A stretch of DNA of 64,000 nucleotides. Source: an uncultured Chloroflexia bacterium. GTDB lineage: Bacteria; Chloroflexota; Limnocylindria; Limnocylindrales; CSP1-4. The position numbers and the translations under genes are program-made. Each line of letters opens with the position of its first letter. Position 1 is the first letter of the stretch. Positions 1 to 64,000 of the stretch are shown here, one piece after another. The DNA is taken from assembly GCA_963813335.1 (NCBI GenBank), contig CAWEYL010000001.1, positions 1,184,001 through 1,248,000 of the forward strand, given 5' to 3'. A model generated the notes under the pieces. It saw nothing but the letters and a program-made list of their open reading frames with translations. It did not search any database and was not told where the DNA came from.

Positions 1-77
1 GCGAGCAGATCGACACCTACGTCGACGCGGAACGCCAGATCGAGGGCGAGATGGCGAGGCGCAGGATCCGCGCCTGA
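1..77 (+). CDS. 3' end of a gene entering from the left (…EQIDTYVDAERQIEGEMARRRIRA*)
   Basis: Open frame 3-77 with GC3-rich codons ending in TGA at 75-77; partial, function unknown. Confidence 0.6.
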   Translation, partial: EQIDTYVDAERQIEGEMARRRIRA

Positions 78-96
78 CCGAGGGCGCCCGGCCCCC

Positions 97-546
97 TCAG
101 GCGGGGGCGGGCGCGAGGCGGATCGGCACGTCGAAGGATCGCTCGGACGGCTCGACCGCGGGATCGGCCGCCCTGGTCGGCACGACCTCCGCGGTCACAG
201 GCGCCGCGACGGCAGCCTCGTCGTCCACCGCCGCCGCGGCGGTCCCCGGGCCGACGGCCAGCGGCTCGGCCACGATCGCGACGGCCACCGGCCGACGCAT
301 CGCCTGCTCCTCCGCGATCACCTTCGCGGCGAGCCCGGCCAGACCCGGCATGTCGAAGAGGCTGAACCCGATACCCAGGCCGGCCAGCTCATCGGTGCTC
401 ATCCCGCGGAACTTCCCGCGGGCTGCGACGGCGCACATCTCGTCGTAGAGCTCCGGCCAGCCGACACGTCGACGGCGGTAGCAGAACCGCACGAACTCGA
501 CCGCGTCGGGGTCCGGTGTGCGCAGGCTCGCGCCGTGAGCGTCCAT
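97..546 (-). CDS. Hypothetical protein (149 aa; globular N-terminus FCYRRRRVGWPELYDEMC, Ala/Pro-rich tail)
   Basis: ATG at 546 preceded by GAGGGAGG SD-like sequence; strong GC3 codon bias. Confidence 0.75.
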   Translation of the reverse strand: MDAHGASLRTPDPDAVEFVRFCYRRRRVGWPELYDEMCAVAARGKFRGMSTDELAGLGIGFSLFDMPGLAGLAAKVIAEEQAMRRPVAVAIVAEPLAVGPGTAAAAVDDEAAVAAPVTAEVVPTRAADPAVEPSERSFDVPIRLAPAPA

Positions 547-749
547 CGATTCGCGCGCCCTCCCTCGACCTCCGCAGGCCGGCCGATGACCGGGCGACGG
601 AGGCAATACGAAACTCGTCCGACGGTCGGACGGATCGGATCCGCCCGCCGGAACATGGCCCCGGACGGTCCGGTCGCCGCATCCCTCGGGTCGATCGGCG
701 ACTGGTTGCCGACTATCGTAGGACCGCACCCCATCGGCGGGAAGGGGGC

Positions 750-782
750 TTGTCCACGACTTCGTCCACCAACTTATCCACA
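750..782 (+). promoter_or_regulatory. Three tandem DnaA-box-like 9-mers
   Basis: TTGTCCACG (750-758), TCGTCCACC (762-770) and perfect TTATCCACA (774-782), 12-bp periodicity. Confidence 0.6.
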
Positions 783-819
783 TGAACGCGCGTTCGGCGA
801 ACGGGCGTTCCCAACGTGC

Positions 820-1872
820 TCAGGCGACGGATCGGGCCAGTCCCAGGCCGGGAGCAGCCGGCAGGATCCAGCGGTGGTCGCCGCCGAGGACCAGCCCCTC
901 GAAGGGGTCGTCGGCCAGCAGCAGGCAGCCGTCGAGGTCGACCCAGTCCGCGAGCGACGCGACCGCCGCCGAGCCGGCGATCCCGACCGACGTCTCCTCC
1001 ATGCAGCCGAGGAACGTGCGGAAGCCGAGGTGGCGGGCGCGCTCGAGCATCGCCTTCGCCGGCGGCGATGCCGCCGCACTTGGCCAGCTTGACGTTGACC
1101 CCCTCGACGACCCCGACGAGCGAGTCGAGGTCCTCGTAGGTCACGGCGCTCTCGTCCGCCACGATCGGGATCGAGGAGCGCTCCTGGAGCCACGCGAGGT
1201 CGCGGTAGCGCGCGGGCCTGGAACGGCTGCTCGATGAGCTCGACGCCGAGCGCGACGATCTCGGGCAGCAGGCGCTCGGCATCGTCGCGCGTCCAGCCGG
1301 TGTTGGCATCGACCCGGATCGGCCCGCCGAAGACCTCGCGGACGGCGCGCAGCGTGGCGAGGTCCTGCGGCCCGCCGAGCTTGATCTTGAGCGCGGGGAA
1401 GGCGGCGGCCCGGGCCGCCCGCTCGGCGACGACCTCCGGCTCGTCGATGCCGATCGTGAAGTCGGTCGGCGGGATCGCCGGCGGGCAGCCGGATCAGCTC
1501 GTGCACCGGGATCCCGAGGACCTTGCCCACGAAGTCGTGCAGGGCGATGTCGACGGCGCACTTGGCCGCGCCGTTCCAGCGGATGGCGCGGTCCATGCGG
1601 GCCATCTCCTCGACCAGGCCCGTCGAGGTGCAGGCGGGCTCGCCGATCGCGGCGAGGAGGGTCGGCATCACCGCGACCATCGACTCGGGCGTCTCGCCGT
1701 AGAAGCGGTCGGGGTAGCCCTCGCCCAGGCCGACGATCCCCGGGTAGCGCTCGTCGCGCAGCTCGATGACCACCGTCGTCACGCCCTCGCCCGTGTGGTG
1801 ATCCGTGCGGGCGATGCGGAACGGGTCGCGCAGCGAGAGGTGCAGGACCTCGTGGCTGACGGTCAGACCCAT
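820..1872 (-). CDS. Dipeptide epimerase / enolase-superfamily racemase (L-Ala-D/L-Glu epimerase, DgcA-like); three apparent frameshifts
   Basis: Joined frames give PFRIAR, KIKLG, RVDAN, IEQP, ADES, NVKLAKCGG, GCMEET, DLDG motifs; frame breaks near 1480, 1215 and 1055. Confidence 0.85.
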
Positions 1873-2945
1873 GGCAGTGCATCCACGGCGTCGCGGATCG
1901 AGGCCCACAGGCGGTCGGCCCCGAAGCGGACCGGGTCGTCCGCCGGCAGGCCCGTGAGCTCGGCCACCTCGGCGATCAGCCGCCGCGCGTCGGCGTCGTC
2001 GCGATAGCGCGAGGTGTTCAGGGCCACGGCCACCACCTTCGACGGGGCGACCAGCCCGGCGACCTGCTCATGCAAGGCGATGAACTCGGGGAGTGGCGCG
2101 ATAGGGAATGTCACGTCGGGCAGGTGGTCGAAGTCGTGGTCGGTCATCCCGGGCTTGTAGACCATGATCATGGCCTGCGGGGTCGCGCCGTGGATGAGCC
2201 CGAGCGTCACCGAGGAATAGGCCGGGTGGTCCAGCGAACCCTGGCCCTCGACGAGGAGCCAGTCCCCCTGCGCCTCGCCCTGCTCGACGAGCCACTCGAC
2301 CGTGCCCTGGGTGAAGTCGCTGACCAGCCGGTCCACCGCGACGCCCCAGCCCTCGATCATCATCCCGGTCTGCCCGGTCGGCACGAAGACCGCGGACTGC
2401 CCGGCGGCCTTGGCGGCCTTGCGCAGCTCCAGGGCGACCGACATCTTGCCGATCGCGCAGTCCGTGGCGACGGTCAGGATCACCCGCTTCCCGGGGGCAT
2501 GGCGCCGCCCGACGGCGGTCTCCATCCGCTCGGGCGGGCGCCGGTAGTCGACGATGGCGGTCCCGCGGGCCGCGGCCGCGGCCGCGAACTCGGGGTCGTC
2601 GCCGATGAACGTGTGGAGGCCGCTCAGGACGTCGAGCCCGGCCGCGATGGCGGCGAGGATCGTGGCGCGCCATTCGGACGGGAGCTTCCCGCCGGTCGGG
2701 GCGATGCCGATCAGCAGGGCGTCGGGCGGCTCGGGTAGGGCGAGCGCCTCCCCCAGCGTCGCCACGATCGGGATGTCGTGGCCCGGGAGGAACTCCGCGA
2801 CGCTGCGGCCCGCCTGGGTGGAGTCCAGCACGGCGACGACGCGGTCGCGCCCGTAGCGGATCACCCCATAGGCGGTCTTGGCATGGTGTTCGCCGAATTG
2901 GCCCTCGGTGAGGACGAGGAGACGGCGCGGTTCGTAGGGAGGCAT
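1863..2945 (-). CDS. DUF1611 family P-loop protein (DgcN-like D-glutamate N-acetyltransferase)
   Basis: KTAYGVIRY, GIAPTGG, SGLH, TDCAIGKM, TGQTG, VEGQGSL motifs; overlaps the epimerase gene start. Confidence 0.88.
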   Translation of the reverse strand: MPPYEPRRLLVLTEGQFGEHHAKTAYGVIRYGRDRVVAVLDSTQAGRSVAEFLPGHDIPIVATLGEALALPEPPDALLIGIAPTGGKLPSEWRATILAAIAAGLDVLSGLHTFIGDDPEFAAAAAARGTAIVDYRRPPERMETAVGRRHAPGKRVILTVATDCAIGKMSVALELRKAAKAAGQSAVFVPTGQTGMMIEGWGVAVDRLVSDFTQGTVEWLVEQGEAQGDWLLVEGQGSLDHPAYSSVTLGLIHGATPQAMIMVYKPGMTDHDFDHLPDVTFPIAPLPEFIALHEQVAGLVAPSKVVAVALNTSRYRDDADARRLIAEVAELTGLPADDPVRFGADRLWASIRDAVDALPWV

Positions 2946-3003
2946 CCGCGGAGTCTACGAAAATCGAGGCCTCGGACGTGTGCGGTTCGACACGGCACCC
3001 ACG

Positions 3004-3126
3004 TCACTGGGCCGCGACCCAGACCGGCGTCTGCGGGAAGATGTCGTTGTTCGGCTCGGGATGCCACAGGATCCGGATGTCCGAGCCGTCCGGGCGCATC
3101 GTCGCGAGGCCGACGAAGTGGGAGCC
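3004..3126 (-). pseudogene. Orphan C-terminal gene fragment (HFVGLATMRPDGSDIRILWHPEPNNDIFPQTPVWVAAQ*), TolB/PD40 beta-propeller-like
   Basis: Good coding codon usage ending in TGA at 3006-3004; an in-frame TAA lies just upstream and there is no N-terminal part. Confidence 0.4.
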
Positions 3127-3411
3127 TTAAGGCCCATTCGCCGAACGGGTGGAGGTCCGCGAGTCACGCGTCGCGTGCGGACAGCCGTCCTCACCTACCC
3201 CTGCGTCCGTCAGTCGAGCCGGCGAGTGCCTTCCTTTGTGCGCTTCGTGGTGCAGAGGTGTGCGGTTTGAGGTATTGCAATGCCACCTGTCTGACACGAC
3301 GATGACAACGGGGTGCGACATGCACAACCCTGGATACGGCCCAGGCAGACGAATTTGGCTTGTCTCCCGCGTCACCGCCTCGCTGAGCGTCATCGTGCAC
3401 GCGGTCATTCG

Positions 3412-4182
3412 ATGAACGGCACTGCGCTCGCTCCTGTCAGCGCGCGCTGGGGTCGCCCGCTCCTGTTCGGGCTCACGATCAGCATCGGCCTGATCGCCAT
3501 CGCATTCGGCGCGGTGATGCTGCGGGCCACGCTCCGCGAGGGCGCACTTGCCATCGACTACCGGCTGTGGCTCACCATCGCCGACCGTTGGATCGCGACA
3601 GGCTCCATGTACGACCCTGGCCAGATCGCGGGTCCGTTCGACCCGCAGCCGATGGGCTGGACGACGATGGCCGCGCTGCCGAGCCTGTACCCGCCGCCGG
3701 CGATATTCCTGTTCCTGGCGTGCCGATTCATGCCTACGTTGCTGTGGTGGGCCATCCCGGTCGCCATCATCGCGTGGTCGGTCGCCGATCGCCGCCCGGC
3801 GGTGTGGACGTGGCCGCTCATGGCCGCGTGTTTCCTGTTCCCCTCCACATGGGTCATGTTCTGGGTCGGTAGCACGACGATGTGGGTCGTCGCCTTTGCG
3901 GCGCTGGCCCTCCGCTTCGGCTGGCCCGGCGTGATCATCCTGCTAAAGCCGTCCCTCGCGCCGTTCGCGCTCATCGGGATCCGCCGACGCTCGTGGTGGA
4001 TCGCGCTCACCGTATGGTGCGCGCTCGCGGTCATGATGCTCCCGGCGTGGCTCGACTACCTCGCCGTCGTTCGCAACGCGGGCGTCGGTCTCGGGTACTC
4101 GGTCGCGAACCTGCCGGCCATTGCGGTTCCGATCATCGCGTACCTCGGGCGTCAGGAGAACGGGCCTACGACCATCGAGTGA
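3412..4182 (+). CDS. Glycosyltransferase family 87 (DUF2029)-like polytopic membrane protein
   Basis: AIDYRLW, LYPPP and LLKP motifs; multiple TM segments. Confidence 0.75.
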   Translation: MNGTALAPVSARWGRPLLFGLTISIGLIAIAFGAVMLRATLREGALAIDYRLWLTIADRWIATGSMYDPGQIAGPFDPQPMGWTTMAALPSLYPPPAIFLFLACRFMPTLLWWAIPVAIIAWSVADRRPAVWTWPLMAACFLFPSTWVMFWVGSTTMWVVAFAALALRFGWPGVIILLKPSLAPFALIGIRRRSWWIALTVWCALAVMMLPAWLDYLAVVRNAGVGLGYSVANLPAIAVPIIAYLGRQENGPTTIE

Positions 4183-4369
4183 CGGTCCTCGCGACGGCCG
4201 ACCGGCCGACCCGGAACGGTGGACGATCGCCGCCGCGGCCCGGGCCGCCGGTCTCAGGGGCCAGACGGGTCCGACGTGGTGGCGCCATACGCGAACCGGT
4301 GTCCTCACGGACCGCTCAAGCCCGGTTCCTTACCAGGCCAAGTACATGGTTCACACAGGGGTCGAAAAC

Positions 4370-4446
4370 TGGTACCGCATACCGGATTCGAACCGGTGAT
4401 CTCCGCCTTGAGAGGGCGGTGTCCTGGGCCTCTAGACGAATGCGGC
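4370..4446 (-). tRNA. tRNA-Glu (anticodon CTC)
   Basis: Cloverleaf GCCGCAT…CCGCC-CTCTCAA-GGCGG…GGTTCGAATCC…ATGCGGT-A-CCA with encoded CCA; upstream extended -10 TGGTATCAT at 4491-4483. Confidence 0.97.
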
Positions 4447-4493
4447 GCAGGTGGTCGGGGCGTTCCCCCGGACCGGCTGCGGATGATACCAGC

Positions 4494-5384
4494 CTAGAGG
4501 CGGTTGGTCTCCAGGAACGCCCGGATCGCCTCGGCGACCTGCTGGTGGCTGGCCTCGCCGAGCACCAGCCCGTAGTGCGAGTGGGCGCCGAACGGCTCGT
4601 ACTCCGCATCGAGCCACTCGGCGAGGCGCTCGGAGTCGTCGGCCGGGACGGCCTGGTCGATGCCGCCGCCGATCACCAGCCGCGGCACGGCCTCGACGCC
4701 GCGCCGGTCGACCGACACGCCCGCCAGCATCTGGCGGCGGGCCGCCCCGGCCTCGTGCGGCTTCTGCCCGAGGAGGTGCTGGACGCGGAGCACGTCGGCG
4801 AGGGTCAGGTCGCGATGGTCGCGGAGCAGCTTCTCGGGCAGCGTCTCCCAGCCGATCATCGAGCGCCCGTAGACCTCGGGGATCTCGCGCAGCTCGTACG
4901 GACGTGCTGCCGGGCGCAGCTCGCGCGGCAGCTCGGCGCTGATGAGGACGATCCCGGACAGCGGCATCCGCTCGGCGGCCTTCAGCGCGAGCAGCCCGCC
5001 CATCCCGTGCCCGACCACCACCGTCGAGGGCCCCAGCCGCTCGAGCGCGGCGACCACGTCCTCCGTGTAGGTGTCGAAGGAGAGGTTGGCCGGGTCCGCG
5101 GTCAGCGACCAGAAGTGGTTGCGCAGGTTGAGCGCATGGCCCTCCCAGCCGCGTCCGGCGAAGTAGCCGAGGTAGCGCTCCCACAGCCACGAGCCCGTCA
5201 GCTCGCCGTGGATGAACAGGAGCGGCTTGCGCCGCGAGCGGCGCTCCGGCAGCCACGATTCGATGTAGAGCCCACGCTCGTGGAGCTCGATCTCGTCCTT
5301 GCGGATCGGTCGGCCGTTGACCGGCGGGAGCTGGGCCTGGGCGAGGATCGCGTCGGGGGTCTGGTCGTGCAACGGGCTCACCAT
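4494..5384 (-). CDS. Alpha/beta hydrolase-fold protein with Gly in place of the nucleophile Ser (GHGMGG)
   Basis: PLLFIHG, GHGMGGL, GGIDQAV and GAHSHYG motifs; ATG overlaps the end of the DUF1015 gene. Confidence 0.85.
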   Translation of the reverse strand: MVSPLHDQTPDAILAQAQLPPVNGRPIRKDEIELHERGLYIESWLPERRSRRKPLLFIHGELTGSWLWERYLGYFAGRGWEGHALNLRNHFWSLTADPANLSFDTYTEDVVAALERLGPSTVVVGHGMGGLLALKAAERMPLSGIVLISAELPRELRPAARPYELREIPEVYGRSMIGWETLPEKLLRDHRDLTLADVLRVQHLLGQKPHEAGAARRQMLAGVSVDRRGVEAVPRLVIGGGIDQAVPADDSERLAEWLDAEYEPFGAHSHYGLVLGEASHQQVAEAIRAFLETNRL

Positions 5385-6700
5385 TCGTGCGGGTTGATGA
5401 GGAGGCCGGTCAGGGCCTTGGGGTAGAAGTACGTGGACTTCTGGGGCATGACGTCGCCGTCGAGGGCCACCGCGGCGATCGACGCCACCGGGGTCGGCTC
5501 CAGCAGGAACGCCGCGGCGACGCCATCGGCGCCCCGGTCGACCCGGTCGATGGCATCGGCCGCCGACTTCGTGAACGCGACGGCACCGCCGGCGAGGGCC
5601 GCGGCATCGATCCCGAGCAGCCGGTCGAGGGCGACCGCGAGCAGGACCACGTCGAGGCGCCGCAGGGCGTCGCCACCGCTCGGCAGGGACGGCTCGAAGG
5701 CGTCGCGGCGGGCGACCAGGCGGGCGCCGCCGGCGCAGGTCCACAACCCGAAGCGGCCCTCGCCGCCGGCCGCGAGGCCGGCCGCCTCGAACTCGGCGCG
5801 GAGCGCGTCCGCCGACACGCCGCGCTCGATGTCGAACAGCTCGCCGGCGCGTTCGAGCAGGCCCGCGGCCGCGTCCCCGTCGAGGCCGCGGACGAGGCGG
5901 TGGGTCGGCAGCACCGTCAGCGGCTCTCCGTTCGCCGGCAGGAAGAGCATCAGCAGGTAGTCGAAGGCGGGGTCCTCCTCGCACGAGCGGCTCATCCGCC
6001 GCTCGTCCCGGTAGCGGAGGGCCGTCTCGTAGCGATGGTGGCCGTCGGCGATGGTCACCGGCCCGGCTCCGGCGGCGGCCGTGATCGCGGCCACCTCGCC
6101 CGCGAGCGGGCCGTCGGCGGGGACCGGCCACAGGCGATGGCGGACGCCGTCGTCGTCGAGGACGTCGACCTCGGGCAGCCCGTCGCTCAGCGCGGCCAGG
6201 CGCCGGCCGACGTCGGACCCGGGGTCCTCGAACAGGCCGATCACGGGGCTCGTGTTCACCCCGGTGGCGCGCAGCAGCTTGTAGCGGTCCTCCTTGGGAC
6301 CGGACAGCGTGCGCTCGTGGGCCAGCACGCCGGTCTCCGCCCCGAACGGGCCGAGGCGGAGCCTGGCGAAGAAGCCCCGCTGGGTCCGCTCCACGTCCGT
6401 CCCGGGCACGCGGTAGGCCTGCTCGTAGACGTAGATGGATGGGTGTGGGTCCTTGCGCAGGATCCCGCCCGAGCGCCAGGCGGCAAGGGTCCGCGCGGCA
6501 CGGCGGTAGCGGTCGTCCGGCTCGTCGCCGGGCGCCTCGTCGGGCAGGTCGAGGCGGACCACGTTGGCCTCGTGGCGGGCGAGCAGGCGGGCATGCTCGT
6601 CGGCGCCGATGACGTCGTATGGCGGGGCGACGACCTGGGCGAGGTCGCCGACGGCGGATGGGTCGAAGCGCAGGGCGCGGAAGGGTCGGATCTCGGGCAC
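5378..6700 (-). CDS. DUF1015 family protein
   Basis: IRPFRALR, APPYDVI, HERT, IADGHHRYETA and MPQKSTYFYPK motifs; GTG start. Confidence 0.92.
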   Translation of the reverse strand: MPEIRPFRALRFDPSAVGDLAQVVAPPYDVIGADEHARLLARHEANVVRLDLPDEAPGDEPDDRYRRAARTLAAWRSGGILRKDPHPSIYVYEQAYRVPGTDVERTQRGFFARLRLGPFGAETGVLAHERTLSGPKEDRYKLLRATGVNTSPVIGLFEDPGSDVGRRLAALSDGLPEVDVLDDDGVRHRLWPVPADGPLAGEVAAITAAAGAGPVTIADGHHRYETALRYRDERRMSRSCEEDPAFDYLLMLFLPANGEPLTVLPTHRLVRGLDGDAAAGLLERAGELFDIERGVSADALRAEFEAAGLAAGGEGRFGLWTCAGGARLVARRDAFEPSLPSGGDALRRLDVVLLAVALDRLLGIDAAALAGGAVAFTKSAADAIDRVDRGADGVAAAFLLEPTPVASIAAVALDGDVMPQKSTYFYPKALTGLLINPHEW

Positions 6701-6914
6701 GGGACCTTCGGGTGACGGCGGCGTGGGCCGGGCGGGCGGCACCATCGGCCGAACGGCTGCGGGACGTGTGCATCGTACGATAGCGACGGCCTGGAGGGCG
6801 AGAGCCCGGCCGATCCACGGTCGCACGGGGGCGAGCGTGGGCACCGCTCGCAACTTTCCGACGGAGTGAGACGTCCTTGCTCCGATCACGACCCGTCCTC
6901 CGCTCGGAGTCCAT

Positions 6915-9410
6915 GTGCGCGACCGACACCCGCCACCCGCCGGCGACCGTCGCCGGCCGATCGCCGCCCGTCTCCTCGTCCGATCGCTCCTCGCGCTCGC
7001 CGTCCCGGTCCTGAGCCTCGCGATCCTGCCCGTGTCGGTCGGCGCGGCCGAGGGCCTGACCATGGAAGGCCACGCGATGCTGGGCGGCCACGCCCGGGTC
7101 GGGTCGTGGATGGCGATCACGATCCACGTCAAGAACGACGGCCCCTCGGTCAGCGGGGAGCTGCGCCTCACCGGCGGGGCGCAGAGCCGGACGCGGTTCG
7201 GCCTGGTCGCGGACCTGCCCAACGGCTCGGACAAGACGTTCCTGCTGTATGCCCAGCCGCCGTCGTTCGGCCGGGACCTCGAGGTCTCCCTCGTGGACGG
7301 CGACACGACGATCGCCAAGACCAAGGTCGCCTTCACGGTCCACGACCTCACCCAGCTGGTGGTGGGTGTCGTGGCGGAGAAGCCCGGCGGCATCGTCGGG
7401 ACCATCGACCTGCTGCCCAACCCCAACCAGGTCGGCCCGCAGATCGCGCCGATCGAGCTGGCGGACCTCCCCGAGCGCGTCGAGGCCTGGGGCGGGCTCG
7501 ACCGCCTCGTCTGGCAGGACGCCGATTCGAGCCGCCTGACCGAGGGGCAGCTCCGGGCCCTCCAGGGCTGGGTCGCCGGCGGCGGCCGGCTGGTCATCGT
7601 CGGCGGGACGACCGGCCCGAACACGCTGTCGGCGTTCCCCGACTCGCTGCTGCCGTACCGCCCGACTGCCACGGTGGATGTCCCGGCGACCGCCCTCGCC
7701 GGCCTCATCGGCGAGGTCCCCGCGAACACCCCTGACGTGCCCGCCCTCGGCGGCATCATGATCGAGGGCCGGGTCCTGCTGACCAGCGGCGACCGGGTCA
7801 TCGCCGCGGAGCGAAGCCACGGGAACGGGTCCGTGACGATCGTCGGCGTCGACCCGACCGCCAAGTGGCTGGCGGATGGCACGGGCTCGGAGAACCTGTG
7901 GCGCCGGGTCCTGCCGGCGCGGTCGGCGAACGGCCTGGTCCTCTTCGACGACAGCCAGCTGGTCGGCGCGGTCTCGCAGCTCCCGTCCCTGGCGCTCCCC
8001 CCGATCGGCGGCCTGATCATCCTGCTGGTCGCCTACATCCTGCTGATCGGCCCGATCAACTACCTCGTGCTGCGCCGCCTCGACCGCCGGGAATGGGCCT
8101 GGGTGACCATGCCGGTGCTGATCGTGGTCTTCGCGGTCGGCGCCTACGGGTTCGGGGCCGCCCTGCGCGGCAGCGACGTCCTGGTCAACGAGGTCGCGCT
8201 GGTGCGCGGCTCGACCGGCGCCACCGACGGGACCGCGCAGGTCTACGTCGGCGTCTTCTCGCCGTCGCGCGGCTCGTACCAGGTCAGCGTCCCGGGGGGC
8301 GCGCTGCTGTCCTCGCCGATCAACGGGGAGTTCTTCGGCGGCGACAGCACCGCCGGCACGCTCGACGTCCTGCAGGGCGACCCGGCGAAGGTTCGCGACC
8401 TCGCGGTGGGCTTCGGGTCGCTGCGCACGATCCGGGCCGAGACGCCCATCGCGGTGCCGATGCTCAAGGCCGACATCTCCATCGTCGACGGGCGCCTCAA
8501 GGGCACGCTCGTGAACGAGTCGCAGACGACGCTCCAGCGGCCGGCCGTCGTGCTCGGCGGGACCGTGGCCGTGCTCGCCGACCTGGCGCCGGGCGCCTCG
8601 AAGTCGATCGACGTCGCCCTGGTCGCGGGGCAGTTCGGCCAGCCGCTGTCCGACAAGGTCGTCGGGCCGATGACCTTCGGCGATCCGAGCCAGTTCGACA
8701 CCACGATGGCGGACCAGTACATCCGCCACACCATCGTCGACCAGCTGACCTTCGACCCGAACTTCGGCTCGACGGGCCAGCTGTCGTCGGACAGCGCGGT
8801 CATCCTGGCCTGGGGGTCGGGCAGCCTGCTCCCGGTCGAGATCGCCGGGCAGACGCCGCGGGCGACGGGCAACGTCCTCTACTACCTGCCCACGCACGTC
8901 ACGGTCCGCGGCAAGACCACGTTCCGCGGCGACCTGCTGAGCTCGACGATCATCGACACTGACTCGCCGTTCTTCGGCAAGGACCCGATGAGCATCAGCA
9001 TCGGGCGCGGCCACGCGACGGTCTCCTACAAGCCCATCGCCTTCGACGGGACGCTGACGCCGACGGAGCTGGCGTTCGGGCTCAACCAGGGCGGCGACAC
9101 GACGAGCCTCTTCGGCGACCCCGAGTCGATCGAGCCCCTCGATTCCATCCCGGAGCCCTGCCCGGACCCGCCGACGGCGGACTGCGCCGCTGCCGGGTTC
9201 GACGGGATGCCCGAGGTGGAGCTGTTCGACCTCGACAAGGGCGCCTGGGTCCGTCTCCCGCACCTGACCGCGGGCACGCGCTACTCCCTCCCCCACCCGG
9301 CGCGCTACATCGATCCTACCGCCGGGACGGTCCTGGCCCGCTTCGTCAACGATCGGACCGACGGGATAGGCTTCCAGTTCGACCTGTCGATCACGGGGAC
9401 CGTCCGATGA
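6915..9410 (+). CDS. Large secreted/membrane protein (signal peptide, glutamine-amidotransferase-like domain, two TM helices)
   Basis: Hydrophobic N-terminus; WVAGGGRLVIVGG; YILLIGPINYLVLRRLDRREWAWVTMP; first gene of a coupled operon. Confidence 0.85.
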   Translation: MRDRHPPPAGDRRRPIAARLLVRSLLALAVPVLSLAILPVSVGAAEGLTMEGHAMLGGHARVGSWMAITIHVKNDGPSVSGELRLTGGAQSRTRFGLVADLPNGSDKTFLLYAQPPSFGRDLEVSLVDGDTTIAKTKVAFTVHDLTQLVVGVVAEKPGGIVGTIDLLPNPNQVGPQIAPIELADLPERVEAWGGLDRLVWQDADSSRLTEGQLRALQGWVAGGGRLVIVGGTTGPNTLSAFPDSLLPYRPTATVDVPATALAGLIGEVPANTPDVPALGGIMIEGRVLLTSGDRVIAAERSHGNGSVTIVGVDPTAKWLADGTGSENLWRRVLPARSANGLVLFDDSQLVGAVSQLPSLALPPIGGLIILLVAYILLIGPINYLVLRRLDRREWAWVTMPVLIVVFAVGAYGFGAALRGSDVLVNEVALVRGSTGATDGTAQVYVGVFSPSRGSYQVSVPGGALLSSPINGEFFGGDSTAGTLDVLQGDPAKVRDLAVGFGSLRTIRAETPIAVPMLKADISIVDGRLKGTLVNESQTTLQRPAVVLGGTVAVLADLAPGASKSIDVALVAGQFGQPLSDKVVGPMTFGDPSQFDTTMADQYIRHTIVDQLTFDPNFGSTGQLSSDSAVILAWGSGSLLPVEIAGQTPRATGNVLYYLPTHVTVRGKTTFRGDLLSSTIIDTDSPFFGKDPMSISIGRGHATVSYKPIAFDGTLTPTELAFGLNQGGDTTSLFGDPESIEPLDSIPEPCPDPPTADCAAAGFDGMPEVELFDLDKGAWVRLPHLTAGTRYSLPHPARYIDPTAGTVLARFVNDRTDGIGFQFDLSITGTVR

Positions 9411-10369
9411 CCGAGATCGTTCGCGCCGAGGGCCTGGTCAAGCGCTACGACCGCACGCTGGCGGTCGCCGGCGTCGACCTGTCCGTCGCCTCGGGCGAGA
9501 TCTTCGGCCTGGTCGGGCCGAACGGAGCCGGCAAGACCACGACGCTGCGCATCCTCGCCACCCTGCTGCGGCCGTCGAGCGGCGAGGCCGAGATCGCCGG
9601 GTTCTCGGTGACTCGGAACCCCGACCAGGTCCGGCGCGTCCTCGGCTTCATGCCGGACGTCTTCGGGGTCTACGACGACATGAAGGTCTGGGAGTACCTC
9701 GACTTCTTCGCCCGCTGCTACGGGATCCCGGCGTCAAAGCGGCGGCGGATGATCGGCGACCTGCTCGAACTCGTCGACCTCGGGACCAAGCGCGACCAGT
9801 ACGTGCAGACCCTGTCACGCGGCATGCAGCAGCGACTGTGCCTCGCCCACGCGCTGGTCCACGATCCGGAGGTCCTGCTCCTGGACGAGCCGGCCTCCGG
9901 CCTCGACCCGCGGGCCCGGGTGGAGCTGCGCGAGCTGCTCCGGGAGCTGCGCAAGCTGGGCAAGACCATCGTGATCAGCAGCCATATCCTCCCCGAGCTC
10001 GAGGAGCTGTGCACGAGCGTCGCCATCGTCGACCGCGGCCAGGTGCTTGCCCAGGGGCGCGTCAGCGACATCGAGCGACGGCTCCGCTTCGGGGCGGTGC
10101 TCCGCATCAAGGTCCTGGGCGACGCCGAGGCGCTCGAGGCAGCCCGCGACCGGTTCGCGGCCGATGTCGATGTCGCCTCGGCGACGATCCTCGAGGACGG
10201 CACGATCGAACTCGGGTTCCGCGGCGACGACGCCGCGTCAGCCCGGCTGCTGGCCGAGACGGTGGGCGCCGGGGTCGCGGTGATCAGCTTCGCCCGGGCC
10301 GCCAGCGACCTGGAGGAGCTGTTCCTCCAGGTGACCGCGCCCGATCGCGAACCCATGGAAGCGGCGTGA
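9407..10369 (+). CDS. ABC transporter ATP-binding protein
   Basis: Walker A GPNGAGKTT, signature LSRGMQQR, Walker B LLLDEP, H-loop SSH. Confidence 0.95.
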   Translation: MTEIVRAEGLVKRYDRTLAVAGVDLSVASGEIFGLVGPNGAGKTTTLRILATLLRPSSGEAEIAGFSVTRNPDQVRRVLGFMPDVFGVYDDMKVWEYLDFFARCYGIPASKRRRMIGDLLELVDLGTKRDQYVQTLSRGMQQRLCLAHALVHDPEVLLLDEPASGLDPRARVELRELLRELRKLGKTIVISSHILPELEELCTSVAIVDRGQVLAQGRVSDIERRLRFGAVLRIKVLGDAEALEAARDRFAADVDVASATILEDGTIELGFRGDDAASARLLAETVGAGVAVISFARAASDLEELFLQVTAPDREPMEAA

Positions 10370-10379
10370 GGACGCGACG

Positions 10380-11610
10380 ATGACCGACGTCACGATCGAG
10401 CCCGTCGAGACCCCGCCCGGCGTCGTCACCGAGCCGGCGATCGCGCCCGGTCCGCCGACTCCGCCGCGCCAGCGACCGAGCCCGCGCCGCGCGTTCGGGG
10501 GCATCTCGGCCATCGGCGCGAAAGAGCTGCGCGGCCGGATGCGCGGTCGCCGGGCGTTCGCGATCCTGACGATCTACCTGCTCCTGCTCGGCGCATTCGC
10601 CTGGATGGTCGAGCTGCTGATGGAGCGTTCGTATGCGAGCGGCTTCGGCTCGTCGGCCGCCTACGCCTCGGCGTCCATCGGGCAGGGCATCTTCGCGGCG
10701 ATCCTCATGCTCGAGACCCTCCAGGTCGTCTTCCTGGCGCCGGCCGCGACCGCCGGCGCGATCAGCCTGGAGCGCGAGAAGCAGACCCTCGACATGCTCA
10801 TCGCGACACCGATCTCGTCGCTCGCGATCGTCATCGGCAAGCTGCTCAGCGCCCTGACCTACGTCTTCCTGCTGATCGTCGCGTCGGTGCCGCTCACCGC
10901 GGTCGTCTTCGTCTATGGCGGCGTAGGACCGGACGACGTCCTGCGCGGATACCTGGTGCTGCTGGTCACGGCCATCGGGCTGGGGTCGTTCGGCCTCCTC
11001 TGCTCGAGCCTCGTGCGGCGCACGCAGGCCGCGACGGCGATCTCGATCTTCGGCGTCCTGTCGATCACCGTCGGGTCGCTCTTCGTGCTCGCCTTCTGGG
11101 CCGGGATGGCCAACAGCGACAACGGCCGTGGGTTCGGGCCGATCAAGGGCCGCGCGCCCGAGGTCATCGCGCTCGTGAACCCATTCATCGCGCAGTCCGA
11201 CGTCCTGTGCGGCACCGAGACCACCCAGTACGGGACGTGGTGCTCGATCGTGAACGTGCTGGTCCCGAACCAGAACGGCATCATCAACATCGACAATCGC
11301 GGTGGCGGGCACGGTCGTCGTCCCGCTGCCCGCCCCGATCCCCGACATCAAGGCCCAGCCCGGGTTCACGACGGGCGGCGTGACCATCGACGCGAACGGG
11401 AACCAGGTCGCCGTCGACGCCAACGGCAACCCGATCGCCGCGGACGTGGTGGCGTTCGGTGCGCAGCGCGACGCGTTCTGGCCGAAGAGCGTCGTGACCT
11501 GGCTGATCCTCTCGGTCGTCTTCATCCTCCTGTCGGTCCAGCTCGTGTCGCCCACGCGCCGTTGGCGGTTCTCCCGGCAGCGCCGTACCGCGACAGGGAC
11601 GCCGGCATGA
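10380..11610 (+). CDS. ABC-2 type transporter permease; one apparent frameshift near 11300
   Basis: KELRGRMR, ISLEREKQTLDML, IVIGKL motifs; the last TM helix lies in the 11302-11610 frame, whose TGA overlaps the next ATG. Confidence 0.85.
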
Positions 11611-13576
11611 GGCTGCGCCGCCGCCGTCGACCCGCACCTGGCGAGGCGGTGCCCGCAAGCACCTGGATCCCCGCCGACCCGCGCGCCGTCCTGGCCGGGC
11701 CGCTCGATCCCGAGCTCCTGGCGGTCCGGTCCGGGCTGGCATCGCACCGGCGCCGCCTGTGGCTGCGTCGCATCGTCCGTCGGACCTGGCTCGCCCTGGC
11801 CGCGATCCTCGTGGCGGAGCTGGTGCTGTGGACCGTCGCCCGGTTCGTCCCGCTCGAATGGGCGCCGCTGCTCGGCGCCGCGATCCCCGTCGTCGGCGCG
11901 CTGGTCCTGCTGGTCGCCGTGGTCCGAGCCCGGCCCACCATCGGCGAGACGGCGATCGCGGTCGATGTGGAAGGACGTCTCGGCGACCGCGTGTCGAGCG
12001 CCCTCGAGCTGGCAGTCGGGTTCCCGGCGTCAGCCGGCCCGGCCTCCCCCGATGGGACCGATCCCACGGCCGCGACCGTGACGACCGTCGCCGTCGCGAC
12101 CGGCGTGGCTGACGACGCGGCCCAGACCGACCGGTTCGTCCGACGGCAGCGGACGGACGCGCTCGCCTCGCTGCGCGCGGTCCCGCTCGACCTGTTCAAG
12201 CCGCGATTCGCGCTTCGACCAGCGGCCGCCGCACTCGTCGCCGCCCTGCTTCTCGCCCCGGTCCTGCTGATCCCGAACCCGCAGGACCCGGTCATCGCCC
12301 AGGCTCGCCAGGAGCGCGAGGCCGCCCAGGAGCAGGCGAAGCGCCTCGATGACCTCGCCAAGGAGCTCGAGCAGAAGGGCAAGGACGCCGACGATCCACG
12401 GACGAGGCTCGCCCAGGAGCTGCGCGACCTGGCCCGCCAGCTGCGGGACCACCCGGGCGACCTCGACGTGAACCTGGCCAAGCTCGGATCGGTCGAGAGC
12501 GACGTCCGCGCCCAGGTCGATCCCGCGACCGAGCAGCGTGCCGCGGCACTCACCGCGCTGAGCCGTGCGCTTTCCCGGTCGGCGACGGGCCAGCAGACCG
12601 CCAACCCGGACGGCGACCCGAAGCAGACGCAGCAGGACCTCGACAAGCTGGGCGACAAGCTCGACCAGATGACACCCCAGCAGCAGGCCGACCTGGCCCG
12701 CCAGCTCGCCGAGCAGGCTGCGACCGCCGCCGGTGCGAGCGGCGCGGCTTCGACCGCGCTCCACGACGCCGCGCAGAGTCTCGCGCAGGGCGATACCGCC
12801 GGCGCGAAGACGGCCCTCGATCGACTCGGGGAATCGCTCACCGGCACGGGGCAGCAGGTCGCCACGAATCGCGACCTTTCGTCGGCCGCGTCGCGGCTCC
12901 AGGACGCGCGGCGCGATCTCGCGGATGCCGGCAAGCCGACCACCGCCCAGGGCCAGGGGCAGCCGGGCCAGGGGCAGGGCAACCCGGGTGCCAGCCCTGG
13001 AACCGGCCAGGGCCAGGGACAGTCGAGCCCCGGCGCCAGCCAGGGTCAGGGTCAGGGCCAGGGCCAAGGGCAGGGCCAAGGGCAGGGGCAGGGGCAGGGC
13101 CAGGGGCAGGGCCAGGGGCAGGGGCAGGGCCAGGGCCAGGGCCAGGGGCAGGGCCAGGGCCAGGGCCAGGGCCAGGGGCAGGGCCAGGGCCAGGGCCAAG
13201 GGCAGGGTGCCATCGGGGGCGGCGGCTCGAATGCCCGCTCGCTCGGCAACGGCACCGGTGGCAACGGCCACCCGGCCGGCCCGACGAACCCCAATCGCCC
13301 GTCCGAGCTCGGCGGCGACCTCTCATCGGTCTACGCGCCGTTCGACCGGCTTGGCAAGCCGGGCGACCCGTCGTACATCTCGGGCACCGGCGGCGACGGC
13401 CAGACCCAGCAGGGCAACGGCACCGGGCAAGGCACCAACAACGGCGTGCTGACCCCGTATCAGCAGGTCTATCAGGACTTCGCGTCCTACGCCCAGACAT
13501 CGCTCGAGCGCGGCTACGTGCCGCTCTCGGTGAAGGACTACGTCCGCGACTACTTCAGCTCGCTCGACCCGACCAA

Positions 13577-13580
<4 letters not shown>
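11607..13580 (+). CDS. Membrane-anchored coiled-coil protein with (QG)n tract (DUF4175-like architecture)
   Basis: ATGA overlap at 11607; TM helices, LGDRVSSALE, Gln/Ala/Leu coiled coil, QG repeat, conserved-looking C-terminus VPLSVKDYVRDYF. Confidence 0.85.
13041..13208 (+). repeat. Hexamer tandem repeat CARGGN x28 encoding (Gln-Gly)28
   Basis: Direct reading of CAGGGT/CAGGGC/CAGGGG/CAAGGG units. Confidence 0.95.
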
Positions 13581-14638
<1,058 letters not shown>

Positions 14639-14669
14639 CGGGTCCCGGACCCGCCACGGCCGCGCGCGC

Positions 14670-15656
14670 ATGACCGGACCCTCCGTCGGGCCGCCCGCTT
14701 CCGACCCCGCCGAGCGGCCGGCGGAGACGCCGCGCGCCGATGCCGGCACGCGGCCCGCCTTCCTGCCGAACGAGATCGATCCGACCGTCTTCGACGAGGC
14801 CTTCCTCCGCCAGCTCGAGCGCCTCCTGCTGCTGATGCGCTCGCCGGTCCGCGGCGGCCTCAAGGGCGGCCGGCGGAGCGTCAAGCGCGGCCAGTCCGTC
14901 GAGTTCGCCGACTACCGCGACTACACCATGGGCGACGACCTGCGCCAGCTCGACTGGAACGTCTACGCCCGACTCGAGCGCCTGTTCGTGAAGCTCTTCG
15001 TCGAGGAGGAGGACGTCACCGTCTCGCTGCTGGTCGACGCCTCGGCCTCGATGGCCGCCGGGACCCCCGGCAAGCTCCTGTTCGCCAAGCGAGCTGCCGC
15101 GGCCCTCGGTTATATCGGCCTCGCGAGCGAGGACCGCGTCGCCGTCACCGCGCTCTCGGGGCGGACCGCCAGGCGGCGGACGGCGTTGCGCGGATCCGGG
15201 CGCGTCTTCCGGCTGCTGGCCGACCTGTCCGCCATCGAACCGACCGAGGGGCCGACCGACCTCCTGGTCGCCGCACGCCATGCCGGCGCCCAGCTCCACG
15301 GCCGCGGCATCGTGATCCTCCTCTCGGACCTCCTCGATCCGGCGGCCGACAAGGTCATCCGGGAGCTGGCCGCGACCGGTTCCGAGCTCATCGTGATGCA
15401 CGTCCTCTCGCCCGAGGAGCTCGACCCGGCGCTCGAGGGCGACCTGCGGCTCATCGACAGCGAGAGCGGGGAGGGGCTCGACGTCACGGTCGACCTCGCG
15501 ACCGTCGACGCGTACAAGTCGCGCCTGGCGGCCTGGAAGGCCGACCTCGCGGACCTCGCCGCCAAGCGCCGGGCGAGCTACGTCGACCTGACGTCCGACC
15601 AGAACCTGGCCGACCTGATGTTCGCCGAGCTGCGCCGCCGCCGGGTCCTGGGCTGA
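14670..15656 (+). CDS. DUF58 domain protein
   Basis: GQSVEFADYRDYTMGDDLRQLDWNVYAR, DASASM motifs; follows moxR. Confidence 0.93.
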   Translation: MTGPSVGPPASDPAERPAETPRADAGTRPAFLPNEIDPTVFDEAFLRQLERLLLLMRSPVRGGLKGGRRSVKRGQSVEFADYRDYTMGDDLRQLDWNVYARLERLFVKLFVEEEDVTVSLLVDASASMAAGTPGKLLFAKRAAAALGYIGLASEDRVAVTALSGRTARRRTALRGSGRVFRLLADLSAIEPTEGPTDLLVAARHAGAQLHGRGIVILLSDLLDPAADKVIRELAATGSELIVMHVLSPEELDPALEGDLRLIDSESGEGLDVTVDLATVDAYKSRLAAWKADLADLAAKRRASYVDLTSDQNLADLMFAELRRRRVLG

Positions 15657-15659
15657 CCG

Positions 15660-17754
15660 ATGCCGTTCATCAGCCCGCTCGCCCTGGCCGGCCTCGTCTT
15701 CATCCCCGCGGTCATCGCGATGTACCTGCTCAAGCTGCGCCGCGACCAGGCGGTCGTGCCCTCGACGCTGCTCTGGAGCCGGTTGCTGACCGATGTCGAG
15801 GCCAACGCGCCATGGCAGCGCCTGCGGCGGAGCCTGCTGCTGCTGGTCCAGCTGCTGCTCGTGCTGGCGCTCGTGCTGCTGGCCGCGCGGCCGTTCCTCG
15901 AGCGGCCGGCGGGGCTGGCCCGGGACGTGATCCTCGTGATGGACACCTCGGCCAGCATGGGCGCCACCGACGTGACGCCGAACCGCCTGGCCGCCGCGCG
16001 CGATGCGGCGATGGCCGCCCTCAAGGACCTGCCCACGGGCGGCAAGGTCAGCGTGATCGCGGCGGACCGGACGGCGCGGATCGTGGTCAACGAGACCACC
16101 GACCTGGGTCGGGTGCGCCAGGCCATCGACGACCTCCGGCCCGCCCCGACACGGGGCGACCTGGGCGATGCGCTGGAGCTGGCCTCGAAGCTGGCCACCC
16201 GCTCCGGCGACGCCCAGATCCTGGTGGCCACGGACGCGGCGCTGTCGACGCCACCGGCCGTCAAGGTCTCGGCGCCGATCAGGGTGCTGCCCGTCGGCCG
16301 CGACCGCAAGAATCAGGCGATCGTGGCGCTCGCCGTGCGCACCGCCCCGTCCGCGGTGACGCGCTCGATCTTCATCAGCATCGCCAACGTCGATCTCGAG
16401 CTGGCGGGCCGGCGGATCGAGCTGTGGGGCGATGGCCGGCTGCTCGAGGCACGCGACCTGATCCTCGAGCCGCAGGCCCGCACCGACGTCGTCATCGACG
16501 ACGTCCCGAACGATGTCGGGGTGGTCGAGGCCCGCCTGGTCGCGCGTGACCCGTCGGTGACGACGCCGGACCAGCTGGCGGTCGACGACCACGCGTGGGC
16601 CGTGCTGCCGACCGCACGGACGCGGCTGGTCCTCGTGGTCGGCGAGGGCGACCCGTATCTCGAGACCGCGCTCTCGTACCTGCCCAACGTGGAGCTGTAC
16701 GGCGTCGCGCCGAAGGACTACGGCGCCTCCACCCAGCGCACCGACGGGCGGCCGTGGGACCTCACGATCTTCGAGGGCAACCTGCCGGCCGACGCTGCCG
16801 ACGACCCCGATCCTGGCCATCGCACCGCCGACGACGAGCGCGCTCGGCGTGGTCACGGGCACGCTCACGGACCCGGGCATCGGCTCGCTCGACCCGGCCG
16901 AGCCGATCCTCCGCTACGTCGACCTCTCGACCACCCACATCTCGTCGGCGCAGCAGCTGACGACCCCCGACTGGGCCCGCACCGTCATCCCGGGTCCCAA
17001 GGGCTCGCCGCTGCTCTACACGGGGGTACGGGCCGGCCTGCCGACGGCGGTCCTCGCCTTCGAGCCGCGCCGGTCCGACCTGCCGCTCCAGGTCGCCTTC
17101 CCGATCCTGCTCTCGAACCTGACCGGCGAGCTGCTGGGCGGGTCGACGGCGCCGACCGAGGCCGTCGCCCCCGGTGCGCCGGTCAGCCTCCAGGTCCCGT
17201 CGGGAGCCACCGGCGTGTCGGTCACCCGGCCCGACGGCACCACGACCGAGCTGGTGCCGAGCCTGGCCAGCGGCTCGGCCGTGACCTACGCCCTGACCGA
17301 CCTGCCGGGCATCTACACCGTCACCCCGACCGGGACGACGGCCGCATCCCCTGCCCCATCGGGGAGCGCTGCGCTGACGCCACGGCCGTCCGCTTCGGCC
17401 GGCGCGGGACCGTCCGCTTCGGCCGGCGCGACACCACTCGCCGTCGATCCGAACGCGCCGGTCCGCTTTGCGGTCGACCTGTTCGACCTCGGCGAATCGT
17501 CGATCGCACCCGGTTCGCCAGGGGCTATCGAGGCGCTCGGTACGACCGCTGCCGTGCCGGGCGCGTCCGCGGCTCCGGGCACCGCCGCCGTGGAACGCCC
17601 GACCACCCGCGACGAGCTGTGGGTCCCGATCGTGCTGGTCGTCCTGCTCGGCCTCTGCCTCGAATGGGCGATCTACCACCGTGACGCGGTGATCCGGGTC
17701 CGTCGTTCGCTCGGCGACGCGCTGGGGCGGCGGCCCGACGGCGGGACCGCCTGA
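15660..17754 (+). CDS. BatA N-terminal + VWA domain membrane protein; one apparent frameshift near 16790
   Basis: BatA-type N-terminus (MYLLK…VPSTLLW…LLAARP), MIDAS DTSASM; C-terminal TM ELWVPIV…LEW in the second frame. Confidence 0.87.
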
Positions 17755-20681
17755 TGGGCATCTCGTTCACCGCGCCGCAGTGGCTGCTCCTGCTGGTCCC
17801 CGCGTTGGCGCTGACGATCGGGCTCCACCTCGCCGCCCGCCGGCGCATGGGCGCCGGGCGCCGCCGCGCCGCGCTCGTCATCCGCTCGCTCCTGCTGAGC
17901 GCGCTCGTCCTCGCGATCGCCGGGTTCCAGATCGTCCTCCCGGTCGACCGCCTGGCCACGGTCTTCGTCGTCGACCTCTCCGATTCGGTCGGCAACGCCG
18001 GTCGCAGCGAGGCCCTGGCGTTCCTGCGAGAGACCCTGCAGGACAAGCCCGAGGGCGACGTGGCGGGCATCGTGGCGTTCGGCAAGGACGCCCTCGTCGA
18101 GCGACTCCCGTCCGAGCTCCGGGAGCTCGACCGGATCGCGTCGGCGCCGGTCGAGAGTGCCACCGACATCGGCGCGGCTCTGCGGCTCGCGACCGCGCTG
18201 TTCCCGGACGACTCGCAGAAGCGGATCGTCCTGCTCAGCGACGGCAACGACACGACGGGCGGCGGCCAGGCGGAGGCATCGCTCGCCGCCAGCCGCGGCA
18301 TCCGCATCGAGACGAAGGCGATCGGGCTCGGGAACGTGGACGAAGTCCTCGTCGAGCGGCTCACGACCCCCTCGATCGCCCGCCTCGGCGAGTCGGTCCA
18401 GGCGATCGCGGAGATCCGCTCGTCCGTGGCGCAGCCAGCCACGGTCCGGCTCTTCGCCGACGGCGCGCTGGTCTCGACCCAGCCGGTCCAGCTCGACGCC
18501 GGCGTCACCCGGGTCACGTTCGACGTCAAGCCCACCGAGGCCGGCTTCCACACGTTCCGGGCGGTCGTCGAGGCGGCCCACGACACCTTCAGCCAGAACG
18601 ACCGCGCCGACTCGAACACCATCGTCAAGGGCGAGCCGCGGACGTTGATCCTCAAGGGCAACGACCAGGTGGCGACCCAGCTGGTCGCCGCGCTCAAGGC
18701 CCAGCGCCAGCAGGTCGACACGATGATCCCCGAGGCGCTGCCGACGGACCTCGCCGGCCTCGCCGCGTACGACAGCATCGTGCTCGTCGACGTGCCACGG
18801 ATCCGGCTCAGTGACAAGCAGCTCGCCGCGCTGCAGGTCTACGTCCGCGACCTGGGCAAGGGCCTGGTCATGGTCGGCGGGGAGGACAGCTTCGGCGCCG
18901 GCGGCTACCAGAAGACGCCGCTCGAGGAGTCGCTCCCGGTCGACATGGGCGTGCGCGACCGCCAGAAGCAGCCCGACATCGCGCTCGTGGTCGTGATCGA
19001 CAAATCGGGCTCGATGGCGGCGTGCCACTGCAACACGTTCAACCGCGGGACGGGGAGCAGCATCGCCGGCGTCCAGAAGGTCGACATCGGCAAGGAGGCG
19101 ATCCTCCGCGCCGCCGCCGCGATGACCGATCGGGACGAGCTCGGCGTCGTCGCATTCAACGAGGCGGCCCACTGGGTCGTCAAGACCCAGCCGCTCGGGT
19201 CGGTGGGCGACCTCCAGGGCCAGCTGGCGACGATCAAGGCCGACGGCCAGACCAACATCTACTCGGGCCTCGATGAGGCCGTGAAGTCGCTCGAGGGGGT
19301 CACCGCCACGCGCCGCCACATCATCCTGCTGACCGACGGGTGGTCCACGTCCGGGCAGTACGACGAGATCCTCAAGAAGATGAAGGCCGACGGGATCACC
19401 CTCTCGACGGTCGGCGCAGGCGGTGGCGCGAACCCGTTCCTCGAGCAGCTCGCGACGCAGGGCGGCGGGCGGTTCTACGCGGCGCCGGACCCGGCCAGCA
19501 TCCCCGACATCTTCCTGAAGGAGACGCAGCAGGTCTCGGGCCAGCAGATCATCGAGGAGCCGTTCTTCCCGATCCAGACCTCGTCCTCGCCGATCCTGCG
19601 CGGGCTCGACCAGGGGCTGCCCAGGCTGCTCGGCTACAACGGCACGACGGCCAAGTCCGCGGCCCAGACGGTGCTGGTCACGTCGCGCGACGATCCGCTC
19701 CTCGCCCAGTGGCAGTACGGCCTCGGGCGGTCCGTGGCGTGGACCTCGGACTCGACCGGCCGCTGGGCCGCGAACTGGCTGGCCTGGCCAGGCTTCGACA
19801 AGTTCTTCTCCCAGCTCGTGAGCTGGACGTTCCCGGGCGACGAGACCGACGGCATCGAGGCGACCTTCCAGACCAAGGACGGGCGGACCTCGCTGCACAT
19901 CCAGAGCGTCCAGGCGGACGGCTCGCCGCGTGACTTCTACCAGACGAGCGCTGTGCTGGTCGGCCCGGACCTGGAGCCGCACGACGTGGCGCTCCCGCAG
20001 GTCGCGCCGGGCGAGTACGAGGCGACGCTCGGCGAGGTCGATCCGGGGGCGTACGCGATCCGCGTGACGCAGACGAAGCCCGGGTCGTCGCCGCTGGGCC
20101 GGACCGTCGGGCTGGTTGCGCCGACGTCCGCGGAGTACCGACTGCTGGGCACGGACGAGGCGTTCCTCGGCTCGCTGCGGGCCGCGACCGGCGGGACCGT
20201 GGTGACGACGGCCCTCCAGCCATGGACGCACGACCTGCGGACCACGAGCCACTTCACCGACCTGTGGCCGCTGCTGCTGATCCTGGCGCTGCTCCTCTGG
20301 CCGCTCGATATCGCGCTCCGGCGCGTGTCGGTCGGACGGCGCGAGCTCGCGCTGGCCCGCGGGTGGCTGGGCGGGTTCAGGCGCCGGCGCCGGGCGACCG
20401 CCCCGCGGACAGCGACCGGGGAGAGCCTGCTCGCCGCGCGGGAACGGGCGACCGGGGCGCCGTCGCGAGCGTCGCTGCGGAGTCCCGGCCCCGCGACGAC
20501 CGAGCCGGCGAGCGAGGGCACGAGCGCGCCGGCGAGGGCCGCCGTCCCTACCGCCACGGATCCGAAATCGACGCCTCCGCCGGCTGCGCCGCCACCGCCG
20601 TCCTCGCCGGCCGGGCCGCCCGCCGATCCGTCCGACACGCTCACCAGGCTCCGCGACAGCAAGCGCGCCCGCGGCCGCTGA
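17754..20681 (+). CDS. Double-VWA domain protein with glutamine-amidotransferase-like domain and C-terminal TM
   Basis: MIDAS motifs DLSDS and DKSGS, LLSDG and LLTDG, GLVMVGG…GGY, WQYGLGRSVAWTSD. Confidence 0.92.
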   Translation: MGISFTAPQWLLLLVPALALTIGLHLAARRRMGAGRRRAALVIRSLLLSALVLAIAGFQIVLPVDRLATVFVVDLSDSVGNAGRSEALAFLRETLQDKPEGDVAGIVAFGKDALVERLPSELRELDRIASAPVESATDIGAALRLATALFPDDSQKRIVLLSDGNDTTGGGQAEASLAASRGIRIETKAIGLGNVDEVLVERLTTPSIARLGESVQAIAEIRSSVAQPATVRLFADGALVSTQPVQLDAGVTRVTFDVKPTEAGFHTFRAVVEAAHDTFSQNDRADSNTIVKGEPRTLILKGNDQVATQLVAALKAQRQQVDTMIPEALPTDLAGLAAYDSIVLVDVPRIRLSDKQLAALQVYVRDLGKGLVMVGGEDSFGAGGYQKTPLEESLPVDMGVRDRQKQPDIALVVVIDKSGSMAACHCNTFNRGTGSSIAGVQKVDIGKEAILRAAAAMTDRDELGVVAFNEAAHWVVKTQPLGSVGDLQGQLATIKADGQTNIYSGLDEAVKSLEGVTATRRHIILLTDGWSTSGQYDEILKKMKADGITLSTVGAGGGANPFLEQLATQGGGRFYAAPDPASIPDIFLKETQQVSGQQIIEEPFFPIQTSSSPILRGLDQGLPRLLGYNGTTAKSAAQTVLVTSRDDPLLAQWQYGLGRSVAWTSDSTGRWAANWLAWPGFDKFFSQLVSWTFPGDETDGIEATFQTKDGRTSLHIQSVQADGSPRDFYQTSAVLVGPDLEPHDVALPQVAPGEYEATLGEVDPGAYAIRVTQTKPGSSPLGRTVGLVAPTSAEYRLLGTDEAFLGSLRAATGGTVVTTALQPWTHDLRTTSHFTDLWPLLLILALLLWPLDIALRRVSVGRRELALARGWLGGFRRRRRATAPRTATGESLLAARERATGAPSRASLRSPGPATTEPASEGTSAPARAAVPTATDPKSTPPPAAPPPPSSPAGPPADPSDTLTRLRDSKRARGR

Positions 20682-20737
20682 GGTTTTCCGGACGGCCGTC
20701 CCGACCGGCTTCGCCGAGCGGTGATACCTTCCCCGCG

Positions 20738-21223
20738 ATGTCCCCCCTTCGCCTGGCCGTGGCCGCCCTGCTGATGAGCGCGCTCGTTGCCGGGTGCGGC
20801 GTCGTCAGCACCACGCCACCGGTCCCCAGCCCGGCCGACTTCACGGACATCGCCAACGGCCTCTCGCGCCTCGGCATCCGCATCGACCACGTCGTCTCCG
20901 GCGACGCCGGCTGCGACGACCCTGACCTGGTCCCGACCGCCATCGGCCTCGATGCATCCGGCCTCGACCAGGCCAGTGTGGTCCGGCTCCACCTCTTCAT
21001 CTTCCGGAACCGGGCGTCGTTCGAGAAGCTGCGCGAGACGGTGGATGCCTGCGCACGCAGCTTCGTCACCGACGCCGACACCTTCGAATCGATCGACGAG
21101 TCACCGTACGTGCTCGCCTCGCAGGGGCCGTGGGGCCAGCAGTTCGAGGCGGCGCTCCGGTCGGGGCTGAAGGCCTCTGCCGGCGACGGGGGCAACGGCA
21201 GCGGAGGCTACGGGGGGTACTAG
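20738..21223 (+). CDS. Putative lipoprotein
   Basis: Signal peptide with lipobox LVAG-C; TGa-TACCTT -10 box 7 nt before the ATG. Confidence 0.8.
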   Translation: MSPLRLAVAALLMSALVAGCGVVSTTPPVPSPADFTDIANGLSRLGIRIDHVVSGDAGCDDPDLVPTAIGLDASGLDQASVVRLHLFIFRNRASFEKLRETVDACARSFVTDADTFESIDESPYVLASQGPWGQQFEAALRSGLKASAGDGGNGSGGYGGY

Positions 21224-21365
21224 CCCGGAGATCACGAGGGTGGTCTGGATCGGAGCGGTGACGTCTGGTGCGGTCCGCTGAGGTGCGCGCCGCGCCGTCC
21301 TTCTCACTCCCGGTGGGACGACCGGGCCACGGTCAGGACCGGGTCCCGGACGGGATGGTTCGGGC

Positions 21366-22100
21366 ATGTCCCTCCCCGACCGCCCGTGGTGGCGCTTGCT
21401 CACCTCGACGCTGCTCGCCGTGGTCCTCGGGATCGCGGTCGTGGCCGGCACCGTCGCCCAGGATTCGGGGGTCGTCGCGCCCCCGGCTCCGGCCGTCCCG
21501 GCCGCCACGCCGGTCCCATCCGGCGAGGTCGAAGGCATCACGGACCCGCCGTCCGACATCGCCCCGGCTCTCGATGCGTCTGACCAGAACGACCTCGCGG
21601 CGCACGTCGGACCGGTGCTCGCGGCCGCACCCGCTGTCGCCCCGGCGGTCGCCGCCCGCCCGAAGCCGTCCAAGCCGCCGACGACCGCCCCCGCAGCGAG
21701 GACCTACAAGGGCCGCAACCACGTCTGGATGCCGGCACTCGGCATCGACAACGCGGTGTCCTGGTACGCCTGCTCGAACTCGTCCTATCCGGGCAACCGG
21801 GTCTACCGCTGGGGCTGTGCGGGCGACAACAACGTCTACCTCTTCGGGCACGCCTCGAGCGTCTTCCAGCCGCTCCATGACGCCTACGTCGACGGTCGCC
21901 TGAAGAAGGGCATGCCGCTCTGGTACGCCGGCGCGGACGGCGTGGTCCACCGGTACGCAGTCTCGTGGTGGAAGGTCACGACCCCGACGAAGGGCGTCTG
22001 GGCCTACGCCGCGCAGTCGAGCGCGAGTCTCACGTTGCAGACCTGCCTGGGCTCGCAGAGCCAGTACCGGTTGATCGTCCGGCTGGCGCAGGTCGACTGA
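21366..22100 (+). CDS. Sortase domain protein with N-terminal anchor and Pro/Ala linker
   Basis: MPALGID, catalytic His (LFGHA), LTLQTC and Arg (YRLIV) triad. Confidence 0.8.
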   Translation: MSLPDRPWWRLLTSTLLAVVLGIAVVAGTVAQDSGVVAPPAPAVPAATPVPSGEVEGITDPPSDIAPALDASDQNDLAAHVGPVLAAAPAVAPAVAARPKPSKPPTTAPAARTYKGRNHVWMPALGIDNAVSWYACSNSSYPGNRVYRWGCAGDNNVYLFGHASSVFQPLHDAYVDGRLKKGMPLWYAGADGVVHRYAVSWWKVTTPTKGVWAYAAQSSASLTLQTCLGSQSQYRLIVRLAQVD

Positions 22101-22127
22101 GCGGGGCGCCGCGGGCCGCGAGGTGCC

Positions 22128-23294
22128 CTAGACGACCCGCAGCCCGAGGATGCGGCGGGCGATCACGAGGCGCTGGACCTGGCTGGTCCCCTCCCCGATC
22201 TCGGTGAGCTTCGCGTCGCGCATGAACCGCTCGACGGGGTAGTCCGTGACGTAGCCGTAGCCGCCGTGGACCTGGATGGCGTTGTTCGTCGCCCGCGAGC
22301 TGACCTCGGAGGCGAACAGCTTGGCCTCGGCGGCGACCAGGCCGAAGTCGCGGCCCTGGTCCTTGAGCCAGGCGGCCCGCCAGACGAGCGCGCGGGCTGC
22401 GTCGATCTCGGTCGCCATGTCGGCGATCATGAACGCGACCCCCTGGAACGAGCCGATCGGCCGGCCGAACTGCTCGCGCGTCTGCGCATACGGGATCGCG
22501 GCGTCCAGCGCGGCCTGCGCCAGCCCGACCGCCAGCGCCCCGATGCTGATCCGCCCGCCGTCGAGGATGGCGAGGAACGTCTTGAAGCCGCTCCCGCGCT
22601 CGCCGAGCATGTTCGCGGCGGGGACGCGGGCGCCCTCGAAATGCAGCTCGCCGGTCGCCGAGGCGTGGAGGCCGAGCTTGTCCTCGAGCCGGCCGACGGT
22701 GAACCCGGGGGTGTCGGCGGGCACGATGAACGCGCTGATCTCCGGGTTGCGGTCGGGGCGGGTACCGGTCCGGGCGGTGACGATGTAGGTCCCGGCCTGG
22801 CCGGCGTTGGTGATGAAGCGCTTGCCGCCATCGATGACCCACGAGCCGCCGTGGCGGCCGTCGACGTGGCGCGCCGTGGTCCGTGTGCCGCCGGAGTCGC
22901 TGCCGGCGCCGGGCTCCGTGAGCCCGTACGCGCCGATGACCTTGCCCTGGGCCATGGGAACCAGGAACTCGTCGCGCTGGGCCTTCGTGCCGGCCAGGTG
23001 GAGCGGACCGCAGCCAAGGCTCGTGTGGGCCGCCACGATGAGCCCGAGCGAGCCCCAGACCCGGCCGATCTCCTCGATCGCGATGGCATAGGCCAGCGTG
23101 TCGAAGCCGGCGCCGCCCTCGTCCTCGGGGATCGGGATGCCGAGCCAGCCGAGCTCGCCGAGGCGCCGGACGATCTCGACCGGGAAGCGCCGCTCGCGCT
23201 CGTGGGCGTCGATGACCGGCGCGACCTCGGTGAGCATGAAGTCGCGGATGGTGTCGCGCAGCAGCGCGTGTTCCGGAGAGAGGTCGAGGTCCAT
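22128..23294 (-). CDS. Acyl-CoA dehydrogenase
   Basis: YGLTEPGAGSD, GGKRFITNA, KLGLHAS, QVHGGYGY, EIGEGTSQVQR motifs. Confidence 0.96.
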   Translation of the reverse strand: MDLDLSPEHALLRDTIRDFMLTEVAPVIDAHERERRFPVEIVRRLGELGWLGIPIPEDEGGAGFDTLAYAIAIEEIGRVWGSLGLIVAAHTSLGCGPLHLAGTKAQRDEFLVPMAQGKVIGAYGLTEPGAGSDSGGTRTTARHVDGRHGGSWVIDGGKRFITNAGQAGTYIVTARTGTRPDRNPEISAFIVPADTPGFTVGRLEDKLGLHASATGELHFEGARVPAANMLGERGSGFKTFLAILDGGRISIGALAVGLAQAALDAAIPYAQTREQFGRPIGSFQGVAFMIADMATEIDAARALVWRAAWLKDQGRDFGLVAAEAKLFASEVSSRATNNAIQVHGGYGYVTDYPVERFMRDAKLTEIGEGTSQVQRLVIARRILGLRVV

Positions 23295-23353
23295 GCACGG
23301 CCGAGCGTAGCACCGGGACAGCGCCCGACGGGCGCCGGTGCTAGCCTTCCCGG

Positions 23354-24076
23354 ATGCCCGATCCGAACGCGTCGGTGCCTGCCACCAGCGTGCACATGCC
23401 GACCGCCGGCGCCGGCTCCGCCGGCGGCCCGTCCAGCCTCCGTCGCGACCTGCTCCTGCGCCTCCGCCTCGACGGCCCCTCGTCGCCCGACCAGCTCGCG
23501 GCCCGGCTCGGGGCGTCGCGGACCGGGGTCCTGCAGCAGCTCCGGGCGCTCGAGGCGGCGCAGCTCGTCAGCCGCCAGACCGTGCGCCATGGCGTGGGCC
23601 GGCCGCGGCACCTGTACGACGTGACCGCCGACGCACAGGACCTGTTCCCGGCCACCTACGACGCGCTGGCGGCGGGGCTCCTGGCGGCGATCGGCGCCGT
23701 CGGCGGGGACGAGCTGCTCGAGGAGGTCTTCGCCGCGCGGCGACGCCAGCTCGGGGACCGCGTGCGCGACCAGCTTTCCGAGCGGGTCGCGCCCGGTGCG
23801 TCGCTGGCCGTGCGGGTCCGGGAGCTCGCGGACATCCAGGCCGCGCAGGGCTACCTCGCCGAAACAGTGGTGGATGGCGATGGCTCGATCCGCCTGCGCG
23901 AGCACAACTGCGCGATCTATCACGTGGCCAGGTCGACGCCGGCGGCCTGCCAGGCCGAGCTGGACCTGTTCCGCGAGATCCTCGGCGCGGGCGTGACCCG
24001 CGAGACCCACATCGCCTCGGGCGACCGCTGCTGCTCGTATCGCATCGAGGAGAAGGCGCCGGACCTCGCCGACTAA
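23354..24076 (+). CDS. ArsR/SufR-like winged-HTH transcriptional regulator with Cys motif
   Basis: N-terminal HTH, GVGRPRHLY, HNCAI…C…ASGDRCC. Confidence 0.88.
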   Translation: MPDPNASVPATSVHMPTAGAGSAGGPSSLRRDLLLRLRLDGPSSPDQLAARLGASRTGVLQQLRALEAAQLVSRQTVRHGVGRPRHLYDVTADAQDLFPATYDALAAGLLAAIGAVGGDELLEEVFAARRRQLGDRVRDQLSERVAPGASLAVRVRELADIQAAQGYLAETVVDGDGSIRLREHNCAIYHVARSTPAACQAELDLFREILGAGVTRETHIASGDRCCSYRIEEKAPDLAD

Positions 24077-24097
24077 GCCCCCCTCGCCCTCTGTGAT

Positions 24098-24358
24098 GGC
24101 GCGGCGGTAGCCAGTCGGCCCGTGCTGGTCCGGCCGCGATGCGGCTCATTCATCGATACCGGGCACGACACCCGATAGGACTGCCATTCGACGCCTGAAC
24201 GGCGCCGTTTGCCGGTTCACTCGTGCGTGGCCGAGCGTGGCCTTGGGCTCCAGGTGGTCCGCCCGGGTTGGCCTATCCCGGGGTTTGAGCACGGGATATG
24301 CATGAGCGGCATATCGCCGGCCGCAACGAGAGGCGAAGGCCACGTTCACCGCTACGCC
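24098..24358. ncRNA. Candidate structured ncRNA between convergent genes (family not recognised)
   Basis: Long-range complementary segments 24098-24108/24348-24358, 24131-24149/24302-24323, 24119-24126/24288-24295; no credible ORF. Confidence 0.35.
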
Positions 24359-24389
24359 TCCGCGAGGGCGGCGCATCCGCGAGGACCGA

Positions 24390-25442
24390 CTACGCCTCTT
24401 CGCGTTCCACGACGGCGCGGCGCGCCGGCTCGAGCACGGGCGGCGGCACGTCGGTCACGTTGGGCACGAACGACGCGGCCAGCGACGTCTCCGCCGCCTG
24501 CACCTGGTCCGCGACCGACAGGATCCCCAACCGCCCGAGTTGCGCCATCTCGTCGCGGATGTAGGTCTTGAGCATCTCGGGGCCGTCGGTGTTGATCGTG
24601 AAGCGGACCTCGTTGCGCCGCAGCGTGTCGAAGATCCAGCGGAACTCCTCCCAGCCGCTGACGACCTTGGTGTTGAGGTTCGAGGTCGGGCAGATCTCGA
24701 GCACGATGCCGCGCTCGCGGATCATCGCCATCGCGCGCGGGTCGTAGGCCGACTTCACGCCGTGGCCGATGCGGTCCGGCTCGAGCAGCTCGACGACCCG
24801 GGCGATCTCCTCGATCGGACCGGATTCGCCGGTATGCACCGTCAGCCCGAGGCCGAACTGGCGGGCCCGGCGGAAGATCCGCCGGTAGTCGGCGACGCGG
24901 AAGGTCGTCGCCTCGGGGCCGGCGATATCGATGCCGACCACGCCGCGATCCCGCCACGCGATCGCCTTCTCCGCGATGATCTCGTTGAGCTCGTATGGGA
25001 ACGCGCGGTCGAGGCAGAAGATCAGCCCGGGCTTGACCGGGTATTCGAGGGTCGCCTTGTCCATGCCGCGGACCGCGGCCGCGATGATGTGGTCGAGGTC
25101 CTGCTCGCCGCCGCGGTTCCGCTTCATCGGGTTGAAGCGGAGCTCCATCGTCGTGACATTGTTCTTGCGGTACGCCCCGCCGACGACCTCGTAGACGGCC
25201 CGTTCGACGGCGAGCGGGGAGCTCTGGATCAGCTCGGTCCAGTGGAAGAGCTGCAGGTAGCCATCGAAGCTCTGGGTGCGCTTCGAGACCGTGATCATGT
25301 CCCGGAACTCCCAGTAGTCCTTGGTCGGCAGCTTGATGCCCTGGGAGTGGGCGATGCCCCACATGATCGCCGGGGTCACGGCGCCGCCGAGATGGCAGTG
25401 CAGCTCCGCGAGAGCGATCTTGCGGGAGAGCGGTCGGGCCAT
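24390..25442 (-). CDS. add: Adenosine deaminase family protein
   Basis: ELHCHLGG, DIAGPE, TVHTGE, RIGHG, ICPTSN, INTDGP motifs. Confidence 0.9.
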   Translation of the reverse strand: MARPLSRKIALAELHCHLGGAVTPAIMWGIAHSQGIKLPTKDYWEFRDMITVSKRTQSFDGYLQLFHWTELIQSSPLAVERAVYEVVGGAYRKNNVTTMELRFNPMKRNRGGEQDLDHIIAAAVRGMDKATLEYPVKPGLIFCLDRAFPYELNEIIAEKAIAWRDRGVVGIDIAGPEATTFRVADYRRIFRRARQFGLGLTVHTGESGPIEEIARVVELLEPDRIGHGVKSAYDPRAMAMIRERGIVLEICPTSNLNTKVVSGWEEFRWIFDTLRRNEVRFTINTDGPEMLKTYIRDEMAQLGRLGILSVADQVQAAETSLAASFVPNVTDVPPPVLEPARRAVVEREEA

Positions 25443-25457
25443 ACCGGGAGGATACCG

Positions 25458-26651
25458 TCAGCCCGACGCGGGCGCCGAGTGGGTCGAAGGTCCGGGCCGC
25501 AGCTCGACGTGCCAGGTCTCGTCGTGGCGCCCGTCTGCGTCGTTCCAGGCGACGGTCATCGCGTAGACGCCGGGCTGCCACGCGCCGCGGTCCGGCGCCT
25601 CGAACCCGACCCACGGCGTGCCGCCGTGGTTGAAGGACACGCCGCCGGACTGGCGTGCCCCGGCGAGCCGGTCGTCGGGAGCGAGCCGGTCGATCGACGC
25701 GCTCAGGATCTGCGCATGCGAGGTGAGCATCACGCCGAGCCCGGTCGCCCGTGGCAGGTAGGCGCGCGGGACATAGCCAGGCCCGCCGGCCAGGCCCTCC
25801 ACGCTGGCCCCCCAGGCCCTCGCCTCATCGAAGCCGTCGATCGGGAGCGCGCGCAGCCCGACGCCCCGCCCGTCGACGGTGGCGAACGGGCCGGCCAGCA
25901 CCGCGGACGGGTCGCTCGAGGTCAGCGGGACGAGGCCGGTCTCCGTCGGGTACGGCGAGTCGTTCGATGGCGGCGTGTGCTCGGTCGGTCCGGGGATGGC
26001 GACCTCGACGCGCCGGATCGTGCCGTCGACCAGGGCGTCGACGCGATAGGTCCCGGCCGGGAATGCGCTCGATCGGCCCGGGATCGCGAGGACCAGCGGC
26101 CCGCCGGCGACCGTGCCGTCGATCGGATCGGCGTCGACCCAATCGAGGACGCCGTTCGGCCGCACCCGCCAGATCCGGACGTCCTCGGCGACGGCGCCTC
26201 GCTCCGTGGTGACGCCCAGGCCGGCGATCGACTCGCCATGCGTGTCGAGGATCGTCGAGCCGCCCGGCGTGGGCACGCGCGTGCCCTCCGAGTAGACCGG
26301 GTGGGCCGAGCCGGTCGAAGCGGACCGGTCGACGGTGACGAGGTCGATGGCGAAGGACGGGTTCGCGACGGCCGCGCGGCCGACATCCGCCCAGGACAGA
26401 CGAAGCGGCGGCGAGGTCGTCGCCTCGGGCACGGAAGGGGCGGCGGACGCGGACTCGACCGCCGTCGCCGCGACGGAGGTGCCGGCCGAGGCACTGGCCG
26501 CGACCACGGCCTTCGGCCCGTCGGGGTCGCGTTCCCATGGCTTCAGGATGGCCAGGGCCAGGCCGAGGAGGATGACGCCGCCGACGATGACGACCGGGTC
26601 CGTCCGGCGGCGCGGCCGCCCGAGCGGGACCGGATCGAACTCGACGCTCAC
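25458..26651 (-). CDS. Membrane-anchored hypothetical protein with two similar beta-rich domains
   Basis: N-terminal TM followed by KPW, Ala/Ser/Pro linker, repeated GLGV…PG(T/V)Y motifs. Confidence 0.75.
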   Translation of the reverse strand: MSVEFDPVPLGRPRRRTDPVVIVGGVILLGLALAILKPWERDPDGPKAVVAASASAGTSVAATAVESASAAPSVPEATTSPPLRLSWADVGRAAVANPSFAIDLVTVDRSASTGSAHPVYSEGTRVPTPGGSTILDTHGESIAGLGVTTERGAVAEDVRIWRVRPNGVLDWVDADPIDGTVAGGPLVLAIPGRSSAFPAGTYRVDALVDGTIRRVEVAIPGPTEHTPPSNDSPYPTETGLVPLTSSDPSAVLAGPFATVDGRGVGLRALPIDGFDEARAWGASVEGLAGGPGYVPRAYLPRATGLGVMLTSHAQILSASIDRLAPDDRLAGARQSGGVSFNHGGTPWVGFEAPDRGAWQPGVYAMTVAWNDADGRHDETWHVELRPGPSTHSAPASG

Positions 26652-26663
26652 GCGTGCCGCCGT

Positions 26664-27728
26664 CTACCCCGCGAGCGGGACGATCCGGCCCTCGGCGTCG
26701 ATGGTGGCCTGGCGGCGCAGGCGCTTCAGCTCGGCGCCGGGCACCTGGTCGCGCGCGTGGTAGCTCGAGCGCACGAGCGGCGCCGACTCGACATGCTTGA
26801 ACCCGAGCGCCAGCGCCTCGACCTTCATCTCGGCGAATTCGTCGGGGTGGTAGTAGCGCTCGAGCGGCAGGTGCTGGAGCGACGGCCGCAGGTACTGGCC
26901 GATGGTCAGGATGTCGACGTCGTTCGCGCGTAGCGCCTCGAACGCCTCGGTCAGCTCGGGTCGCGTCTCGCCGAGGCCGACCATCAGGCTCGACTTGGTG
27001 TGGACCGTGTGGCCGATCTCGCCCGCCATCTCCTTGGCCCGCCGCAGGACGTACAGCGAGCGGTCCCAGCGGGCGCGCTTGCGGACCGGCTTCTGGAGCC
27101 GCTTCACGGTCTCGAGGTTGTGGTTGAGGATGTCGGGCCGGGCGTCCATCACGGTCTGCAGGCGGTCGTCCGCGCCGTCGAAGTCGGGGATCAGGACCTC
27201 GATGCCCATCCCGGGCGACTGCTCGCGCATCGCGAGGATGGTCTCGGCGAAGATCCGCGAGCCACCGTCAGGGAGGTCGTCGCGGGCGACGCTGGTGACG
27301 ACGACATGCTCGAGGCGCATCGCCCCGACCGCCTCGGCCACCCGTCGCGGCTCGTCGTCGTCGAACCAGGTGGGACGACCGGTCTTGACGGCGCAGAACC
27401 CGCAGGCCCTGGTGCAGGTGTCGCCCAGGATCATGATCGTGGCGGTGCGCTGATCCCAGCACTCCCCGATGTTGGGGCAGTGAGCCTCCTCGCAGACCGT
27501 GTTGAGCGCGAGGCCGCGCAGCAGGCCCTTGAGGTCGTGGTAGTTCTCGCCGGACGGCATCCGGGCGCGGATCCAGTCGGGATGGCGACGCGGGGCGACC
27601 GATCCGTCCGCCGCGGTGGCGGCCGCCAGCCCTCCGCCCAGGGCGATGGGGAGGTCCGGCCGGCCGTGCGCGCCGCCGTGGCCGGCGCCGTCGCCGGGCG
27701 GGGTGAAGATCGGGAGGTCACGACCCAT
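26664..27728 (-). CDS. lipA: Lipoyl synthase
   Basis: [12 protein letters not shown] and CTRACGFC Fe-S motifs, VRSSYHA. Confidence 0.97.
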
Positions 27729-27747
27729 GGCCGGAGTGTACGACCGA

Positions 27748-28734
27748 TCAGCCCGAGCGGCCGGCGGTCTCGGCCAGCGCCGCGGGGAGGCCGACGGCGA
27801 GCGATCGCGGGTCGAAGCCCAGCTCGGCGGCGGCGCGGGCCGCCGATGCCCAGTACGTCACGCCGACGGACGCGCTGACGATCTCGCGCAGGTTCGGCGA
27901 CAGTCCGAACCACGCCCCGCGGTCCGGGAAGAGGAAGGCGCCGATCCGCAGCGGAAGGTCCGGGATCTCCAGGCGCGGCAGGCGGTGCCCGCCGGCCTTG
28001 GCCGCGATCCGCAGCGCGTCGCGGATGCGCACGGTGTCCCCACCCAGGACGTAGCTGCGACCCGTGACGCCCCGGTCGAGCGCGGCGAGGATCCCGCGAG
28101 CGAGGTCCGCGACGTGGACGAACCCGATCCCCACCCCGCCCAGCCCGACGAACGGGAGCGTCCCGGCATACGCCTGCGCGAGCTGGTCGCCGACGGGCGT
28201 GTGGTCGCCGGGCCCGTAGACCTGCGACGGCATGACGATGAGGGCCGGCGCGCCGTCCGCGATGCGGCGCTCCACCTCGACGTGCGCGCGCCACTTGGTC
28301 TCGTCGTACCAGCTCAGGAAGCCGTCGGCCGGGTCGCGCCGGTACGTCTCGTCCACGACCGATCCGCGGGTGTTGCCGAAGACGTTGACCGTCGAGACAT
28401 AGACGATCCGAGGGATCCGGCTCGCCAGAGCCGCGTCGAGCGTCCGGACCGCGGTCCCCACGTTCGCATCCTCCATCGCGGGGCGCTCGGACGCCGCGAT
28501 CCCGACCCGGTACGAGCCGGCGCCATGGATCAGCGCGTCCGCGCCGGCCAGGGCGGCCGCGATCGCGGCAGGATCCGTCAGGTCGTTCGCGACGAGCGTC
28601 AGGCCGGGCGCTGCCGCCAGCCTCGGGCTCGCCGGGTCCCGCACGAGCGCGAGCACCTCGTCCCCGCGGGCGAGGAGCCGGCGGACGACCGCGCCACCGA
28701 CGAACCCCCCGCCGCCCGTGACCGCGACGCGCAT
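27748..28734 (-). CDS. NAD-dependent epimerase/dehydratase (extended SDR)
   Basis: VTGGGGFVG Rossmann motif, YDETK (YxxxK), VYGPGD. Confidence 0.9.
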
Positions 28735-30108
28735 CAGTAGACGGGCGTGTCGGTCCCGACCGCTTCGAGCGCCGCCTTGATCACCCGCAGGAACGCCGCG
28801 GCCTGGGCGCCGTCGTTGGCCCGATGGTCGATGGCGAGGACCATGTTCATGACGGGCCGGATCGCGATGACGTCGCCATCGGGCGTCTCGCGGACGACGG
28901 GGCGCTTGGTGATGGCCTCCATCGTCAGGATGGCGACCTCGGGCACATTGATGATCGGCATCGTCAGGTTCGAGCCGAACCAGCCGGTGTTGTCGATGGT
29001 GAACGTGCTGCCGCCGTAGTCGTCGAGGCGGAGCTTGCCGGCGCGGGCGCGGGCCGCGACATCGGCGATGGCGTGGTTGAGGCCGTTGATGGAGAGCTGG
29101 TCGACGTCCCGCACCACCGGCACGAGCAGCCCGTCGTCCACCGCGACGGCCACGCCCATGTTGATGCGCCGCTTGGCCAGGATGCCCAGCGTCGGTCCAG
29201 TGGGCGTTGAACGTCGGGTACTGCTTGAGGGCGTCGACCGTGGCCTTGATCACGAACGGGACGAAGCTCAGCGAGAGGCCCTCGCGGGACTGGTAGTCGC
29301 GCTTCGCCGCCTCGCGCGCCCGCACGAGCCCGCTGGCATCGACCTCCATGTGGACGTAGGCGTGCGGGACCAGGAGCGCGCGCGTCATCTGGGCGGCGAT
29401 GCCCTTGCGCATCTGGGTCATCGGCAGGAGGAGCTCGTCCGTGCCGGGCGGGAAGGCGATCGCGCCACCGGCCGGTGCGGTCGCCTTCGGCGCGGCGACG
29501 GGGGCCGCAGCAGCGGCGGGCCGGCCGTTCGTGGCGGGCGTCGGCGCCGCGCCGCCGGTCCGGATGGTCTCGACCACGGCCAGGACATCGTCGCGGGTGA
29601 TCCGGCCGCCGCCGCCCGTGCCGGGGACCTGCTCAGGGCTGAGCCCGTGCTCGCGGAGGAGCCGCCGGACCGCTGGGGTCATGCGGGCGTCGGCGTCGCC
29701 GGTCGCGGCGAGCGTCGCCGCCGCGGCGAGGGGCGCCGGGGCCGGGACGACAGGCGCGGGGGCGGGCGCGGCGGTCGCCGCGACCGGCCGCTCGTCGGAT
29801 CCGGCGGGGCCGTGGGCCGGCTCCGGCGCGGTGGCTGCCGGCGCTGCGGTGGCTGCCGGCGCACCCGCCTCGTCGCCGGTGTCGATGATCGCGATCTCGG
29901 CCTCGTTGGGGACGGTCTCGCCCTCCTGGACCAGGATCTCCTTGAGGATGCCCTCGAACGGCGACGGGACCTCGGCGTTCACCTTGTCGGTGATGACCTC
30001 GAGCAGCGGCTCGTACTTGTCGACGTGGTCGCCGGGCTGCTTGAGCCATTTGCCGATCGTGCCCTCGGCGACGCTCTCGCCGAGCTGGGGCATCGTTACC
30101 TTGGCCAC
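28734..30108 (-). CDS. bkdB: 2-oxoacid dehydrogenase E2, dihydrolipoamide acyltransferase (branched-chain type); one frameshift near 29186
   Basis: Lipoyl domain MPQLGES…TDKV, E3-binding TPAVRRL…GTGGGGRIT, catalytic DHRANDG; extra base in a C run. Confidence 0.9.
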
Positions 30109-30268
30109 GTTCGCTGGTCCTCCGAGTCGCGCGATCCGATCGAGGCCTCACGCCCCGGTCGTCCGCGTAGTGTCGCCCATCCGGGCATCCGCGGTCGAGC
30201 CGCCGCGGGGTGACGGCCCGTCCGGCCAGCGGGCATGATGCGCCGATGCACGTGGCGCGGGTCCCGGC

Positions 30269-33238
30269 ATGACGCGCTGGGGACGGACGATCGGGATCCG
30301 ACCCGGCGAGGGGCGGACGATCGTGCTCGTCGCATCGCTCTTCGCCGCCCTGGAGCTGGGCCGCGGCTTCGGGGAGATCGGCGTCGATACGCTCGTCGTC
30401 AAGCGCTTCGGGGCCGGCTCGCTGCCCTACCTGTTCATCGGGCTCGGGAGCGTCAGCCTCGTTGCCTCGCTCGTCTACGGCGGGGCGCTCGGCCGGCTGC
30501 CGAGGATCCGGCTCTTCAGCGGGATCATGATCGGGGCCGCCATCGCGTTGGTCGTCGAGCGGGTCCTCATCGAGACCGGGCACCCCGCGACGCTGGCCCT
30601 CGCCTATCTGACGGTCTATGCCGTCGGCGCTATCGCGGTGACGATCGTCTGGACGATGGCCGCATCGGTCTTCGACGCCCGCCAGGCCAAGCGGCTCTTC
30701 CCGCTGTGCACCGCCGCGGCGATCGCCGGCAGCTTCTTTGGCACGCTCCTGTCCGGCCCGACGGCGCGGGCACTCGGAACGCCGGCGCTGCTCGTCATCG
30801 AGGCGGTGCTGCTGACCGCGGTCGGGCTGCTGGTCGTGGCGGTCTCGCGGACGACCACCGTCCGGGTCCCGCCGCGCGGGCGCGACCGGTCGATCGTCGC
30901 CGACCTGCGCGCCGGCTTCGACGCGGTCGTCCGCTCGCCGCTGATGCGCCTCGTGGCGGTGGCGTACGTGCTGCTGGCGATCCTCGGGTCGTCCGTCACC
31001 TACCCGTTCCTGCGCGTCGCGTCCGAGACGTTCACGACGGAGGCCGACCTCGCGACCGCGCTCGGCCTCCTGTCGGCGAGCGTGACCGCGACCTCGTTCG
31101 TGGTCTCGCTGCTGGTCGCCAACCGCGTCTACGCGCGGATCGGCGTCGCCGGCGCGGCCATGGTCCTGCCGCTGGTCTACCTCGGCGGGTTCGGCTTGTG
31201 GATCGTGGCGTTCTCGATGGCCACCGCCGCCCTCTTCCGGTTCACGCAGCAGACCGCGCAGCGCGGCCTCTCGAACGCGGCCTGGAGCGCCTTCTACAAC
31301 GTCGTGCCGTCCGAGCGCCGCGCGCAGGTCCTCGCCTTCAACGACGGTGTGCCCGGGCAGGTCGGGACGATCCTCTCGGGCGTCCTGCTGATCGCGGCCG
31401 GCTCCGTCCTGGCCCGCGACCAGGTCTTCTGGCTGGGCGCCGTCACCGCGGTCGCCTGCACGGTGGTCGGCGTCGGGATCCGGCGGCGCTACGGGGCGAG
31501 CCTGCTGCAGACCCTGCGGGCCGGGCTCGGGGAGCAGGTCCTCGAAGGCGGCCCGGGCCTGGCCGCGCTCACCCGCGATCCCGCCGTCGCCGGCGCGCTC
31601 GTCACTGCGCTCGGCGCGCCGGAGCCGGGCGTGCGCCGGATGGCCGCGTCGCTGCTCGGCCGGACCGCAGCGACGGACGCCGGGGCGGCGCTTGCCGGCG
31701 CGGCGGCGGACGAGGACGCCGGGGTCCGGGTCGCCGCCCTGGGCGCCATCGCGGCCCTCGGCGGTGACGGGCTGGTGGCGGAAGCCGTCCGCGGCCGCCT
31801 GGCCGATTCGGAGCCGGCGGTCCGCGCGGCCGCCGTGCGGGCGTTGACGGCGATCGCCGTGCTCGCCGACGACCCGGCGGGCGCCGTGCCCGCGGTCACC
31901 GGCCTGGCCGACGACCACGACCCGGCGGTCCGCGCGGCGGTGGCCTGCTCGATGCTGGCGGCGGGACCGGACGAGACCTCCCTGCGGATCATCGACGAGC
32001 TGCTCGATGACCCCGACGACGACTGCCGGGTGGCGGGTCTCGACGCCATCCGCCGGGTGGGCGACCCGATACCGCTCGAGCGGGTGCGCGCGCTGCTCGG
32101 CGACCGTGCCGCGAAGGTCCGGGTCGCCGCGCTCGAGGCGTTGGCGGTGTCGCACGACGTCGGTGCGACGGTCCCCGACCTGGTCGCGGCGCTCGACGAC
32201 CCGGTCTCGGACGTCCGGATCGCGGCGGCCCGCATCCTGGCGGCCTTCGAGACCGCACCACCCGGCGTGGTCGAGGTCCTGGCCACCGATTCCGAGCGGG
32301 CGCAGGCGGCCGCGCTGGCGGCCCTGGTCGGCCACGGTCCCGAGGTGCGCACACCGGTCATCGACTGGGCCCGCGGCCGGCTGACCCGGGCCAACGACCT
32401 GCGGCGCGCACGGCTCGCGCTGTCGACCGGGGGGACCGAAGCCTCCGGCGACGCCGCCGCGACGCCGGAGACCGCCTTCCTGGTGTCGATCCTCGAGCAC
32501 CGCGAGCACGACCTCGCCAACCTGGCCCTCGGCGCCCTCGTCGTGCTCGGCGCGCCCGAGGCCGGCGGGGTGATCCGCCGCTGCCTCCGCTCGCGCGACA
32601 CGGAGACCCGGGCACAGGCCATCGAGGCCCTCGAGTCCATCGGCGACCCGCGGCTGAGCGGCGCCCTCGTGGGGCTGCTCGAGGACGCGCCGGCCGCGCC
32701 GCAGGACCGCGCTGACGCCCTGCGCTGGCTGGCCGATGATGATGACCACTGGATCGCGCGGATGGCGCGCACCATCTCGAGTGGAGGCGCGGACATGCCG
32801 GAGACGAGTCGGACGCTCGGCGACCTCGAGACGATGCTGTGCCTGCGCCGCGTGCCCCTGTTCGATGGGCTCGACCCGGAGGACCTCCAGCGGATCGCCT
32901 CGACCGCCGTCGAGCACGTCTACCCGGCCGGCGAGGCGCTCGTCCGGGAGGGCGACCTGGGCGACACGCTGATCGTGATCGTGGAGGGGTCCGTGCGCGT
33001 CGTGCGGGCCGAGCCCGACGGCTCCGAACGGCTCATCCGCACCTACGCCGCCGGCGACCATATCGGCGAGCTCGCGGTGCTCCGCGAGGCCCCGCGCGCG
33101 GCGACGGTCGTCGCCGAGGGCGACGGGGTCCGCGGGCTGGTCATCGCCGGGGACAGCCTCAAGGCGATCCTGCGCGAGCGGCCCGACGCCGCGATGGCCA
33201 TGCTCGCGACGCTCTCGGAGCGGATCAGCAGGCAATAG
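30269..33238 (+). CDS. NTT/TLC-like (MFS-fold) transporter fused to HEAT repeats and a C-terminal cNMP-binding domain
   Basis: About 12 TM helices with FDARQAKRLFPL, repeated D..VR.AA..AL HEAT units, LRRVPLF…REGD…GELAVL…PRAATV cNMP fold. Confidence 0.9.
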   Translation: MTRWGRTIGIRPGEGRTIVLVASLFAALELGRGFGEIGVDTLVVKRFGAGSLPYLFIGLGSVSLVASLVYGGALGRLPRIRLFSGIMIGAAIALVVERVLIETGHPATLALAYLTVYAVGAIAVTIVWTMAASVFDARQAKRLFPLCTAAAIAGSFFGTLLSGPTARALGTPALLVIEAVLLTAVGLLVVAVSRTTTVRVPPRGRDRSIVADLRAGFDAVVRSPLMRLVAVAYVLLAILGSSVTYPFLRVASETFTTEADLATALGLLSASVTATSFVVSLLVANRVYARIGVAGAAMVLPLVYLGGFGLWIVAFSMATAALFRFTQQTAQRGLSNAAWSAFYNVVPSERRAQVLAFNDGVPGQVGTILSGVLLIAAGSVLARDQVFWLGAVTAVACTVVGVGIRRRYGASLLQTLRAGLGEQVLEGGPGLAALTRDPAVAGALVTALGAPEPGVRRMAASLLGRTAATDAGAALAGAAADEDAGVRVAALGAIAALGGDGLVAEAVRGRLADSEPAVRAAAVRALTAIAVLADDPAGAVPAVTGLADDHDPAVRAAVACSMLAAGPDETSLRIIDELLDDPDDDCRVAGLDAIRRVGDPIPLERVRALLGDRAAKVRVAALEALAVSHDVGATVPDLVAALDDPVSDVRIAAARILAAFETAPPGVVEVLATDSERAQAAALAALVGHGPEVRTPVIDWARGRLTRANDLRRARLALSTGGTEASGDAAATPETAFLVSILEHREHDLANLALGALVVLGAPEAGGVIRRCLRSRDTETRAQAIEALESIGDPRLSGALVGLLEDAPAAPQDRADALRWLADDDDHWIARMARTISSGGADMPETSRTLGDLETMLCLRRVPLFDGLDPEDLQRIASTAVEHVYPAGEALVREGDLGDTLIVIVEGSVRVVRAEPDGSERLIRTYAAGDHIGELAVLREAPRAATVVAEGDGVRGLVIAGDSLKAILRERPDAAMAMLATLSERISRQ

Positions 33239-33247
33239 CATTCGTCG

Positions 33248-35953
33248 ATGACCGAGACCGCAGGCTCCGGCGATCCCGAGGCGCGAGGCCCGCTGCCTGT
33301 CGGCACGGTCACCTTCCTGCGCACCGACATCGAGGGCTCGATGGCCCTCGCGCGTGCGCTGGGGCCGACGTGGGACGCGGTCAACGCCGCCCACATGAGC
33401 ATCCTGCGAGGTGCCGTGGGGCGGCATGACGGTGTCGTCGTTCGGACCGAAGGCGATGCCATGTTCGCGGTCTTCCCGGAGGCCGGCGCGGCCGTCCGGG
33501 CGGCCGTCGACGCGCAGCGGGCGATCGGATCCCACGGCTGGCCGGCTGCGTCCCCCGTCCGGGTCCGGATCGGCCTCCACAGCGGCGAGGCCCACCTCGC
33601 CGGCGACGACTACGGCGGGTTCGACGTCAATCGTGCGGCTCGGATCGCTGCGGTCGGGCACGGTGGCCAGATCGTCCTCTCGGGGCCGACCTTCGAGCTC
33701 GTCGCCGACCGGCTCCCACCCGCGACGGCCACTCGGCCCCTGGGCAGATTCGTCCTGAAGGACGTCATCCGGCCCGAATCGCTCTACCAGCTCGACATCG
33801 ACGGTCTCCCCACGGCGTTCCCCGCCCTCCGGGCCGGCCGCGTCGTCGAAGGGAACCTCGGCCAGCGACTGACGAGCTTCGTCGGGCGCGATCGGGAACT
33901 CGAGGCGCTTCGTCACCTCCTTGAGCGGGCGCGCCTCGTGACCCTGACGGGGCCGGGCGGGATCGGGAAGACGACCCTCGCCACCGAGGTTGCCCGATCC
34001 GTCGAGGACGGCTACGCCGACGGGGCCTGGGTGGTGCCGCTGGCCTCCATCGATTCGAGCGATGGGGTGGCGCCCCTGATCGCGCGGACCATCGGCCTGT
34101 TCGACGGGCCGTTCCGTCTCGCGGTCGACACCCTTCCGATCTTCCTCGCCGACCGGGCCATGCTCCTCGTGCTCGACAACTTCGAACACGTCATCGACGC
34201 CGCCGATGTCGTCGGACGGCTGCTCCAGGCCTCGCCGCATTCGCGATTCATCGCGACCAGCCGCGCCCCGCTGCACATCTCCGGCGAGCACGAGTACCCC
34301 GTCGGGCCGCTGGCGGTCGGCGGCGTGGACGATGCCGCGGTCCGGCTCTTCGTCGATCGCGCGCAGGCGGTCCAGCCGGGTTGGACGCCAGGCACCGAGA
34401 CGTCCGTGGTCGAGGAGATCGTGACCCGGCTCGACGGCCTGCCGCTCGGCGTCGAGCTGGCCGCGGCTCGCGTTTCCCTGCTCCCGCTCCAGGCGATCCG
34501 GGACCGGCTCGCCGCGCGTCTGCCATTGCCTGGGGCGGGCGCCCGCGACGCGCCAGCCCGCCAGCGGACCCTCGATGGCGCCGTCGCCTGGAGCCACGAC
34601 CTCCTGACGCCGGATCTCCAGACCCGCCTCCATCGCCTGTCGGTCTTCGAGGGCGGGTTCGACCTTGCCGAGGCCGGGCCGGTCGCCCTCGACCCAGCTG
34701 AGCGATCGCGGGAGGTCCTCGACGACCTCGCCGAGCTCGTGGACCGGAGCCTCCTGCAACGCGTGCCGGAGGCCGCCGGGGTCCGCTTCCGGATGCTCCA
34801 GACGATCCAGGCCTTCGGCGCGGCGCGGCTGGCCGAGACCGATGACGAGGCGCCCGTCCGTCGCCGCCATGCCGAGACCTACCTTGCCCTCGCCGAGGCC
34901 GTGAAGGCGCACGAGGACGGGGCCGACCAGCGGGCCTGGAGGGCCAGACTTGATCGCGACGACGCCAATCTACGCGCGGCGATCGACTGGTCGATCGAGC
35001 ACGGAGAGGTGGACCTGGCGCTCCGGTTCGTCGGCGCGTCGTGGCGGTATTGGCAGTCGAGCGGCCATCTCAACGAAGGCCGGGCCCTCGCCGACCGTGC
35101 GCTCGCGATACCCGGCGCCGATGCGCCGACGACCGCGCGGATGTGGGCCGCCTCGGCCGCCGGGAGCATCGCCTACTGGCGGTCGGATTCGGCGAGCGCT
35201 GGTCGCTGGTACGAAGAGGAGTTGTCGCTGGCACGGGCGCTCGGCGACGGGGCCGGGCTCGCGGACGCGCTGTTCAACCTCGGCCATGTCGACTTCGTGC
35301 TCAACGCTCCGAGGGGCGATGCGTTCCGAGGAGGGATCGAGGAGACCGTCCGCGCATATGAGGCGGTGGGCGACGAGCGCGGCGTCGCCCGGACGCGCTG
35401 GGCGGTCGGGAACGTCCTCCTCGAGGGTGGTGACCCAGCCGCCGCGTACCAGGCCTTCATCGAGTCACGCGCGTCGTTCGAGGCACTCGGCGACGTCAGG
35501 TACGTCGCCCTATCGTCCGGAAGCCTTGCGTGGACGTCGTTCGCCCTCGGCGACATCCCCGGATCCTTCCGCTGGACCGCGCATGCGATCCGCGAGACGT
35601 ATTCCGGTGGCGACCTCGGCTCGACCACCATCTCGCTCCACATCGGCGTGCTGATCGCGGTCATCGCGGGCCGCCCGGATGAGGCCGCGCGCATCTCGGG
35701 GGCGTTCGACGCGCTGTGCGAACGGTATGGGGTGCGCCCGCCCGCCGCGTTGGAGCGCTTCCTGCATGTCCAGGACCCGTTCGCCATGGCACGGGATGCC
35801 CTGTCACCGGAGCGCTACGCCATCGAATACGCGGTCGGCCAGCGCATGTCCCTGGCCGAGGCCGTCGACCTGGTGGTCGAGCTCGCATCCACGACCGAGC
35901 CCGCGATAGCTGGCGGACCGCCGAGCGCCGGCGGCTCCCCGTCTCGTCAGTAG
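33248..35953 (+). CDS. Class III adenylate/guanylate cyclase - STAND (NB-ARC-like) ATPase - TPR protein
   Basis: TFLRTDIEGS, TEGDA, RIGLHSG, VNRAARI cyclase motifs; GPGGIGKT, LLVLDNFE, GLPLGVELAA; helical repeat C-terminus. Confidence 0.92.
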   Translation: MTETAGSGDPEARGPLPVGTVTFLRTDIEGSMALARALGPTWDAVNAAHMSILRGAVGRHDGVVVRTEGDAMFAVFPEAGAAVRAAVDAQRAIGSHGWPAASPVRVRIGLHSGEAHLAGDDYGGFDVNRAARIAAVGHGGQIVLSGPTFELVADRLPPATATRPLGRFVLKDVIRPESLYQLDIDGLPTAFPALRAGRVVEGNLGQRLTSFVGRDRELEALRHLLERARLVTLTGPGGIGKTTLATEVARSVEDGYADGAWVVPLASIDSSDGVAPLIARTIGLFDGPFRLAVDTLPIFLADRAMLLVLDNFEHVIDAADVVGRLLQASPHSRFIATSRAPLHISGEHEYPVGPLAVGGVDDAAVRLFVDRAQAVQPGWTPGTETSVVEEIVTRLDGLPLGVELAAARVSLLPLQAIRDRLAARLPLPGAGARDAPARQRTLDGAVAWSHDLLTPDLQTRLHRLSVFEGGFDLAEAGPVALDPAERSREVLDDLAELVDRSLLQRVPEAAGVRFRMLQTIQAFGAARLAETDDEAPVRRRHAETYLALAEAVKAHEDGADQRAWRARLDRDDANLRAAIDWSIEHGEVDLALRFVGASWRYWQSSGHLNEGRALADRALAIPGADAPTTARMWAASAAGSIAYWRSDSASAGRWYEEELSLARALGDGAGLADALFNLGHVDFVLNAPRGDAFRGGIEETVRAYEAVGDERGVARTRWAVGNVLLEGGDPAAAYQAFIESRASFEALGDVRYVALSSGSLAWTSFALGDIPGSFRWTAHAIRETYSGGDLGSTTISLHIGVLIAVIAGRPDEAARISGAFDALCERYGVRPPAALERFLHVQDPFAMARDALSPERYAIEYAVGQRMSLAEAVDLVVELASTTEPAIAGGPPSAGGSPSRQ

Positions 35954-36930
35954 GCCGCGAGCTTGCGGATCCCCGCGGCGATCTTCTCGGGGTCGACCAT
36001 GAACCAGTCCTCCAGGACGTGGTTGTAGGGCACCCCAGGGACCTCCGGGCCGGCGATCCGGGTCACCGGGCCGTCGAGGTAGTCGAACGCCTCCTCGGCC
36101 ACGATCGCGGCCACCTCCGCCCCGTACCCGCCGAACTTGTTGTCCTCGTAGACGATCAGGCACTTGCCGGTCTTGCGGACGCTGTCGAGGAGGGTCTCGC
36201 GGTCGAGCGGGCGCAGCGTGCGCAGGTCGATGACCTCGACGCTGATGCCGTCCTCGGCCACGCGGTCGGCGGCCTCGAGCGCGTAGTGGGCCATCAGCCC
36301 GTAGGCCACGACCGTCACCTGCGATCCGGGGTGGGTCACGGCGGCCTTGCCGAGGGGCACGACATAGTCCGTGTCGGGGACGTCGCCGCGGACCGAGCGG
36401 TACATCTTCTTGTGCTCGAAGAACAGCACCGGGTCGTCGTCGCGGATCGCCGAGCGGAGCAGGCCGCGGGCGTCGTACGGCGTGGACGGCACGACCACCT
36501 TGAGGCCGGGCACGTGGGTGAAGAACGCCTCGACGCTCTGCGAGTGGTAGAGCGCGCCGTGCACCCCGCCGCCGTACGGGGCGCGGATCGTCATCGGGAC
36601 GCTGTACCCGTTGTTCGAGCGGTAGCGCATCCGCGCGGCCTCGGACACGATCTGGTTGAACGCCGGATGGATGAAGTCGGCGAATTGGATCTCGGCGACC
36701 GGCCGGAGGCCGTTGACGGCGGCCCCGATCGACGCGCCGACGATCATCGACTCGGTCAGCGGCGTGTCGATGACCCGTTCCTCGCCGAACTCGGCCCACA
36801 GGCCGTCCGTGGCGAGGAAGACCCCGCCCTTCTTGCCGACGTCCTCGCCGAGGACGATGACCGAGTCGTCGCGGCGCATCTCCTCGGCGAGCGTCTCGCG
36901 GATGGCGTCGATGAACGTCCGGGTGGGCAT
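35947..36930 (-). CDS. bkdA2: 2-oxoacid dehydrogenase E1 beta subunit (branched-chain type)
   Basis: GEDVGKKGGVF, DTPLTE, EIQFADF, HSQS, FEHK, IDLRTL motifs. Confidence 0.93.
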   Translation of the reverse strand: MPTRTFIDAIRETLAEEMRRDDSVIVLGEDVGKKGGVFLATDGLWAEFGEERVIDTPLTESMIVGASIGAAVNGLRPVAEIQFADFIHPAFNQIVSEAARMRYRSNNGYSVPMTIRAPYGGGVHGALYHSQSVEAFFTHVPGLKVVVPSTPYDARGLLRSAIRDDDPVLFFEHKKMYRSVRGDVPDTDYVVPLGKAAVTHPGSQVTVVAYGLMAHYALEAADRVAEDGISVEVIDLRTLRPLDRETLLDSVRKTGKCLIVYEDNKFGGYGAEVAAIVAEEAFDYLDGPVTRIAGPEVPGVPYNHVLEDWFMVDPEKIAAGIRKLAAY

Positions 36931-37961
36931 CAGGGGAGCGCCAGCTCGTCGGGATCGTCGGCGTACACGTAGCGCATCGCCGTGGCCGGGTCGGGGTCGG
37001 GCTCGGATTCGGCGTAGTCGGTGGCATCCTCGACGGCGGCCTTGAGCCCGGCGGCGATCCGCTCCTCGATCTCGTCGGTCAGGACCCCGGCGTCGCGCAG
37101 CTGCTCGCGGAACCGCGGCACGGGGTCGCGCAGGCGCTCCTGCTCGAGCTCCTCGGCGGCGCGGTACTTCGTCTGCTGGTCGTCCGACGAATGGGCCGTG
37201 AGACGGGTCACCTTGGCCTCGATCAGGGTGGGGCCGTCCCCAGCCCGAGCCCGGGCCACCGCGTCGCGCGCCGCCGCGTAGCAGCCGATGACGTCGACGC
37301 CGTCGACGACGACGCCCGGGATCCCGTAGCCAGCGGCACGGTCGGCCACGTCCTCCACGGAGACCTCCATCGCCGCCGGCACGCTGATCGCGTAGCCATT
37401 GTTCTCGACGACGAACACGAAGGGCAGCTTGTGGATCGCCGCGAAGTTGAGCCCCTCGTGGACGTCGCCCTGGTTCGAGGAGCCCTCCCCCATCGAGGTC
37501 ATCGCGACCTGGCCGGTCTTGCGGATCTTGGCCGCGAGGGCGATGCCCACGGCATGCAGGAGCTGGGTCGCGACCGGCGAGCTGACGGACACGAGGTTGT
37601 GCTCGCGCGAGCCGTAGTGGCCGGGCATCTGCCGGCCGCCGGACGACGGGTCGCTGGCGGTCGCGTACTGGGCGGTCATGATGTCGCGCGCGCTCATCCC
37701 GAACGTGAGACAGGTCGCGATGGACCGGTAGAACGGCGCGATCCAGTCGTGGCCCTTCTCGAAGGCCATGGCGATGCCGACCTGGGCGCCTTCATGGCCC
37801 TGGCCGCTGATCACGAACGGGATCCGGCCCGCCCGGTTCAGGATCCACATCCGCTCGTCGACGGCGCGGGCGAGCGCGACCAGCCGGTACATCTCGACGA
37901 GGTCGGCGTCGGACAGGCCGACGGAGGCTGCCAGCGCGGAGGGTCCCGGGGTCACCGCCAT
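36930..37961 (-). CDS. bkdA1: 2-oxoacid dehydrogenase E1 alpha subunit (branched-chain type)
   Basis: GQGHEG, GGRQMPGH, TPP motif GEGSSNQG…ENNGYAISVP, RLTAHSSDD. Confidence 0.93.
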   Translation of the reverse strand: MAVTPGPSALAASVGLSDADLVEMYRLVALARAVDERMWILNRAGRIPFVISGQGHEGAQVGIAMAFEKGHDWIAPFYRSIATCLTFGMSARDIMTAQYATASDPSSGGRQMPGHYGSREHNLVSVSSPVATQLLHAVGIALAAKIRKTGQVAMTSMGEGSSNQGDVHEGLNFAAIHKLPFVFVVENNGYAISVPAAMEVSVEDVADRAAGYGIPGVVVDGVDVIGCYAAARDAVARARAGDGPTLIEAKVTRLTAHSSDDQQTKYRAAEELEQERLRDPVPRFREQLRDAGVLTDEIEERIAAGLKAAVEDATDYAESEPDPDPATAMRYVYADDPDELALP

Positions 37962-38025
37962 CGGACCGATGGGCCTCCTTGCGTCGTCGGCCGTCGCGGC
38001 GCCGGACCTCGCGGCGCCATCCCCA

Positions 38026-39468
38026 TCAGAAGTTGATCGACTGCCCGTCGACGGCCATCGCGGCTTCGCCGAGGACCTCGGAGAGCGTCGGGTGAGGATG
38101 CGTCGCGCGGCCGATCTCCCACGGCGCCGCCTCGAGCGTGAACCCGAGGCTGGCCTCCGCGATGAGGTCGGTCGCGTGCGGGCCGATGAGGTGGACGCCG
38201 ATCGTGTCGCCGGTCGAGGTGTCGGCGATGACCTTGGCGAAGCCCTCGTACTCGCCACCGATGATCGCCTTGGCGATCGCCTGGAACGGGACCTTGCCGA
38301 CCTTGTAGGGGGTGCCGGCGGCCTTGACCTGCTCCTCGGTCAGCCCGATCGACGCGATCTCCGGGCGGCAGTACGTCGCCCGCGGCTGGCTCACGTAGTC
38401 CATCTCGTGGACGTCCGTCTCGCCGGCGATCGTGTGCGCCGCGGTGATCCCCTCGTGGGCCGCCGTGTGGGCCAGCCACAGGCCGCCGATGACGTCGCCG
38501 ATGGCGTACACGTGCGGCTCGCGCGTGCGCATGTGCCCGTTGGTCTTGATGACGCCGCGGTCGGTCTCGACCTTGGTCGTCTCGAGCCCGATGTCCTCGA
38601 TGTTGGCCGCCCGGCCGGTGGCCACCAGCATCAGCTCCGCACGGAGCTCGGCCGGCTCCTTGCCCTCCGGTCCGACCATCACGCAGATCCCGTCCTTGTC
38701 GGTCGTGACCGAGGCCGGATCGAAGCGGGCGCTGGTCATGACGGTGATGCCGCGCTTGGTGAAGCTGCGCTCCAGGGTCTTGCTGACCTCGCCGTCCTCG
38801 AGCGGGACGATGCCCGGCAGGTACTCGAGGACCGTCACCTTGACGCCGACGTCGTGGAACATCGAGGCGAACTCGACGCCGACCGCGCCGGCACCGACGA
38901 TGACGATGTCGCTGGGCAGCGTGTCCATCCTCAGGATGTCGTCGCTGGTGACGATCCGCTTGCCGTCCGGCTCGAGCCCCGGGAGCGACTTCACGCGCGA
39001 CCCGGTCGCGATGATGATGTCCGTCGCGTTCAGCACGCGGTCGCCGCCCTTGCCCGGCGTCCCGTCCTCGCCCGGCTGGCTGACCCGGATCTTGCCCGGT
39101 CCCTCGAGGCGGCCGCGGCCGTCGATCCAGGTGACCTTGTTCTTGCCGATCAGCGACTTGAGCCCGGTCCACATGCGCTTGACGACCGCGTCGCGGCGGG
39201 CAGCCATCGCGGCGTAGTCGACGATCGCGTCGCCGGGAAGCTCCAGGCCGTAGTCCTTGGCATGCCGGATGCGGTCGGCGAAGGCCGCCGATTCGAGGAG
39301 CGCCTTGGTCGGCACGCAGCCGCGGTGGAGGCAGGTCCCGCCGATCTTGTCCTGGTCGACGAGCGCCACCTTGAGGCCGAGCTGGGCGGCGCGGAACGCG
39401 GCGGTGTAGCCGCCAGTGCCCGCGCCGAGCACGACGAGGTCGAAGTCATTGGAAGAGCCGACGGCCAT
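38026..39468 (-). CDS. lpdA: Dihydrolipoyl dehydrogenase (E3)
   Basis: GAGTGG, GGTCLHRGCVPTK, GAGAVG, HPHPTLSE motifs. Confidence 0.97.
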   Translation of the reverse strand: MAVGSSNDFDLVVLGAGTGGYTAAFRAAQLGLKVALVDQDKIGGTCLHRGCVPTKALLESAAFADRIRHAKDYGLELPGDAIVDYAAMAARRDAVVKRMWTGLKSLIGKNKVTWIDGRGRLEGPGKIRVSQPGEDGTPGKGGDRVLNATDIIIATGSRVKSLPGLEPDGKRIVTSDDILRMDTLPSDIVIVGAGAVGVEFASMFHDVGVKVTVLEYLPGIVPLEDGEVSKTLERSFTKRGITVMTSARFDPASVTTDKDGICVMVGPEGKEPAELRAELMLVATGRAANIEDIGLETTKVETDRGVIKTNGHMRTREPHVYAIGDVIGGLWLAHTAAHEGITAAHTIAGETDVHEMDYVSQPRATYCRPEIASIGLTEEQVKAAGTPYKVGKVPFQAIAKAIIGGEYEGFAKVIADTSTGDTIGVHLIGPHATDLIAEASLGFTLEAAPWEIGRATHPHPTLSEVLGEAAMAVDGQSINF

Positions 39469-39637
39469 GGGTCAGGGTGCCTCGGGTAGCCGGCGGTCCA
39501 GCGGCCCCGATCGGTCGTCGACGGGCCGGACGGTCGGAAGGATCATGGAGGTCGATGGTACGCGTGCGGTCGAGCGTCCCGCAACCGATGCTAGACTCCG
39601 CGCTTCGGGCGCCCGCCCGCGACACAGGAGCGAAGTG

Positions 39638-40282
39638 ATGGATCCGACGATCCTGCGCCTTGCCGTCCTGATGTTCGTCTCGTACGTCATCGGGTCGATC
39701 CCGATGGGTGTGCTCGCGGCGCGGCTGTCCGGCGGGCCGGACCCGCGGACGGTCGGCTCCGGCCGCACCGGCGGCACCAACACGCTCCGTGCCCTCGGCC
39801 GACGCTGGGCGACGATCGTCGTGGTCGCCGACCTGTTCAAGGGGGTCGTCCCGGTCCTGCTGGCGCGGGTCGTCACGGGCGGCGACCCGCTCGTCGAGGT
39901 CCTGTGCGGCAGTGCCGCCGTGGCGGGCGCCATCTGGTCGCTCTTCACCGGCTTCCGTAGCGGCCGCGGCGTCGGGACCGGCGTCGGGACGATGCTGGTG
40001 ATCCAGCCTGTCGCGGTCCTGCTGGCGACTCCCGTCTTCGTGGTCGTGATCCTGCTGACCCGCTACGTGTCGCTCGGGTCGCTGCTCGGGTCGGCCGCCA
40101 TGTTCCCGGCGATGCTGCTGGTCCTGATGGTCGTGCCCGAGACGCCGCTCCCCTACGTCCTCTACTCGGCCGTCGGAGCGGCCCTCATCTGGCTCGCCCA
40201 CGCCGACAATATCGACCGCCTGCTGCACGGCACGGAGCGGAAGTTCGACCTGGGCCTGCTGGCCGGGAAGCGGCCCGGCTGA
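39638..40282 (+). CDS. plsY: Glycerol-3-phosphate acyltransferase PlsY
   Basis: YVIGSIP, GSGRTGGTN, DLFKG, FRSGRGV, RYVSLGS, HADNIDRL..GTE. Confidence 0.92.
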   Translation: MDPTILRLAVLMFVSYVIGSIPMGVLAARLSGGPDPRTVGSGRTGGTNTLRALGRRWATIVVVADLFKGVVPVLLARVVTGGDPLVEVLCGSAAVAGAIWSLFTGFRSGRGVGTGVGTMLVIQPVAVLLATPVFVVVILLTRYVSLGSLLGSAAMFPAMLLVLMVVPETPLPYVLYSAVGAALIWLAHADNIDRLLHGTERKFDLGLLAGKRPG

Positions 40283-40385
40283 CACGGGCCCTCGAATCGG
40301 ACGATCCGGGTCGGCTGACGACCCGGATCGTCGTGTCGCGCTGGTTCGGCGGGCCGCCGGTCGGCCCGCACCGAGAGGATGAGGG

Positions 40386-40763
40386 TCAGCCTCCGCGCTG
40401 GCTGCGGAAGCAGTCGCTGCAGTAGACGGGCTTGCCGCTCGTCGGGCGGAAGGGGACCTGAGCCTCCTTGCCGCAGGACGAGCAGGTGGCGCTGAACATC
40501 TCGCGGGGGCCGCGATCGCGGGATCCGTAACTGCCGCCGGAGCTGTAGCCGCCGGAACCACCCGCCGAATACCCGCCGCCGGAGCTGTAGCCCCCGTACG
40601 AACCCCCGCCCTCGGCGTTGCGGGCAGCCTTGCGGCTGGCGCGGCAGGACGGGCAGCGACGGGGCTCGGTGAAGCCACGCTGCGCGTAGAAGTCCTGCTC
40701 GGATGCGGTGAAGACGAACTCCTGTCCACAGTCTGCGCAGGTCAGGTTCTTGTCGTTGTACAC
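40386..40763 (-). CDS. Zinc-ribbon protein (N-terminal zinc ribbon, Gly/Ser/Tyr linker, CxxC-x17-CxxC domain)
   Basis: CADCGQEFVF…EQDFY…PRRCPSC and CSSCG…VPF.P…PVYCSDCF; GAGGAG SD before the GTG. Confidence 0.93.
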   Translation of the reverse strand: MYNDKNLTCADCGQEFVFTASEQDFYAQRGFTEPRRCPSCRASRKAARNAEGGGSYGGYSSGGGYSAGGSGGYSSGGSYGSRDRGPREMFSATCSSCGKEAQVPFRPTSGKPVYCSDCFRSQRGG

Positions 40764-40897
40764 GAAACGAAGACTCCTCTCGGTAGCCGGCGCGAGCCCG
40801 TCGGGTTTCTCGCGTCAGCCGTGAGAGGAGTCCGAGTTTGCGTCGAGCTACGTTCTGGCCGTGGACGCGCTCCACGGCGTTTACGAGCGGGATGATA
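40764..40897 (-). promoter_or_regulatory. Promoter and structured 5' leader with SD-sequestering hairpin
   Basis: -10 TATCAT at 40897-40892; GACTCCTCTC/GAGAGGAGTC 10-bp stem (40823-40832 with 40772-40781) covers the SD. Confidence 0.55.
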
Positions 40898-40969
40898 CGA
40901 ATCGGACGTGCCGTTGCATAGCCCCGACTTTCGGCCGGGCAGCGCGCGACTCGCCGGGGTCCGAGGAGG

Positions 40970-41728
40970 TCAGCCGGCGTCCGTGAACGGCGCGGTCGCG
41001 AACAGGTGGCTGAACTGCTTGCACCACACCACCGTGCTCGCGTACCGGGATGGGTCGACGCCGTCCGGGATGTCGTAGCCGAACGAGCCGTCGGTCGCCT
41101 TGAGCTTGCCGAGCTCCAGGGCGCCGTCCGCATAGCCGTCCGCCGACGGCGAGAGGTAGACGTACAGGTCCGGCCCGTTCCGCACGGAGAACTCGTCGAA
41201 CCGGAGCCGGTACTGGCCGGGCCGGGTCTCGATGATCCGAGCCGTGCCAGTCCCGAAGTGGAAGTCGTCGGAACCATGGAACGTGCCGATGGCCAGAGTG
41301 GCCGGCGCGAACGGCGTCGGGGCCGGCGTCGGGGCCGGCGTCGGGGCCGGCGTCGGGGCAGCGGTGGACGCATCGGTCGGTCGATCCGACGCGGTGCTCG
41401 ATGGATACGCGACCGCCGAAGACGACGGCGCGACGGACGGCGGCCGCGGCGCGAGCGATGGCGCAGCGGCGTCCTCCGCCTCGACCAGGGAGGTCCGAAG
41501 GAAGAGCGGCGAAGCGAGATACCACGTCAGCGGCAGGCCGACGGCCAGCATCAGGGCGAGGACCGCACCCGTCCGAGCCGGATGCCGCCGCCCAGCCGCG
41601 AACCAGCCGCGCCGGATCGCGACGCCGATGGTGATGGCACCGGCGACCGCGGCGACGACCACGGCAGCGAAGCGGTAGTCGTACAGCCCCCCGAAGAACG
41701 CCCGTCCCAGCGCGCCGATCGTGTCCAT
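40970..41728 (-). CDS. DM13 domain membrane protein
   Basis: Two TM helices, WYLASPLF, PTPA linker, GTFHG…HFGTG…NGPDLYVYLS…LGKLK…VVWCKQFSHLF. Confidence 0.9.
   Translation of the reverse strand: MDTIGALGRAFFGGLYDYRFAAVVVAAVAGAITIGVAIRRGWFAAGRRHPARTGAVLALMLAVGLPLTWYLASPLFLRTSLVEAEDAAAPSLAPRPPSVAPSSSAVAYPSSTASDRPTDASTAAPTPAPTPAPTPAPTPFAPATLAIGTFHGSDDFHFGTGTARIIETRPGQYRLRFDEFSVRNGPDLYVYLSPSADGYADGALELGKLKATDGSFGYDIPDGVDPSRYASTVVWCKQFSHLFATAPFTDAG
41313..41359 (-). repeat. 12-bp tandem repeat (about 4 copies) encoding (PTPA)n linker
   Basis: GGCGTCGGGGCC repeated on the + strand. Confidence 0.85.
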
Positions 41729-41780
41729 GGGTCAGGACCCTGACCGACGCGCGTGACGCGGCGATGACGCCAGGGTCGGG

Positions 41781-43454
41781 TCAGTCCGGGCGCGCAGGTC
41801 CCGGCGCGGCCGGGGCTGCCGGCGCCACCGAGAACTCGCGGCGGGCCGTCTCGAGGTACGCGTCGACCTCGCGGGCCTGGCGCGCCTCATCCCAGCCCAG
41901 CTCGGTGGCCAGGAGCTCGGCGACCCGTGGCGCGACCGCGGCCCCGCGGTCCGGCAGCTCCTGGGCCAGCCGGGTCCGGCGGGCGAGGACGTCGTCGATC
42001 GACAGGGCCAGCTCGTGGCGCGCGGCCCACGGCACCTCGGCCTCCAGGAACGGTCGCCCGGCGACCAGCGCCCGAACGAGGTCCAGCGACCTGCCGAAGC
42101 TGAGCACCGCCGGCGCCTCGGTGCCGTGCCGGGCGACGAGCCGGTCCGCGGCCCCAGGCCCGACGGCGGACAGGTCCGGATCGGCCCCGAGCCCCGCGGC
42201 GAGGCGGTCCAGCTCGGGTCGATCGGCGGCCCCCGCCAGGCGATGGTCGACGGTCCTGCTGGGGCGTGCCTTCGCAGCTTCGCGACCCAGGGCCGCGTCG
42301 ATCACGTCGCTCGCCATGACCCGGTAGGTCGTGTACTTGCCGCCGCCGATCCGCACCACGCCGTTCGCCTCGATGGAGACGCGGTGCTCGCGCGACGCCT
42401 TGACCGTCGAGCCGTCCGAGGGTGCGATCAGCGGGCGCAGCCCGGCGAAGGTGCCCACGACGTCCTCGCGCCGCAGGTCGACGTCCATCGTGGCGTTGAC
42501 CGTGTCCAGGAGATGGGTGACCTCCCACGGGTCCGCGGCCGGGTGCTCGTCCGGGCCCTCGTACGGCGCGTCGGTCGTGCCGATCAGCCAGTGCTCCGGC
42601 CAGGGCACCAGGAACACGATCCTGCCCGGGACCCGGATCGTCAGGCCGACCTGGTTGGGGATGCGCGCCCGCGGCACGACCAGGTGGGCGCCGCGGCTCG
42701 GCAGGATGCGCAGCGAGCCGCCGCCGAACGGGTGGTCGGCCCGCGCCTCCCAGACCCCGGTGGCGTCCACGACGGCCCGCGTCCGGATCTCGAGGTCCGC
42801 GCCGGTCAGGACGTCGCGCGCCCGGACCGCCTCGATCGAGCCGGCTGTCGACCCGGCGCGCAGGCCGGTCGCCCTGACTCTGGTGACCGCGTTGCCGCCC
42901 GCCGCCACCGCCGAGCGAGCCACGGCCAGCGTATAGCGCGCGTCGTCCTCGACCCCGTCGTGGTAGAGCAGGCCGCCGTGCAGCCCCTCCGTGCGGAGCG
43001 TCGGCGCGAGCTCGAGGGTGTCGCTCCGGGAGAGCCGTCGGTGCCAGCCGCCGTCGTGCCGGGCGCCGAGGATGTCGTACAGCGTCAGGCCGGCGTCGTA
43101 GAACGCCTTCGACGCGAACGGGATCCCGTAGATGGGGAAGAGCAGCGGCTCGACGGTCACGAGGTGCGGGGCGAGGTAGAGCAGCCGTGAGCGCTCCGCC
43201 AGTGCCTCGCGGACCAGCCCGAAGCGGAACTGCTCGAGGTAGCGCAGACCGCCGTGGATCAGCCGCGACGAGCGCGACGAGGTCCCCGACGCGATGTCGT
43301 CCTGCTCGATGAGCGCGGCGCGCATCCCGCGCGAGACGGCGTCGAGGAGCGCGCCGCAGCCCACGATGCCGCCGCCGACGATGACCACGTCCCACGTACC
43401 GTCGGCCAGGGCCTCGAGGCTGGAGCGGCGACCGGCGACCGGGTCGGCCGCCAT
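41781..43454 (-). CDS. glpD: FAD-dependent glycerol-3-phosphate dehydrogenase/oxidase
   Basis: GGGIVG, SGTSSRSSRLIHGGLRYL, GTTD, FAGLRPL, GGKYTTYR, DVLARRTR. Confidence 0.95.
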   Translation of the reverse strand: MAADPVAGRRSSLEALADGTWDVVIVGGGIVGCGALLDAVSRGMRAALIEQDDIASGTSSRSSRLIHGGLRYLEQFRFGLVREALAERSRLLYLAPHLVTVEPLLFPIYGIPFASKAFYDAGLTLYDILGARHDGGWHRRLSRSDTLELAPTLRTEGLHGGLLYHDGVEDDARYTLAVARSAVAAGGNAVTRVRATGLRAGSTAGSIEAVRARDVLTGADLEIRTRAVVDATGVWEARADHPFGGGSLRILPSRGAHLVVPRARIPNQVGLTIRVPGRIVFLVPWPEHWLIGTTDAPYEGPDEHPAADPWEVTHLLDTVNATMDVDLRREDVVGTFAGLRPLIAPSDGSTVKASREHRVSIEANGVVRIGGGKYTTYRVMASDVIDAALGREAAKARPSRTVDHRLAGAADRPELDRLAAGLGADPDLSAVGPGAADRLVARHGTEAPAVLSFGRSLDLVRALVAGRPFLEAEVPWAARHELALSIDDVLARRTRLAQELPDRGAAVAPRVAELLATELGWDEARQAREVDAYLETARREFSVAPAAPAAPGPARPD

Positions 43455-43696
43455 CACGTCCGCGGCTCGTCCCCCCGTTCATCGGTCGGGCGTCGGGAGA
43501 TGCGCCAAAGGAGCCAGCCCGTGCCGACGATGAGAACGAGGATCGCGAGCGGTGTATGGAAGACGACCTCTTGCAACGTGGTCGGGAGGAAGCTGGTCAG
43601 CACGGCCGCGCCGAGCACGATGGCGACCACCACCAGGGCGACGATCGCGACCTCGCGCCAGCCCGGCTGGCGGCCCGCGGGCCGGCTCTCAGCCAC
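43454..43696 (-). CDS. Small two-TM membrane protein
   Basis: Two hydrophobic helices; overlaps both neighbours (translational coupling). Confidence 0.75.
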   Translation of the reverse strand: MAESRPAGRQPGWREVAIVALVVVAIVLGAAVLTSFLPTTLQEVVFHTPLAILVLIVGTGWLLWRISRRPTDERGDEPRT

Positions 43697-44486
43697 GGTC
43701 GGCCTCCGGCGGGATCCCGATCGGGGCGACGAGGACCTTCCCGGCATGGGCGACGCCGCGACGGGTGGCGAGGCCGGTCTTTGGGCGGTGGAACGTGACG
43801 GTCAGGTCCGCGCGGACCGCCGGCTCCGACGGCTCGCCGCTTGAGAGGTCCACCGCGGTCGGGGTGTCCACCGCCACCACCGGGATGCCGAGCCCGCGCG
43901 CCCGGATGATGAGCTCCACCGCGGAGCGGATCGGGTCGCGGAGGGGCCCGCTGACACCGGTCCCGAGCAGCGCGTCGACGATGACCGCCGCCCGGTCGAT
44001 CCCGGTGCCGAAGATGGCGACGTCGCGCGCGACCGGCAGATGGACCTTGCGGATCCCCGTGTCGCGGGCGATGCGATCCCAGTTGCGGGCACTGACCGCC
44101 CCGGCCGGGCGCGCCTCGGGGGCGACCAGCCCGACGATCACCGAGGCGCCCGCGAGCGCCAGCCGGCGCGCGGCGACCAGGCCATCGCCGCCGTTGTTGC
44201 CGGGACCGCACAGGATCACGATCGGCCCGGTCCCCCAGCGATCGAGGTCGACCGCGAGCGCCCGGACCGCGGCCGCGACGGCCGTTCCGGCGTGCTCCAT
44301 CAGGCGCTCCTGCGGGACCCCCGCGGCCTGGGCTCGCAGATCCGTGCCGGTCATCGCCTCGCCCGTGATCGGGGGCAGGGCGGCCTGCGCCGCCCAGCGG
44401 GCGCGGAGTCCGCGCAGGTCCAGCTCGAAGATCGACGGGTCGTTCGCGGGGAGGGCGGGACCGACGGGATCGACGGTGGTGGGCAT
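43689..44486 (-). CDS. nnrE: NAD(P)H-hydrate epimerase (stand-alone YjeF N-terminal domain)
   Basis: LMEHAG, CGPGNNGGDG, VDALLGTG, VAVDTP, TVTF motifs. Confidence 0.92.
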   Translation of the reverse strand: MPTTVDPVGPALPANDPSIFELDLRGLRARWAAQAALPPITGEAMTGTDLRAQAAGVPQERLMEHAGTAVAAAVRALAVDLDRWGTGPIVILCGPGNNGGDGLVAARRLALAGASVIVGLVAPEARPAGAVSARNWDRIARDTGIRKVHLPVARDVAIFGTGIDRAAVIVDALLGTGVSGPLRDPIRSAVELIIRARGLGIPVVAVDTPTAVDLSSGEPSEPAVRADLTVTFHRPKTGLATRRGVAHAGKVLVAPIGIPPEADRG

Positions 44487-44514
44487 CGCGCCGGCAAGCG
44501 TAGCCGAACGGTCC

Positions 44515-45426
44515 TCAGTCCATCCGCAGGCGGGCCGACCGGTCCGGGGCCAGATCGATCAGGCCGTCCCGGGCGAGCCCGTCGAGCGCGTCGTCGACGG
44601 CGGCGCGGTCGTGGACGCCGAGCGGGGCCGGTACCACGACGTAGGCGCCATCGTCCGCCGCGCGGAGGCGATCCAGCACGCGGCCGCGCAGCCAGCGCGT
44701 CGTGGACGGGAACGGGACGGCGGTCGCGCGGCCGGGTCCCGCGCTCGATGCGGTGCGCGGTCGCCGGCGGTTGGTCGCGGCGCCAGATGCCGCGGATCGG
44801 CACCATGGCCGCGCCGGGCACGACCCGCAATCGGTCCGACGCGCCCGGCAGCGCGTCGCCCCGATGTCCATCAAGGCGTGCGTCCAGGCCGCCGGCGCAT
44901 CCACCGGGACCGAGGCGTCGGCGAGCGCCTGGACCTGGCGGGCCGTCAGCGTCGCGTCCGCCCCAGCCGTCACCCGGGTCAGCACCCGGCGGACGTTCGT
45001 ATCGACCGCGCCGACCGGGAGGCCGAACGCGATCGCCGCGACCGCGCGCGCCGTATACGGGCCGACGCCGGGGAGCGCCTCGAGGGCCGCGACATCCGCC
45101 GGGACCCGCCCGCCATGGTCGCGCACGATGACCCGCGCGGCGCGCCACAGGTTCATGCCGCGCCGGTCGTAGCCGAGACCCTGCCACTCGCGCAGGACGT
45201 CGGCGAGCGAGGCCGCGGCGAGGGCCTCGACGGTCGGGAACCGCGCCATGAAGCGCTCCCAGCGCTCCGCGGCCCGGGCCGCCTGCGTCTGCTGGGCGAT
45301 CGCCTCGGAGACGAGCACGGCGTACGGATCCGCGGTCCGGCGGAACGCGAGCGGCCGGCCGACGGCCGCGTACCAGTCGAGGATCGCGCGCTGCGCCTCG
45401 CGCGGGACCGGGCGCGGTTCGTCCAT
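44515..45426 (-). CDS. mutY: A/G-specific adenine glycosylase
   Basis: PYAVLVSE..AQQT, WQGLGY, LPGVGPYTA, VDTNVRR, CRARRTDCGSCP…C Fe-S motif. Confidence 0.92.
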   Translation of the reverse strand: MDEPRPVPREAQRAILDWYAAVGRPLAFRRTADPYAVLVSEAIAQQTQAARAAERWERFMARFPTVEALAAASLADVLREWQGLGYDRRGMNLWRAARVIVRDHGGRVPADVAALEALPGVGPYTARAVAAIAFGLPVGAVDTNVRRVLTRVTAGADATLTARQVQALADASVPVDAPAAWTHALMDIGATRCRARRTDCGSCPARPWCRSAASGAATNRRRPRTASSAGPGRATAVPFPSTTRWLRGRVLDRLRAADDGAYVVVPAPLGVHDRAAVDDALDGLARDGLIDLAPDRSARLRMD

Positions 45427-45522
45427 CGGTGCAGGATAGCCACGACGCGCGGCGGTGATCCCGAGGTGACCCGCGCGGCGTACAGTCGGGGCTTCGCAGA
45501 CCATCGCCGCGGGAGCCGAACG

Positions 45523-46239
45523 ATGACCATCGCCACGTCCACCTTCAGCGGGTTCTCACCCGACGCGATCGACTTCCTGGCCGAGCTCGCCGAGAACAAC
45601 GACCGCGCGTGGTTCCAGCCGCGCAAGGCCGACTACGAGCGGCTCCTCAAGGAGCCGATGGAGCAGCTCTGCAGCGCGCTCGGGGAGCTGTTCCCGTCGA
45701 GCGGCATCCCGCTGCACGCCGACCCGGCGAAGTCGCCGTTCCGGATCTACCGGGATGTCCGCTTCTCGAAGGACAAGCGGCCGTACAAGACGGCCGTGGC
45801 AGCGAGCTTCGGCTGGGCCGGCGACGGCATCGCGTCGCACGGGCGCTCGCACGCGGACAACGTCCACGCCAGCGGCGGCTACTTCCACCTGCAGCCCGGC
45901 GAGATCTACGTCGGCGGCGGGGTCTGGCACCCGGAGCCGAGCTGGCTCAAGGGCTTCCGGGACCGGATCGTGGACGATCACGAGGGCTTCCGGGCGATCG
46001 TCGAGGCTCCGGCATTCCGCGAGATGTTCGGAAGCGTCAGCGACGACGGCGAGTCGCTCAAGCGGGTGCCGACCGGCTATCCGCCAGATCACCCCGCGGC
46101 CGACCTGCTCCGCAAGAAGAACGTCACGTTCGGGCGCCGGCTATCGGACGCGGAGGCGACCAGCCCCGACCTGCCCTCGATCATCGTGGCGACGTTCGCC
46201 GTCGGCACCCCGCTCCTGCGCTACCTGGCCAGCATCTGA
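45523..46239 (+). CDS. DUF2461 family protein
   Basis: FLAELAENNDRAWF, FRIYRDVRFSKDKRPYK, LKRVP motifs. Confidence 0.92.
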   Translation: MTIATSTFSGFSPDAIDFLAELAENNDRAWFQPRKADYERLLKEPMEQLCSALGELFPSSGIPLHADPAKSPFRIYRDVRFSKDKRPYKTAVAASFGWAGDGIASHGRSHADNVHASGGYFHLQPGEIYVGGGVWHPEPSWLKGFRDRIVDDHEGFRAIVEAPAFREMFGSVSDDGESLKRVPTGYPPDHPAADLLRKKNVTFGRRLSDAEATSPDLPSIIVATFAVGTPLLRYLASI

Positions 46240-46240
46240 C

Positions 46241-46693
46241 GTGCGACGGGGACTGGCACCTTCGGACCTGGGCGACCTCTTCGACCAGCCGCTGGCCGCC
46301 GTGATCTCGCTGAACCTGCCGGATGGCCGGGTCTTCAGCCGGCCCGTCTGGCATCGCTTCATCGATGGTCGGTTCGTCGTGCAGTTCCCCGATGGCGACC
46401 GGAAGATCGCGATGCTCGAACAGGATCCACGAGCGACCGTGCTCCTCGCCGAGAACGCCCTCCCGTATCGTGCGATCGAAGTCCGAGGCCGTGTCCAGCT
46501 GACTCGCGACCGCTATCAGGAGGCCGGTCTGGCGATCATCGAGCGCTACGTCGCTGCGTTCGATCCGACGGCGGAGCCGATCACCTACCTGAGCGCCGAG
46601 CCCGGGGTGATCGCGACGCTCGAGCCCGAGATCTCCAACTGCTGGGACTACGCCGACGACGCGATGATGCCGCCGACCGAGCCGCGGGCGTGA
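46241..46693 (+). CDS. Pyridoxamine 5'-phosphate oxidase-like split-barrel protein (possibly F420-binding)
   Basis: PDGRVFSRPVW…RKIAML..DPRATV…YRAIEVRG; GTG start. Confidence 0.8.
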   Translation: MRRGLAPSDLGDLFDQPLAAVISLNLPDGRVFSRPVWHRFIDGRFVVQFPDGDRKIAMLEQDPRATVLLAENALPYRAIEVRGRVQLTRDRYQEAGLAIIERYVAAFDPTAEPITYLSAEPGVIATLEPEISNCWDYADDAMMPPTEPRA

Positions 46694-47643
46694 CCGCACC
46701 GATGCGGTTCGGGGCTGCGTTCTGGATCAACCGCACGGACTGGCCGTCGCTGCGCGACGCGTGCCTGGCCGTGGAGCGGGCCGGCTGGGACAGCCTCTGG
46801 GTGGACGACCACCTGCTCGCCGACGAGGGCGACCCGACCGACGCGAAGCTCGAGGGCTGGGCGACCCTGTCGGCCCTCGCGGTCCTCACCGAGCGGGTTC
46901 GGCTGGGCCTCCTCGTCGGGGCCAACACGTTCCGGAACCCGGGCCTGACCGCCAAGCTGGCCACCACCGTCGACCACCTCTCCGACGGGCGCCTGGTCCT
47001 CGGCCTCGGCGGCGGCTGGTTCGAGCGCGAGCACGACGCCTTCGGGATCGATTTCGGCAGCGGGTTCGGCGAGCGCCTCGACCGCCTGGACGAGGCCGTC
47101 GGGCTCGTCCGCCGGCTGCTCGACGGGGAGCGCGTGACCCACGAAGGCCGCTTCTACCGCATGCACGACGCGCTGTGCGAGCCGCGGCCGGTCCAGGCGC
47201 GGCTGCCGATCCTCATCGGCGGGTCCGGGCCGACCAAGACCCTCCGGACGACGGCTCGCGACGCCGACCTGTGGAACGCCTACGGGACGCCGGAGCGGAT
47301 CGCGGCCACGAGCGAGATCCTGCGTGAGCGCTGCGCGGAGATCGGCCGGCCGTTCGAGGCGATCGAGCGGACCGTGACGATCCACGCCGTCGTCCGCGAC
47401 GAGAGTGACGCCGCGGCGAGGGCGTGGGGCGAGATCGCGCGGATCCACGACCTCGAGAACCGCATGGGGTCGGACGGCAGCGAGCGCGGGCTGGATGCCG
47501 GCGGCTCGCCCGGGGAGGTGGCCGCCTACGTCGAGGGCTACCGGCGGATCGGCGTCGCCGAGGTCATCGTCGTGTTCCGCGCGCCGTTCGACCTGGAGAC
47601 CATCGAGCGCCTCGACGAGGTGCGAGCCGCCCTCGGCGGCTGA
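46690..47643 (+). CDS. LLM-class flavin/F420-dependent oxidoreductase
   Basis: GWDSLWVDDH, FRNPGLTAK, GRLVLGLGGGW..REH, PILIGGSG. Confidence 0.92.
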   Translation: MTAPMRFGAAFWINRTDWPSLRDACLAVERAGWDSLWVDDHLLADEGDPTDAKLEGWATLSALAVLTERVRLGLLVGANTFRNPGLTAKLATTVDHLSDGRLVLGLGGGWFEREHDAFGIDFGSGFGERLDRLDEAVGLVRRLLDGERVTHEGRFYRMHDALCEPRPVQARLPILIGGSGPTKTLRTTARDADLWNAYGTPERIAATSEILRERCAEIGRPFEAIERTVTIHAVVRDESDAAARAWGEIARIHDLENRMGSDGSERGLDAGGSPGEVAAYVEGYRRIGVAEVIVVFRAPFDLETIERLDEVRAALGG

Positions 47644-47646
47644 CCG

Positions 47647-49080
47647 TCAGCCGTTCTCCGGCCGCATCAGCCAGCGGATCCCCTCGGTCGGCGCCCACAG
47701 CCACGACGGCATGTACATCGACGCGTACGCGAACTCCGCGACCTCCTTGTCGACCTCGAAGGCGCGCAGCAGTGCCGTATCGATGGTCGACGGCTCGCCG
47801 GCCTCGCGCAGGCCGTCGCGGTAGGCGGCCAGGAATCGCTCCCGGGCGCGCGGGACCCAGCCGGCCAGGTCCAGGCCCGGCTGCTCGAGCGGGCCGCCGT
47901 TGCCTGCCTCCGCACGGCGGCCGGCGCTGCCGGCGACATGATCGAACGAGCGGAACATCGTCGCCACGTCGCGCAGCGGCGATCGATGCGCGCGCCGGGC
48001 CTCGGTCGGATCGAGCGGGTCGCCCTCGAAGTCGATGACGCGATAGCCGTCGGGCGCGACGAGGATCTGGCTCAGGTGCAGGTCGCCGTGCGCCCGGATG
48101 ACCCGCGGCACGGTCGAGAGCCCGTCGAAGACGGTGAACGCCTCCGCGATCCGCGGCGCGAGGTCGCGCAGGAGCTTCCTGGTCTCACCGCTCGTTGATG
48201 CGATCGCCTCGTCGAGGTGCCGGCGGGCGGCGGCCGACCAGCCGCGGATCTCGCCCCGGGTCGCGTCGCGCGGCGCCAGCTCGCGGATGTCCGGTCGCGA
48301 GGCGAGCGCCGCGTGGAGACCGGCCGTCAGCGTGCCGAGGTCGGCGGCCACCTCGGTCGCGAACTCGAGGCTGACCGCGCCCGGGGCGAGCAGCCAGGCG
48401 ACCAGCGCGTCGGCCAGCGACTCGTAGAGGTCGGCGCCATCGGCGACGAACGCCTGGGCGATGGCGATCGTCGTCAGCCCATCGCTCGCGGAGACCATCT
48501 CGACATAGCCGGCCAGCGGCGGCACGGCGGCGAACCCGACCTCCTCGGACAGGAACGCGACCAGCTCGAGCTCCGGGCTGAGCCCGGCCTCGAGGCGGCG
48601 GTACGCCTTGAGCAGCACGGCCTCGTCGAGGACCACCGAGGTGTTGGACTGGTCCGTGCCGACCGCGCGCTCGACGGCGCCCACGATCCCGGGCGTCATC
48701 GCCGGGCCGGGGCGGCAGACCAGCGCCGCCGTCGGGGCGGCCCGCGCTCGATCGTCAGCCGTGATCGCCCCGATGGCTCGTCCGGCACCCATCGCGGCGG
48801 CCAGCGCCCGCCATGTGCCGTCGCCAGGCAGGGCGGCCCGCAGCGGGCGCCCCGTCAGCGGGATCGTGTAGCGCTGCGTCGACCCGTCGTCGAGGCCGAC
48901 GCGAACGATCGCGAGGACATGCGGCCCGCCGGGATCGAGCTCGAAGGCGTCCTCGAGCTGGATCGACGCGATCGTCCGGCCCTTGGCCGCGAACCAGCGC
49001 TCGCCGGCGAGCGCGTCCCGGTCGAGGCGCCCGAGGGCGGCCTCGACCTCCGAGTGCGAGATGCCGGCGTCAGACGCCAG
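47647..49080 (-). CDS. Maltokinase (Mak/Pep2)-like phosphotransferase; probable non-canonical CTG start
   Basis: N-cap ERWFAAKG is in frame upstream of the track's ATG (48792); [26 protein letters not shown] motifs. Confidence 0.82.
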
Positions 49081-50521
49081 TGTTGATCATCACGTGCTTG
49101 ACGAACGTGTAGTCCTCGAGCGCGTACTTCGAGCCGTCCTTGCCCCAGCCGGACTGCTTGACGCCGCCGTGCGGCGTCTCCGACGTGAGCGTGAAGTGCT
49201 CGTTGATCCACACATGGCCGAACTCGAGCGCCTTGGCCACGCGCATCGCCCGCCCGATATCGCTGGTGAAGACCGAGGACGCGAGCCCGTAGGGCGTGTC
49301 GTTCGCCCAGGCGACGGCCTGCTCCTCGTCGGCGAAGCGCTGGACGGTGACCACCGGGCCGAAGATCTCGTCCTGGATGATCTCCGACTTCTGGTCCGGC
49401 CCGGCGATGACCGTGGGGGCGTAGTAGGCGCCGGCGCGGTCCGGGCGCACGCCGCCCACGACGACCTCGGCGCTCGCGCGGGCCCGGTCGACCATGCCCT
49501 GGACCTTCTCCGCCTGGGCCTGCGCGATCATCGAGCCCATCTCGATGTCGTCCCCTTCGGCCGGGTCGCCCCACTTGATGGTCTTGACCTGGTCGGCCAG
49601 CGCGGAGACGAACTGGTCGTAGACGGCCGGGCCCGCGATGACGCGGGTGGCCGCAGTGCAGTCCTGGCCGGCGTTCCAGTAGCCGGCGAAGCGCAGCGTC
49701 TCGGCCGCGAGGTTCACGTCGGCGTCGTCGAAGACGATGATCGGCGCCTTGCCGCCGAGCTCGAGGTGGAGGCGCTTGACGCTGTCGGACGCGATGCGCG
49801 CGATGCGCTTGCCGGTCACGGTGTCGCCGGTGATCGAGACCATCCGCACCTTCGGGTGCCCGACGAGCGCGTCGCCGATGTCCGCGCCCGAGCCCGACAG
49901 GACGTTCACGACGCCCGGGGGAAGGATGTCGGCGAGGATCTCGGCGAACGCCAGCGCCGTCAGCGGCGTGCGCGCCGACGGCTTGAGGACCACCGTGTTG
50001 CCGGTGGCCAGCGCCGGCCCGAGCTTCCACGACGCCATGTAGAGCGGGTAGTTCCAGGGCGCGATCGAGGCGACGACGCCGATCGGGTCGCGCCGGATGA
50101 TCGAGGTGTGCCCGGCCGCGAACTCATTGGCCGCGAGGCCGTCCATCACCCGGGCCGCGCCGGCGAAGAAGCGGAAGAGGTCGGCGCAGACGGCCATCTC
50201 GTCGATGGCGGCTCCGACCGGCTTGCCGGCGTTCGCGCTCTCGAGCCGGCCCAGCTCGTCGCCCCGCCCCTCCAGCGCGTCCGCGATCTTGAGGAGCAGG
50301 AGCGAGCGGTCCTGCGGCGTCGTCTTCTTCCAGGTCTGGAAGGCGGTATCCGCCGCGCTCACCGCGCGGTCGACGTCCTCGTTCGAGCTGGCGGGGACGC
50401 TGGCGATGGGCTGGTCGTTGGCCGGGTTGATGACCTCGGCGGTGCGCCCGTCCGCGGCATCGACGAACTTGCCGCCGATGAGCTGCTGGTAGGTCTTGAC
50501 GCGCTCGGCGACGTCGGTCAT
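49070..50521 (-). CDS. Aldehyde dehydrogenase, gamma-aminobutyraldehyde dehydrogenase-like
   Basis: [38 protein letters not shown]; GGAGG SD. Confidence 0.92.
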
Positions 50522-50616
50522 CGGGGTGTCCTCCTGGCTGGTGACGGGGTCATGTCAGTCCGCGGGATGGTGGCGCCATCGTAGTCCCCGGCAGATACGC
50601 CGTCCCGTCACGTGGC

Positions 50617-51930
50617 TCAGCTCGTGACCGGCGCTCCGGTCAGCGCGACGCGCTCGATCAGGTCCGCCGCGCGGACGGTGCCGGAGCCCGACTTGATGCG
50701 CGACGACATCTCCGAGAGGCGGCGCGCGAGCGCGCGGTCGTCGAGCAGCTCGTCGATGGCGTCGGACAGCTCCCCGTCGCGGAAGTCGTAGGTCGCCAGC
50801 CGCCGCCCGAACCCGGTCTCGTCGATGCGCTGGGCGTTGTCGACCTGGTCCCAGAAGAGCGGCAGCACGATCATCGGCTTGCCGTGGTGGAAGGCCTCGG
50901 TGACCGTGTTGTTGCCGCCGTGGGTGATCACGAGGTCGACCTGCGGCAGGATCGCCGGCTGCGGCAGGAACCCCTCCCCCGCCTGGTTGTCGTGGAGCGT
51001 GATCTGGTCGGCGAGGGGGCCCTTCGAGACGATCACGCGATGCTCGGTGGTGGCGAGCAGGTCGACCAGCCGCTGCATCAGCCCGACATCCGCCGACCCG
51101 AGCGAGCCGAGCGACAGGTAGATGAGCGCGCCGTCGCGCTCCCGAAGGTGCGCCGGCAGGTCCCATGTGGTGTCGGCGGCGCGCACGGACGAGTCCACGC
51201 GGTGCCACGTCGGGGTGGGCGGTCGCTCGCGGGCGTAGTCGGCCTCGGCCGGGTAGGCGTAGAGGTTGAGCCACGGCGACTCGGCGGTGAAGTCCGGGCC
51301 GAGCGGGCCATGGGACAGCCCCGGCTCCCCGTGCTCGCGGCAGAAGGCATCGAAGTCGGCCCACATGTCGCCGTGGGTGCGGCGGACCTCCTCGAGGAAG
51401 CGCGGCCAGTCGCGCCGGTCCGCGGCGGGATACCCGGACGAGAACGGCGGCACGGCCGGGTCCTTCAGCTCGGCCGGGTTGCACGACATGATCCGGACCC
51501 ACGGCCGCCCGGACGCGCCGAGCGCCGGGAACGACACGACGTTGTCCTCGACGATCACGTCCGGCCCGAGCTCGTCGAAGATCTCCAGCAGCCGCGGATC
51601 GACGTACTTCGCCCCGTCGATCAGCGCCTGGAAGGTCGGCGCGATGAACTCGCTCAACTGGTCGATGGTCGGCTTGCGGAAGACCGGCGCGGTGTCGCGG
51701 ATGAAGTCGATCCAGAACTGGCCGGGGATCTCGGGCTCGGCCGGCGGCGGCCCGAGGCGCATCAGGCGCTCCTCGAACCCCTTGGCTTCCAGCGTCCCCG
51801 CGAACGACTCCTCGACCACGAACACCACGCGGTGCCCGCGCGACCGCAGCACCTGGCCGATCCCGACGCAGTTGTTGGTCGGTCCGTAGGCGCCTTCGGG
51901 GAAGAAGACGACGGTGCGGGCGTCGGTCAC
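50617..51930 (-). CDS. GT1 family (MGT/UDP-glucuronosyltransferase-like) glycosyltransferase
   Basis: YLSLGS, LPQPAIL..VDLVITHGGNNT, PLFWDQ motifs; GTG start. Confidence 0.9.
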   Translation of the reverse strand: MTDARTVVFFPEGAYGPTNNCVGIGQVLRSRGHRVVFVVEESFAGTLEAKGFEERLMRLGPPPAEPEIPGQFWIDFIRDTAPVFRKPTIDQLSEFIAPTFQALIDGAKYVDPRLLEIFDELGPDVIVEDNVVSFPALGASGRPWVRIMSCNPAELKDPAVPPFSSGYPAADRRDWPRFLEEVRRTHGDMWADFDAFCREHGEPGLSHGPLGPDFTAESPWLNLYAYPAEADYARERPPTPTWHRVDSSVRAADTTWDLPAHLRERDGALIYLSLGSLGSADVGLMQRLVDLLATTEHRVIVSKGPLADQITLHDNQAGEGFLPQPAILPQVDLVITHGGNNTVTEAFHHGKPMIVLPLFWDQVDNAQRIDETGFGRRLATYDFRDGELSDAIDELLDDRALARRLSEMSSRIKSGSGTVRAADLIERVALTGAPVTS

Positions 51931-51946
51931 GCTCGGCGGGATCCGC

Positions 51947-52180
51947 TCAATGGCCTTGCAAGACGGATCGCAGGCGCTCGAATTCGCGGTCGTCGATCTC
52001 GCCCTTGGCGAGTCGGGTCCGAAGTGCATCCATGGCCGGGTCGCGCGGACCATCGGAGGCGGTGCCGTGCAGCGAGCGAGCCAGTCGCACGATGAGTGCG
52101 TAGGCGACGCCAACGACCAGGATCCATACGGCCACGATCGCGACGATGACGAGGATCTCCGGAGCACCCACGTTCGGCAC
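51947..52180 (-). CDS. SHOCT domain small membrane protein
   Basis: TM helix followed by LRTRLAKGEIDDREFERLR; GGAGGGG SD. Confidence 0.85.
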   Translation of the reverse strand: MPNVGAPEILVIVAIVAVWILVVGVAYALIVRLARSLHGTASDGPRDPAMDALRTRLAKGEIDDREFERLRSVLQGH

Positions 52181-52228
52181 AGGACCCCTCCACGAATGCG
52201 GCGATGTGCCCATCGAGAGAGTAGCGCC

Positions 52229-52990
52229 CTAGCGGCCCAGCGCAAGGGCGACGACCAGGATCGCGGCCGACCCGATGGCCATCACCGCGTCCAGCCACGT
52301 CCAGCGCAGGACCCGGTACGACGTCCGTCGACCCGACCCGAACGCCCGGGCGTCCATCGCGAGGGCGAGCCGGTCGCCATGCCGGATGGCGAGGACGAGG
52401 ACGCCGACCAGCAGGCGCGGGTGCCAGCTCCCGCGGAGGCCCCGGATCCGCCGCGCGGCGCGCAGCGTCGTGAGGTCCTCCGCGAACCGCGGGATCGCCT
52501 GGTACGCGGCGAGCGCCCCGTACGCGAAGCGCGGCGAGACGCCAGCCTGCCCGGTGAGCGAGTCAGCGAGCCGAGTCGGGTCGGTGGTCAGCGTGAAGAC
52601 CGCGCCCACACAGGCGAGGGCCACCACCCGCAGCGCCAAGGCCGCGCCCGTGACGACGGCTTCGACGGTGATCCGCACCGGACCGATCTCGAAAAGTGGC
52701 GACGCCGCGGGATCGCCGTTCGACATGGAGAAGACGGCGTTCGAGATCCCGATCCCGATCGCCGCTACCCACAGCGGCGCCAGGGCGCGGGCCAGGGTGC
52801 GCGGCGCGATCGCGCCGATCGTCAGCCCGGCGGTGACGGCCACCGCCGTCAGGGCCAGTGGCGGTGCGAACCGCTCGGTGAACGCCAGCCCGACCAGCCA
52901 GACCAGGGCGATGGCGAGCTTGACGACGGGACTCGTCCGCCCGAGCAAGCTGTCGAGCTGGGCGTCGATGGGCTCGAGTCGCGCGATCAC
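52229..52990 (-). CDS. ykoC: ECF transporter transmembrane (T) component
   Basis: TTDP, ARRIRG and AMDARAF (two Ala-Arg-Gly-type motifs). Confidence 0.88.
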   Translation of the reverse strand: MIARLEPIDAQLDSLLGRTSPVVKLAIALVWLVGLAFTERFAPPLALTAVAVTAGLTIGAIAPRTLARALAPLWVAAIGIGISNAVFSMSNGDPAASPLFEIGPVRITVEAVVTGAALALRVVALACVGAVFTLTTDPTRLADSLTGQAGVSPRFAYGALAAYQAIPRFAEDLTTLRAARRIRGLRGSWHPRLLVGVLVLAIRHGDRLALAMDARAFGSGRRTSYRVLRWTWLDAVMAIGSAAILVVALALGR

Positions 52991-54480
52991 GGCACTGGCG
53001 CGTCGCGCACGATCCGGCCCTCGTCGAGCTCGATGACCCGGCCGGCGACATCGCGGACGAACCGCTCGTCGTGGGTCGCCGCGATCAGGCAGGCGCCAGC
53101 GTCCAGCCGCTCCCCCAGGATCGCGAGCAGCCCGGCATAGCCGGCGCGATCCTGCCCGAACGTCGGCTCATCGAGGACCAGGAGCCGCGGCTCGCGCACG
53201 AGCGCGCACGCCAGCGACAGCCGCCGCTGCTCACCCCCGGACAGCCGGTACGGGCTCCGGGCGCCGAACGCCTCGAGCGGCAGGCCCAGCTGGGCCATCA
53301 GCGGCGCGACGCGTCCGGTCTCGGCGGGCTGCAGCCCGAGCGTCACCTCGTCGTCCACCCGCTGCGCCAGGAACTGGCGTTCCGGCTCCTGGAAGACATA
53401 GGCGGCGCGGCGCGCAAGATCGGCTGCCGACAGCCGCGCTGGGTCGTCGCCAAGGAGGCGGATGGTCCCGACGTCCGGTCGCCGGAGCCCGACCAGCAAC
53501 TGCCCGAGCGTCGACTTGCCGCTGCCGTTCCGCCCGACCAGCGCGACCCGCTCGCCGGCGGCGACCGTGACCGACGCTCCGTGCAGGACGGGGACGCGCC
53601 GGTCGAAGCCGAAGGTCACGCCGTCGGCCGACACGACGACGTCGTCGCCGGATGCGCGACCCGGCGGCAGGATGGTCGCGCCCGGATCCGGCCCGAGCGC
53701 CGCCTCGACCGACGCCGGCAGCCAGATCCCGGCGGCGCGCATCCGCTCGCCCGACCGCCCTGCGACGGCATCGGGCGGCCCGACATCGATGGTGCTCCCA
53801 TCGCGGTCGAGGGCGATGACGAGGTCCGCCAGCGGCCAGGCGACGTCGACGCGGTGCTCGATCAGGACGATGCTGGTCCGCCGCGCGTCGCGGATCCGCC
53901 GGAGCCAGCGGATCAGGGCGTTGGCCCCGTCGGGGTCGAGGTTGGCGGTCGGCTCGTCCAGGACGAGGAGGCCCGGGTCGGCCGCGAGCACGCCGGCCAG
54001 CGCCAGTCGCTGTTGCTGGCCACCGGAGAGCGTCCTCGACCGACGGCGGCCCATGCCACTGAGCCCGACCGCGGCGAGCGAGGTATCGACCGCCGCGCCC
54101 ATCGACGCGCGGGGCCACGCCCGGTTCTCGAGCCCGAACGCCACGTCGTCCTCGACCCGGTCCATCACCAGCTGCGAGGCCGGATCCTGGAAGACGAGAC
54201 CGACCCTGGCAGCCACGGCGCGGCCATCCGTCTCGCGCATCGCGCGGCCGTCGAGGTCGAGCCGGCCGTCGATGGTCGAGGGGATCTCGCGCGGGATCAG
54301 CCCGGCGAGGGCCAGGGCGAGCGTGCTCTTCCCCGAGCCGGACGGGCCGACCACCAGCATCGTCCGGCCCGGGGCGAGCTCGAAGGACAGGTCCCGGACA
54401 GCCGGGCGATCGTTGCCTCGATGGCTGATCGTCACCCCACGCGCGACGACGCTCGCCGGGTAGGTCGAGGTCAGGCTCAG
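52987..54480 (-). CDS. ykoD: ECF transporter duplicated ATPase; probable CTG start
   Basis: Two ABC domains (GPSGSGKS/LSGGQQQR/DEP and GRNGSGKS/LSGGEQRR/DEPTFGQD). Confidence 0.9.
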   Translation of the reverse strand: MSLTSTYPASVVARGVTISHRGNDRPAVRDLSFELAPGRTMLVVGPSGSGKSTLALALAGLIPREIPSTIDGRLDLDGRAMRETDGRAVAARVGLVFQDPASQLVMDRVEDDVAFGLENRAWPRASMGAAVDTSLAAVGLSGMGRRRSRTLSGGQQQRLALAGVLAADPGLLVLDEPTANLDPDGANALIRWLRRIRDARRTSIVLIEHRVDVAWPLADLVIALDRDGSTIDVGPPDAVAGRSGERMRAAGIWLPASVEAALGPDPGATILPPGRASGDDVVVSADGVTFGFDRRVPVLHGASVTVAAGERVALVGRNGSGKSTLGQLLVGLRRPDVGTIRLLGDDPARLSAADLARRAAYVFQEPERQFLAQRVDDEVTLGLQPAETGRVAPLMAQLGLPLEAFGARSPYRLSGGEQRRLSLACALVREPRLLVLDEPTFGQDRAGYAGLLAILGERLDAGACLIAATHDERFVRDVAGRVIELDEGRIVRDAPVP

Positions 54481-55073
54481 TCGGGGAACCCTTCCAGCAC
54501 GCCGGCACGCTTCAAGGCCCGATGCAGGACCACCGACCCACCGGCGACGAAGATCACCGCGGAGATCGCCATGAAGATGCCCCGCACGATCTGGTAGCCG
54601 GGGTCGATGTCCGGGTAGTACAGCGCCCAGTCGTGGATCCACGCGGCGGCGGCACTCGCGACCGCGGCGATGGCCAGGATCGGGAACGACCAGACCCGAT
54701 AGAGGGTGAAGGCGAAGACCAGCTCGGCGGCAGCCCCCTGCACGAACCCGGAGAGCAGCGTGTCCACGCCCCAGATGCTGCCGAGCAGCGCCGACACGCC
54801 GGCGGCGACCATCTCGCCGAAGAGCGCCGCCCCGGGCTTGCGCACGACGAGCGGCACGAGGACCGCCGGGATCAGCCAGATCGCGTAGCCCAGGTCGCGG
54901 ATCGGCAGCGCGAGCGTGGAGAGCGGCTTGAGCGGCCCGTCCCAGACGAGGCTCCACGCCCAGAAGACGACGCCGAAGGCAACGCCGATGACCGCCGCGA
55001 CGACGATGTCGCGGGTCCGCCAGCGGGTATCGGGAAGGGCCGCCGGCGCGGACGACCCGTATGCGGTGGTCAT
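54477..55073 (-). CDS. ykoE: ECF transporter S component, thiamine/HMP (YkoE family)
   Basis: WRTRDIVV, RKPGAALFGE, QGAAAE motifs; lies downstream of a TPP riboswitch. Confidence 0.9.
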   Translation of the reverse strand: MTTAYGSSAPAALPDTRWRTRDIVVAAVIGVAFGVVFWAWSLVWDGPLKPLSTLALPIRDLGYAIWLIPAVLVPLVVRKPGAALFGEMVAAGVSALLGSIWGVDTLLSGFVQGAAAELVFAFTLYRVWSFPILAIAAVASAAAAWIHDWALYYPDIDPGYQIVRGIFMAISAVIFVAGGSVVLHRALKRAGVLEGFPD

Positions 55074-55149
55074 CTGGTCAGATCCTCCGATCTCGAACGT
55101 GCAGGACGCCGCCTCCGGGTGCCGGGGACGGCGTCGTCGATGACGTTCG

Positions 55150-55245
55150 GCCTGCTTCCTTCGCCGGTACGAGCCGGATCAGGTTCGGCGGGTCTGCGGC
55201 GGTAGCCGCACTCTCAGCGCATCAGCGCTCCCCGGAGGCGTATTC
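55150..55245 (-). ncRNA. TPP riboswitch
   Basis: GGGGAGCGC…GCTGAGAG…GACCC…GAACCTGATCCGG…TACCGGCGAAGGAAG matches the THI-box consensus. Confidence 0.95.
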
Positions 55246-55274
55246 GGTTGGCGGCACCGTACCACGGCGGCCGA

Positions 55275-55649
55275 CTACTCGACGACGTGGCCTGCCGCGG
55301 TGAGGGCCTCCACGGCCGCAGCGAGATCGGGTTCGTGGACCAGCACGTAGTCCGTGTCGTAGGTCGAGATCGCGAAGATGGCGATCCCCGCGTCGCGGAG
55401 TGGGTCCGCGATGGCGGCGACCACGCCGATCAGCGTCATGACCAGCGGTCCCTGGACCTTGAACGCGCGCCACGGGCCCTCCTGGGGCAGGTCGGCGGGC
55501 ACGGCGTCGGACCCGCACACGATCGAGAGCTCGTCCGCTGTGCGGGTGATCGAGCTGAACCCGCCGGCTCCCGCGGCCCAGGCCGGGAGGTCGCTGCCGG
55601 CCGGCAGCCGGCAGACGGCCAGTCGCGACTCGATGACGGTCAGGCGCAC
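55275..55649 (-). CDS. ACT domain protein (ACT_7/CASTOR-like)
   Basis: FSSITRTADELSIVC, WRAFKVQGPL, IFAISTYDTDYVLV. Confidence 0.9.
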   Translation of the reverse strand: MRLTVIESRLAVCRLPAGSDLPAWAAGAGGFSSITRTADELSIVCGSDAVPADLPQEGPWRAFKVQGPLVMTLIGVVAAIADPLRDAGIAIFAISTYDTDYVLVHEPDLAAAVEALTAAGHVVE

Positions 55650-56492
55650 CTTGACCGGATCCAGGCGATGACCTCCTCGATGATCGCGGGACCCTCGGGC
55701 TCGTTCTGGAGCTCGTGGCGAAGGTCCGGGTACGTCCGCCGCTCGACGCCGGGCACCGTCGCGAGGATGGCGGACGCCTCCGTCGGGACCAGGCGGTCGG
55801 CCTCGCCGTGGAGCACCAGGGCCGGGATGCCGAAACCACCACTCACGGCCGCGAGCACGCGCTCCTGCTCCTTGAACGCCGCCACGGCCATCCGAGCCGT
55901 GCTCGACTTGACGCAGGAGCGGGTCGTCGACGGTCTTCGCCCCGACCGACGGGTCGCGCGACAGCGTCTCGCCCTTGATGTCGTTCGGTATGTCGAAGGT
56001 AGGCCTCACCCTGGCGATCAGCGCGGCCAGCGAGCGCTTCCAGACCGGGACCGCCGAGCCGAGCGCCGGCGCGGTCAGGACCGCGAGATCCGGCTTCGGG
56101 CGGTCGGTCAGGAGATACCCGCTGCAGATCAGCCCACCGAGCGAATGGCCGTACAGGACCACCGGCCGCCCGTGAGCGGCGGCCCGCACCGCCGCCAGGC
56201 GCTCCGCGAGGTCGTCGTGGAACTGGGACCAGCGCTCGACGTCGCCGCGCCGCCCGCCGGAGCCGCCCATGCCGCGGTGGTCGTACGCCCACGTCTCGAG
56301 GCCCGCACCGCTCAGCTGGTCGCCGACGTGCTCGTAGCGTCCCGAGTGCTCGCCCAGTCCGTGGACGAGCAGCACCGAGCCCCACGGCGCGCCCGCCCAG
56401 GCGCCCCCGGCCTCGGCTTCATCGGCCGGCCAGTGCCGGACGAGGAGGTCCGTGCCGTCGGCGGCGGTGGCGTGGCTGACGATGGACGGCAT
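55640..56492 (-). CDS. Lysophospholipase / monoglyceride lipase (alpha/beta hydrolase); one frameshift near 55917
   Basis: VHGLGEHSGRY, DHRGMG, GHSLGG, HGEADRLV, HELQNEP. Confidence 0.88.
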
Positions 56493-56550
56493 CGGCGCAG
56501 CGTACGCGACCGAGGAGGCCGCGATGGGACGCGGACGCTAGCATCGGGGC

Positions 56551-57383
56551 GTGGACGTCGCGGCTGGCTGGGTCGAGATCGGCGATCGCGTGTTCGTGCG
56601 CCGCTACGCGTTCTACGACCAGAACATCGGGGTGATCCTCGGGCGCGGCGAGGCGCTCGTCATCGACACGCGCTCGACCCACGTGCAGGCGCGCGAGATC
56701 CTCGACGACCTGCGCCAGCTGACACGCGACCCGGTCACGGTCGTCGTGGACACGCACGGCCACTTCGACCACGCCTACGGCAACCGGGTCTTCCGGCCTG
56801 CGGTGATCTGGGGCCATGAGCGCTGTGTGACATTCATGGAGCGGACCGGGGAGCAGCGCCGCGCGAACATCGCCCGCGAGGAGCCGTCCCTCGCCGCCGA
56901 CCTCCAGGAGGTCGTCATCGACCCGCCCGACCGGACGTTCGCGGAGCGCGCCACGATCGAGGTCGGCGGTCGAGCCGTCGAGCTGTCATTCCTCGGCCGC
57001 GGCCACACCGACCATGACATCGTCATCGATGTGCCGGGCGCGGACGTCCTGTTCGCCGGCGACCTCATCGAGCAGGGCAACGTCCCATTCTTCGGCGATG
57101 GGTACCCACTCGACTGGCCCGCGACGGCCGACGCGCTGGTCCCGCTCGTCAGCGGGGTCGTGGTCCCGGGCCACGGCGACCACGCCGGCCGGGCATTCGC
57201 GGTGTCGCAAGCCGCGTCGCTCAGGGCCCTCGTGGAGCTGGCGCGCCGAGTCCAGGACGGCTCGATGACGCTCGACGAGGCGATCGCCGCGCATCCCGTT
57301 CCCGGACCTGCCGCCCGGCCGACGCCCGGGACGGATTCACGCGGGCGCTGGCGCAGCTCCGGAGCGAGCTCGACCCGGCCTAG
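56551..57383 (+). CDS. Metallo-beta-lactamase fold hydrolase; apparent frameshift near 57310
   Basis: THGHFDH, GHT, FAGD, VPGHG motifs; C-terminus RALAQLRSELDPA* in the shifted frame. Confidence 0.87.
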
Positions 57384-58395
57384 TCGGCGATCCGCACGAT
57401 CCAGCGGCCGCGGGCCTCGCCGGCGACGATCGCGTCGAGCGCCGGGTCCAGCGTCTCGAGCGTGACTTCCTGGCAGTGCACGCCGAGGTCGCGCGGGCGG
57501 AGGTCGGTCGCGAGGCGGTCCCAGATCCGGCGGCGCCGGTCGATGGCCATGTTCACCGAGTCCATCCCGAGCAGGGCCACGCCGCGGAGGATGAACGGGA
57601 AGACCGTCGTCGCGAGCGCCGGGCCCGCCGGCGTTGCCGCTGGCCGCCACGGCCCCGCCGATGCGCAGGGTTCGCAGCACGTATGGCAGCGTCGCGCCGC
57701 CGACCGCGTCGACGGCCCCGGCCCAGCGCTCCGATTCGAGCGGCTTGCCCTCGGCGGTCACCTCGTCCCGTGTCAGGATCCCGGCCGCGCCAACGGCCGT
57801 GAGCCGCGCCGCCTCGTCGGGCTTGCCGGTGGCCGCCCAGACCTCGTAGCCACGCTCGGCCAGGATCGCCAGCGCGGTGCCGCCCACGCCGCCGCTGGCG
57901 CCGGTCACGAGGACCGGCCCGCCCGCTGGCGTCAGGCCGCGCTCCTCGAGGGCCACCACGGACATCGCCGCGGTGAACCCCGCGGTCCCGATGCTCATCG
58001 CGTCGCGCGACGACAGGCCGGCGGCCAGCGGCACGACCCAGCCGGCCGGCACCCGCTGGTACGGCGTGTACCCGCCGTGGCGCGACACGCCGATGTCGTA
58101 GCCGTGCGCGAGCACCTTCGACCCCACGGCGATCGAGGGGTCCTCGCTCAGCGATCACCTCGCCGGCCAGGTCGATGCCCGGGATGAGCGGGCTGATCCG
58201 CGCGACCTTGCCGTCGACCCGGGTGGCCAGGCCGTCCTTGTAGTTGACGCTCGACCATTCGACGCGGACCTCCACCTCGCCGGGCGGCAGGTCGGATCCG
58301 CGCACGTCGCGCACGCCGCGGTCGACGGCCGCCGTGCCGTCGCGGTCCACCTTCTCGGCGACGTAGGCGCGGAAGGTGGCGGGGATGGCGGTCAT
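57380..58395 (-). CDS. acuI: YhdH/AcuI family MDR oxidoreductase (acryloyl-CoA reductase-like); two apparent frameshifts
   Basis: SSVNYKDGLA, IPGIDLAG, IGTAGFTA, VTGASGGVG, PFILRGVALLG; breaks near 58148 and 57625. Confidence 0.85.
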
Positions 58396-58456
58396 GCCCC
58401 GAATCGTAGTCGCCCGGCGCGCCGCGGGCGCCACCGTTGCGTTTCGGTCGCGAACG

Positions 58457-58486
58457 TTGACGGGCGATGGTTGCGGCGCGCACTAT
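58457..58486 (+). promoter_or_regulatory. Sigma70-type promoter of the met leader
   Basis: TTGACG (58457-62), 18-nt spacer, CACTAT (58481-86). Confidence 0.5.
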
Positions 58487-58495
58487 CGGCCGGTC

Positions 58496-58561
58496 ATGAG
58501 CACCTTCGTCCGATCGAACATGTGTATGCGCAGGCGGCCCCGCCGAAAGGCATGGGTCTGA
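58496..58561 (+). CDS. Putative 21-aa attenuator leader peptide MSTFVRSNMCMRRRPRRKAWV
   Basis: sORF with consecutive ATG-TGT-ATG codons upstream of metY-metX, followed by an intrinsic terminator. Confidence 0.55.
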   Translation: MSTFVRSNMCMRRRPRRKAWV

Positions 58562-58584
58562 GATCCCGCGCACGTTCGACATGA

Positions 58585-61079
<2,495 letters not shown>

Positions 61080-61245
61080 CCGCGGCCTCCGGCCCGATCG
61101 CCCGAGGGCCGCTTGTCATGTAGCCGACACTTGGTCGTGGGAGCGAAACATCCCTGACCATCAGGCGTCCCCTCGTGTGTCGCGCCGCTCGGCCGACGAC
61201 CGTCACGAGGGCCAAGGGATGCTGGGGTCCGCGAATCCGCAATGA

Positions 61246-61842
61246 ATGGCACGGTCAGGCGTCCTATCGATCGTGAACGCACTCGTGCTCAGCATGGATG
61301 ACCTCGAGGTCCTGCCGGCCACCATGGCCATGTCCACCCCTCGAAGCAACGAGATCGTCGGGGCGATCTACGACGACCACCAGCGCGAGCTGTACTCCTT
61401 CGCGCTGCACGCGTGCCGCGATCGCGATGCGGCCGAGGACCTCGTCCAAGAGTCATTCGTCCGGCTGATGATCGAGGTCGATGCCGGGCGGATGCCCACC
61501 AACGTCCGGGCGTGGCTCTATCGGGTCGTCGCCAACCTCGCCGTCTCGCGTGGCCGTCGGGCGACCGTGGCCAGGCGCGGGCTCCACGCGGTGGCAGAAC
61601 ACGAGGAGGACCAGGGCCCGGAGCCCACCTACCTCGATGGCGAACGTCGCTCGGACCTGGAGACCGTGCTCGGCGAGCTCGCTGCCGACGCCCGCACCGC
61701 CCTGCTGATGGCCGCAAGCGGTTTCAGCGGACTCGAGATCGCCGAGGCGATCGGGCGGAGTCCGAACGCCACGCGGACCCTGATGTGTCGCGCCCGGATC
61801 CAGCTCCGCGAGCGACTGATCTCGATGGAGGCGAGCGCATGA
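61246..61842 (+). CDS. ECF RNA polymerase sigma factor (start codon uncertain)
   Basis: Region 2 AEDLVQESF…AWLYRVVANL; region 4 GFSGLEIAEAIG…TRTLMCRAR. Confidence 0.93.
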   Translation: MARSGVLSIVNALVLSMDDLEVLPATMAMSTPRSNEIVGAIYDDHQRELYSFALHACRDRDAAEDLVQESFVRLMIEVDAGRMPTNVRAWLYRVVANLAVSRGRRATVARRGLHAVAEHEEDQGPEPTYLDGERRSDLETVLGELAADARTALLMAASGFSGLEIAEAIGRSPNATRTLMCRARIQLRERLISMEASA

Positions 61843-64000
61843 CCGATCACGCGCGAGCCCGCGAACTGGCGGCGGCGGCCTTCGACTTCGAGCTCTCGAA
61901 CGAGGATCGCGCCGAGCTGCGCGAGCATCTCGCCGGCTGTGCCCAGTGCCACGTCTTCAACGAGGGCCTGGCTGCAGACGCCCGCGGCCTTGCCGCGCTT
62001 CCGCTCGAGGACGCGCCGACCGCCGTGCGATCCCGGATCGTGGACGGCGAGCCGGCCGCCACCGGCTCGGTGCCGGCCGACAGCGCAGCCCCGGCGCCGA
62101 AGCGACCCACGCCGTTGCTGCCATTCCGCTACCGCCGTCCGGCCGCCCTCGTCGCGACCGCGGCGGTCGTCGTGGCGCTCGTCGGCGGCGTGCTCGTCTG
62201 GGGGTCGCACCCAGGCGACGGCGGGATCGCGGCAGCCAGCCCGTCAGCGAACGTCCCGACCGATTCCGGGTGGCAGACCATCGGCCCGGGCGGGTCGCCC
62301 GGCGCTCCCGGCGCGTCCGGCGCTCCCGGCACCCCTGAAGCGACCCCAGCCACCGGCGAGTGGCACGCCGTCGCAGCCCTGGTCCCCGAGGGCTCCGACA
62401 CGGCGACCGTCGAGCTCGATGGCAGCTTCCGATTGACGAGCCTCGACGGCACGCCGCCGGCCGAGCTCGCGGCTCGCGTCCGGGTCGACCCAGCGGTCGC
62501 CCTCACGGTGACACCGGAGCCCGACGGCAACGGCGTGCGCCTGACGCCAAGCGAGCCCCTCGCGGCCGGCACTGTCTATCGCTTCACGCTCGCCGGCCCC
62601 AACGGCGAGACCGCGGACTCGTGGGCCTTCCAGACGAGCGCCCCGCTCCACGTGGTTTCCACGATCCCGGAAGACCATGAGACAACGGTGGCGCCGAACA
62701 CGGGCATCGAGATCACGTTCGACCAGGACGGCGTCACCGACGCCGCCTCGCACGTGACCATCTCGCCGAAGACGGCCGGCCGGTTCGAGCAGCATGGCCG
62801 CGTCCTCGCCTTCATCCCGGACGCCCTCAAGCCCGGCACCATCTACACAGTGACCGTCGCCCGCGGCATCACCGCCGGGTCCGGCGGGAAGCCGATGGCG
62901 GACGACCTCCAATTCCAGTTCGAGACCGACAAGAGCGGATCGGGCGTGACGGGCACCACCTTCGAATTCGCGGACCCCCTGTTCGAATCGGGCACGAGCA
63001 GCCGACCGATCATCTCGATGTGGTCGAGCTCCGACGAGGACACGGCGCCACCCAAGTCGGCCCAGCTGGACATCTATCGTCTCGGATCGCTCGATGCCGC
63101 GATCGCCGGCTACCGCCAGCTCGTGGCGTTCCCCGCATGGGCCAACTGGTCCAACGAGCACCCGATCGACACCGGCCCGCTGACGAAGGTCTTGTCGCTC
63201 GATGCGCGGTTCGCCGACCGTCCGAAGGACTCCGGCGGCCTTCTGTGGACCGCCCTGCCGGAGCCACTGCCGGCGGGCTGGTACGTCGTCGAGCATCCGT
63301 CGGCGCGATATCCGATCCAGGCCATCCTCCAGGTGACCGACATCGCCTCGTACCTGCTGGTCACCGACACGAAGACCCTCCTCTGGACGAACGACCTCGC
63401 CACGGGCGGCCCGCTCGTCGCGGCGACGGCCGCGGTGGCCGGCCCTGGCACCGATCTCGGGCCGACCGACGCCGATGGCGTCCTGACGGTCGCGACCCCG
63501 GCGAGCCTGCAGCCGCCTGCCGAGGGTCGGACCTGCGGACTGGACTGCGTCCAGGTCATCAGCGTGACCAAGGGCGGCCGATCTGCCTTCGTCCCCGCGT
63601 CCAACCCGAGCCCCGAAGGGAAGGGTGGATATGACGGCGGGTCCGGAAACCACTGGCTGACGTTCGCGACCGACCGGAGCATCTACCGACGCACGGACAC
63701 GGTGAACCTGTGGGGGATGATCCGCGACCGGAGCACCGGCAATGTGCCGGCCAAGGTCGTGGTCCGCCTCCAGGCCATGGACGAGGAGTTCATCGCGAGC
63801 GGGGCACCGATCTCGACGCTCAGCCTGGAACCCGGGTCGACCGGCACGTTCAGTGGATCCATCGCGCTCGCCGACGTGCCGGAGGGCTGGTACGAGTTGG
63901 AGCTGGTCGTCGGGACGGACGTCGTCCGCCGGGCCGATTTCCAGGTCAGCCGGATCCTCAAGCCGGCCTACCGACTCGAGGTCGACACCGGCCATCGAGC
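61839..64000 (+). CDS. ZAS (zf-HC2) anti-sigma domain - TM - Ig-like (Big_5/SbsA) domains - bacterial alpha-2-macroglobulin MG domains; runs off the window
   Basis: Manually translated single open frame from an ATGA overlap: HLAGCAQC, TM PAALVATAAVVVALVGGVLVW, WAFQT/VVSTIP…IEITF Ig repeats, LQVTDI…WTNDLATG.P…TDADG, TDRSIYRRTDTV, GTFSGSI, FQV…KPAY. Confidence 0.85.
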   Translation, partial: MTDHARARELAAAAFDFELSNEDRAELREHLAGCAQCHVFNEGLAADARGLAALPLEDAPTAVRSRIVDGEPAATGSVPADSAAPAPKRPTPLLPFRYRRPAALVATAAVVVALVGGVLVWGSHPGDGGIAAASPSANVPTDSGWQTIGPGGSPGAPGASGAPGTPEATPATGEWHAVAALVPEGSDTATVELDGSFRLTSLDGTPPAELAARVRVDPAVALTVTPEPDGNGVRLTPSEPLAAGTVYRFTLAGPNGETADSWAFQTSAPLHVVSTIPEDHETTVAPNTGIEITFDQDGVTDAASHVTISPKTAGRFEQHGRVLAFIPDALKPGTIYTVTVARGITAGSGGKPMADDLQFQFETDKSGSGVTGTTFEFADPLFESGTSSRPIISMWSSSDEDTAPPKSAQLDIYRLGSLDAAIAGYRQLVAFPAWANWSNEHPIDTGPLTKVLSLDARFADRPKDSGGLLWTALPEPLPAGWYVVEHPSARYPIQAILQVTDIASYLLVTDTKTLLWTNDLATGGPLVAATAAVAGPGTDLGPTDADGVLTVATPASLQPPAEGRTCGLDCVQVISVTKGGRSAFVPASNPSPEGKGGYDGGSGNHWLTFATDRSIYRRTDTVNLWGMIRDRSTGNVPAKVVVRLQAMDEEFIASGAPISTLSLEPGSTGTFSGSIALADVPEGWYELELVVGTDVVRRADFQVSRILKPAYRLEVDTGHR

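Follow-up and report, generated by a model that had tools for sequence, protein, structure and literature searches.

The question raised by this locus is whether two adjacent genes, one encoding a membrane carrier that ends in a domain binding cyclic nucleotides (cNBD) and the other a cyclase fused to a STAND receptor, form a single signaling unit, and if so which messenger joins them and what is controlled. The genes lie in a window of 64,000 nt, the whole stretch of DNA that was analysed, from a host described as a soil bacterium. The preliminary description recognized two co-oriented genes 9 nt apart, and both open reading frames were recovered at the same positions in the following arrangement.

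28734..30108, minus strand: 2-oxoacid dehydrogenase E2 gene, which flanks the insertion site on the left and has one inserted base in this assembly
30109..30268: 160-nt spacer from which E2 (minus) and A (plus) start divergently
30269..33238, plus strand: gene A, NTT-HEAT-cNBD protein, 989 aa (ORF call, Pfam, AlphaFold model, fold search)
30269..31513, plus strand: A residues 1-415, 12-helix NTT/MFS-fold membrane domain (model, fold and profile searches)
31526..32818, plus strand: A residues about 420-850, HEAT-repeat solenoid, the most variable portion of A (Pfam, comparison of relatives)
32915..33178, plus strand: A residues 883-970, cyclic-nucleotide-binding domain with phosphate-binding cassette G933-E934-L935-A936...P942-R943-A944
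33239..33247, plus strand: 9-nt spacer from the A stop to the B start
33248..35953, plus strand: gene B, class III cyclase-STAND (NB-ARC/AAA_16)-TPR protein, 901 aa
33302..33703, plus strand: B residues 19-152, class III cyclase domain (D27/D70 metal, N128/R132 transition state, R66/D121 base specificity)
33878..34465, plus strand: B residues 211-406, STAND NTPase (Walker A K241, Walker B D310, sensor R339, GLPL-like DGLPL motif)
35015..35902, plus strand: B residues about 590-885, TPR sensor region with divergent alleles in close relatives
35947..36930, minus strand: 2-oxoacid dehydrogenase E1-beta gene, flanking on the right and sharing 7 nt at its end with the B end

The GC content of A and B (73-76%) is the same as that of the flanks and matches the genome, and a horizontal island by composition was rejected. 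Long reading frames on the opposite strand (e.g. 29633-34912) were set aside as high-GC shadows, being disfavoured by a codon-position gene caller. No sigma-70-type consensus was found in the 160-nt spacer between E2 and A, and the promoter and terminator scan was empty, a result that is uninformative at 74% GC.

The three-part architecture proposed earlier for A, an NTT/TLC-like carrier of about 12 transmembrane helices with HEAT repeats and a cNMP-binding domain, is upheld by Pfam, structure prediction and fold search. Pfam matches comprise HEAT_2 in four stretches, cNMP_binding at residues 883-970 (E 4e-20) and a weak MFS_1; Pfam TLC matches relatives of A in its clade and not A itself, and across the bacterium's own genome it matched nothing, as did the control. 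A profile of A relatives searched against the PDB reached E<0.001 only for the NTT structures 9j3j and 9j3n, and E 9e-30 when the profile was widened. In the AlphaFold model residues 1-415 form 12 long helices and one linker helix (pLDDT 81), for which the best fold match is AtNTT1 9j3m (Z 38.1, rmsd 2.9, 406 aligned), followed by 9j3l (Z 35.5) and CpNTT1 9j3n (Z 30.4), with other MFS carriers at Z 28.9 or below. The model and searches thus support an NTT ancestry for A.

Ancestry is accompanied by loss of the residues that AtNTT1 needs for ATP/ADP exchange. In the profile alignment to 9j3j/9j3n, A has no equivalents of AtNTT1 K155, E245, E385 and K527. The four columns were inspected in 63 close and 75 wider sequences, and among the 63 they read F, Y or I at position 56, never E at 117, never E (one D) at 244, and T, I or M at 367; the residue offset of 84 was checked by hand on E245, E385 and K527, and K155, placed via the CpNTT1 segment, is the weakest of the four assignments. 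K155 and K527 are needed for binding of ADP and ATP and E245 for translocation, according to the available text of PMC3306366. Since all four residues are missing, ATP efflux is unsupported, as is the initial proposal of nucleotide efflux or ATP-ADP energy signaling, and by its residues the carrier probably moves something other than ATP/ADP. The polar residues E29, R32, E36, Q331, R332, N336 and D359 are invariant in the close clade, and the invariant cavity residues of the close clade are not conserved across the wider clade, so that subclades may move different solutes, or none. A mono-phosphate such as cAMP or an NMP is a possible cargo of A.

The cNBD is the most strongly conserved portion of A, and its best PDB matches are the PKA/PKG domains. 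The cassette G/E/L/A and Arg are present in 70 of 70 A cNBDs, and the residue after the cassette Arg is Ala in 46, Val in 18, Ile in 5 and Ser in 1, never Thr. As a rule derived from PKA and PKG, cGMP-selective cNBDs carry Thr at this position. Judged by these residues, the binding cassette of A is of the cAMP type.

Protein B matches Guanylate_cyc (19-152), AAA_16/NB-ARC (211-406) and TPR_12, and the Pfam search detected no HTH family at its C-terminus. The motifs TDIEGS (D27), EGDA (D70), VNRAAR (N128, R132) and RTEGD (R66), together with Walker A GPGGIGKT (K241) and Walker B LVLDNFEH (D310), were located as first described for a class III cyclase with both metal-binding Asp residues and the N..R pair, joined to a STAND module and TPRs and lacking a DNA-binding domain. 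Among 46 full-length orthologues D27, D70 and R132 are invariant (46/46 each), N128 is kept in 40/46, and the STAND switch residues K241 and D310 are each kept in 46/46. Walker A, Walker B, a sensor Arg, a GxP-type motif and a C-terminal repeat sensor place B among the STAND NTPases; a sequence search for solved structures related to its STAND-TPR portion returned no STAND protein, only GPSM2-type TPRs.

The preliminary description read the R-T-E-G-D motif correctly, but its verdict that the product is uncertain overlooked D121, which is invariant (46/46). R66 and D121 align with K101 and D157 of the adenylyl cyclase Ma1120, and position 66 is Arg in 43 orthologues, Lys in 1 and Gly in 2, never the guanylyl-type Glu. 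In the structure of a GTP-shifted Ma1120 mutant, 5d0g, these two sites hold E and G (PMC4215837); the available text of that paper describes no K101R mutant, and Arg at the first of these sites would be a putative substitute for Lys. Because R66 and invariant D121 align with the adenine-specifying Lys/Asp pair and the binding cassette of A is cAMP-type, cAMP is the likely predicted product of B. A complex prediction for A 640-989 with two B cyclase domains scored 0.00 and gave no answer, speaking neither for nor against binding.

Several lines of evidence from gene neighborhoods join the two proteins. A is carried by 15 of 36 congeneric genomes and is adjoined by B sequence in 15/15. Across GTDB, B follows A in 72/75 loci, the exceptions being one locus that stops at a contig end (L068), one with only a cyclase fragment (L109) and one with no B (L097), and the pair is located between E1-beta and E2 in 69/75; A and B also stand together outside this site (L037, L038, L079, L111, L116). 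In a carrier tree of 44 rows, built only from sequences gathered in this analysis, the carrier clade inside which the partner is replaced holds 35 rows with SH-aLRT 100. Where distant metagenome loci extend 4 kb or more upstream, 18/20 have the carrier adjoined by a Zn-ribbon-cyclase-AAA_16-MalT-TPR gene (12 upstream, 2 downstream) or a B-type gene (1 upstream, 3 divergent). A DUF2652 gene lies beside the carrier at 7/13 sister-family loci and 3/4 Anaerolineae-type loci, and a further 5/13 sister-family loci have an upstream Ser/Thr kinase instead of a cyclase. No cyclase was found at the carrier loci L134, L192 and L224, and more distant Chloroflexota NTT-HEAT loci have a nearby cyclase in only 3/16. 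Recurrent third genes at carrier loci encode small-ligand domains (START-like, SnoaL).

DUF2652 was earlier predicted to be a class III cyclase (in PMC4886424, as far as its available text goes). Its model matches the adenylyl cyclase CyaC in Foldseek (E 1e-9, TM 0.68-0.73 to target) and it retains the D/D/N/R catalytic residues; the likeness emerged only by fold search, as a PDB sequence search gave CyaC at E 0.31 and the profile-profile comparison with the B cyclase was weak (probability 5.8, E 0.0065). Two singleton metagenome proteins, P0188 (2154 aa) and P0209 (2129 aa), carry NTT-HEAT-cNBD-cyclase-AAA_16-TPR in a single chain and are 47% identical, linker included. A search of long proteins for further fused forms, a weak test, gave P0209 only, and a scan of metagenome contigs did not find its coding DNA; all that speaks against an assembly artefact is that the proteins come from two independent sources and have the linker in common. 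The background against which these neighborhoods are read is 14 cyclase or DUF2652 genes in 2.54 Mb, about 7% per 12 kb, a rate taken from the bacterium's own genome only and applied to loci that are kin rather than independent. In that genome 4/5 cNBD genes adjoin a cyclase gene, the others in the company of ordinary partners; like the small-ligand third genes, this points away from defence.

The neighborhood survey, through the 72/75 linked loci, the replacement of partners and the fused forms, bears out the early proposal of a coupled cyclase and cNMP-reader unit. As judged from these genome comparisons, the coupling of A and B is real, and a carrier clade that in many related bacteria keeps a cyclase of three unrelated kinds alongside, fused in two proteins, is likely to be a messenger-controlled transporter.

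With the architecture, the intact catalytic, switch and binding residues, the NTT fold, the loss of ATP/ADP residues, the linkage, the partner replacement and the fusion as the observed steps, we favour, at a probability of roughly 0.5, a conserved writer/reader pair in which a ligand-switched cAMP relay gates a small-solute carrier whose cargo is probably not ATP/ADP. The STAND-TPR half of B would detect a small ligand or stress cue, and ligand-driven STAND oligomerisation, expected by family analogy with MalT, would bring cyclase domains together as active dimers. The cAMP predicted from the Arg/Asp pair would then bind the C-terminal domain of A, as the Ala/Val/Ile after the cassette Arg suggests, and binding would be relayed via the HEAT solenoid to the membrane carrier, gating it. 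The transported substrate would be a small solute, imported or exported; the role would be physiological, in metabolite or chemical-stress responses, rather than anti-phage.

The most serious alternative, although we consider it unlikely, is an anti-phage or anti-parasite system with Pycsar/Avs logic, in which the TPRs sense an invader protein, a cAMP burst follows, A leaks a metabolite or depolarises the cell, and an arms race drives the exchange of sensor and effector alleles. The pair is patchy, being present in 15 of the 36 congeneric genomes, with the E1-beta/E2 site empty in G031 and occupied by other genes in G008. Among 22 close genome pairs, with lipA and E2 DNA at least 90% identical, identity falls to background in the B WHD in 7/20 and in its first TPR region in 7/18, and in the neighboring epimerase in 0/8. 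In the three nearest genomes the thyX-locus paralogue is 84-90% identical in all regions, whereas the STAND-TPR of B is 52-65% identical in two of them; by this comparison the sensor half of B is replaced between close relatives while that of the paralogue is not. Of four sister groups in the A tree, chosen after both trees had been inspected, the B alignment rejects three (p-AU 8e-5, 1e-3 and 2e-6; 0.29 for the fourth). A is 94-98% identical between L114 and L117 where the B TPRs are 40-50% identical, and conversely the B NTPase is 91% identical between L090 and L101 where the A membrane domain is 57% identical.

Patchy presence and sensor swapping fit defence equally well or better than the cAMP-gated carrier reading, which is why defence stays a rival, and a preprint (10.64898/2026.08.12.744502) predicts, in its available text, an immune clade made up of cyclases joined to STANDs of the NACHT and AP-ATPase kinds. 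Against defence, PADLOC run on 100 neighboring proteins, drawn from 24 distant and 12 close loci, gave only domain cross-hits and one candidate PDC-S01, with no defence neighbors, and B has no PycC profile match at E<=0.01. The site is fixed and has housekeeping flanks, those of a 2-oxoacid dehydrogenase cluster, other cargo there is glyoxalase, cupin, PEBP and response regulator, and GC content equals that of the genome. The predicted cAMP, in a cell with 11 other cyclase-type genes, would be ill suited to triggering a lethal effector, the DUF2652-START partners found elsewhere in the carrier clade resemble small-ligand sensors, and defence and non-defence STAND clades are interspersed (PMC13581612, available text). 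What keeps the earlier defence idea as a rival is the patchiness and sensor swapping, and not a defence island or a PycC match. In a fuller form, held with slightly less confidence still and doubtful as a whole, an NLR-like receptor with an exchangeable sensor would make cAMP for an NTT carrier that, having lost ATP/ADP exchange, is repurposed as a cAMP-gated effector in an undescribed nucleotide-messenger system of immune or non-self recognition, receptor and effector alleles being shuffled independently at a fixed core-metabolic site and its clade having recruited three unrelated cyclase families.

Direct contact offers a less probable route, in which A would act as a transceptor, its transport state governing B by way of the HEAT solenoid, the cNBD is only a feedback brake and cAMP serves other receptors. 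MalK sequesters the STAND protein MalT while its transporter idles (PMC10427625, available text), HEAT repeats are protein-binding scaffolds, the fusions hold the carrier and cyclase halves together, the carrier is without canonical substrate residues, and a kinase replaces the cyclase beside some clade members. Independent exchange of A and B alleles, which makes a diffusible messenger a likelier link than allele-matched protein contact, and three unrelated partner families are nevertheless hard to square with specific contact; the cNBD is also the best-conserved part of A.

It is more improbable again that A translocates ATP/ADP or NTPs under cAMP regulation, for energy signaling or nucleotide exchange, as was speculated for the family in 2017; no fold matches better than NTT, relatives are labelled 'ATP/ADP translocase' in the sources, conserved R32 and R332 could bind a phosphate, and natural NTTs vary at some of the four residue sites (PMC10654386, available text), but all four residues are missing in the 63 close sequences. 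Neighborhood through common insertion history alone, without functional coupling, is very improbable and largely refuted, for although most close loci derive from a single E1-beta/E2 insertion and cyclase-STAND genes occur in 36/36 genomes of the genus, the partner is swapped for other cyclase families, which lie upstream, downstream or divergently or are fused, and the pair is intact away from that site.

Free-living bacteria widely carry NTT-HEAT(-cNBD) proteins, which are uncharacterised, and the 2017 description went no further than speculation on cAMP control. A clade with its own neighboring, swappable and once fused cyclase provides a defined input, messenger and receiver that two genes could reconstitute in E. 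coli. Given the ATP/ADP residue loss, databases probably mislabel this carrier clade as 'ATP/ADP translocase'. If the cAMP-relay reading is true, this would be a rare STAND receptor that controls a transporter post-translationally via a second messenger; if instead phage pressure lies behind the sensor swapping, the pair would make up a new defence system in which cAMP is the messenger and a secondary carrier the effector.

Cyclase-STAND-TPR proteins of Actinomycetota and Chloroflexota include the mycobacterial cyclase-NB-ARC-LuxR (mclx, Rv0386-like) family. B shares with them the class III cyclase, NB-ARC-type STAND and TPRs, an architecture found in many ESM Atlas clusters, but differs in having no C-terminal DNA-binding domain, an Arg/Asp specificity pair, a dedicated neighboring cNBD-carrier and an exchanged sensor half. 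With canonical NTT/TLC proteins (AtNTT1 9j3j/9j3l/9j3m, CpNTT1 9j3n) A shares its best fold match and the loop motif after helix 4, but is only 15-16% identical, does not keep the four ATP/ADP residues and has the extra HEAT and cNBD. An NTT-fold 12-helix domain, then HEAT repeats, then a C-terminal cNBD make A by architecture one of the NTT-HEAT-cNBD fusions of Major, Embley and Williams (2017, PMC5381601), whose monophyletic NTT-HEAT clade may include it, with which it shares architecture and fold and for which cAMP binding by the cNBD and tuning of transport were already speculated; the available text has no linked cyclase, fused form or residue analysis, whereas here a cyclase partner and ATP/ADP residue loss are found. 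Both components are already published, and the carrier-cyclase pairing was not found in open-access PMC and bioRxiv literature.

The writer/reader logic of two genes, one for a class III cyclase and one for a membrane protein that bears a cNBD, is shared with Pycsar/Pucsar as presented in the available text of 10.64898/2026.08.12.744502. B differs in being without a PycC match, STAND-fused and adenine-type in its residues, with no defence island at A/B, and A is a 12-helix NTT carrier with HEAT repeats rather than a TIR or small TM effector; PADLOC matches on A span only the cNBD (869-987) and the HEAT portion, and Pfam detected no TIR. Avs/NLR-like STAND receptors (PMC13581612) have in common with B the STAND-TPR, an N-terminal enzymatic output and a variable sensor, but B is predicted to put out a second messenger for a separate carrier to read, and the word 'cyclase' is absent from the main text and 7 supplements of that paper that were searched. 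A non-immune counterpart in logic is E. coli MalT-MalK (available text of PMC10427625), in which a ligand-sensing STAND protein is likewise tied to a transporter; MalT has transcription as its output and is held by an ABC subunit, whereas here the output is predicted to be cAMP and the carrier its predicted receiver.

The preliminary description of two co-oriented genes 9 nt apart holds, with both genes on the plus strand.

Features of the A-B pair (window positions; domains by Pfam)
30269–33238, plus strand: A, NTT-HEAT-cNBD carrier gene, 989 aa
A residues 883–970: cNMP-binding domain (cNBD); HEAT repeats also present
33248–35953, plus strand: B, class III cyclase-STAND-TPR gene, 901 aa
B residues 19–152: class III cyclase domain
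B residues 211–406: AAA_16/NB-ARC; TPRs also present

The motifs quoted in that description are all in place, and Pfam agrees that B carries only cyclase, AAA_16/NB-ARC and TPRs, with no DNA-binding family. The Pfam TLC family does not match A, so its nucleotide-transporter (NTT) ancestry was tested by a separate route. Searched against the PDB, a profile from 13 close A relatives matches the two NTT proteins and nothing else, a wider profile matches them at E 9e-30, and an AlphaFold model of residues 1–415 (pLDDT 81) finds AtNTT1 (9j3m) as its best fold match (Z 38.1, rmsd 2.9, 406 aligned), ahead of CpNTT1 (Z 30.4) and other MFS carriers (Z 28.9 or less). These matches bear out the NTT-like carrier.

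A-B lies between the 2-oxoacid dehydrogenase genes E1-beta and E2, on the strand opposite to that cluster and with GC content resembling its flanks. E2 (28734–30108, minus strand) has one extra base at about 29160–29200 relative to three close relatives and is split between two reading frames; the assembly is likely wrong at a short homopolymer there. A occurs in 15/36 congeneric genomes and in 0/24 from another family in the order, one with small genomes (many are incomplete), and in 5/18 genomes at least 90% complete, own genome counted. All 15 congeners with A show the order A, B sequence, E1-beta, with frameshifts in several assemblies and deletions in two. The preliminary description depended on linkage of the two architectures in other genomes, and B follows A in 72 of 75 A loci from a GTDB scan that overlaps the 15; the exceptions are one at a contig end, one with a cyclase fragment and one without B. 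The E1-beta/E2 site holds A in 69 of the 75. Of five A-less genomes checked for the site, four gave a match to E1-beta: in G031 it directly adjoins E2, in G008 the site is taken up by five other small genes, in G023 it holds a short spacer, and in G004 the contig ends there. Paralogues resembling B are present in 36/36 congeners, so B alone is ordinary.

Individual loci vary. Internal deletions in L064 (=L031) and L102 (=L028) take the cNBD of A and the cyclase of B together, leaving carrier and TPR end; L109 has a cyclase fragment only, and L080, L125 and L130 carry a tandem pair of cyclase-STAND genes downstream of the carrier. L103, L111 and L113 are titled Anaerolineaceae, Actinomycetota and Saccharimonadales; mislabelling or misbinning is probable for L103 and L113, which show the E2/E1-beta context, whereas L111 lacks that context and may be a real transfer.

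Coupling of A and B exceeds one inherited insertion. Carrier matches occur in 83/301 genomes class-wide (a tally including five flagged unpublished, used for no other claim) and in 41/401 of a phylum draw. Among 13 fetched loci of a sister family (~35% identity), seven have the cyclase-like DUF2652 (five directly upstream, one convergent, one about 3 kb off), five an upstream Ser/Thr kinase, and one, on a short contig, nothing; DUF2652 is also directly upstream in 3/4 of the closest loci from other classes. In DUF2652 the D/D/N/R set is intact and the fold resembles adenylyl cyclase CyaC; the accessible text of PMC4886424 predicts it to be a class III cyclase and leaves an NTT neighbour unlisted. 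The best 80 of 566 metagenome loci include 57 distant ones; with 37 set aside for less than 4 kb upstream (partner visible in five), 18 of the remaining 20, many of them close kin and two near duplicates, have a neighbouring cyclase-STAND gene, 14 of the Zn-ribbon/AAA_16/MalT-TPR family and four of B's, placed upstream, downstream or divergently. In the genome that holds the window, genes for a cyclase or DUF2652 number 14 over 2.54 Mb, a background of about 7% for each 12 kb, though other genomes may be richer. A profile search of 1.84 billion representatives gave 7,734 matches, and the best 150 include two proteins above 2,100 aa that join NTT-HEAT-cNBD-cyclase-AAA_16-TPR in a single chain. 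The two come from separate sources, and their 47% identity extends through the linker. In a quick-search tree of 44 carrier domains, with outer rows on long branches, all partner types fall within one 35-row clade (SH-aLRT 100). Outside it a cyclase is near only 3/16 Chloroflexota loci, so the cyclase-partner rule is limited to this clade rather than the whole family.

Other neighbours recur. The kinase replacing the cyclase in one subclade (L040, L042, L043, L044, L049) has a multi-pass membrane C-terminus. A small SnoaL-like gene, possibly a ligand-binding third component, separates cyclase-STAND and carrier genes in L173, L178, L183, L211 and L212, 2–6 nt from the carrier start in all but L183. 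At L176, L185, L187 and L189 the carrier gene borders on a gene cluster encoding a response-regulator/thioredoxin-reductase fusion, a cNBD-histidine kinase and a CoA-binding protein. In a sister family, most genomes conserve a short NTT-like gene (about 490 aa; L053, L054, L055) within an operon that also encodes histidine kinases, HD-GYP-type regulators and a VTC/CYTH-domain protein. PLP-dependent decarboxylase-cNBD and MFS-cNBD fusions (L047:839-4264) lie near a DUF2652/NTT-HEAT-cNBD pair, and a START-like/DUF5939/cyclase gene (L139:4397-6499) is divergent from a split NTT-HEAT and cNBD pair; START-like domain plus cyclase recurs independently of DUF2652.

Across 46 full-length B sequences, D27, D70, R132, K241 and D310 never vary, and 40 of the sequences retain N128. 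R66 and D121 align with K101 and D157 of Ma1120, the closest solved cyclase, which specify ATP according to the available text of PMC4215837; the GTP-shifted mutant 5d0g has E and G there. Since D121 is present in 46/46 and R66 in 43/46 (Lys once, Glu never), the product, called uncertain in the preliminary description, is likely cAMP. MalT is an established case of a STAND protein activated by ligand and oligomerisation (PMC10427625). Oligomerisation of B's STAND would presumably dimerise its cyclase domains.

The cassette G-E-L-A...R is invariant in 70 A cNBDs and is followed by A, V, I or S, never Thr; Thr after the cassette Arg is typical of cGMP-selective domains. AtNTT1 requires K155, E245, E385 and K527 (available text of PMC3306366 and PMC10654386). 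The last three align with A Y117, T244 and T367 (chain offset 84), K155 falls at about L55/F56, and none of the four is kept in 63 close A sequences. Residues E29, R32, E36, Q331, R332, N336 and D359 hardly vary within the close clade, a constancy that does not extend to 75 wider sequences. Given this loss and retention, we read A as a carrier still selected for a specific, charged, smaller solute that would differ between subclades. ATP/ADP exchange is unlikely, which leaves the nucleotide efflux or energy role proposed earlier unsupported; the residues leave room for cAMP or an NMP as possible cargo.

A and B are also exchanged independently. DNA identity to L058 is 74–89% across A, 59–74% across B and 93% at E1-beta; to L056 it stays at 72–84% across B. 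The A tree conflicts with that of B's STAND region, and three of four A-tree sister groups, named after both trees had been seen, are rejected on the B alignment. Among 22 close pairs from 24 loci, not independent and representing about five separate events, identity is at background level in 7/20 for the B WHD and 7/18 for its first TPR block, versus 1/21 for the A membrane domain and 0/8 for a neighbouring epimerase. In L114/L117, A is 94–98% identical while B falls from 91% (cyclase) to 40–50% (TPRs); L090/L101 show the reverse. The thyX-locus paralogue, a small control, is 84–90% identical in every region across the three nearest genomes. Independent exchange argues that a messenger, not a matched surface, links the partners, and that B's sensor is pressed to vary.

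From sequence, a physiological cAMP relay that gates the carrier has slightly better than even odds (about 0.52). Linkage, partner replacement and fusion support the coupling of cyclase and carrier proposed earlier; absence of the AtNTT1 residues makes ATP/ADP an unlikely cargo. That A-B is instead a defence system seems doubtful: its presence is patchy, sensor exchange is specific to this locus, and a 2026 preprint (10.64898/2026.08.12.744502, accessible text) predicts an immune clade of STAND-fused cyclases, but the flanks are core genes, the same E1-beta/E2 site takes ordinary cargo, B has no PycC match, and the only plausible defence gene among 100 neighbours is one candidate, PDC-S01. Also against defence, the predicted messenger is a housekeeping one in a cell with many cyclases, small-ligand domains (START-like, SnoaL) recur beside the carrier, and similar local cyclase/cNBD pairing occurs elsewhere in the genome, where 4/5 cNBD genes found adjoin a cyclase. 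A transceptor acting on B is a still slimmer prospect, and nucleotide-triphosphate exchange, with the AtNTT1-required residues absent, is very improbable. That A and B sit together without coupling hardly merits consideration.

Two further loci of the same genome were recorded. A second cyclase-STAND-TPR gene, next to thyX (L035:7881-13142, G000 C3), has Ser rather than Asp at the second specificity position and is accompanied by a pair of divergent, stand-alone cNBD genes plus an FAD oxidoreductase; at G000 C1:1041972-1045398 a Zn-ribbon-cyclase-STAND gene is closely followed by a cNBD gene.

A search of open-access PMC and bioRxiv texts turned up no account of the pairing, the partner replacement, the fusion or the residue loss. 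Each part, NTT-HEAT-cNBD and cyclase-STAND-TPR, is already known. A shares the architecture of the NTT-HEAT-cNBD proteins in PMC5381601, whose accessible text speculates on cAMP control and names no linked cyclase, whereas here the cyclase is linked.
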